From Chiloscyllium plagiosum (lineage: Eukaryota), in NCBI RefSeq assembly GCF_004010195.1, contig NC_057753.1, forward strand, positions 163,439-227,438: a stretch of DNA of 64,000 bases. The letters run 5' to 3'. Under the pieces are notes generated by a model that did no database searches, was not told the DNA's origin, and saw only the letters and a program-made list of their open reading frames with translations. The position numbers were made by a program, and so were the translations under genes. This document shows, piece after piece, positions 1 to 64,000 of this stretch (position 1 is the first letter of the stretch; each line of letters starts with the position of its first letter).

Positions 1-194
1 CATTTCTGCAGCAAATAAAACTCAGTGTTTCCGATATGCCAACTGACCCATATTTGAGTGATTGATTGCCACTGCTTGACTGGTAAGTAATAACCTTTTA
101 ATGCATTTGGTTAACACAGGGTAATAGTGGTTCAGAAGACAGCTTATTTAATCTGAGCGAGATTCACAAGCAGTCAGCCTTATGTTTGAGCGTA

Positions 195-415
195 CAGAAA
201 CCCGGCAGGTCTGGCAGCATCTGTGGAGAGAGAAAGCAAGAGGCCGTGAGCTGCCTCCAGACCTGAAAGCAGTCCGGGAAAGGACCTGCAGTTCCGAAGA
301 AAGGATTTGAGACATTAACTCTGTTTCTGTCTTCACAGTTGCTGCCAGACCTGCTGTGTTTCTCCAGCATTGTCTGCTTTTCGTTTCATTTCAGATTGCG
401 AGCCCCTGCAGTTCT
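195..415. repeat. Degenerate Penelope-derived fold-back repeat
   Basis: GCAGGTCTGGCAGCATCTGTG near 205 is the inverted counterpart of CACAGTTGCTGCCAGACCTGCTG near 335; similar element at 36440-36570. Confidence 0.55.
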
Positions 416-565
416 TCGTTTTGTTGTACTGTCATAAAAGTTCATCACTGAACCATCATTCTTTTGTCTGACTGGCTTTTGACTTGAACTGTGCAAGGAA
501 CTGTACATTAGAGTTTAACATGGTTTCCTGCTCCCGTTTCTTATCAGAATGAGAGGGCGATCTTC

Positions 566-1268
566 TGTTGTGAAACTTGAAAGGGTTCAGAAAAGATTTA
601 CAAGGATGTTGCCAGGGTTGGAGGGTTTGAGCTACAGGGAGAGGCTGAATAGGCTGGGGCTGTTTTCCCTGGAGCGTTGGAGGCTGAGGGGTGACCTTAT
701 AGAGGTTTGCAAAACTATGAGGGGCATAGATAGAATAAATAGGCAAAGTCTATAGGGTGGGAGAGTACAGAACTAAAGGGCATAGGTTTAGGGTGAGAGA
801 GGAAAGATATAAAAGGGACCTATAGGGAAACTTTAAAGGGACCTATAGGCTGAACAGGCTGGGGCTGTATTCCCTGGAGCGTCGGAGGCTGAGGGGTGAC
901 CTTAAATACGCTTTTTAAATCATGAGGGGCATGGATAGGATAATTAGGCAAAATCTCTGGGATCGTGGAATCCAGAACTAGAGGGCATAGGTTTAGGGTG
1001 ATGGGGAAAAGATATAAAAAGAGAGCTAAGGGGCAACTTTTTCACACAGAGGGTGGTACGTGTATGGAATGAGCTGCCTGAGGAAGTGGGGGAGGCTGGT
1101 ACAATTGCAACATTTAAGAGGCATTTGGATGGGTATATGAATAGGAAGGGTTTGGAGGGATATGGGCCGGGTGCTGGCAGGTGGGAGTAGATTGGGTTGG
1201 GATATCTGGTCAGCAGGGACGGGTTGGACCGAAGGGTCTGTTTCCGTGCTGTACATCTCTATGACTCT
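566..1268 (+). mobile_element. CR1-clade LINE (HER1-like) 3' fragments with internal duplication
   Basis: LERVQKRFTRMLPGL...RLRGDLIEV peptide; 3' end CTCTATGACTCT. Confidence 0.9.
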
Positions 1269-1284
1269 GTCGAATTACGATGGG

Positions 1285-1601
1285 AATCGATAAGATAGAA
1301 GTGGGGAGGTCGTTCCTACAGGCGGTTGAAACTAGAACAAGGAGGATCAGATTTAGGACCGAGTTGAGGAGGGACCACACCCATGGGATTGTGGAATTCC
1401 CTGTCCAGTGAAGCAGTTGAGGCTACCACGTTGAATGTTTTTTGGGCAAAGATACATTTTTGAACATTAAAGGAATTAAGGGTTGTGGTGAGCGGGTCAG
1501 CCAATGGAGCGTAAGCCACAGAGATCAGCCATGATCTTATTGAGTGGTGGAGCAGGCTGGAGGGACCAGATGGCCTACTCTTGCTCCTAGTTCTTATGTT
1601 T
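1285..1601 (+). mobile_element. CR1-like LINE 3' end, second subfamily
   Basis: GTGGAATTCCCTG...GGCCTACTCTTGCTCCTAGTTCTTATG tail. Confidence 0.7.
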
Positions 1602-1842
1602 TTGTGTGTGTGTGTGCAGGTGTGAGACACAAGGTGCACAAATCTTTATTCAAGTTCCCACCATCAGCAAGAAAGGAAACACCAGGGTGCCCAGTGGCAA
1701 GCACTGCCCTTCACATCAAAGGGCAGTGCTGCGTGATCAAACAGTGGAGGGCAGGGGTTAAATCAAAAGAGAGTTGGAGGGGGAAATAATACACTCCACT
1801 CCCTGCGGCGCCCACCTCTCCCTGAACAACTCTAGGGTGTTG
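1602..1842 (-). mobile_element. Tx1-like LINE 3' end (5'-truncated)
   Basis: Minus strand reads NTLELFRERWAPQGVECIISPSNSLLI*, then AATAAA and a (CA)n/A tail; flanked by GTTCTTATGTTT on both sides; homologous to 53180-53630. Confidence 0.7.
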
Positions 1843-2334
1843 GTTCTTATGTTTATAACAGTTAATGGCGGTTTCAAACTAAATTTGATTACTTGCGCCA
1901 ATCCAGAGTTTGCGACGTTGCAACAGTGACTACATTTGGAAGCAGCTCATTGGTTGTTAAATGTTTATGGTTGTAAAAGGCGCTATAGAAATGCAACAAG
2001 TGGATATTTATATTTGTAAATGTCACACATCGGTATGTCCACTCACCAAAGTCATGAACAGAGACTGATTATTCAGTGTGTGTCGTAACCTTCCCTTTGG
2101 TATTATGTTGGTATTTTCGGACCAACTTGTTCAGAGATGTTATTACACCCCTCTAGAGCAGGTGCAACTTTAACTCAGGCCTCCTGGTGCACAGTGAGGG
2201 ACACTTTGCCACAAAACCCCACTGGTACAATTCGCCGGGGTCTGCGAAAATCCAAACACCTTGGATGCCGACTTTGGACTTGTAGAGTGTTACTGGAAGT
2301 CAATTCAAATAAAAACTAGGTTGGATTGATTCTT

Positions 2335-2890
2335 ATCGAGTCAGACAGCAGGGAAACATTCAGTCTGGTCCACCTATTCCGGGCTGAACGTAAACCCAAA
2401 CTAACTACTCCCACCTGCCTGCTCCTCACCCATATCCCTCCAAATCTTTCCTATTCATGTATTATCTAAGTGTCTCTTAAATGTTGCAACTGCACCCGCA
2501 ACCACCACTTCATCAGGAGGTTTATTCCACAGATGAACCAGTGTGTGTGTGTGTGTGTGTTGTGTGTGTGTGTGTGTGTTTTGTGTGTGTGTGTAAGTAT
2601 TATCTAAGTGTCTCTTAAATGTTGCAACTGCACCCGCAACCACCACTTCATCAGGAGGTTTATTCCACAGATGAACCAGTGTGTGTCTGTGTGTGTTGTG
2701 TGTGTGTGTAAAAAGAAAATTGCACCTTCTGTATTTTTAAAAAGTTTCTCTCTTCTCACCTGCCCCCTAATCTAGAAATCCCCCATCCTCGAGGGAAAGA
2801 AAATCTATTTTAACCCTATTTATACCCCTAAGGATTTTGTAAATCTCTATCAGGTCTACTCTCAGCTTCCAGGGCTCCAGTGAAAAAGGT
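2335..2890 (-). mobile_element. CR1 3' fragment with a tandemly duplicated segment containing (TG)n
   Basis: TATTATCTAAGTGTCTCTTAAATGTTGC...GAACCAG(TG)n occurs twice (about 2460 and 2600). Confidence 0.75.
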
Positions 2891-3059
2891 CCCAGTTGCT
2901 GTTGGCTGTTGGTGAGGCCTTATGTGGATTATTGTGTCCAGTTATGGCCTCCCAGTGATAGGAAGGATATTATTAAGCTGGAGAGAGATCAAAAGAGTTG
3001 TTACCAGGAATGGAGTGCTTGGAGAATGCTTTCCCACAGTCTTCACATTTCCGAAACTT

Positions 3060-3875
3060 CACAGGCGACTCAGTGGTTAGCACTGCTGCCTCACAGCACC
3101 AGGGACCCAGGTTCGATTCCAGTCTCAGGGTGACTGCCTGTGTGGAGACTGCACTTCTCCCCTCGTGTCTGCATGGGTTTCCTCCCACAGTCCAAAGATG
3201 TGCAGGTTAAGTGAATTGGCCATGCTAAATTGCCCATTGTGTTCAGAGATGTGTATTTAGAGTCATAGAGATGTACAGCACGGAAACAGACCCTTCAGTC
3301 CAACCCGACTAGATGTCCCAACCCAATCTAGTCCCACCTGCCAGCAACCGGCCCATATCCCTCCAAACCCTTCCTGTTCATATCCCCATCCAAATGCCTC
3401 TTAAATGTTGCAATTGTACCAGCCTCCACCACGTCCTCTGGCAGCTCATTCCATACACGTACCACCCTCTGTGTGAAAAAGTTGTCCCTTGGGTCTCTTT
3501 TATATCTTTCCCCTCTTACCCTAAACCTATGCCCTCTAGTTCTTCACTCCCCACCCCAGGGAAAAGACTGTGTACTTATCCTATCCATGCCCCTAATGAG
3601 TTTATAAACCTATATAAGGTCACCCCTCAGCCTCCGACCCTCCGGGGAAAACAGCCTATTCAACCTCTGCATATAACTCAAATCCTGACAACATCCTTGT
3701 AAATCCTTTCTGAACCTTTTCAAGTTTCACAACATCTTTCCAGTAGGTTGGGTGCATTAGTCAGGGGTAAATGTCGGGTAATAGGGTAGGAGAATGGGTC
3801 TGGGTGGGTTACTCTTCGGAGGGTCGGTGGGGACTTGTTGGGTCGATGGGCCTGATTCCACGCTGTAGGGAATCT
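3060..3875 (+). mobile_element. HE1/V-SINE split by a minus-strand CR1 insertion (about 3257-3745)
   Basis: tRNA-like head with A/B boxes, V-domain TTTCCTCCCACAGTCCAAAGA; SINE tail resumes at about 3746. Confidence 0.85.
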
Positions 3876-4439
3876 GTGGTGTGAGTGTTGTCAGTCTCTC
3901 CAGTGATAAGTTGAAGCCACACATTCAGGACACGTGTACAAACTCTGCAGCTCGGGGAAGTGCAGTGTGTTTCCAATCTGTGGACCTGTTCAAAGCTCTG
4001 ATGACTTCCAACTGGTTGGACATTGAGCTTTTCCAGTCACAGTGGTCTCTCAGGGATATGGGCCAGGAGCAGCGACCATTTATCACCCCACGGACAGGAA
4101 AAACTGGGAATCCGGGAACTTTGGGGGGGGGGGGGGGGGTGAATGTGGGATGATGAACTCAGTCTGTCTCTGACCGAGTGCTGGTTGAAGCGGAGATAGT
4201 GGCAGAGAGGACTCTGTGGGAGCTGGATTGCAAACGGATTTGATGCAGACACCCAAGGAAGGAGCGTGTGTGTGTGTGTGTGTGTGTGTGTCCCAGAGGG
4301 AGTGCATTGATGCTGGTCCCCCAGTTGCAAACGCCCCCTGGGTCTATCCCGTTGCAAAGTGCTGTCCTTCCAAAGACACAGTCTGCAGCTAAACCCTCTG
4401 CTGGGATTCCAGGGGAAAGAGTTGGAGGGAGGGGGGGGG

Positions 4440-4711
4440 ACTGCGCATGTGCTTGGATGGGCGGCGGTGTCGTCACAAAGGGCTGCGCCCCCCATGCACC
4501 AATAGGAAACCTGGGAGGACCGAAGGGAGCTTGGTCCTCCTGCCAATCAGAGAGCCCCCCCCTCCCTTCATTGTCCGACTGCGGAAGTTGCCCAGTGAGC
4601 TCCTGCTTGCCCCTCTCCCAGCAGAGATGCTGCTGCTGCTGTCTCTCTCTGAATGAAGACTGAGCTTGAGCCCAGACTGCAGCTTCCTTCCTCTCTCCAA
4701 CATCTGTGAGT
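4440..4711 (+). promoter_or_regulatory. Putative promoter, non-coding first exon and splice donor of the ZNF gene
   Basis: NRF1-like TGCGCATGTGC (4442), CCAAT at 4499 and 4543, ETS CGGAAGT at 4582, donor GTGAGT at 4706. Confidence 0.55.
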
Positions 4712-5146
4712 GCAGCACCCTCTCTTTTTCCCCCCACCCACCCCTCCTTTTTATTTTCATTCTGGGGTTCAGCTGTCGGTTTGCAGGAGCTGCAGGGAAA
4801 GGAAATTGGGGGAAAAGGGGGTGTTGAGGACATTGCTTCGTCTGAGACTTCGAGCCTGCTCTCAGGAAGCTTTATCTTCTCGTGAGTTCACGGAGAGGCT
4901 GCCGCAGTCAGCCGATATTTACACCACGATACACACAACAGTGCTTGCTGTGCACTGTAACGTTGAATAGGAAGGAAAGGCGCAGTGGGGCCGCTCCCTT
5001 TGTTGCTCAAGGTCAGAGAGATTAACCAGGATCAGATACACTCCCTATATTTCAGCAAACTATAATTGCACAACCTCAGTCTTTATCTCGAGCAGGATCT
5101 TTCCACTACACCGGCAAGCTTGAGAGCTAGGTCACTTTTGACCTTG

Positions 5147-5872
5147 CTGTGGAGGTGTTGGACTGGGGTGGACAGAGTTAAAAATCACACAACGCAACAG
5201 GTTTATTTGGGAGCACTAGCTTTCGGAGCGCTGCTCCTTCATCGGGCAGCTGCGGAACAGGAGCATAAGGCGCAGAATTTATACCAAAAGATCACAGTGT
5301 CATGCAACTGGTAGGATACATTGAACAAACCTAGATTGCGGTTTAGTCTTTCATCTTTTAGAATGGGTTGCAGGTTTTCGTTCATTAATATGTAAAATTC
5401 CAGACCTACTTTCAATTCACGTTCCCAAGATAGCTTAAAGTCTTATTTAACAAAAAAAGGTGACATTTCATCTCAGACAATGCATTACAGATGTGAGGTT
5501 AGAATCTGTCTGTATGCCAATCTTGAGCTGATAGCCAAGCTCGGTACCCACAAGGATGGCCTCAACCAGGACCTTGGGGTCATGTCACATTACAGGTAAC
5601 CCTGCTACACTATACACTGACACACAGACACGCACACACTCTTACATTCTCACCCAGACCCTTTCTCATACATCACACTCACGCAGACCCTTTCTCATAT
5701 GCACACACTCCCTCAGATGCACACGTACAGCCCCCACACTCAAACCTATGCACAAACCCTCTCAAAGGCTTATACTCTGTCACACTCATGAAGACACTCT
5801 GCCAAGCATGCAAACACACACTGTCATGGATACAATCACTCTCTTTAACCTGGTGTTGTGAGATTTGAACTT
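5147..5872. mobile_element. Penelope-like (Neptune-type) element nested in the ERV 3' LTR, partly inverted
   Basis: 5531-5599 (+) encodes IAKLGTHKDGLNQDLGVMSHYR*, like the C-terminal end of a PLE GIY-YIG domain; degenerate hammerhead on the minus strand at 5213-5247; homologous to 34455-34945. Confidence 0.75.
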
Positions 5873-5912
5873 CTTACCTTGGTCAAGTGTCCCGTCATGC
5901 ATCAGTATGCTG

Positions 5913-6228
5913 ATTAGATTAGATTAGATTAGATTAGATTAGATTACTTACAGTGTGGAAACAGACCCTTCGGCCCAACAAGTCCACACCACCCCGCTGA
6001 AGCGTAACCCACCCATACCCCTACATTTACCCCTTACCTAACACTACGGGCAATTTAGCATGGCCAATTCACCTGACCCTGCACATCTTTGTGACTGTGG
6101 GAGGAAACCGGAGCACCCAGAGGAAACACACACAGACACGGGGAGAATGTGCTAACTTCAGTCGCCTGAGGCGGGAATTGAACCCGAGTCTCTGGCGCTG
6201 TGAGGCAGCAATGCTTGCCACCGTGCCG
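5913..6228 (-). mobile_element. HE1/V-SINE nested in the ERV 3' LTR
   Basis: (TTAGA)n tail, V-domain, tRNA-like head. Confidence 0.9.
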
Positions 6229-6251
6229 CCCAAATTCTTACACCTTCCACA

Positions 6252-6266
6252 ATTCCCTCCTTGTTG
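6252..6266 (-). other. Polypurine tract of ERV copy 1
   Basis: Minus strand AACAAGGAGGGAAT immediately before the TGTGGAAG start of the 3' LTR. Confidence 0.7.
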
Positions 6267-6361
6267 ATCTTCCGGATCAACACCAGCGCACATCCTTCTG
6301 GAACATGGCGCATATTCGGACATGCTTGTTCACCATAGGGGCCGTGATGGGGTACAGTCTG

Positions 6362-7404
6362 GTAGATGATCACCGGTGTTTGGAGCGGATTATGTGATAG
6401 GAACAGACTGCGCACAACAACGGCCTGTAGTTCTCCAGATGATGTGACGTATCAGGCGTGTGACAGTAAAGGTGACGATCCCAGTGACTAAGGAGGAACC
6501 CCAGCTTGACCCCAGCCAGGCGAGGTCAAAGGGCCACCCGTAATCAAAAGGGCAGCTCAATTTCTTGACTTCTGTCCGAATGAGAGTCACCAAATTGGAG
6601 ACATTTTCCGAGTTGTAGGTGCAGCTTTCCCGCCCAACACCAGCACAAGGACCACCCTCTTTTGGAGAATAGAATATCCAAGTGGTTCGGAAGGGCCACT
6701 GTTTGACCTGCCACTCGCTCAGCGTTGACCCCCTGGTCAGGGCCTCCGCGGTGTCATTGGCGACCGTTTCCAATCCTGTTGTGAATTGGCTCCATCCTCG
6801 GGAATGCAGATAGATTCCAATCAGAAGGGAAGGCATCCCAACCCAGGTGAGGAATGCGGTCTTGGGCTTCAGGGGTGAAGGGGACCCATCTGAGACTCTG
6901 ATGTGAGATGCGACATGTCCCATCCCACACGGCCCTCTCCAATCTGAGGGAAGCCAAGGATAGGCCTCAGACCCCAAATAAAACAGCAGGTTAAGTTGGA
7001 AGCTCAGCCCCCTCCGCAACATGGGAGCTGGGTCTCGCTACAGGGAGCCTGACGTCTCATTAAGGACACCGGACCCATTCAATATAACAGTAACTTTGGC
7101 TTGTCAAATTCTGGAGAGGCTCAATCCAGGGGAAAATAAAGGGACATCGCCTCGACCCCACATGAGTGTCAGTAGAGACATTCCCATGTTGTCTGAAGGA
7201 AGTGGTGTTGCTGATGGTGCTGTTAAGGCTTCCAGGGGAAGGGGGCACATGGGATCTGTTACAGTCGGGTTGGTACCCATCTCAGAATGGGGCCAGGCGT
7301 ATACCCTGCTGACGTCCACTCCTGCACGTGCTCAGAGTGATCGGGCTGGCCTGCAGAGTTTCGGTGTGTTAGCCATTCACTTACTTCAGGCCAGCTAAAG
7401 GATA
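6362..7404 (-). pseudogene. Retroviral env remnant (gamma-type TM), frameshifted
   Basis: Heptad TGLETVANDTAEAL, ISD-like ALPNH-LDILFS in an adjacent frame, KEGGPCAGVGRESCTY (degenerate CX6CC), hydrophobic WGSSLVTGIVTFTV. Confidence 0.8.
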
Positions 7405-8037
7405 TATGGGGGGGGGAGGAGTTGTCCCACCTTACCGAAGGAGGGGGCCGTGACCCCGAGCAGCCTCCTGGGCGGCAGCGTTGCTGAGGGACACCTCGTC
7501 CTTCGCGGTTATATGAGCGCCACGTGTGGCCACCGCGACCGGTGAACGGTAAACCGCGGTAGGTCGGCGACGAGACTCACGGGTTGGACGGGTTCACCGG
7601 AGGAGGGGGTAAGCCCACGGTTTCTCCGGGACGTGCCCAAGCCACAGACCGAACCCCCCCCCAGCGGGGGAACGTGACAGGAAATGGTGGAAACCGTTAA
7701 CAGAGTTTCCCCGCGGCGAGGAGGCGCGCACGGGAGTGAGCGGCAAAGCGTTTGGTCAATTGGGCTGGAGTCCCGGGCGGGGAGAGCGCGCACCCCTTGC
7801 GTTTTGATGGGGGGGGGGGGGCGCGACCGCCAGTGAGTGGGACACGGTCAGGTGTGTCAAGGAGGAGGGTTGGGTGGGGGGGTAAATCAGGGCAGGGAGA
7901 GGTCACAGCGTCCAGTGAATGCAGGTGGGGAGGTTCCGAGTCGGAGGAAGGAGGACTAGTCCCAGTCCCCCTTTCAGCTCGGAATGCCCCGCCCGCTATT
8001 CCCTCCCTTGCCGTTGTCAGATCCCATAATCTTCGGG

Positions 8038-8055
8038 ATCCTGCCGACTACGCCA
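8038..8055 (-). other. Primer-binding site, tRNA-Ser
   Basis: Minus strand TGGCGTAGTCGGCAGGAT is complementary to the 3' 18 nt of vertebrate tRNA-Ser(AGA/TGA), ATCCTGCCGACTACGCCA; 5 nt from the LTR CA end. Confidence 0.9.
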
Positions 8056-9114
8056 GGTTCTGTCGAGGACATGACTCAGTCTGAGGCTTTGAGTCTTGCT
8101 TCAAGAAACTTTATGTTTTTGTGAATTCAGCGAGGCTGCCGCAGGCTTTAATCCCAGGGCAGTCCCTCTCCAGCTGAGCAGTCAGCCGATATTTCCAAGG
8201 ATACAAACGCCTTTTGGTTGTTTTATTCAGTTACATTTCCGCACTCGAGTAATGTTGAATACCATTTTTCAAGATAAAGAAAGGCACGGGGGGGGGGGCA
8301 CTCCCTTTGTTCCCGATGTTGCTCACATCCTGAGGGACTGACCAACTTAAGGTACACTCCCTAGATTTCATTGAATGACAATTACGCTACCTCAGGCTTT
8401 ATCTCCAGCAGGATTGTTCTACCGGGCTGAGAGCCAGGTCACCTTTTGCCTCGGTCAAGTATCCCATCATGCAGCAGTGCGCCAAGTTCTTATGACTTCC
8501 ACAGGGGAGCAGACTCTGGAAAGGTCAGTCTTAAAGATATTGCCATCCTTTGATGACACCTTTGTGTCCGGCTGAAAGGATGGTCTCTTTTCGGAAGATC
8601 CCAATTAATGGGTTCGTTTCCCCACCAGTTAATAGGATGGGATAGTGATATCAGTTATCCATTGGTATTATACAACTCTCATGCTGCTGCTGGAGTCTTT
8701 TTTTTTTGTCTTGAACTCATCTGGCTGATGCCAAGAATACCAAATCTGAAAGAGACCAATAAGTGATATAGCGCCAGAAACCTGCAATAGCCTCTAGATT
8801 CGGTGTTGGAACCATTTTCAGTTGTGCTAAACCCTTCCTCTGGTGATACCGTCACCCAATCAGTCCCCACAGCTGGTATTTGTGTTGCGTTTTGGGATAC
8901 GTTTTCTTCAGACTGATCAAACAACGCAAGCAAGAAAGATTGTGGGCTCACATGTCGTTGAATCCTTGAAATCCATACACAGGCTGCTTTTGTTAATCTA
9001 CAGAGTGAAGCAACCTAGGTTACAGGGAAGGGTGGTCTCCTTTCCGACTGAGGCGAGGCGTTATTATCTCAGTGGGTTGTTAGTCCGACGTGAGTCTTCA
9101 TCTGCACATCCCCG

Positions 9115-10038
9115 GGCCCTATGGGAAATGTAGCACGGCCAATCAACCCTTGCCTACACATCTTTGGGCACAATGGGTAATTTCACACAGCCAATCCACC
9201 CTAACGTGCACATCCCTTGCACTATGGGTAATTTAGCATGGCCAATCCACCCTAACGTGCACATCCCTTGCACTATGAGTAATTTAGCATGGCTAATCCA
9301 CCCTAACCTGCACCTCCCTGGGCACTATGGGTAATTTAGCATGGCCAATCCACCCTAACCTGCACATCCCAGGGCACTATGGGTAATTTAGCATGCCCAA
9401 TCCACCTTAATCTACACATCCCTGGATACTATGGGTAACGTAGCACGGCCAATTCACCCTAACCCGCACATCCCTGGGCACTGTGGGTAAGTTAGCAGAG
9501 CCAATCCACCTTAGCTTACACATCCCTGGGCACTGTGTGTAATTTAGCACGGTCAATCCACCATAGCCTTCACATCCCTGGGCACTGTGGTTAACGTAGG
9601 ACGGCAATCCACCCTAACCTGCACATCCTGAAGCACTCTGGGTAATTTAGCATGGCCAATCCACCCTAACCTGCACATCCTTGGACAAGCATGTGGAGGA
9701 CATCCAAGGCTGGAGCTGCTTAAGTAACTACCCAAATAATTTAGCATGGCCAATCCACCCTAACCTTCACATCCTGAAGCACTCTGGGTAATTTAGCATG
9801 GCCAATCCACCCTAACCTTCACATCCTGAAGCACTCTGGGTAATTTAGCATGGCCAATCCACCCTAACCTTCACATCCTGAAGCACTCTGGGTAATTTAG
9901 CATGGCCAATCCACCCTAACCTTCACATCCTGAAGCACTCTGGGTAATTTAGCATGGCCAATCCACCCTAACCTTCACATCCCTGGACAAGCATGTGGAG
10001 GACATCCAAGGCTGGAGCTGCTTAAGTAACTACCCAAA
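9115..10038 (-). repeat. Tandem array (~52-bp unit) derived from the HE1 SINE core
   Basis: Repeated GGGCACTATGGGTAATTTAGCATGGCCAATCCACCCTAACCTGCACATCCCT, roughly 15-16 units. Confidence 0.9.
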
Positions 10039-10334
10039 TTCTGCTTCAAGTTCTTACCCTCGACAGAGTGTGAATCTGTCAGTCAGCGGCAGTTAGACCC
10101 TTCGAGTGGATGCTGAGCGTGTACATTATGTACAGCCGATTGTGGATGGGGGGGGGGAGGGGGGTATGTCAGTTGAGATTGTTGGGACAATAGAATAGAA
10201 ACATGGATTGTGCATCCTGACTGTCCATCCCGGTGACCACGTTTTAAATATATGAATATATTTATGTTTGAAAATGAATAGGAAGGGTTTAGAGGGATAT
10301 GGGCCAAGTGCTGGCAAATGGGACTAGATTAGGT

Positions 10335-10680
10335 TTGGATATCTGGTCAGCATGGTCGAATTGGACCGAAGGGTCTGATTTCCGTGCTGTACATCTCTGT
10401 AACGCGTTAAATACATTATTTCTAAGACAACGTGTGACTTCACACCTCGATCAGATGCCTGTGGAGTTAATCGATGTGTTTGCCGTTCACTATGGGTTTT
10501 GCGATGTACAGATGGTCAGTGGCCGTGGGATGTCTGAACAGTGGTCTGAAAGACGGGCTGATCGCAGGAGGAGGGAGGTGGCCGTCGGAAGATATTGAGG
10601 GGGGGGGTTCGTCGAATCCCTCTGGCTGTCGCAACAGCCCAGGGGTCCAGGCTGTCGGAGCTGGGGGTGGGGCCAGTATA
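10335..10680 (+). repeat. Diverged direct repeat, copy A, upstream of the ZNF exon
   Basis: Aligns by eye with 11925-12270 (shared CCTCGATCAG, GGAGTTAATCGATGTGTTTGC, GAAGATATTGAG). Confidence 0.8.
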
Positions 10681-10953
10681 TCCTTTGCCGTCAAAGCGGG
10701 TCTGTTTCCGTGCTGGACATCTCTCTGACCCTTGGTCTGCTTTTGCAGGGTAACCGGGAGGACTTGCAGACACGGGATCTGAGAGCCCGTTCGGCTCTCC
10801 GGAGCGGATTTCCGAAAGGGGGTGACGCGGCCCCCTTCCGTCGGTTCCGAGAGGCTGGACTGGCAGATGCCGTGCGCGGGGAGAGCTGAGGGGCCGCCCA
10901 ATCGATCGGCAGCAAAGGAGGGTTTCGGCCGGGCCATCCGCTCCCCCCCCCCC

Positions 10954-11796
10954 ATGGAGAAACCCTGGAAGTGCGGGGACTGCGGGAAAGGCTACGGCAC
11001 TCCGTCGGCACTGGAGAGGCACCGACGAGCCCACACGGGCGAGCGGCCGTTCTCCTGCCCCGAGTGCGGCAAGGGCTTCGCGCACGGTTCCGCCGCCCGC
11101 CGGCACCAGCGGGTCCACACGGGCGAGCGGCCGTTCTCCTGCCCCGAGTGCGGGAAGCGGTTCACCCAGTCGTGTAGCCTGAGGACCCACCAGCGGCTGC
11201 ACGCCGGGGAGAGGCCGTTCCCCTGCTCCGAGTGCGGCAAGGCCTTCGCCCACTCCTCGGCCCTGCTGCAGCACCAGCAGCTCCACACCGGCGAGCGGCC
11301 CTTCGGCTGCCCCGAGTGCGGCAAGGCCTTCACCCACTCCTCCGCCCTGCTGAGGCACCAGCAGCTCCACACCGGCGAGAGGCCCTACCTGTGCCCCGAG
11401 TGCGGCCGGGCCTTCAGCCAGTCGGCCGGCCTCCAGTCCCACCGGCGGCTGCACACCGGCGAGAGGCCCTTCGGCTGCCCCGAGTGCGGCCGGGGGTTCG
11501 CCCACTCCTCCGGCCTGCTGACCCACCGGCGGCTGCACACCGGCGAGCGGCCCTTCGCCTGCCCGGCCTGCGGCAGGGCCTTCGCTCAGTCCTGCAGCCT
11601 GCGGAGGCACCAGCGGGTCCACACCGGCGAGCGGCCGTACCCCTGCCCCGAGTGCGGCAAGGCCTTCGCCCACTCCTCCGGCCTGCTGACCCACCAGCGG
11701 GCCCACACCGGCGAGCGGCCCTTCGCCTGCCCCGCGTGCGGGAGGGCCTTCAAGCGGGCCTCCCACCTGCGGAGGCACCAGCGGGTCCACAAGTGA
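10954..11796 (+). CDS. C2H2 zinc-finger protein, 10 tandem fingers (280 aa), no effector domain visible
   Basis: Open frame [13 protein letters not shown]... with ten CxxC-x12-HxxxH units and TGERP linkers; acceptor TTTTGCAG at 10741-10748; alternative in-frame ATG at 10867. Confidence 0.93.
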
Positions 11797-11924
11797 CGGC
11801 TGGCAATCGGGCTCCCGCCGACGTCGCCCGAAAATCCGGAAGGGCTACTTGCTGCCTCTGCTTCCAGTGGGTGGGCGCTCTCCCAATCCAGAACTGCACC
11901 TTGCCTCCTCCCCTCTTCCCTTCA

Positions 11925-12270
11925 GGATATCTGGTTGGCATGAATGAGTTGGACCGAAGGGTCTGTTTCTGTGTTGTGCTTTTCTATAAAGAGTTAAATA
12001 TGTTAGTTCTAAGAAAACATGACTTCATACCTCGATCAGGTGCCGATGGAGTTAATCGATGTGTTTGCAATTCTGGGGGTTTTACAGTGTCCAGATGGAC
12101 AGTGGCCATGGGAAATATTAGAGGAGTTCAGAAGAATCGGGTTTCTGGACTGAAAGGCGGGCTCTTTGCAGGAGGAGAGAGGTTGCCATTCGAAGATATT
12201 GAGAGGGTTTGTAGCATTCACCTGGCTATCGGAGTAGTCAAGGGATCCAGGCTCTCGGAAGCTGGAGAAA
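11925..12270 (+). repeat. Diverged direct repeat, copy B, downstream of the ZNF exon
   Basis: Homologous to 10335-10680. Confidence 0.8.
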
Positions 12271-12845
12271 AATATTCCTAAAGGAGGGAACACGTCAGTT
12301 GAATTAGGGGCCGCCAAGTTAGGAAAGGGCGTGACACACCACTGGGACTGAGTATCCGTCAAGGATAACGCTGGGGAAAAAGTCTGAATTTTTCGTTTTG
12401 CTTTTATGTCGAGAGGTTTCAAATTTGCCATCCACATGACGTTTCTAAAGAAAAACGTATTTGTCATTCTTTTGGAAAACAAGGTAGTGGCGTTTGTATG
12501 GATGTCTTCAGTGGATAATGTTCACTGTGACCAACTGCAGAAATAAAACTCATCATCCACAAATTGGATTTTCCGTCTGAGATCCGATTTGTCCAGTATT
12601 GTGGTATCAACTGGGATCATTAGGTGGGGGGGGGGGGGGGGGGGTGAATCTCTTGACAGTGTTATGGATTAGGCCAGATCCCCCAGCCTCAAAATATGTT
12701 AAGAATGTAGCCCAGATCCCACCTTCTTATTGTAAAGGCAGATGTGAAGTGGATGTTCCAGGTCTGATGCAGTTAGTCAAAACACTCCGCTTTAAACAAA
12801 ACAGATACTGCTGTGGTTCTGTTCGCCGAGCTGGAAGTTTTTGTT

Positions 12846-12885
12846 GCAAACGTTTCGTCCCCTGTCTAGGTGACATCCTCAGTGC
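12846..12885 (-). ncRNA. Minimal type I hammerhead ribozyme motif
   Basis: GCA CTGAGGA T GTCACCT AGAC AGGGGAC GAAAC GTT TGC: stem I GCA/TGC, core CUGANGA/GAAA, stem II, palindromic AACGTT. Confidence 0.75.
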
Positions 12886-13326
12886 TTGGGAGCCTCCTGT
12901 GAAGCGCTTCTGTGGTGTTTCCTCCGGCATTTATAGTGGCCTGTCCCTGCCGCTCCCGGTTGTCAGTTTCAGCTGTCCGCAGTAGTGGCCGGTATATTGG
13001 GTCCAGGTCAATGTGTTTGTTGATGGAGTTGTGGATGAGTGACATTCTTCTAGTGGAGTTTGTGGATGAGTGCCGTGCTTCTAGGAATTCCCTGGCTGTT
13101 CTTTGTTTGGCTTGCCCTATAATGGTAGTGTTGTCCCAGTCGAATTCATGTTGCTTGTCGTCTGCGTGTGACTCATCCACAAACTCCATCAACAAACACA
13201 TCGACCTGGACCCAATATACCGGCCACTACAGCGGACAGCTGAAACTGACAACCGGAAGCGGCAGGGACAGGCCACTATAAATGTCGGAGGAAACACCAC
13301 AGAAGCGCTTCACAGGAGGCTCCCAA

Positions 13327-13366
13327 GCACTGAGGATGTCACCTAGACAGGGGACGAAATGTTTGC
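13327..13366 (+). ncRNA. Minimal hammerhead motif (mirror copy, GAAAC changed to GAAAT)
   Basis: GCACTGAGGATGTCACCTAGACAGGGGACGAAATGTTTGC. Confidence 0.6.
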
Positions 13367-13844
13367 AATAAAAACTTCCAGCTCGGTGAACAGAACCACA
13401 ACAATGAGCACCCGAGCTACAAATCTTCTCACAAACTTTAAACAGATACTACGCTTGATGACACACGAACAAATGAGAACGGAATTTAGAATAACTCAAC
13501 TCTTGGAAAACTCAACTGACCCAATACAGTAACTTAACTAAGGAGCTGTTCCAATCCAGTAACGTCCCATCAACACTCCCTCCCCCCTTGGCAAAAAGGG
13601 AAATGCCAACTCAGGTTCTTATGGGCAGGAGAGATTTAAGAGTGAAAAGTCAGTCAAGAATCATCTGCAGAAGCTTGGAACCTTCATCTGGACAGCAGGA
13701 GCTTCTCACTGTTACAGCTAAACCAATACTAGAGAGAACCTGAACTGGGAGAACTGGCCACTGCCCTTACCATTGTCAAACCAGACATGTCGGCGCCTCT
13801 GCCTTTACAACCTCTCTTGGAGGGGGGAGAAAAGGACTGAACAG

Positions 13845-14607
13845 CAGAGTACTGGCCCTTCAGCCCTCGATGAAAGACTGACCTTTCATCGTACTCTAAG
13901 ATCAGACTAACCTACATACCCTTCACTTCACTATCTTCCACGTGCCTTTCCAAGAGTCGCTTAAATGTCCCGAATGTCTCTGACTCTACTCCCACCGCTG
14001 GCAGTGCATTTCGCTCACCCACCACTCTCTGAGGAAAGAACCAACCTCTGACAGCTCCCCTAAATCTTTCACCAATCACCTTAAAACTATGCCCACTTGT
14101 GACAGACATTGTCACCCTGGGGAAAAAGTCTCTGGCTATCCATTCTATCCAAGCCTCTTAACGTCTTGTACACTTCTGTCAAGTCACCTCTCGTCCTCCT
14201 TCACTCCAATGAGAAAAGCCCTAGCTCCCTCAACCATTCTTCATCAGGGAAGCCCTCCAATCCAGGCAACCTCCTGGTAAATCTCCTCTGCACCCTCTCG
14301 AAAGCATCTCCATCCTTCCCTATAATGAGGCGACCGGAATGGAAGAGAATATTCCAAGTGTGGTCTAACCAGGGCTCTATACAGCTGTAGCACAACCTCA
14401 TGGCTCTTAAACTCGATCCCCCTGCTAATGAAAGCCAACGCGCCATTCTTAACAACCCTATCAACCTGGGTGGCAACTTTGAGGGATCTATCAACACGGA
14501 CCCCAAAATCCCCCCTGTTCCTCCACACTGCCAAGAATCCTGCCTTTAACCCTTCTGCATTCAAATTTGACCTTCCAGAGTGAATCACTTCACACTTTTC
14601 CAGGTTG
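13845..14607 (-). mobile_element. CR1 LINE 3' part
   Basis: LYRALVRPHLEY and ERVQRRFTR peptides. Confidence 0.88.
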
Positions 14608-14707
14608 ATCTTCTTAAAGTGACAGCATCATCTCAACAGGAAAGGAGTGTGTGGAATTAAAGTGGATGTGTGACTCATTTAAGGAACTGCGTGTGAGAAG
14701 GTTTGTA

Positions 14708-15862
14708 TAGAGTCATAGAGATGTACAGCATGGTCCAACCCGTCCCTGCCGATCAGATATTCCAACCCAACCTAGTCCCACCTGCCAGCACCCGGCCCAT
14801 ATCCCTCCAAACCCTTCCTATTCATATACCCATCCAAATGCCTTTTTAATGTTGCATTGTACAGCCTCCATCATTTTCCCTGGCAGCTCATTCCATACAC
14901 ATACCACCCTCTGTGTGAAAAAGTTGCCCCTTAGCTCTCATTTATATCTTTCCCCTCTCACCCTAAACCTATGCCCTCCAGTTCTGGACTCCCCACCCCA
15001 GGGAAAAGACTTTGTCTATTTATCCTATCCATGCCCCTTATAAATTTGTAAACCTCTATAAGGTCACCCCTCAGCCTCTGACGCATCAGGGAAAATAGCC
15101 CCAGCCTGTTCAGCCTCTCCCTATAGCTCAAATCCTCCAACCCTGGCAACATCCTTGTAAATCTTTTCTGAACCCTTTCACGTTTCACAACATCTCTCTG
15201 ATAGGACGGAGACCAGAAATGCATGTAATATTCCAACAGTGGCCTAACCAATGTCCTGTACAGCCACAACATGACCTCCCAACNNNNNNNNNNNNNNNNN
15301 NNNNNNNNCTGCTAAGATTTATTTTCCCAAAATGCAGCACCTCGCATTTATCTGAATTAAACTCCATCTGCCTCTTCTCGGCCCATCTAGTCCAGATCCT
15401 ATTGTAATCTGAGGTAACCCTCTTCGCTGTCCACTACAGCTCCAATTTTGGTGTCATCTGCAAACCTGCTAACTAATACCTCCTATGTTCACATCCAAAT
15501 CATTTATATAAATGATGAAAAGTAGTGGACCCAGCATTGATCCTTGTGGCACACCACTGGTCACAGGCCTCCAGTCTGAAAAATAACCTTCCACCACCAC
15601 CCTCTGTCTTCTATCTTTGAGCCAGTTCTGTCTCCAAATGGCTAGTTCTCTCTGTATTCCATGAGATCTAACCTTGCTGATGATGTAAAACAAGAGTGTT
15701 GTTATAGTGTCGCACAGCACAGTCCAGGCAGACCACGATCCCAAATTGAACTAGTCCCAACTGACCGCTGCTGGCCCAGATCCCTCCAAACCTTTCCTGT
15801 TCATGTCTTATCCACATGTCTTTTACACATTGTAACTGCACACGTATCCACCCCTTCCTCTG
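14708..15862 (-). mobile_element. CR1 (HER1-like) fragments including RT motifs
   Basis: [33 protein letters not shown]. Confidence 0.9.
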
Positions 15863-15875
15863 GATTTGATTTGAT

Positions 15876-16580
15876 TGTTCTGAAGGTGGAGAGGTGTACT
15901 GTATCTTTAAGAGAGTTGAAATGTTAGCAAGGACAGACAAAGCACAGAACAAGATAACAATGTAACACTTGCGAAACAAATTGCAGTAGCTGGGTTGCCA
16001 TGAAACAAAACACAAATTCCAATTCGGCCGATCAGTTTTAAATTATGCCCCAAGATACCAAAATCCAATCAACTTTGAATTTAGTATTTTGACAATAGTA
16101 AAACCAATGAAACGGTCTGATATTTTGGGGTTATAAAACCGGACAGTTTGAACAGTTCAGGGGAGAACTGCCAAAGACCAACAAATGCAGACTGCAAGCT
16201 GAAGAGCTCTCTGAAAGGTACCTGCCTGTGGGGAGTTTGTGTAGCAGAACATAAAAGGTGACTTGGAGACAATCTACAAAGGAGAATCAGCAAAACTGAC
16301 TGGTTTTGAAATGTCACTATTTCTTTTTTTAAAATCTTAAATTTTTTTATCGGCCGGGTGGGAGGTAAACGATAGATTTAAGAGGGAAGAGTTGTAAATG
16401 GTTGTTGGTTTTAATATTCTCTGTCGCACTTAAAAGAATAAAGTTGTTCATTTTTACTTTAAATAGTGGCTTCTGGGATAGCTCTGTGCCTCGAATTTGA
16501 ACAGATCACAGCATGGGGTGAATCTTTTCTGCGTTGCTGGTTTAAATTAGCACAGGGGGGGTTTACCCCTTGTCGTAACA
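15876..16580 (+). mobile_element. Solo LTR (705 bp)
   Basis: TG...CA ends; TGAT TSD at 15872-15875 and 16581-16584; TATAAAA near 16132 and AATAAA near 16437; related inverted copies at about 22195-22875 and 30755-31090. Confidence 0.8.
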
Positions 16581-16621
16581 TGATTTATTGTCACATGTAC
16601 CGGAGTACAGTGAAAAGCTTT

Positions 16622-16925
16622 GTTTAGATTAGATTCCCTACAGTGTAGAAACAGGCCCTTTGGCCCAACCAGTCTACACCAACCCTCCGAAGAGTAACCC
16701 ACCCAGACCCATTCCCCTCTGACTAATGCACCTAACACTATGGGGCAATTTAGCATGGCCAATTCACCCTGACCAGCACATCTTTGGACTGTGGGAGGAA
16801 ACTGGGGAAAACCCACGCAGACAAGGGGAGAATGTGCAAACTCCGCACAGACAGTCACCCAAGGCTGGAATTGAACCTGGGACCCTGGTGCCGTGAGGCA
16901 GCAGTGCTGCCCACTCTGCCACCCC
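16622..16925 (-). mobile_element. HE1/V-SINE
   Basis: TTAGA tail, V-domain, tRNA-like head. Confidence 0.9.
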
Positions 16926-17199
16926 ATTTTCTGAGCCACGGCTTCCCTCCCAGTTAAGCATGTTGCTCACTCCAGCAGAATGATAGTTAGCTGTGAGAAG
17001 CTGTCTCGCAGCCTCCCGCACGTCGCTTAGTTCCTCTCTCCCGAGGAGGTAATGCTACAGCGTTTTCCCACTGCGATGTATTGCTCCAACATCTCGCTTA
17101 GTTGCTCAAGCGTGCTCACTCGCTTCTGTTCGTTTACCATGTGTTGCCAATCTGTATTGTTCCTTTTATTAAGGGCATCTAGAACATAGGTCTGTTCTA

Positions 17200-18365
17200 T
17201 GCTGTACTTTTCTTTCAGCCCACAATGTTGTGCCAAGGGTTAATCCTAATGTAAAATATAGTAACTTAACCTACGCACCCCTCAACTCACTGCTATCCAT
17301 GTGCATGTCCAGCAGTCGCTTAAATGTCCCCAGTGACTCTGCTTCCACCACCACCGCTGGCAACGCATTCCATGCATTCACAATTCTCTGGGTAAAGTAC
17401 CTACCTCTGACGTCTCCTTTATACCTTCCTCCTAATACTTTCAAACTATTACTCCTTTCAGTCCTGCCCTGGGGAAAAGTCTCTGGCTATTGACTCTATC
17501 TATGCCTCTCATTATCTTGTACACCTGGATCAGGTCTCCTCTCTTCCTCCTTCTCTCCAGAGAGAAAAGTCTGAGCTTATTTGTCTTTCCTATAGTAGGG
17601 TGACCAGAACTGGACACAATATTCCAAGTGTGGCCTCACCAGGACTTGTAGAGCTGCAGCAAAATCTCACGGCTCTTAAACTCAATCCCCCTGTTAATGA
17701 AAGCCAAAACACCCCGTTTTCTTAACAATCCTATCCACTTGGGTGGCAACTTTGAGGGATCTATGTACTTGAATTGAATTTAATGTCACGTATGGTACAG
17801 TTGCCATACCAGGTAGTGATACATCCAGACAGAACACTCTCGATGGCGCACCTATAAAAGTTGGCAAGGATATTTGCCGTCATGCCAAATTTCCTCAGGT
17901 GCCTGAGGAAGAAGAAGCCGTTGTTGGGCCTTTGTATCCAGTACGTCCACATGAAGAGTCCAAGAAAGCTTGTTGTGGACGACCACTCCCAGGAGCTTGA
18001 CACTGTCCACTTGTTCCACCTCTGTGCTGTTAGTGTGTGGGGGGCATGAGTAACATCCCGCCGAAAGTCAATAATGAGTTCCTTGGTTTTGCCGGCGTTA
18101 AGAACGAGGTTGTTCTCAGTGCACCATTTTTCCAGGTTTTCCACCTCCCGTCTGTAGTCTGTTTCGTCGCCATCTGAGATTCAACCGGCTATGGTGATGT
18201 CACCGACGGACTTGTAAATGGTATTAGAAAACCCAGATCCCTCTGTTCCTCCAAACTGCCAAGAATCCTGTCTTTAATCCTATATTCAGCATTTGTGTTC
18301 GACCTTCCAAAATGCATCACTTCGCATTTACCCAGCTTGGACACCATCGGCCATTTCTCAGCCCA
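17200..18365 (-). mobile_element. CR1 LINE interrupted by a Rex1/Babar-type LINE RT fragment (about 17785-18225)
   Basis: WCTENNLVLNAGKTKELIIDFRR...FYRCAIESVLSGCITTWYGNCT is typical of the Rex1/Babar RT C-terminal region. Confidence 0.8.
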
Positions 18366-19430
18366 AAGTTTGTGAGATTTGCTCGTTGTTGTGGTTCTGT
18401 TTGCCGAGCTGGGAATTTGTGTTGCAGACGTTTCGCCCCTGTCTAGGTGACATCCTCAGTGCTCGGGAGCCTCCTGTGAAGCCTTCATTTTCACCATGCT
18501 AAATTACCCATAGTGCCCAGGGGCATGTAGGTTAGGGTGGATTGGCCATGCTAAATTACCCATAGTGCCCAGGGGCATGTAGGTTAGGGTGGATTGGCCA
18601 TGCTAAATTACCAATAGTACCCAGGGGCATGTAGGTTAGGGTGGATTGGCCATGCTAAATTACCAATAGTGCCCAGGCGGACTTGTAAATGGTATTAGAA
18701 AACCCAGATCCCTCTGTTCCTCCAAACTGCCAAGAATCCTGTCTTTAATCCTATATTCAGCATTTGAGTTCGACCTTCCAAAATGCATCACTTCGCATTT
18801 ACCCAGCTTGGACACCATTGGCCATTTCTCAGCCCAAAGTTTGTGAGAAGATTTGCTCGTTGTTGTGGTTCTGTTTGCCGAGCTGGGAATTTGTGTTGCA
18901 GACGTTTCGCCCCTGGAACATCCTCAGCGCTAGGGAGCCTCCTGTGAAGCCTTCATTTTCACCATGCTAAATTACCAATAGTGCCCAGGGGCATGTAGGT
19001 TAGGGTGGATTGGCCATGCTAAATTACCCATAGTGCCCAGTGATGTGCAGGTTAGGGTGGATTGGCCATGCTAAATTACCCATAGTGCCCAGGGATGTGC
19101 AGGTTAGGGTGGAATCGCCATGCTAAATTACCCATAGTGCCCAGGGATGTGCAGGTTAGGGTGGATTGGCCATTCTAAATTACCCATAGTGCTTAGGGAT
19201 CTGCAGGTTACGATGGATTGACCATGCTAAATTACCTATAGTGTACAGGGATGTGCAGGTTAGGGTGGATTGGCCATGTTAAATTACCCATAGTGCCCAA
19301 GGATGTGCTGGTTAAGGTGGGTTGGCCATTCTAAATTACCCATAGTGCTTAGGGATCTGCAGGTTTTGATGGATTGGCCATGCTAAATTACCCATAGTGC
19401 CCAGGGATGTGCAGGTTAGGGTGGATTGAT
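18208..19430. repeat. ~470-bp tandem duplication (CR1 + Penelope pLTR fragment + SINE-core units) followed by a 52-bp SINE-core array
   Basis: GGACTTGTAAATGGTATTAGAAAACCC starts at both about 18209 and 18679; array unit GGCCATGCTAAATTACCCATAGTGCCCAGGG... Confidence 0.85.
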
Positions 19431-19889
19431 GTACCTGTATGTGTAGGGGAATGTATCTGGTTGGGTTATTCTTCAGAGGGTCAGTGTGACCTCGTTGGGC
19501 CGAAGGGCCTGTTTCCACACTGTCGGGATTCTGTGATTGAAAAAGGGGGAGTGAAGAGAGTCTGGAAATGCATCCCGGAGGGCTGGGATTGGACCACAGG
19601 CCTGTCCATCTCTGTGATTTCACAAGCTTGAACTGTGTCAGATGCTGTACCCGTCAGCCAATTGCAGAGAGGCATCCCAGCACCGCTGACCAATCATAAT
19701 CAAAGGGGGGAGTGGGAGGGATGGGGGTGTGTCCACTCTCAGGTTAAACTGAATCCATGTAGACATTCTGCAGCCATCCATATGGCTGTTCACTGAGTTA
19801 TAAATCACAACAAAGATCACCTGAATCTGCCCCTGCATGGGCTCTTGTTGAAAATATGAGATCTACCACAAGGATGTGGATGGTATAGG

Positions 19890-20790
19890 TACACAATGGT
19901 GGGATATAGGAGCAGAAATTAGGCCATTCAGCCCATTGAGTTTGCTCTGCCATTCGATCATGGCTGATACGTTCCTCAAGAGAAAGTGAGGGCTGCAGAT
20001 CAGAGCTGAAAACGTGTTGCTGGAAAAACGCAGCAGGTCAGGCAGCATCCAAGCAGCAGGAGAATCGATGTTTCGGGCATGAGCCCTTCTTCAGGATCAG
20101 TTTCTCAACCCCATTCCCCCACAACCCTTGATCCCCTTGATACACAAGAACCTGTCTATCTCCGTCTTAAATGTCCTCAGTGACCAGGCCTCCACAGCCT
20201 TCCGTGGCAATGAATTCCATACTCTCCATTCTCAAAGGCCTTCCCTTTAATCTAAGGCTGATCCTTTGGGTCTGAGTCTCTCCTTTCAATGCAAACATCT
20301 TCCCAACATCCACTCTGTCCAGGCTGTTCAATATTCTGTAGGTTTCAATCAGCTCCCACCTCATCCTTCCAAAACTCCATCGAGTATAGACCCAGAGACC
20401 TCAAATGTTCCTCATACGTTAACCTTTTCATTCCTGGGATCATTCTCGTGAACCTCCTCTGGACCCCCGCCAGGGCCTGGATTTCCTTCCTGAGGGGTGG
20501 GGCCCAGAATTGTTCACTATACTCGAAATGTGGCCTGACCAGAGCCTGATAAAGCCTCAGAGGTACATCCCCGCTTTTATATTCTAGTCCTCTCGAAACA
20601 AGGTCCAACGTTGCATTCGCCTCCCTAACTACCAATCCGACCTGCAAGTTTACCTCGAGAGGATCCTGCACTAGAACTCCCAAGTCTCTTTGCACTTCGG
20701 ACTTCTGAATTTCTCCCCATTGAGAAAGTGGATCTCGCCTCTATTCTTCCCACCAAAGTGCGTGACCTCACACTCTCCCACATTGTGTGG
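19890..20790 (-). mobile_element. CR1 LINE 3' part with a hammerhead-headed insert (19980-20097)
   Basis: QRDLGVLV...LYQALVRPHFEY...VQRRFTRMIPG. Confidence 0.85.
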
Positions 20791-20874
20791 AGGGATATGA
20801 GGCAAGTGGGACGGGTTTAAATTGTGAAAACGTGGACAAGTTGGGCCGAAGGGCTTGTTTCCACGCCCTTTCGT

Positions 20875-21095
20875 TGCTGTGGGCGTGAAGTCACGTGTAG
20901 GCCTGACCGGGTAAGGGTGGCAGATTTCCTTCCCGAAAGCGCGTTAGTGAACCAGATGGGATTTGCCTGACAATCAGCAGTGGTTTCAAGGTCACCATTA
21001 GATGCCTCTTTCCAGAGAGCCATGGGTCTCGAACCCGAGGCTCCCCTGAACATTACTGGGCCCCTTGATGAAAAGTCTTGAGGTATTACCGCCGC
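20875..21095 (-). mobile_element. Deu-domain SINE (SacSINE1/AmnSINE-like), degenerate
   Basis: GGGTAAGGGTGGCAGATTTCCTTCCC...TTAGTGAACCAGATGGG motif; related copies at about 58700-58890 and 63450-63800. Confidence 0.6.
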
Positions 21096-21239
21096 CTCCC
21101 CCCGGACAGTCTGAAAAATCCTTGTATTCGTTCCCCAAGGCTGAAGACCATCAAATGGCCATGATTGCAACTGACCCAATTGATGAAAACTATCCGGTCT
21201 GAGATTTCAGATTTCTACACGAGCCTGGCAGAGAGCCAC

Positions 21240-22190
21240 ACAGCACAGAGACAATCCATAATCCCAAACTAAACTCACCCCACCTGCCTGCTCCTGGCCT
21301 ATATCCCTCCCCGCCTTTCCGATTCATGTACTCATCCAAATGACTTTTGAACGCTGTAACCGAACCTGCCTCCACCACTTGCTCTGGAAGCTCATTCCAC
21401 ACACGAACCCCTCTCTGTGTGAAAAAAGAAAGTTGCCCATCTCGTCTTTTTTAAAATCTTTCTCCTCTCACCTTCAAAATAGGCCCCCAGGTCTCGAAAT
21501 ACCCCCACCCTGGGGAAAAGACGCCTCACCTTATCCATGCCCCTTCATAATTTTATAAATCTCGATAAGGTCACCCCTCAACCTTCCTTTATAACTCAAT
21601 CCCTTCATTCCTGGCAACATCCCGGTAAATCTCTTCTGCTCCCTCTCCAGCTTAATATCCTTCCTGGAACAGGGAGACCGGAACTGGGCACAGTCACCCA
21701 GAAGAGGCCTGTACAAGCTCAACGTGGCGTCCCAACTCCTACACTCAAAGGTCTGAGCGATGAGGGCAGGTGTCCTAAATGCCTTCTTAAACACGCCACA
21801 TATAAATGATCCAAACTTCAAAGAATTGTGTACCTGAACCCATCGGTCTCCACACCACGGCCCAAGGGCCTCCTTTTAATTGTCTAAGTCTTGCCTTTGT
21901 TTTACCTCAACGCAATACATTACATTTATCACCATTAAAGTTCATCGCTCCTCGGCCCATTGGCCTGATTGATCAAGGCCTCTTTGTCAGCTGAGGTAAC
22001 CTTCTTCACTGTCCACTCTACCACCTGTCTTGCAGTCACCTGCCAACGTACTAACCATACCTCCTATATTCTCATCCAAAGCATTTCTACAAGTGGCAGA
22101 CAGAAATGGGCCTAGCACCGATCGATGTGGAATACCGCTGAGCACAGGTCTCCAGGCTGAAAAACAACCCTCCACCATCACTGTCTGTCT
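21240..22190 (-). mobile_element. CR1 LINE, degenerate
   Basis: LEREQKRFTGMLPG; SAWRPVLSGIP. Confidence 0.8.
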
Positions 22191-22194
22191 CCTG

Positions 22195-22875
22195 CGTTAT
22201 GACATGGGGTAAACCCTCCTGCTTAATTTCAAACGCAGAAAAGACTGCCGTGCAGTAATCTGTAGAGATTTGCGTGGCCAAGAACTATTTGAAGTAAAAA
22301 TTAACAACTTTATTTCTTAAAAGTATAACAGAGAATAAATAACTAACCACTATTTACAATTCCTCACTCTAACCTATGTGTTACCTTCCCTTCTATAATA
22401 CTAATCCCAAGTAAGATTTACAAAACAAGACTTTTTATCTCCAAACCAGGCAACTTTCCTTCTTCTATTCAGATCTTCCTGTGTCTTCTTTTCTTTTTCT
22501 TCAGAATTTCTGCGTCACGGATTACTGATCGAAAAGGTACTTTTAAGAGAGAGTTTTTCTTTTCAAGCAGTCTGTTACATGCTAGGATTGGCAGTTCTCC
22601 TCCCAACTGTTCAATTCCCACCCTGGTCTTATACCACAGAGCAGCGGATTGTGTCATTGGCTTTTAAGATTGTCAATATACTAAATTCAAACTGAATTGG
22701 AGTTTGATATTTTTTGGGGGAGTAATTTAAACGGATTGGCCAAATTCAAATTTGTTTTTGTTTCCAGGCAACAAGCTAACCGAGTTGTTTGAGCAAATGT
22801 TACATTGTTGCCTTATTGAGAACACTTGGTGCTGTGTCCAGTAGCTCTGCTGCTTTTAACTCTCTTAAACTCACA
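22195..22875 (-). mobile_element. LTR of the 15876-16580 family
   Basis: GTTATGACATGGGGTAAACCC resembles the reverse complement of the 16560-16580 end; other shared blocks. Confidence 0.65.
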
Positions 22876-23034
22876 ACTTCATATTCAGCCAATTTTACCA
22901 AATTCATTTCTAACTGGCAAGCTCACCTTGTATCCCACGCAATGAAGAAAGTCTCGAGAGGCCGAACTTGAGCGTTAACCAGTTTATGACACAACGCATC
23001 CTGGGGAAGATCCTCCATCCTAACATTGATTTAG

Positions 23035-23347
23035 ATATGATTAGATTCCCTACAGTGTGGAAATAGGCCCTTCGGCCCAACCAGTCCACTCCGACCCTCC
23101 GAAGAGTAACCCACCCAGACCCATTCCCCTCTGACTTATGCACCTAACACTACGGGCAATTTAGCATGGCCAATCCACCCTGACCTGCACATCTTTGGTC
23201 TGTGGGAGGAAACCGGAGCACCCGGAGGAAACCCACGCAGACACGGGGAGAATGTGCAAACTCCACACAGACAGTCGCTCCGAGGCTGGAATCGAACCTG
23301 GGACCCTGGTGCTGTGAGGCAGCAGAGCTAACCCCTGAGCCACCGTT
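23035..23347 (-). mobile_element. HE1/V-SINE
   Basis: Full head, V-domain and tail. Confidence 0.9.
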
Positions 23348-36382: not shown

Positions 36383-37899
36383 ATACAAAGCTGTGGGCCA
36401 AGTGCTGAAAAATCAGATTGGAATAATTTGGCACAACAATAGAAACTGCTGGAAAGGCTCAGCAGGTCAGGCAGTGTCTATGGCGAGAAATTAGAGGTTT
36501 GATTTCTCTTCACAGATGCTGCCAGACCTGCTGAGCTTTTTCCAGCAATTTCTATTTTTGTCTCTGATCTGCAGTTCGTTTGGTTTTTATTTAGAATAAC
36601 TAGGTGGCTTTCTTTTTGCCGGCACAGACCTGATAGGCTTTTAAAACTGTGCGCTACACTTCTGCAACTCTGACAGCAGGGAGGTTATGCTGGAACACGA
36701 GTGGGACCACAGCTGGAATACTGTGTGCAGTCCTGGAAGACAGGAAGGATTGAATTGCACTACAGAGGGATCAGAAGAGATTCATATAGGTGTTACCTGG
36801 AATGGACAGATTGGCAATGAGGACAGATTGGCTGGGCTAGGGGCTAGGGCACTTACCTTTGGAAACAAAGGAGCCGAAGGGGAGAGGATCAGAAAGAGGG
36901 GATAAAAAGGACCTATTCCTGTGAGCCAAGAGGACAGTAACTGGGGGACAGAGATCTCAAATGATTAATGGAAGGGTTAGGCATTGTTTGAAAAACATAC
37001 TTTTCACCCAGAAGGTCTTGAGCTCACTGCATGAGAATGTGATAGAGGCAGAAACCTTATTTGCACTCAAACAAAACACTTAGGATTGAACTTGAGGAAG
37101 TGTAACCTACAGAGAAAGAGTTGGAGTAGGGTTGTGTTTCTTTTCTGGCCCACACAGACACAGTTAGCTGAATGGTCTTCTCTGGCTGCGAAGAGGTTTT
37201 CGAGAAGGAATTAGATATGGTTCTCAGGGCTTAAAGGGATCAAAGGGAAGGGGTGGGGGAGAAAGCAGGAACAGGGGACTGAGTCAGATGGTCAGCCGTG
37301 ATCATTTTGAATGTCAGGACAGATACCAAGGGATGAATGGCCTATTCCTGCTCCTAATTTCTATGTTCTAGAACGTTCCCACATTTCCAAAATGATCCGT
37401 GTGCTGTTCAACTCCAACAGAAGCAAGCATGTGAACTTATGAAATAGGAGCTGGGGGGTGGGAGTAGGCCATTCGGCCCCTCGAGCCTGCTCTGCCCATT
37501 CAATAGGACATTTTGAGATATTTAGGTTTCGAATCCCACGTTCCCATGTCGCCCTGATAGCCTCTCTCTCTCTCTCTCCTCTGCCGATCTATCCACGTCT
37601 CTCTGAAATACACTCAATGACCCATCCCTCCAATGCCTTCCAAAGTCTCACAACCCTCTGGTAGAGAGATTCTCCTCTTGCCTGTGCTCCAAAGGGTAAT
37701 CCCACACTTTAAAACGGTGCCCTCTGGAATGAATATACAAATCGGGAGCAGGATTGTCCATTTTGCCCCTTGAGCCTGTGCCCCCATTTACTAAGATGCT
37801 GCTTGATCTGACTGTAACTTCAAATACAAGATGCCCATGTGACTCACTCACAAGGCCTTCCTATGCCCACCTTGTCACGACGGGTTCAGGAAATTAGAC

Positions 37900-39200
37900 A
37901 CTTCAATCGAGTCAGCCCTGTCTCAACTAAATGTCAGTGTAAACAGGCACCTTATCCTCACAAAGACAACCCAGCAAAACCCCTCTGAACCGCCTCCCAA
38001 CATATCTGCATCCTTCCTCCAGTAAGGAGACCAATCCTGCACACTATATCCGAGATGTAGTCTCACTAATGGCCTGCCCAGCTGAAGCATAACGTCCTCA
38101 CTTTTAGGTTCAATTCCTTTCATAATAAAAAGGATAGCACCCCATTAACCTTCTAACTGATGCACCTAAAGGATAGAAATCCTTCCTCATAGAGTCATAC
38201 AGCACGGATAGAGACCCTTCAGTCCAACGCATCCACGCCGCCCACAGTTCCCAAACCAAACTAGCCCCACGTGCCAGCATTTGGCCCATATCTCTCTAAA
38301 CCTTTCCTATTCATGTACAAATGTCTTTCAAATGTTGGAACTGTACCTGCACTTACCAGTTTCTCTGGCAGTACATTCCACGTACAAACCAGCCTGTGTG
38401 TGAGAAAATTGCCCCTCAGGTCCCTTTCAAATCTTTCTTCCCTCACCCCGAAATATAGGTTTCCTTAGTTTCGAAATCACCCAGCTGAGGGAAAAGACAT
38501 TTGCTATTCACTTTATCCATGCCACTCATAGATGCCCACATAGGGTGGTTAAAAAGGTGTGTAGCATGCTTGCCTTCATTGCTCACTCCTTGGAGTATAG
38601 GAGTTAGGAAGACATTGGTGAAGCCTCTTCGGGAATACTGTATCCAGTTATAGAAATGTTATGAACAAGATGGAGAGGGTTCGGAATAGATTGACCGGAG
38701 ACAAAAGGTTTGAGTTATAAAGAAAGGCTGGAACTTTTTTAACTGGAGCGTAGGAGGTTGAGACTTGACCTTAGAGAGGTTTATAAAATAATGAGGGGTA
38801 TAGATAGAGTTAATGGTAGTTGTCTTTTTCCAAGGATGGGGGATTTCAAGTGGGCACATTTTTAACGGGAGAGGAAAGACTTAAAAAAAAACATGAGGGG
38901 CAAATATTTTATATCGGGGGTAGTTCACTTATGAAATGAACTTTCTGAGGCATTGGTGAGGTCACTTTTGGAATATTGTGTGCAATTCTGGTCTCCCTCC
39001 TATTGGAAGACTGTTGTGAAACTTGAAAGGGTACAGAAAAGATTTTGATGCTGCCAGGGTTGGAGAGTTTGAGCTACAGGAAGAGGCTGAATAGGCTGGG
39101 GCTGTTTTCCCCGGAGCGTCGGAGGCTGAAGGGTTAGGATATCTGGTCAGCGTGGACGAGTTGGACTGAAGGGTCTGTTTCCGTGCTGTGTGACTCTATG
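37900..39200. mobile_element. Cluster of CR1 fragments on both strands
   Basis: LVRLHLGYSVQDWSP; WNVLPEKLV; GTTGTGAAACTTGAAAGGG. Confidence 0.75.
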
Positions 39201-39967
39201 TCGGAGTTCCGCAGTCATTCTCCATTTAAGTTCACCGAGTCAAAGAGAAAATAGAAACATCTGCTCACTTTTATGTGGTGATTTGATGAGATTCTTTTCC
39301 CTCCCCTCCTTCCCCATCCCTTCCCCCGTCCCCCCTTTCCTTCCCCCGTCCCCCCTTNNNNNNNNNNNNNNNNNNNNNNNNNNNNNNNNNNNNNNNNNNN
39401 NNNNNNNNNNNNNNNNNNNNNNNNNNNNNNNNNNNNNNNNNNNNNNNNNNNNNNNNNNNNNNNNNNNNNNNNNNNNNNNNNNNNNNNNNNNNNNNNNNNN
39501 NNNNNNNNNNNNNNNNNNNNNNNNNNNNNNNNNNNNNNNNNNNNNNNNNNNNNNNNNNNNNNNNNNNNNNNNNNNNNNNNNNNNNNNNNNNNNNNNNNNN
39601 NNNNNNNNNNNNNNNNNNNNNNNNNNNNNNNNNNNNNNNNNNNNNNNNNNNNNNNNNNNNNNNNNNNNNNNNNNNNNNNNNNNNNNNNNNNNNNNNNNNN
39701 NNNNNNNNNNNNNNNNNNNNNNNNNNNNNNNNNNNNNNNNNNNNNNNNNNTCCTTTTGTTTTTCCCTTCCCTCCTCTCCCTTCCCCTTCTCTCCTTCACT
39801 CCCTCCCTTCCCTCCTTTCCCCATAAAGTGGTGTCCCAGGTAAGACGTCCCCCCTCCCCTTTCCCTCTGAGAATGGAGTGATTTCTCCAGCTGTCGAGAG
39901 CTGAGCTTGGTCTGGAGTCAGGTGTCAGCCAGATCCAGGCCAGGCAGCCAGGCAACAATCACGGAGC

Positions 39968-40587
39968 TTCACTTATAAAAGGCCTCTTCATCAAAAAGCA
40001 GGACTTACAGCAACTGAAGGGCATGAACTCTCTTTGTCAGGCTTAAAATCACTTCTGGGGGGGGGGACAGGGAGAGCTTCTAAACCAGTGATGGATTGAA
40101 AGCTCCCTCCATCTTGTTCACAACCTCAAGCTGCTCAGATACTTGAGAACCAATCAAATTGTATTTGGCAGGAAGACTTCTTTGTCATTGGTCATAAGTA
40201 GAAGACCACTAACCAATCCACTACTTGTTGCCAACCCAAGCTCCACTTGTATCGAACCCTTTGTCTCCAGTTCATCTGCAATCATTACTGTAATCCATCA
40301 TTGTACAAACACTGTTGACAATGAGCAATAGGTTACTTGCTCTTCAATCATACAGCAATCCTTGTAAGCTCTGGTTTCCAAACAGTTCTTTTCTCATTCC
40401 CCTTCACAGTTTTTGGAATACACGAACACAAAAAAAGACACCTCTTTACAATTCCTCTTGGTATCCAAGCTCCAGGGAGACAGATAAAAGTGAATGGAGA
40501 GGCCATAACTGTAGTTACCATTGATGGGAAACTGAACTGAACCAGCTATAACAATGCTATAGTTACAGCAGCAGGTCATAGGGCTCT
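39968..40587 (+). repeat. Near-identical duplicate of part of the LTR-like element at 40839-42334
   Basis: TTCACTTATAAAAGGCC...GGTCATAGGGCTCTTG recurs at 41228-42329. Confidence 0.9.
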
Positions 40588-40838
40588 TGGGAGACTGGCA
40601 AGACAGTAGCGAGCAGTGCAATGGTCCAGCTGGGCTCCAGCACTTGTCCAGATTATTAGCGTAACCTACGGTGACTAGGAGTGTTGCTCTGCCTGAAATC
40701 AACGGGGGTGCAACTGCTGACAACTGGCCCCTCCACCCAATCCTGGGCCGGATGCTCTGAATGGAAGTCAAATAAATTAACTTGGTCTCAAGCACACAGA
40801 CGTGTCGATCCCTCATTGTATTGCTGCAGAAGTCGATC

Positions 40839-42334
40839 TGTCACACTTCACTGGGTTTAGAACCAAATGCTGCTATTCCCCGACTCATCACTAAAGTTAA
40901 AGACTTTTAAAACTATGCTAAATTGACCAATTTTCCTGTCTTCTAGTCTTGGATTTACAGAAAGCATTCTGTGCTTACAACTTACTATTTACTGCAAGTA
41001 ATTGGACTCTATACGTAACCAAGCAGTTGTCACATAACTCCACTAATTAAAACTCTAAACCCCCATATTCTTCCCCTAACACACACAAAACTGGGGAAGC
41101 AGTGCAGTTGTTCCTGTTCATATGATAACTGAGATGATTCTTATGACTTTTGCTGGTTAGAAAGCTGCTTCTCACTCATCCTCCTCTGGATATTTCCACT
41201 GGTTTGCAGGAGGCACAGGGTAGCTGGTTCACTTATAAAAGGCCTCTTCATCAAAAAGCAGGACTTACAGCAACTGAAGGGCATGAACTCTCTTTGTCAG
41301 GCTTAAAATCACTTCTGGGGGGGGAACAGGGAGAGCTTCTAAACCAGTGATGGATTGAAAGCTCCCTCCATCTTGTTCACAACCTCAAGCTGCTCAGATA
41401 CTTGAGAACCAATCAAATTGTATTTGGCAGGAAGACTTCTTTGTCATTGGTCATAAGTAGAAGACCACTAACCAATCCACTACTTGTTGCCAACCCAAGC
41501 TCCACTTGTATCCAACCCTTTGTCTCCAGTTCACCTTCACGGCATGGTGGCACAGTGGTTAGCACTGCTGCCTCACAGCGCCAGAGACCCGGGTTCAATT
41601 CCCGCCTCAGGCGACTGACTGCGTGGAGTTTGCACTTTCTCCCCGTGTCAGCGTGGGTTTCCTCCGGGTGCTCCGGTTTCCTCCCACAGTCCAAAGATGT
41701 GCAAGGCCAGGTGAATTGGCCATACTAAATNNNNNNNNNNNNNNNNNNNNNNNNNNNNNNNNNNNNNNNNNNNNNNNNNNNNNNNNNNNNNNNNNNNNNN
41801 NNNNNNNNNNNNNNNNNNNNNNNNNNNNNNNNNNNNNNNNNNNNNNNNNNNNNNNNNNNNNNNNNNNNNNNNNNNNNNNNNNNNNNNNNNNNNNNNNNNN
41901 NNNNNNNNNNNNNNNNNNNNNNNNNNNNNNNNNNNNNNNNNNNNNNNNNNNNNNNNNNNGGACTGGACTTGTTGGGCCGAAGGGCCTGTTTCCACACTGT
42001 AATATAATCAAATCTAATCTAATCATTACTGTAATCCATCATTGTACAAACACTGTTGACAATGAGCAAAAGGTTACTTGCTCTTCAATCATCCAGCAAT
42101 CCTTGTAAGCTCTGGTTTCCAAACAGTTCTTTTCTCATTCCCCTTCACAGTTTTTGGAATACACGAACACAAAAAAGACACCTCTTTACAATTCCTCTTG
42201 GTATCCAAGCTCCAGGGAGACGGATAAAAGTGAATGGAGAGGCCATAACTGTAGTTACCATTGATGGGAAACTGAACTGAACCAGCTATAACAATGCTAT
42301 GGTTACAGCAGCAGGTCATAGGGCTCTTGTGACA
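40839..42334. mobile_element. LTR-like element with a nested HE1 SINE (about 41535-42021)
   Basis: Inverted termini TGTCACA/TGTGACA; a diverged relative at about 61950-62560; no TSD seen. Confidence 0.55.
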
Positions 42335-42959
42335 TGCTGGTAGTGTCACTGCCTCTGAGCCGGAAGGAATAGGTTCGAAACCCACCTGATTCAGAGGTCT
42401 GTCATAACATGTCTGAACAGGTTTGTTAAAATGTCTCTACCTTTTAAAGTTAGGGTTCTTATGGTGCAGCAGTAGTATCTCTACCTCTAAACCAGGAAGC
42501 TCAGTTCAAGTCCAACCTGCTTCGGAGGTGTGTAGCAATGTGTCTGAACAGGTCAGAGTTTACTGCACCAAGACATGCATCCCTGACTCCCCCAAACCAG
42601 CCTATAATTTACAAAGCTCAAATCAGAAGGTGTAATGGATTACTCCCCGCTGGCCTGGATGAGAGCTGCTCCAATGACAGGTGGACATCATCCGGGACAA
42701 AGCAACTGCTGAATTGGCACATCCACTCCCGCCACCGCTGATACGGAGGGGCAAGCATTGTATACGTTCTGAAAGGTGCACTGAAGGAATTCATCAAGGC
42801 TCCTTCAATAGCATCTTCCAAACCCACAAACATGACCCGCGAGACGGAAGAGGCAGCAGGTATGTGGGAGTGCCAGGTTCCGCATCCCCACACAGACATC
42901 ATGGAATGTGGTGGGGAACCTCCCCAAACCCCTGTGATATCCCAGGGAGCAATGGGGAT

Positions 42960-44890
42960 TCTCCCTGTGACGTCATTGTTATTGGTGCTCCCGCAGGGAC
43001 ATCACAGAGGGTGAAGGGATACCTCCCCAATGATACAACAGGGGGTGATGGGGATATTCCCTGTCCCTGTCCCTGTGACAGCACCGTGATGGGTGCTCCC
43101 GCAGTGACATTATAGAGGGTGACAGGGAACCTCCCCAATGACATCACAGAGGGTGATGGGGATGCTCCCTGTCCCTGTGACATCGCCGTGATGGGTGCTC
43201 CCGCAGTGACATTATAGAGGGTGACAGGGAACCTCCCCAATGACATCACAGGGGGGTGATGGGGATACTCCCTATCCCTGTGACATCACCGTAATGGGTG
43301 CTCCCGCAGTGACATTATAGAGGGTGACAGGGAACCTCCCCAATGACATCACAGAGGGTGATGTGGATACTCCCTGTCCCTGTGACATCGCCGTGATGGG
43401 CGCCCTTGCAGTGACATTATAGAGGGTGACAGGGAATCTCCCCAATGACATCACAGGGGGTGATGGGGATACTCCCTGTCCCTGTGACAGCACCGTGATG
43501 GGTGCTCCCGCAGTGACATTATAGAGGGTGACAGGGAACCTCCCCAATGACATCACAGGGGGTGATGGGGATACTCCCTGTCCCTGTGACATCACCGTGA
43601 TGGGTGCCCTTGCAGGGACATTATAGAGGGTGACAGGGAACCTCCCCAATGACATCACAGAGGGTGATGGGGATACTCCCTGTCCCTGTGACATCACCGT
43701 GATGGGTGCCCTTGCAGTGACATTATAGAGGGTGACAGGGAACCTCCCCAATGAAATCACAGGGGGTGATGGGGATACTCCCTGTCCCTGTGACATCGCC
43801 GTGATGGGTGCTCCCACAGGGACATTATAGAGAGTGACAGGGAACCTCCCCAATGACATCACAGAGGGTGATGGGGATACTCCCTGTCCCTGTGACATCG
43901 CCGTGATGGGTGCTCCCGCAGTGACATTATAGAGGGTGACAGGGAACCTCCCCAGTGACATCACAGAGGGTGATGGGGATACTCCCTGCTCCCTGTGACA
44001 TCGCCGTGATGGGTGCCCTTGCAGTGACATTATAGAGGGTGACAGGGAACCTCCCCAATGACATCACAGAGGGTGATGGGGATACTCCCTGTCCCTGTGA
44101 CATCACCGTGATGGGTGCCCTTGCAGTGACATTATAGAGGGTGACAGGGAATCCCCCCAATGACATCACAGGGGGTGATGGGGATACTCCCTGTCCCTGT
44201 GACATCACCGTGATGGGTGCTCCCGCAGTGACATTATAGAGGGTGACAGGGAACCTCCCCAATGACATCACAGAGGGTGATGGGGATACTCCCTGTACCT
44301 GTGACATCGCCGTGATGGGTGCTCCCGCAGTGACATTATAGAGGGTGACAGGGAACCTCCCCAATGACATCACAGGGGGTGATGGGGATGCTCCCTGTCC
44401 CTGTGACATCACCGTGATGGGTGCCCTTGCAGTGACATTATAGAGGGTGACAGGGAACCTCCCCAATGACATCACAGAGGGTGATGGGGGTACTCCCTGT
44501 CCCTGTGACATCACCGTGATGGGTGCTCCCGCAGTGACATTATAGAGAGTGTCAGGGAACCTCCCCAATGACATCACAGAGGGTGATGGGGATACTCCCT
44601 GTCCCTGTGACATCACCGTGATGGGTGCTCCCACAGTGACATTATAGAGGGTGACAGGGAACCTCCCCAATGACATCACAGGGGGTGATGGGGATACTCC
44701 CTGCCCCTGTGACATCACCGTGATGCGTGCCCTTGCAGTGACATTATAGAGGGTGACAGGTAACCTCCCCAATGACATCACAGGGGGTGATGGGGATACT
44801 CCCTGCCCCTGTGACATCACCGTGATGCGTGCCCTTGCAGTGACATTATAGAGGGTGACAGGGAACCTCCGCAATGACGTCACAGAGGGT
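42960..44890. repeat. 102-bp satellite, about 18-19 copies
   Basis: GCAGTGACATTATAGAGGG recurs with period 102 (for example 43101 and 43203). Confidence 0.95.
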
Positions 44891-44949
44891 GAGGATGGGT
44901 CCTGTCCGACCTTGCCTGGCGTCACTGATTGTGTCGGGGATACTCCCAG

Positions 44950-46430
44950 TGACATCACAGAAGGTGACGACCCTGATGGTGTCGGGGAAACCTCCCCCCG
45001 TGACTTCCCAGAGGGTGATGTCACTGATGGTGTCGGGGAAACACCCCCCGTGACTTCCCAGAGGGTGACGTCACTGATGGTGTCGGGAAACCTCCCCCGT
45101 GACTTCCCAGAGGGTGACGTCACTGATGGTGTCGGGGAAACAACCCCCTGAGACTTCCCAGAGGGTGACGTCACTGATGGTGTCGGGGAAACACCCCCCG
45201 TGACTTCCCAGAGGGTGACGTCACTGATGGTGTCGGGGGAAACACCCCCCGTGACTTCCCAGAGGGTGACGTCACTGATGGTGTCGGGGAAACACCCCCC
45301 GTGACTTCCCAGAGGGTGACGTCACTGATGGTGTCGGGGGAAACCTCCCCCTGTGACATCCCAGAGGGTGACGTCACTGATGGTGTGGGGGAAACCTCCG
45401 CCCTGTGACTTCCCAGAGGGTGACGTCACTGATGGTGTCGGGGAAACCTCCCCCCGTGACTTCCCAGAGGGTGACGTCACTGATGGTGTCGGGGAAACAC
45501 CCCCCGTGACTTCACAGACGGTGACGTCACTGATGGTGTCGGGGAAACCTCCCCCTGTGACTTCCCAGAGGGTGACGTCACTGATGGTGTCGGGGAAACA
45601 CTCCCCGTGACTTCCCAGAGGGTGACGTCACTGATGGTGTCGGGGAAACCTTCCCCCGTGACTTCACAGAGGGTGACGTCACTGATGGTGTCGGGGAAAC
45701 CTCCCCCCGTGACTTCCCAGAGGGTGACGTCACTGATGGTGTCGGGGAAACCTCCCCCGTGACTTCCCAGAGGGTGACGTCACTGATGGTGTTGGGGAAA
45801 CACCCCCCTGTGACTTCCCAGAGGGTGACGTCACTGATGGTGTTGGGGAAACCTCCCCCCGTGACTTCCCAGAGGGTGACGTCACTGATGGTGTCGGGGA
45901 AACCTCCCCGTGACTTCCCAGAGGGTGACATCACTGATGGTGTTCGGGAAACCTCCCCCGTGACTTCACAGAGGGTGACGTCACTGATGGTGTTGGGGAA
46001 ACCTTCCCCCGTGACTTCCCAGAGGGTGACGTCACTGATGGTGTCGGGGAAACCTTCCCCCGTGACTTCCCAGAGGGTCACGTCACTGATGGTGTCGGGG
46101 AAACCCCCCTGTGACTTCCCAGAGGGTGACGTCACTGATGGTGTTGGGGAAACCTCCCCCTGTGACTTCACAGAGGGTGACATCACTGATGATGTCGGGG
46201 AAACCTTCCCCCGTGACTTCACAGAGGGTGACATCACTGATGATGTCGGGGAAACCTCCCCCGTGACTTCACAGAGGGTGACATCACTGATGATGTCGGG
46301 GAAACCTTCCCCCGTGACTTCCCAGAGGGTGACATCACTGATGATGTCGGGGAAACCTCCCCCTGTGACTTCCCAGAGGGTGACATCACTGATGGTGTCG
46401 GGGAAACCTTCCCCCGTGACTTCCCAGAGG
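44950..46430. repeat. ~51-bp satellite, about 28 copies, most containing GTGACGTCAC
   Basis: Unit GTGACTTCCCAGAGGGTGACGTCACTGATGGTGTCGGGGAAACCTCCCCC. Confidence 0.95.
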
Positions 46431-47002
46431 CGCTGAGCTTTCTATTTTAAAACAGACCATTGTAACCGGGGGGAAGCGGAGGATCTCAAAATGTGGAACT
46501 GTGTCAGATCAACACAACTGAAACTGACCCTTGAGCAAATTTACCAGCACAAATTGAGGAAGGCGTCTTCTTTTCTTAATGCATGATTTAAAACGGTTGC
46601 ATTGCAATCGATTAATTCATTGCCTTTTTTTAATAATGTGAATATTACGACTGTGGGGTTTGATTCTCTTTACCACGGTGACCTCCATGAGACCGTTTCT
46701 CCAGCCAGGTGCAGGAGCCTACAGGAGTAAGCGGGCCAATCCTACTCCAGCCAATGGGAGCAGCAGGAGCTTCCTCCAGCCAATGGGAAGAGCAGAAGTC
46801 GGAAAGACCGAACTGGCTGTAGTGTATGTGGATTTCTAGGGGGGGCTGTTCCATGAGGACTCATATGTAAGATCATTGCATAAAACAAGCACTTATGATA
46901 CTGGAGGTGATAGATTAGCTGAATTGAGGATTAGTAAAAACACAGAAGACAGAGGATTAGAATTAAGGAGACTTTTTCAGATCGAAACGGCGAGATTCAG
47001 TC

Positions 47003-48900
47003 AGTCACAGAGTTATACCACGGAAACAGACCCTTCGGTCCAACTCACCAATGCCGATCAGGTATCCTAACCCATTCTCGTCCCATTTGCCAGCACTTGG
47101 CCGATAACCCTCTAAACCCTTCCTATACATATACACATCCAGATGCCTTTTAAATGCTGCAATTGTACCAGCCTCCACCACTTCCTCTGGCAGCTCATTC
47201 CACACACACATTATAGTCTGTGCAAAAAAGTTCCCCCTTAGGACTCTTTTATATCTTTCCACTCTCACGATAAACCGATCCCCTCTGGTCCTGAACTTCC
47301 TGACCCCAAGGAAAATACTTTGACTATTTCCTCTATCCATGCCCCTCATGATTTTATAAACCTCTATAAGGTCACCCCTCAGCCTCCGACTCTCCAGGGA
47401 AAACAGCCCCAGCCTGTTTAGCCTCTCCCTGTAGCTCAGATCCTCCAACCCTGGCAACATCCTTATAAATCTTTTCTGAGCCCTTTCAAGTTTCACAACA
47501 TCCTTCCGATAGGAAGGAGACCAGAATTGCACACAATATTCCAAAAGCACGTAATTAGGGCCCTAGAACTATCTGTATCAATAACATAGAGGAGTGAGCA
47601 CAGTGTAACTCATCCAAATTTGTGGACAGTACAAAAATAAGGGGGAGGGTACGTTGCGATGAGGTCAAAAGGAACCAACAAGGGCATAGAGACAGATTGA
47701 GAGAGTGGGGAGAAAAAAAGCCTTAGCAGACAGAGTTTATTGTATGAAATTGTGAGGTCACACATTTCAGTAGGAAGCTGCTCGGGGGCAACCGAACAGC
47801 GGCGTCACCTTCACCTCATGCCAGGCAAGGAGGCAACTTCGGAATTTCAAGGAAACCTGGAAGGGTTCAGGAAAGATTTACAAAGGATGTTGCTGGGGTT
47901 GGAGGGTTTGAGCTTTAGGGAGAAGCTGAATAGGTTCGGGCTGTTTTCCCCACAGTGTCGGGGGGTAACCTCAGAGATTTATAAAATCATCAGGGGCATG
48001 GATAGGGTTATTAACCAAGGTCTTTTCCCCAGGGTAGGGGAGTCCAAAAAGTAGAGGACACTGGCTTAAGATGAAAGGAATAAGATTTAAAAGGCACCCG
48101 AGGCAACCTTTCCCACACAGAGGTATGGAATGAGCTGCCAGAGGAAGTGGTGGAGGCTGGTACAATTGCAACACTTAAAAGACATCTGGATGAGTGTATG
48201 AATAGGAAAGGTTTAGAGGGATATGGGTCAAATGCTGGAAACCCCTCAGCCTCCGACACTCCAGGGAAAACAGCCCCAGCCTACTCAGCCTCTCCCAAGA
48301 GCTCAAATCCTCCAACCCTGGCAACATACCTGCAAATATTTTCTGAACCCTTTCAAGTTTCACAACATCCTTCCGACAGCAGTGGGACCAGAATTGCATG
48401 GAGCACTCCAAAAGTGGCCTAACCAATGTCCTGTACAGCTGCAACTTAGCCACCCTTCCCCGCCCCAACCATATTAGTTTCAAAATAGTGATGGAAAAGG
48501 ATAGAGTGGATTGAAAAGTTAAAGTGTTAAATTGGATGAAGAACAATTTTGAGACTATTTGACAAGAACTTTCGAAAGCTGATTGGGGGCACATGTTCAC
48601 AGGTAAAGGGTCGGCTGGAAAATGGGAAGACTTCAGAAATGAGGTAACGAGAGTCCAGAGACAGTATGTTCTCATGGGGGTGAAAGGAAAGGCTGGTAGG
48701 TGTAGGGAATGCTGGATGACTGGAGAAATTGAGGGTTTGGTTAAGAAAAAGAAGGAAGCGTATGTCAGGTATAGACAGGATAGATCGAGTGAATCCTTAG
48801 AAGAGTATAAAGGCAGTAGGAGTATACTTAAGAGGGAAATCAGGAGGGCTAAACGGGACATGTGATAGCTTTGGCAAATAGGGTTAAGGAGAATCCAAAG
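47003..48900. mobile_element. CR1 fragments on both strands
   Basis: 181-aa minus-strand CR1 C-terminal ORF (47005-47550); WMTGEIEGLVKKKKEAY inter-domain fragment. Confidence 0.88.
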
Positions 48901-50022
48901 GAGAAAGTGAGGGCTGCAGATGCTGGAGATCAGAGCTGAAAATGTGTTGCTGGAAACGCGCAGCAGGTCAGGCAGCATCCAGGGAGCAGGAGAATCGACG
49001 TTTCAGGCATGAGCCCGAAGAAGGGNNNNNNNNNNNNNNNNNNNNNNNNNNNNNNNNNNNNNNNNNNNNNNNNNNNNNNNNNNNNNNNNNNNNNNNNNNN
49101 NNNNNNNNNNNNNNNNNNNNNNNNNNNNNNNNNNNNNNNNNNNNNNNNNNNNNNNNNNNNNNNNNNNNNNNNNNNNNNNNNNNNNNNNNNNNNNNNNNNN
49201 NNNNNNNNNNNNNNNNNNNNNNNNNNNNNNNNNNNNNNNNNNNNNNNNNNNNNNNNNNNNNNNNNNNNNNNNNNNNNNNNNNNNNNNNNNNNNNNNNNNN
49301 NNNNNNNNNNNNNNNNNNNNNNNNNNNNNNNNNNNNNNNNNNNNNNNNNNNNNNNNNNNNNNNNNNNNNNNNNNNNNNNNNNNNNNNNNNNNNNNNNNNN
49401 NNNNNNNNNNNNNNNNNNNNNNNNNNNNNNNNNNNNNNNNNNNNNNNNNNNNNNNNNNNNNNNNNNNNNNNNNNNNNNNNNNNNNNNNNNNNNNNNNNNN
49501 NNNNNNNNNNNNNNNNNNNNNNNNNNNNNNNNNNNNNNNNNNNNNNNNNNNNNNNNNNNNNNNNNNNNNNNNNNNNNNNNNNNNNNNNNNNNNNNNNNNN
49601 NNNNNNNNNNNNNNNNNNNNNNNNNNNNNNNNNNNNNNNNNNNNNNNNNNNNNNNNNNNNNNNNNNNNNNNNNNNNNNNNNNNNNNNNNNNNNNNNNNNN
49701 NNNNNNNNNNNNNNNNNNNNNNNNNNNNNNNNNNNNNNNNNNNNNNNNNNNNNNNNNNNNNNNNNNNNNNNNNNNNNNNNNNNNNNNNNNNNNNNNNNNN
49801 NNNNNNNNNNNNNNNNNNNNNNNNNNNNNNNNNNNNNNNNNNNNNNNNNNNNNNNNNNNNNNNNNNNNNNNNNNNNNNNNNNNNNNNNNNNNNNNNNNNN
49901 NNNNNNNNNNNNNNNNNNNNNNNNNNNNNNNNNNNNNNNNNNNNNNNNNNNNNNNNNNNNNNNNNNNNNNNNNNNNNNNNNNNNNNNNNNNNNNNNNNNN
50001 NNNNNNNNNNNNNNNNNNNNNN

Positions 50023-52210
50023 GCACATCTTTGGACTGTGGGAAGAAACCGGAGCACCCGGAGGAAACCCACACAGACACGGGGAAGAATGTACAAACTC
50101 CACACAGACAGTTGCCCGAGGGTGGAATCAAACCCGGGTCCCTGGAGCTGTGAGGCAGCAGTGCTAACCACTGAGCCACCGTGTCACCCTATGCTTTCCT
50201 TTATTGGTCAGAGTATAGAGTACAAGAGTTGGGAGGCCATGTTGCGGCTGCACAGGACATTGGTTAGGCCACTGTTGGAATATTGTGTGCAGTTCCAGTC
50301 TCTCTTCTATCGGAAAGATGTTGTGAAACTTGAAAGGGTTCAGCAACATTTTACAAAGATGTTGCCAGGGTTGGAGAATTTGAGCCACTAAGGAGGGACT
50401 GAATAGGCTAAAGCTGTTTTCCCTGGGGCGTCGGAGGCTGAGGGGTGATCGTATAGAGGTTGATAAAATCATGAGGGGCAGAGTTAGGGTAAATAGGCAA
50501 GTTTTTTTCTGGGGTGGAGGTGTCCAGAACTAGATGGCATAGGTTCAGGGTGAGAGGGGAAAGATTTAAAAGGGACCGAAGGGACAACCTTTTCACACAG
50601 AGGGTGGTACGTGTATGGAATGAGCTGCCAGAGGAAGTGCAGGAGGCTGGTATAATTGCAACATTTAAAAAGCATCTGGATGGGTATATGAATAGGAAGG
50701 GTTTGGAGGGATATGGGCCAAGTGCTGGCAAATGGGACTGAAATAATTTAGGATATCTGGTCAGCATGGACAAGTCGGACCGAAGGGTCTGTTTCTGTGC
50801 TGTACATCTCTAACTGACCAATAAAGGAAAGCACATCAAACACCTTCTTCACAATCCTGTCGACCTGGGACTCCACTTTCAAGGAGCTATGAACCTGCAC
50901 TCCAAGGTCTCTTTGTTCAGCAACACTCCCGTGGACCTTACCATTAAGAACTGCTCCGATTTGACTTTCCAAAACGCAGCACCTCGCATTTATCTAAACT
51001 AGACTCCATCCGCTGCCATTGGCCCAGCGGATCAAGGTGTTCTTAACGTATTTTGAGGACGTTCAGTCTGGTCTGTAACAGTCGAGCCAGACTATGGCAA
51101 CTCCATCTCGAAGAGCAACATGGGACTCAATCCTGATGTCCATGAGCCAACAGCTTTCCAGTTGATCAGTATCAGTAAGTTAAGATTTTTTTTAAAAAAG
51201 GCTCTCCCAGCCATTTATGTATATGAAACCTTGTTGTGGGCAGATTTATTGTTGCACTTCCTATTATAAAGACTGCTCTTTAAAAATCACAGGGAAACTC
51301 TTGGACACATTTCTCGTGGTTGTTGGGCGCTTATATAAAATTCCAACCTTCTCTCAGCCCACCACCCCCCCAACTCTCCCAGCTAGACACAAATCAAAGT
51401 TACAGCAACGTGAATCCAAATCTGTTGCAGCTCCTTCCCAAATCTGGCCTTGAACTGTTTGCCACCATTGGGAGTTGTGGGTGAGCAGCTGCTGAGCGTG
51501 TACAGTACTGTGCTCAATCAGACTTTTGACCCCAAGAACAAGCAAGGCAATATTTTAAATTATTGGCAGAGAGATGGGCACTGTAAGTTGGGCACTATTC
51601 AAGGGCCTTGAGAAGCTGGTGGTCAGCTACTCTCGAAGTGTATAATGGAAGGATGGCACAGTGGCTTGCACTGCTACCTCACAGCGCCAGGGACCGAGGT
51701 TCGATTCCACCCTCAAGACCACCATCAATTTGGAGTTTGCACATTCTCCCTGTGTCTGTGTGGGTTTCCTCCAGGTGCTCTGGTTTCCTCCCACAGACCA
51801 AAGATGAGGATTTGAGCTACAGGGAGGGGCAGAACAGGCTGGGGCTGTCTTCCCTGGAGCGTCAGAGGCTGAGGGGTGACCTTATAGAGGTTTACAAATT
51901 ATGAGGGCCACGGATAGGGTAAATAGGCAAAAGTCTTTTCCCTGGGGTCAGGGAGTGCTGGCAGGTGGGACTAGATTGGGTTGGGATATTTGGTCGGCAT
52001 GGACGGGTTGGACCGAAGGGTCTGTTTCCATGCTGTACGCCTCTCTATGACTCTATATGCAGGCTAAGTGAATTGGCCACACTAAATTGCCCATTACGTT
52101 AGGTTCATTAGTCAGAGGGAAATGGGTCTGGGTGGGTTACTCTTCAGAGAGTTGGTGTGGACTTGTTGGGCCAAATGGTCTGTTTCCACACTGTAGAGAA
52201 TCTAATCTAA
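50023..52210. mobile_element. Cluster of HE1 SINEs and CR1 3' ends
   Basis: HE1 50023-50187 (-), CR1 50190-50810 (+), CR1 50812-51035 (-), HE1 about 51650-52210 split by CR1. Confidence 0.8.
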
Positions 52211-53179
52211 ACCAGGAAAGACAGAAGGGAAGCAAAACTCCGACGGCACCCTTCACCTGACTAAATTCCACAGACACAACATCCTCATCGCCAACACACT
52301 GTTCCACCAAAGGAACAGAAACAAGACAATGTGACAGCACCCACTCTCCAAACACTGGCAATGTGTGAACTACGTCATTGTCAGAACGAGGGATGGGAAA
52401 GATGTTAAAATTACCCACGGCACGACAGGAGCCGACTGTTACTGGACAAGATCATCACCTGACCCGAGCCAGTATCAACACAAATATAACCCCCATGCAG
52501 CAGACACAACAGGAAGTGCCGCAAAACGTTCAACATTTAGGCAAAGACCACGGTAAAAAAAAAAGCCTCATGCAACCAGCTCCTATCCATAAACCTAGCC
52601 ACCCTCAGCAACACAGAGTTGCAGGATCCTAAAAGTCTCCGGCCCGACCTAAAGACCACCATCAATGCCTGCAAAGACTCAGTCGGACTCTCAACCGGGA
52701 AACACCAACACTGGTTTGGTTGGAGGAGAACGATCAGGAGGTCCTGAACCATTAAGCTGGACAGGCACGGCATTCCTGAGTGCAAAGCAGGAGGCATTTT
52801 CCCAGGGTGGAGGGATCAATTAGTAGGGAGCGCAGGTTCAAGATGCTGGTTGGCAGGGGGGAAGGGGATGTTTAAAAGATACATGCAAGGCAAAGTTGTC
52901 ACACACAAAAGGGTGGTGAGTGCCTGGAACGCACTGCCAGAGGTGGTGCTGGAAGCAGACACAACAGCAGCATTCAAGCAGCACCTGGGCGGATACACAA
53001 ATAGGAAGGGAATAGAGGCATACGGATCCTGTAAGCAGAGTCAGTTTTAGTGTGGAAAGGGCAAAACGTGCTGCCGCAGGCTTGGAGGGCTGGAGGGCCT
53101 GCTCCTGTGCTACCTTGTTCCTTGTTCTTGTTTGAAGTAGAAAAGGCCATTCGCCAGCTTAAGAACAACAAGGCTGCTG

Positions 53180-53632
53180 GATCAGAGCCCGGGTGTCCTT
53201 GGAGAAGGAGCACGCGGTCTCCACCAACACCGTGGAGTTGTTCAGGGAGAGGTGGTCGCAGCAGGGAGTGGAGTCTATTATTCCCCCCTCCTACTCTATT
53301 TTGATTTAATCCCCGCCCTCCCCTTCACTGTTTGATCACACAGTACTGCCCTTTGGTATGAAGGGCACTGCTTGTCACTGGGCACCCTAGTGTTTCCTTT
53401 CTTCCTGGTGGTGGAAACTGAATAAAGCTTTGTACACCTGTTGTCTCACACCTGCACACACACACACAACATGGGGGCTGGGGGAAATATAAGCACTACA
53501 AAATGGGCACCCTGGTGTTTCCTTTCTTCCTGGTGGTGGAAACTGAATAAAGCTTTGTACACCTGTTGTCTCACACCTGCACACACACACAACATGGGGG
53601 CTGGGGGAAATATAAGCACTACAAAAAAAAAA
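53180..53632 (+). mobile_element. Tx1-like LINE 3' end with duplicated 3' UTR and poly(A)
   Basis: RARVSLEKEHAVSTNTVELFRERWSQQGVESII; AATAAA; duplicated ~125-bp tail; poly(A) at about 53623. Confidence 0.7.
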
Positions 53633-53788
53633 TGAACAGAGGATTAATAAATGTACAGGAGATTTAGGATCTCCGCAGAAAACAAAAGAAAGAAGGGAAA
53701 AAAAACCAAGGCAGCTGGTTCCCCACTGAGGCGTTAAAGCGTGGAGCCAAAGAGAATGTGCTGCAGCGATACATCGTTGTCTGCCTTG

Positions 53789-54000
53789 ACTGGAAAGCCA
53801 GTGGCCCAGGAGAGCTGAGAAATGCCACAGTCACAAACATTTACTGGAAAGCCAGTGGCCCAGGAGAGCTGAGAAATCCCACAGTCACAAACATTTACTG
53901 GAAAGCCGCCCAGGAGAGCTGAGAAATGCCACAGTCACAAACATTTACTGGAAAGCCAGTGGCCCAGGAGAGCTGAGAAATGCCACAGTCACAAACATTT
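53789..54000 (+). repeat. 54-bp tandem repeat, 4 copies, inside the RTE
   Basis: ACTGGAAAGCC at 53789, 53843, 53897 and 53947. Confidence 0.9.
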
Positions 54001-56569
54001 TCAGAAAAGGGAACAAATCCAACTGTGGTAACTACAGGGGAAAATCCACGCTGCCGACCGTTGGAAAATTCATTGCCAATGACCTCCTCAACCGTCTCCT
54101 CCCTGTGGCTGAGGAACTCTGCCTGGAATTGCAGTTTGGCTTTTCGTGGCACAATGGATGAGTTTTTTCACTGCGCGATAGCTGCAGGAGAGATGCAGCA
54201 AAAAGAACCTATTCCCAATGCATGGCCGTCTTTGATCTCCAAAGGCCTTTGACACCATCAAACAGGAAGCATCACAGAGCGTCCTTCACTCTGACCTGTC
54301 ACCATCTGGTGCCTGCTCCACCATGACATGGAAGTCGTGACAACGACAAGTGGCTCCACCATCGACCCAGTGCCCGATGGGACAGGTTTCGAGCAGGGCT
54401 GTGTCATCGCCCCTCCCAACAATGTTCCTGACCTGCCTTGCTGCGGTGCTTCACCTCACCGCCAACAAGCTCCCCGCTGGAATGGGGCTAACCGACCGAG
54501 CCAGCAGGAAATACAACCCCTGAACCCAAAGCCACCCCATCCAGTGCCATTGAGCTGCAGTATGTAAACGATGCTTGCGTCCGTTCGGTCTCAGGGGATA
54601 CACTTCCAGACCATTGACAGAACCAGTACGGAGGCATGTGAGCGCATGGCTCTCACCCTGTCACCCACAAGGAAAGGGTATTCTGCCGACCTGGCCCAGC
54701 ATTGAGAAGCTAACCACCCCCCCCCACACCACCCCCCGCCTAATCATCAAGGTCCACGCGGAGGCCTGAGGAGAATGTCAGCCACTTCCAATAGCTGGGG
54801 AGGGTGCTGTCAGCCAAAGCAGCTATTGACGAAGGGAGCCAGCACTGCCTCCAGTGTGCTGGCACAGCCTTTGGTCTCTTCAGGAAAAGGGTGTTCAAGG
54901 ACAACGACATCAGGTTTGACACCAAGGTAATGGTACACAGACCTGTGGTCCTCTCTGGCTATCTATAACATTCACCTCGAGGTGCTGCAGCAATCCCAAC
55001 ACTGCTAGCACAAGATCCTGCCAATCCGCAGGGAGGAGGCAAGCACCAACACCACTGACCTCGACCAGGCCAGCATCGTGGTACTGACTACCCCCAACTG
55101 GCCATGTCATCCGTCGACAAGGCTCCCCAAGCAGCTGCTCTACTCCCAGCTTCACAAATCAGCAGGCAAGCCCCGGGCAGGCAGGAGGAGCGCTGCAGGT
55201 GATACCCGCAAGGCCTCACCGGCCAGGAGTGCCATTCCCACAGATCACTGGCCCCAGGCCTGCCCAAAATGGAGGAACAGCATCTGGGAAGGCGTTGAGT
55301 CACAGGGAAAGGAACGTACTGCCACAGCAATACCCCAGCCACTCCTTCCCATGATCATCTTCTGCCCCAAGTGTAACAGAACCAGTGGAAGCCGCATTGG
55401 TCCGCACAACCACCTACTGACTCAGCCTGAGAGGGTGAGGGATCGATGATGATGACAACCCTCCTGAAGTGCTGCAGGCTGATCACTGCAGTGCACTCAG
55501 AGGGTGTTTCATCACTTTGATCAATCGACGCAGAAGGAAAAGTGACGATGGCAAATGGATTGGAGAGGAGCTCGCACAAGGGCAAGGCGCAGGAGCTGGG
55601 GCTGGGGCTGAGGTAGGTCACGTTCCATTTTAGGGAATGATGGAGCAAGCAAAGGACACAATGTTTGCCAAGAGATTATCCCAATGGATCTGTAAGTCAC
55701 AGGCCGAGGTCAATGCTCTGGGGACCATGGATCAAATTCCATTAGAGCAGGCCAGTCCATTGAGTAGAAATTGTGCAAACATCAAATGTTGACCGGAACA
55801 GGAACATGCAAGTTCACCAATTTAAAAAAAACCCCACGGCCAAACAGCTTTATCCTGTCTAACCCGACCCGGGCCCCTGGCTCCTGTCTAACCCGACCCG
55901 GGCCCCTCGCTCACTGCTGGAACCGCATTCTCAGTATCAATGTTGCCTGTTATTTCCTTTACATTCCTGTTTTTCTGATGACCTCGTATTGAATGCAAGG
56001 CTACACTGTGACTCAGCAATATTCATGCTCTTATCCCAATAAATGGAACCATGAGATGTTTGTGAAATAAAGTTAGTGCTTTCCTTCTCTCGCCAGACTC
56101 TGCAGGTCACCTTTGACTATACAACAAATCCAGCGACATGGGAGCATTTTATCATTGATTTCATAGAGGCCATTCAGCTCACACAGACTCTTGAAGGGCA
56201 TTGCACCCAGACCCACCCCTCTGCCCTATCCCTGTATTTCCCATGGATGAAGGTCATGAAGATCTTTTTCAATTACTGGAGGCTCGGTGTCAAAGTGGCC
56301 TGGGTTGCAATTTCAATCTCATTTCTTTATTTTTCTAATTTATTCCTATAACCTGTGGATTTTTTTAAAAAAAATTCTCTTTGCCTAATTTATTTTTTCC
56401 CCTAAGCATTTGTTCTTAAAGAACGTATTCTGCGGAAGCTTTGGCCCTGAGATGGCGTCATTATGCGGTGACTTGTAAACCTTTCACCGCACCCATTTGA
56501 GTGCATGTGACAATAAAGTTCGTTCAGTTCAGCTCAGTCTTGGTCCATACATGGAGAAAATGCACAGAA

Positions 56570-57830
56570 GGGAGAGTGACTGCCCCTGCCATCAAGTGGG
56601 GCATAAAGGAGCCTGAGAAAAATACTGGCGTCAATGGGGATCACGCTGAAGGCATTCTGCCAGTTCGAGGGATTGCTGTCACCACAGGAAGTCAGTCGGT
56701 CGGTCGGTCATCTCAGCTCCAGGATACCTCTGCAGGAGATCCTCAGGCTAGTGCCCTAGCTGCTTCATCTTATAGGTCAGAAACAGTGAACTTTGCCAAT
56801 GATTGCACAATGTTCTGCACCAGTCACAATACTGAAGGTGGCCACGTTCAAATGCAACAAGATCTGGACAATATACAGACTTGGGTTAACAAAAAAAAGA
56901 GTCGAAAAGGGTTGGCACTGGAAAGGCGCAGCAGGTCGGGCAGCATCCGAGGAGCAGGAGAGTCAACTTTTCCGGCACAAGCCATTCAACGCATTCCTAA
57001 TGAAGGGCTTATTCCCAAAACATTGCCTCTCCTGCCCCTCAGATGTGCCTGACCTGCTGTGCTTTTCCAGCACAAACCTTTCCAACTGACTTCTCCAGCT
57101 TCTGCGGTCCTCACTCTCTCCAAGTAGCAAATAAGATTCATGGCGTACAAATGCCAGGCATTGACCATCTCCAATAAGAGACAATCCGACCACTGCCCCT
57201 TGACATTTAATGGCATTGACAATCTGCAAGGCACAAGTCAGGTACGTGATGGAATACTTGCAACTTGCCTGCAGATGAATGCAGATCAAACCACACAAGC
57301 TGCTTGATACCATCCAGGGCTAAACAGCCACTTGATTGACAATATCCACTTCCTCCATCACTCACACGCAGTGTGTACCATCTGCAAGATGCAGAGCAGA
57401 AATTCACCAAGGCTCCTAAGACAGCATTTCCCAAAACCACAACTACTTCCACCTGGAAGGGCAGCAAGGGCAGCAGATGCTTGGGAACATCACATGCAGG
57501 ATCCCCTCCGAGCCACACAGCATCCATGGCTATGGGCCAAGTGCTGGAAAATGGGATTAGAATGGTTAGTGGTTGCTTTTAACTGGCATGGATGCAATAG
57601 ATTGATGATCTTTTTCTGTGCTATAGATTTCTGTGACTTGGAAGCACATTAGTGTTCTTCAGTGTGGCTGGGTCAGAAGTCTGGAACTTCTTCAGGACGG
57701 TATTGTGGGTCAACCTACAGCACGCGGGCTGCAGCGGTTCAAGGCGGCAGCTCACCACCATCTTCTGAAAGGGCAACTAGAGATGGGCAATAAACGCTGG
57801 GCCTGCCAGTGACGCCCCCTTCCCACGAAC
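56570..57830 (+). mobile_element. Old CR1/L2-like LINE with a nested Penelope-derived hairpin (about 56890-57120)
   Basis: MQQDLDNIQTW peptide; CAGCTCACCACCATCTTCTG...GGGCAATAAA 3' end; inverted CAGCAGGTC...GACCTGCTG arms. Confidence 0.65.
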
Positions 57831-59007
57831 GCGGGAAGAACACTGGATCCAACAAAGCCTCCCCAATTCTGTTCCCCTTTCGGTCCCATTAGCCCAATCT
57901 GGATGTTACTGCCACTTTGCCTCAGTGCGCTTCACCCAACACCAGCTCAAACTGCACAAGAAATGGGAAGACTTCCATCACGGGGTCACGCCAGGCATAG
58001 AAAAGAAAGAAAGCTTCCACACGGAGAGTGACTTACAAAATGGTGGTGGAAGCTGGTCGCTCTGTGGATTATCACTGTGCATCGCCACTCACTGTGTTGG
58101 CAAACAGACCCCTGTGGAGTTTCTAAAGGAACCAGCTCAGTTGTTCCTTACACAGGTGGCGCCTGAATATTTTAAAATACACAAACCAACAATCTGCCTG
58201 CTGCAAAACCATTCAATTTGAGAAAAACGAATTTCAGTCACTGTGCACACTTGGGTCAAAGATGCCCCTGTGACCTTTGGCCTTAAGGACTGTAAGTCTC
58301 CATAGATCTCATGTAAAAGTTGACCCTATCTTTTTAGGGATACAAGTCCAAAAATTGTCACACTGCAGTACATAACCCTGAAGACGTTAAAGATTAGATT
58401 TCACTGTGTATCTCCAAATACCAATGGAAATGAATACCGGGAAGTAACTGCTTAAAGTGTTTTTCAGCTCAAGTTCTGCTTTATTTATTGGAAGTATTAC
58501 AGTGTCCAGCCTATCCAACTGGTACGATTTTGTTCATGTTTTTGGTTTGGCAATTATTCCATTGCGAGTTTTTTCTGTCGGATTTCACTTGGGCCCAAAC
58601 CGAGCAGACCGGTTCGTCTTGTGATGTAGTAGCTTCCAGATAGAGACCATGGTGCAGTGAAATTGCAATCCAAACAAAAAAGGTCAAGGCTGATATGCCA
58701 AGGTCAAAAGGTTCAAATCTCACCAGTGACAACTGGCGATTTCAAATAACATACCTGGGATTGAAAGTTACTCTCGTTGATTGTGGCCATGAAACGATCG
58801 TCGCTTGTTATAAAGACTGTTTCACTTCTGCTCTTTGAGGGAAGGAAATCTGCTGTCCTTCTCCATCTGGCCTATCAGTGACCCTGAACAGCCCTTTGAA
58901 AATTCCATGGAGAGGACAAAGAGAAAAGGCTGACCTCATGACTTTTTGGTTTAAAAAACTGGTCTCAAAATCAGACCTTTTCAAGCATGAATGTGCGCAT
59001 GATTTTA

Positions 59008-59672
59008 AAGAATCATAGTATCTCTACAGTGTGGAAACAGGCCATTTGGCCCAACGAGTCCACATTGACCCTCCGAAGAGTAACCTACCCAGACCCGCAT
59101 CCTTACCCTATTACTCTACATTTACCCTGACTAATGCCCCTCACCTCCACATCCCTGAACACGGTGGGGCAATTTAGCATGGCCAATCCACCCTAACCTG
59201 CACACCTTTGGACTGTGGGAGGAAACCGGAGCACCCAGAGGAAACACACACAGACATGAGGAGAGGGGGAAGAATATGCAAACACCACACAGTTATCCGA
59301 AGCTGGAATCGAACCCGGATCCCTGGCGCTGGGAGGCAATGGTGTTAACCACTGAGCCAGCATGCCACCTACAAAAGCAAGCGCTAAATTATTTCAAATC
59401 ATAGAATCCCTACAGTGTGGAAGCAGGCCATACTGACGCTCCGATGAACATTCCATCCAGACACACCCTATAACTCCGTATTTGCAACGGCTGACCCACA
59501 CAACCTGCACATCTTTGAATTGGGGGAGGAAACCCAACAGACATTGGGGGGGGAGGGGGAGGCGGCGGGGAGAAATGTGCAATCTCCACACAGACAGCCA
59601 CCCAAAAGTGGAATCGAACCCATATCCCTGGTGCTGAGAGGCATCAATGCTAACCAGTGAGCCACTGTGTTG
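59008..59672 (-). mobile_element. Two HE1/V-SINEs
   Basis: Tails ATCATAG.ATC.CTACAGTGTGGAA, V-domains, heads. Confidence 0.85.
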
Positions 59673-60574
59673 CCCTTTTACAAAACGCATCGATAGCAAT
59701 GATTGAAATGCGCATCCTACTGGTGACAAACCAGCTTTCAGTAAGACTGCAGCTCAGCTACTAGCATTCCCAAATAAAGGAAGGGATTATACATAACACA
59801 CACGCATAAAACAAACAATTAAAATTACCCCAGTTGAAGGTACGAGGAGCAGGGGGCACAGGTGTAAGGTTTTTGGGCAAGAGGTGTAGGAAGGCTGTGA
59901 AGAGGATTATCTCGACGTGCCCCTCCAACCTGCCCCAGTGAGTGATGACCACCCTGATGAATCACAGCAGGAGTGAGCCACTCGGTGCCTCAAACCTGAT
60001 CAGACGTTCAACAACAATTTGGTTCATGGGATTAAGCCTTCCCGCGTATCCCCGAAAACCTTCTACCCCCTTCTTTATCAACAACTCACCTGTGCCTTAA
60101 AAATGTTCGAGATAAGGTGAATAGTGGAAGGTCTTTTCCCCAGGATGTGGGAGTTCAAAACCAGGAAGCATAGATTCAAGGTGAGAAGGGAAAGGCCTAC
60201 AACCTTCTCACACGGTAGTGCGTTTATGGAATGAACTACCAAAGGCAGTGGTAGAGGCTGGTACACATACAACATTTAACAGACATTTAGGCAGCTACAT
60301 GAATAGGAAAGGTTTAGAGGGTTATGGGCCAATTGCAGGCAAATAAGACTAGTTTGGGAAACCTGGTCAGCATGCGCCAGTTGGACTAAAGGATCTGCTT
60401 CTGTTGTGTACACCTCTCCTTCCGTCGTGTACACCTCTCCTTCCGTCGTGTACACCTCTCCTTCTCAAAAGGCAGTGAAAGCAGAGTTCCAAAAGAACTT
60501 CAACTCCCTGAGAAAATAATCCTGACAGCTTCTGTTTTAAATTGGTGACTCCTCTTTCTTCCCCCCACCCCCAA

Positions 60575-61720
60575 AAAGAGGATTGATGAGGGCAGAGTGG
60601 TAGATGTGATCTATACGAACTTCAGTAAGGCGTTCGACAAGGTCCCCCATGGGAGACTGGTGAGCAAGGTTAGATCTCATGGAATACAGGGAGAACTAGC
60701 CATTTCGATACAGAACTGGCTCAAAGGTAGAAGACAGAGGGTGGTGGTGGAGGGTTGTTTTTCAGACTGGAGGCCTGTGACCAGTGGAGTGCCACAAGAA
60801 TCGGTGCTGGGTCCTCTACCTTTTGTCATTTACATAAATGATTTGGATGCGAGCATAAGGGGTACAGTTAGTAAGTTTGNNNNNNNNNNNNNNNNNNNNN
60901 NNNNNNNNNNNNNNNNNNNNNNNNNNNNNNNNNNNNNNNNNNNNNNNNNNNNNNNNNNNNNNNNNNNNNNNNNNNNNNNNNNNNNNNNNNNNNNNNNNNN
61001 NNNNNNNNNNNNNNNNNNNNNNNNNNNNNNNNNNNNNNNNNNNNNNNNNNNNNNNTTATTGATCAGAGTACTGAGTACAGGAGTTGGGAGGTCATGTTGC
61101 GGCTGTACAGGACATTGGTTAGGCCACTGTTGGAATATTGTGTGCAGTTCTGGTCTCCTTCCTATCAGAAAGATGTTGCGAAACTTGAAAGGGTTCAGAA
61201 AAGATTTACAAAGATTTTGCCAAGGTTGGAGGATTTGAGCTATAGGGAAAGGCTGAACAGGCTGGGGCTGTTTTCCCTGGAGCTTCGTAGTCTGAGGGGT
61301 GACCTGATAGAGGTTTACAAAATCATGAGGGGTATGGATGGGGTAATAGGCAAAGTCTTTTCTCTGGGGTGGGGAGTCCAGAACTGGAGGTTTAGGGTGA
61401 GAGGGGAAAGATATAAAAGAGACCTACAGCGCAACTTTTCACACAGAGGGTGGTACGTGCATGGAATGAGCTGCCAGAGGATGTGGTGGAGGCTGGTACG
61501 GTTGGGTTGGGATATCTGGTCGGCATGGACAGGTTGGATCGAAGGGTCTGTTATGAGAAAGTGAGGACTGCAGATGCTGGAGATCAGAGCTGAAAAATGT
61601 GTTGCTGGAAAAGCGCAGCAGGTCAGACAGCATCCAAGGAGCAGGAGAATCGACGTTTCGGGCATAAGCCCTTCTTCAGGAAGGGTCTGTTTCCATGCTG
61701 TACATCTCTATGACTCTATA
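60575..61720 (+). mobile_element. CR1 (HER1-like) RT-to-3' end, gapped
   Basis: [16 protein letters not shown]...[30 protein letters not shown] tail. Confidence 0.92.
61553..61679 (-). mobile_element. ~127-bp hammerhead-headed retroposon with a 12-bp TSD
   Basis: GAAGGGTCTGTT at 61541-61552 and 61680-61691; minus strand begins CTGAAGAAGGGCTTATGCCCGAAACGTCGA. Confidence 0.75.
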
Positions 61721-62569
61721 ATTAGCTGTCTGGAGGGTAGTGGAAGGGGGAGATGAACGAATTGAAAAAGAAACCAGTTGAATACTTGAGGGGAATAAAC
61801 TTACAGACAATGGGAACAGAACATAAGCAAGTGTCAAGCCTCACTGAGGTGGTGCGCTGGAAATCAGGCTCTGCTATTCCCACAGGCATCACAAACTTTA
61901 AGGTCTTTAAAAATGCACAGAATCCCCAATTCTCCTGTCCATTAGACCCAGGTTTACAGAAAGCACTCCCAGATTTCCATACTTGGTAATTACTACTTAT
62001 TACAAACGAATAGATGGTCAGCACATAACTCTACAAATTAAAACTCTAGTCCTGTTATAGACTCCCTTTGCAAACACACAAACACAGACAGGAAATAAAA
62101 ACATGAGTGTTATGGGCAGACGGAAAGGCTGGGAAGGCAGCTCAATGGTTTCTGTTCACAACCACTGAGATGTCTCTTGCGTTGATTCAGAATGCTGCTT
62201 TTTGATTTTTTTTCTCTCAGAAAGCTCTCACTGGTTTGCAGGAGGGACAGGGTGACTCATTCACACTCAATGATCACTGACTTGTTAGGTAAGTCATAGC
62301 CTACATCAACTGAGGGAGAAATGTATTGATTTTCTGGAGGATTAAAGTGACTTTTTGCTGCAGAGACTTGTGGAGACCTGAAGGCATCTCCCTTTCTTGT
62401 GCACAAGCCCAGGCTCTTCAGCTACCTGGGAAACAATAACGTACTTCGACAAATACCTATTTTTTTGCCATTGATAACTGGTCACTAGTCCACGGACCAA
62501 TCAAGTACCGGTTGCCGGCTGAATCCCCATTTGTACATGACCCCCGCCTCCAGCTTGGCTACAAACTTT

Positions 62570-63088
62570 CCACTCCTGCAATTGGAAGGATGTTGTGAAA
62601 CTTGAAAAGGTTAATGAAAGATTTTCAAAGATGCTGCTGAGGTTGGAGGGTTTGAGCTATATGGAGAGGCTGAATAGGCTGGGGTTACTTTCCCTGGAGC
62701 GTCGGAGGCTGAGGGGTGACCTTATGGAGATTTAGAAGATCATGAGAGGCATTTACAGGGTGAATAGCCATGGTCTTTTCCCCAGGGTAGGGGAGTTCAA
62801 TCTAGAGGGCATAGGTTTAAGGTGAATGGGGAAAGATTTAAAAGGGACCTAAGGGGCAACTTTTCACACAGATGGTGGTGTGTGTATAGAATGTTACCAG
62901 AGGTGGTGGAGGAGGCTGGTACAATTACAACATTTAAAAGGCATCTGGATGGGCGTATGAATAGGAAGGGTTTAGAGGGATCTGAGCCAATTGCCAGAAA
63001 ATGGGAAGATTGGTTTAGGATACCTGGTTGGGATGGATGGGTTGGACTGTAGGGTCTGTTCCTGTGCTGTGCAACTCTATGACTCTAC
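62570..63088 (+). mobile_element. CR1 3' end
   Basis: GGATGTTGTGAAACTTGAAA...CTCTATGACTCTA. Confidence 0.88.
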
Positions 63089-64000
63089 TGCTTGAATTAG
63101 CAGCTGTGTAAACCATAATTACAAAGAGCACCTGGTTACTTGTTTCTTTAGAAGTGCAGCCACCTTTCAATAATCATTGGTTTTAAAGACAGTTCACTTC
63201 TCATTTCAGTTCACTAGTTGTTTTTTGTTTGAGAGACATGGCTTGACTACACCAGAGAGACTATAGGCAGCTGGCCTCATTCCTCTGTCCTGCAATGACT
63301 CTAAGTAACTCAACAATACAGTCCGATGACACCGGATCTTGGCAAATTTTGCTTCCTTCTCGATTAGCACACAGTGCTGCACATTAGCAGTAGCTAGCAA
63401 TCATGGTTAACCAAGAATGTCGTTTTCAAAACATTCTCTATCGTGGGATGTAGATATCACTGGCAAATATTTACTGCCCACCTCTCACTGCCATTGAACT
63501 GAGTGCGTTGCTTGGGCCATTTCCAGGGAGAGTTAAGAATCAACTACATTGCTGTGGGTCAGGAGTTGTCCTTACATGGTCTGGTCTACATACAACAGGA
63601 TTTCCTATCCTAAGAGGTATCAGTGACTGTTTTAATGACAACAGATGATAGACTCATGGCCACCACCACGGAGATGAGCTGCCAGATTTATTAATGGAAA
63701 CTAAATTCCAGCACAGTTTGCGGTTCGATTTGAACCCACACCCCCATGGCATCAGAATGTGCTGCTGGTTTACTAGTCAAGTGACATTGGCACTACACCA
63801 TCTGCAGTGCACACTGAGGAACTATTGCCACCTCCAGTGGGGCTGCCCTGCTGCCGAGATAAAAGCCACACTAGGATGGGGATGGGGGAGGGAAGGATCT
63901 GGGACCTCGGCAAGAAGGTGCGCGTCAGCGAATACAGCTCCGTCAGGAAGCTGGGACGACTCAGCCCATTTTACCGCAGGTTAACCCAGGAGAGTGAGGC

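Follow-up and report, generated by a model that had tools for sequence, protein, structure and literature searches.

Two decayed proviruses lie in opposite orientation within 64,000 nt of Chiloscyllium plagiosum DNA (the whole stretch analysed, hereafter the window), and the question that this locus raises is how their env remnants can be almost identical while their LTRs look old. On comparison of the two copies, the env of the first element was probably overwritten from the second by recent gene conversion or templated repair, inside a dead provirus in a predicted intron of a zinc-finger (ZNF) gene.

Two inverted provirus remnants

Element 1 consists of the following features.

4818 to 4821, no strand: GGGG, left copy of a putative 4-bp TSD, in a run of five G
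4822 to 6251, minus: LTR A, the 3' LTR of element 1, in three pieces (6230 to 6251, 5870 to 5912 and 4822 to 5139)
5140 to 5869, no strand: later insertion of about 730 nt inside LTR A, in part 78% identical to 34522 to 34843
about 5913 to 6231, minus: SINE with a (TTAGA)n tail, inserted in LTR A at about LTR nt 22
6253 to 6262, minus: polypurine tract (PPT) adjoining the 3' LTR
6263 to 6361, minus: env end or 3' untranslated stretch, in element 1 only
6362 to 7405, minus: 5'-truncated gamma-type env (later SU and TM), 98% identical to 27110 to 28150
7406 to 8037, minus: GC- and CpG-rich leader (GC 65%, CpG observed/expected 0.83)
8038 to 8055, minus: PBS, complementary at 18/18 nt to the 3' end of tRNA-Ser(AGA/TGA)
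8061 to 8503, minus: LTR B, the 5' LTR of element 1, 443 nt, with AATAAA at 8227
8504 to 8507, no strand: GGGG, right copy of the putative TSD

The first-pass annotation had proposed an LTR-PBS-internal-PPT-LTR layout with GGGG flanks and a pol-less interior of about 1.8 kb, and each of these components was recovered: the two LTRs are direct, lie on the minus strand and have TG...CA ends, and the interior (6252 to 8060) measures 1809 nt. The stretch with AATAAA found in LTR B is missing from LTR A. The SINE in LTR A, which we take to be HE1-like, has several other copies in the 64-kb window at 70-88% identity. A match of the 4-nt flanks has a chance of about 0.004-0.006 under local composition, GGGG being of low complexity; TSDs of 4 bp are typical of class I ERVs. 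No gag or pol Pfam family matched the leader or the env stretch in any of their three minus-strand frames, the 9 natural ORFs of the interior gave 0 Pfam matches, and no credible match was obtained with the integrase-like ORF of metagenomic locus L001 as query. Rfam gave 0 matches and ARAGORN 0 tRNA genes. The evidence supports the description of element 1 as a dead provirus of class I-like type, antisense and pol-less, with an env of gamma type; it would be without protein function.

Absent from the first-pass annotation is a second, inverted provirus remnant (about 25546 to 28820), located 19.7 kb from element 1. It likewise consists of two LTRs flanking an env remnant, pol was not detected in it, and it has no leader of the element 1 type.

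25546 to 25790, plus: LTR C, 5' LTR remnant of element 2, cut by SINE/LINE insertions
26981 to 27109, plus: N-terminal SU part of env, in element 2 only, in frame across the tract border
27110 to 28150, plus: second env copy, with 4 frameshifts and 1 stop common to element 1
28151 to 28449, minus: SINE occupying the place of element 2's env end, PPT and LTR start
28454 to 28820, plus: LTR D, the 3' LTR of element 2

The env remnants and their relatives

The env of element 1 is broken by at least 4 frameshifts (near 7273, 7101, 6727 and 6657) and 1 stop (near 7038), a count that is a lower bound, and it is without an N-terminus; it is not the intact ORF of a co-opted, syncytin-like gene. The broken frames alone gave no direct Pfam match; nevertheless, env matches PF00429-bearing proteins at E 6e-19 (profile iE 4e-28), and its identity with database relatives is 27-37%, with E down to 1e-19. 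The nearest env family is that of the shark and fish TLV_coat (PF00429) proteins annotated as 'ERV group PABLB member 1 Env-like' or 'syncytin-like', for example in Pristiophorus (P0002), Scyliorhinus torazame (P0009) and Heterodontus (P0005); its nearest solved structures are syncytin-1 (8ouh) and syncytin-2 (7oix).

Like these relatives, the env of element 1 has the SU C-terminal Y-P-W-L-P...W-x-G-x-C block, an ISD-like heptad and a TM cysteine loop; unlike them, it is 5'-truncated, frameshifted and without an R-x-K/R-R cleavage site. Its TM motif, previously given as CX6CC, reads C-x6-S-C in both copies, whereas CX6CC occurs in 24 of 25 aligned database relatives; the serine may be read as decay. 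The ISD claimed in the same annotation holds in part: an ISD-like stretch is real (48-56% identity over 27 aa), but it is bounded and interrupted by two frameshifts.

The suggestion of an undescribed shark lineage also stands only in part. The element may be unnamed; its env, however, belongs to a widespread gamma-type family of which numerous shark and fish representatives are annotated. A quick tree, which kept 29 of 42 labelled proteins (13 without the anchor motif were dropped), put the window env on a long branch, for which neither a sister nor a placement was supported. Moreover, env alone cannot define a lineage, since lineages are defined on pol, which is absent here, and env can be swapped between retroviral groups (PMC4724089). 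Cartilaginous fish commonly carry class I ERVs: 6 genomes together yielded 2018 RT loci of clade I (PMC11089739, Table 2). The elephant shark CmiERV lineages II and III, which are epsilon-related, are also class I-like, but by description they are pol-defined, complete and have LTR divergences of 0.024-0.033 (PMC4422223). No related locus was found among 22 candidates in viral contigs; in metagenomes there were 2 of 55 (L001 and L002), with envs 26-28% identical, no DNA similarity to the window and no PBS. Our literature search found no paper on this ERV family or on env conversion in shark ERVs; the family may already be named.

Conflict between env and LTR clocks

Between the two env copies we counted 19 substitutions over 1035 columns (K2P 0.019), evenly spread (KS p=0.71), and 3 internal indels, with private indels and derived changes on both sides; element 2 has one private frameshift near 27929. 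The 4 frameshifts and 1 stop common to both copies lie at matching positions, and 0 of these breaks occur in 2/2 intact control envs; env was already broken, with these 5 shared breaks, at the last common ancestor of the two copies. Conversely, LTR A and LTR B are 77% identical (K2P 0.28), C and D 85% (0.17), and cross-element pairs 71-75% (0.30-0.38), as computed after gap-adjacent columns were dropped. The env mismatches are far fewer than those of C-D (Fisher p=1e-19) and than those of the best LTR block, tallied by hand (9 mismatches in 80; p=7e-5). Thus, the env split dates to about 1% per lineage, 9-15 times more recent than the divergence of the LTR pairs. Absolute dating was discarded: the rate assumed in PMC4422223 (2.2e-10) puts the A-B split near 640 Myr.

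Informative sites favour A+B against C+D, with 14/2/3 over 160 columns and 8/0/2 over the 122 best. We rejected a staggered-break inversion as the origin of the inverted duplication, because under it A would pair with C and B would pair with D, and the ZNF exons would lie on opposite strands.

The near-identical tract covers exactly 7405 to 6362 and 27110 to 28150, is embedded in older flanks and ends at heterology, as gene conversion would leave it: its borders are the leader junction and the SINE, with only about 7 nt of microhomology. This SINE is likely older than the env split, because its closest other copy in the window is only 92% identical. The tract is in register, since beyond it element 1 still has an env end, a PPT and an LTR start of its own. 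Conversion, inferred from one haplotype, would start from two separate old integrations, each later without gag-pol; fold-back pairing of the inverted copies would then homogenise all of the 1.04 kb that they share, as far as the heterology borders. Element 2 is the probable donor, because the N-terminal part of its env continues in frame over the border and the decay of env agrees better with the younger age of its LTRs. Indeed, the probability of at most 1 stop is 0.13 at the age of element 2 and 0.02 at that of element 1; at most 4 frameshifts has P 0.047 at the age of element 2, so that the detected breaks, a lower bound, are fewer than expected. Conversion is disfavoured between long-diverged copies. 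In mammals, conversion tracts are seldom longer than 1 kb (PMC3961182), so several rounds would be needed.

Another explanation is that env is the cargo of a recently mobile, non-autonomous family, whose young cDNA recombined into older LTRs, or swapped ends with them, at both sites. This would explain together the intact PBS, the CpG-rich leader and the low break count, but retrotransposition yields identical LTRs, yet both pairs are diverged; LTR A hosts two old-looking insertions, element 2 is without the leader of element 1, two copies less than 20 kb apart point to a local process and, as weak evidence, the sequence index searched gave no look-alike. We consider this scenario unlikely.

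The LTR clock itself may overstate age, because mismatches occur in clusters (window-variance p=0.009 for A-B) and A is closer to C (0.80) than to B (0.72) in the core that aligns best. On these grounds the two proviruses could be young siblings, correctly dated by env, with LTRs made to look old through partial conversion by other LTR subfamilies; LTR dating failed also for ERV-V2 (PMC2567338). However, several independent conversions would be required, the best LTR blocks are still about 10-16% diverged, and at least 3 later insertions in the LTRs have no near-identical copy in the window, which makes this reading rather improbable. Hardly to be credited is an assembly artefact in which env reads of element 2 were filled into element 1: the window has 7 N gaps, indicating a gapped and probably short-read assembly, and the copies are only 20 kb apart, but the number of substitutions and internal indels, the derived changes on both sides, the short border microhomology and the inverted orientation all argue against it.

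Gene conversion, the reading we favour, has a precedent in the primate ERV-V1 and ERV-V2 (ENVV1/ENVV2), where an env distance of 0.024 accompanies an LTR divergence of 0.27-0.37 and the gene-conversion tract spans 1.2-1.5 kb (PMC2567338). In both the human/simian and the shark case neighbouring proviruses with old LTRs share a homogenised env. The ERV-V copies, however, are tandem duplicates with an intact, selected and placenta-expressed env (PMC2567338), whereas those of the shark are inverted, apparently derive from separate integrations and share a dead env.

The PBS, the leader and the host gene

The host gene consists of two predicted or putative parts.

4400 to 4705, plus: putative ZNF promoter and non-coding exon 1 (a prediction), with CCAAT boxes at 4499 and 4543 and a GTGAGT donor at 4706
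10749 to 11796, plus: ZNF exon, with acceptor at 10748, ATG at 10954 and an intact 280-aa ORF with 10 C2H2 fingers

The splice from 4705 to 10749 is predicted from GT/AG signals alone. No RNA run appeared among the sequencing runs that contain the sequence; of 24 listed runs, 4 from one study contain over half of the sampled words, but these may include the source sample and do not count as evidence. A CpG-rich region lies at 10300 to 10950. A short upstream ORF begins at 4653 in the putative exon 1 and would stop at 10780. The spacing of 116 nt between the donor and the LTR end of element 1, as annotated before, was confirmed; the provirus lies inside the predicted first intron. Of 48 Pfam families for the ZNF, the best 25 included no KRAB, and the exact protein had no match in the protein collection searched.

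The perfect tRNA-Ser PBS that had been proposed was verified: its complement equals the 3'-terminal 18 nt of the human tRNA-Ser-AGA-1-1 and -TGA-2-1 sequences printed in PMC10359600, it sits 5 nt from the LTR end, and it is the only match at up to 4 mismatches in 64 kb. The 'gag-like' character attributed to the leader found no database support, with 0 Pfam families in 3/3 frames and 0 of 7585 candidates scored (one frame searched). A PPPY-like word at the leader/env junction suggests gag p12 and would be the only such hint in the leader, whose junction with mid-env shows a short microhomology rich in C. Folding of the leader was no better than in shuffles (z -1.25).

The first-pass annotation had also suggested that the PBS may be a target for silencing or tRNA fragments that tunes the host ZNF; on this model the site would be kept by selection. 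In its favour are the 18/18 match, the proximity to the predicted donor and the CpG-poor putative promoter (observed/expected 0.28, not a CpG island), but the evidence does not bear it out. With drift at the decay rate derived from the LTRs, an 18/18 match would have P = 0.04-0.11, for a feature picked post hoc; the PBS is absent from element 2, and it is intronic and antisense to the host transcript. The promoter value is unremarkable, since values as low occur in 19% of 86 windows matched for GC. The leader, at 0.83 against 0.41 for the window, ranks in the 19 of 562 most CpG-island-like windows, a level which, as indirect evidence, would be the opposite of the signature of long-term germline methylation. 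Finally, KRAB-ZFP/TRIM28 silencing is described for sarcopterygians, sharks being unmentioned there (PMC11603059). Retention by selection is thus very improbable; the PBS would survive by chance inside the CpG-rich leader.

In the human F8 gene, int1h-1 and int1h-2 are separated by 140 kb and have a single base difference; their inversion is documented, and the crossover separates exon 1 from the remaining gene (PMC8776779). The shark locus similarly has near-identical inverted repeats of about 1.04 kb with one copy in a (predicted) intron 1, although its repeat is proviral and 98% identical, and of the two loci only F8 has a recorded inversion. A joint reading would hold the repeats to be live: non-crossover repair would homogenise the envs, templated repair of the same in-chromosome kind, rather than reverse transcription, would have produced the pol-less element 1, and crossover would flip the 19.7 kb, forming an ERV-built polymorphic ZNF on/off switch. 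If this improbable reading were true, crossover would separate the zinc-finger coding exon from its promoter.

Element 1 itself is routine, being another decayed class I-like shark ERV whose env family is already frequent in annotations. The value of the locus lies in its internal clock conflict, env and LTR ages of neighbouring proviruses differing 9-15-fold: it illustrates on a small scale how dead proviruses exchange DNA ectopically, and offers a caution for LTR- or env-based dating of shark ERVs. Here env homogenisation needs no selection, in contrast to the ERV-V case, where homogenisation was tied to a useful gene. Should the two repeats mediate inversion as well, they would provide a testable route by which ERVs may switch zinc-finger genes off.

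Structure and coding content of element 1

Element 1 is a minus-strand, provirus-like sequence bounded by GGGG at 4818-4821 and 8504-8507, and the chance of such a 4-nt flank match is about 0.004-0.006. The first-pass annotation had described an LTR-PBS-internal-PPT-LTR layout with a tRNA-Ser PBS and GGGG flanks; LTR alignment, the PBS and a PPT directly adjoining the 3' LTR bear this out.

LTRs and PBS of element 1 and of its inverted neighbour, element 2
8503-8061, minus strand: 5' LTR of element 1 (LTR B), from self-comparison and alignment
8055-8038, minus strand: PBS of element 1, 18 nt
6251-4822, minus strand: 3' LTR of element 1 (LTR A), interrupted by a SINE and an insert of ~730 nt
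25546-25790, plus strand: 5' LTR copy of element 2 (LTR C), from alignment
28454-28820, plus strand: 3' LTR copy of element 2 (LTR D), from alignment

The SINE in LTR A, presumably HE1, is inserted at about LTR nt 22. The PBS is the sole match in the window even allowing up to 4 mismatches; its sequence is that of the 3' terminus of human tRNA-Ser-AGA-1-1 and -TGA-2-1, as given in a table of PMC10359600, and the tRNA-Ser primer in an excerpt of PMC3299991 is concordant with this assignment. PBS type is described as an unstable trait for taxonomy in part of PMC4724089.

Pfam and homology searches gave no pol or gag match in the interior, confirming the claimed absence of pol and leaving the proposed gag-like piece without database support. 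Homology to TLV_coat envs covers 7405-6362; the database env protein P0001 matches it at E 6e-19 (34% identity), and a representative library gave 26 matches at 26-37% identity. The P0001 family (47 hits) consists mostly of shark, ray, bony-fish and hagfish envs labelled 'PABLB-like' or 'syncytin-like'; among solved structures, syncytin-1 and -2 come closest to it. The env relatives suggest a shark as host. The TM motif reads CX6SC rather than the CX6CC first reported, which is present in 24/25 relatives. The env of element 1 is missing its N-terminal part and is broken by at least 4 frameshifts and 1 stop, while the same break detection found none in either of two intact control envs; no functional envelope can be made from it. 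In a quick tree (29/42 labelled proteins kept) its branch is long and no sister group is supported, a placement that favours neither epsilon nor gamma. In a metagenome contig (L001, 1-2324), the end of an integrase-like ORF precedes an env that is intact over 533 codons and belongs to the same broad family.

Divergence of env and LTRs in two inverted proviruses

Self-comparison of the window revealed a second env copy at 27110-28150, plus strand. Element 2 is a second provirus, inverted and likewise pol-less; its PBS is lost, and its env reaches further into the N-terminal side of SU, with the reading frame kept across the border of the tract shared with element 1. Between a LINE fragment and its recognisable env, 26090-26980 is AT-rich and then GC-rich, with no Pfam match and no second copy within the window. 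The SINE junctions of both 3' LTRs (5913-6231 and 28151-28449) nearly coincide at LTR nt ~22-26, and the two SINEs point opposite ways with respect to the proviruses; these nucleotides are possibly an insertion hot spot.

The env copies show 19 evenly spread differences in 1035 columns (K2P 0.019; 20 in 1067 in a slightly longer alignment) and 3 internal indels, and all five breaks are common to both. After dropping gap-adjacent columns, LTR identity is 77% for A-B (K2P 0.28), 85% for C-D (K2P 0.17) and 71-75% for cross-element pairs (K2P 0.30-0.38); uncleaned K2P values are 0.37 (A-B) and 0.22 (C-D). Judged by these distances, the LTRs are far older than the env split. Informative LTR sites group A+B and C+D (14/2/3; 8/0/2 over the best 122 columns). 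The shared tract ends exactly at the leader junction in element 1, at a short C-rich microhomology, and exactly at the SINE in element 2, whose closest window copy is 92% identical. Past the tract, element 1 still has an env end, a PPT and an LTR start of its own.

Origin of the shared env tract

Retrotransposition would leave identical LTRs within each copy and thus does not explain a young env within old LTRs, twice. The sequence comparison instead suggests, with fair confidence, that env was homogenised by gene conversion or templated repair between the neighbouring inverted proviruses. The in-register tract with heterology borders, in inverted copies 19.7 kb apart, would be the trace of this event, and element 2 would be the likelier donor, because its env continues past the border and its age agrees better with the number of stops (P=0.13, versus P=0.02 at the age of element 1). 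A precedent is ERV-V1/V2, for which part of PMC2567338 gives an env distance of 0.024, LTR divergence of 0.27-0.37 and a tract of ~1.5 kb.

Against conversion of env stand the clustering of LTR mismatches and a core LTR identity higher for A-C (0.80) than for A-B (0.72). Frameshifts are also fewer than expected (P=0.047), and conversion tracts >1 kb are rare in mammals, according to a section of PMC3961182. Of the rival readings, a young family of cargo that exchanged its LTRs is unlikely, conversion on the LTR side also unlikely, and mis-assembly highly improbable. Env homogenisation remains the preferred reading.

PBS, host gene and wider context

The proposal that the PBS is a retained silencing target found no support. 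With decay set to the rate seen in the LTRs, all 18 nt would stay intact with P = 0.04-0.11, and the feature was chosen post hoc, so its survival is unremarkable; the PBS of element 2 is lost; and the adjoining leader (7406-8037) is CpG-rich (o/e 0.83) and ranks in the 19/562 island-like windows, which tells against long-term germline methylation seeded at the PBS. KRAB-ZFP/TRIM28 silencing is reported for sarcopterygians, with sharks unmentioned, in the relevant portion of PMC11603059.

The host C2H2 ZNF gene, to which element 1 is antisense, has an intact ORF of 280 aa with 10 fingers (10954-11796); the predicted splice donor (4706) and acceptor (10748) are plausible. The coding exon and its upstream region (10300-11800; exon GC 73%, o/e 0.81) form a CpG island, in which an alternative start is possible, while the putative promoter (o/e 0.28) does not. 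The coding exon sits between direct repeats of ~73% identity (10337-10730 and 11925-12265), which may mark the edges of an old duplicated segment. A 52-nt unit forms three arrays (9102-9982, 18494-19428 and 29922-30586), one within the predicted ZNF intron; it matches an internal SINE part, and the arrays are, by this likeness, a SINE-derived minisatellite. Two further arrays show 92-93% matches and long open frames, and the assembly of the window has 7 N gaps, the largest at 49026-50022.

GC-rich tandem arrays
42984-44892: 102-nt unit, 18.6 copies
44920-46430: 51-nt unit, 29.9 copies

Cartilaginous fish are known to carry many class I ERVs, as stated in parts of PMC4422223, PMC11089739 (Table 2), PMC4977317 and PMC6001957; the consulted portion of PMC8672886 held nothing pertinent to this comparison. 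Searches of published papers turned up no account of the element 1 family, nor of conversion of an env in a shark. There is a slim chance that the env repeat pair may act as a live inversion substrate that could detach the coding exon of the ZNF gene from the promoter, in likeness to F8 int1h, described in part of PMC8776779 as inverted repeats of 1041 bp with one copy in intron 1. Element 1 belongs to an already known kind of ERV, and the probable env homogenisation of elements 1 and 2 is a fresh instance of a known process.
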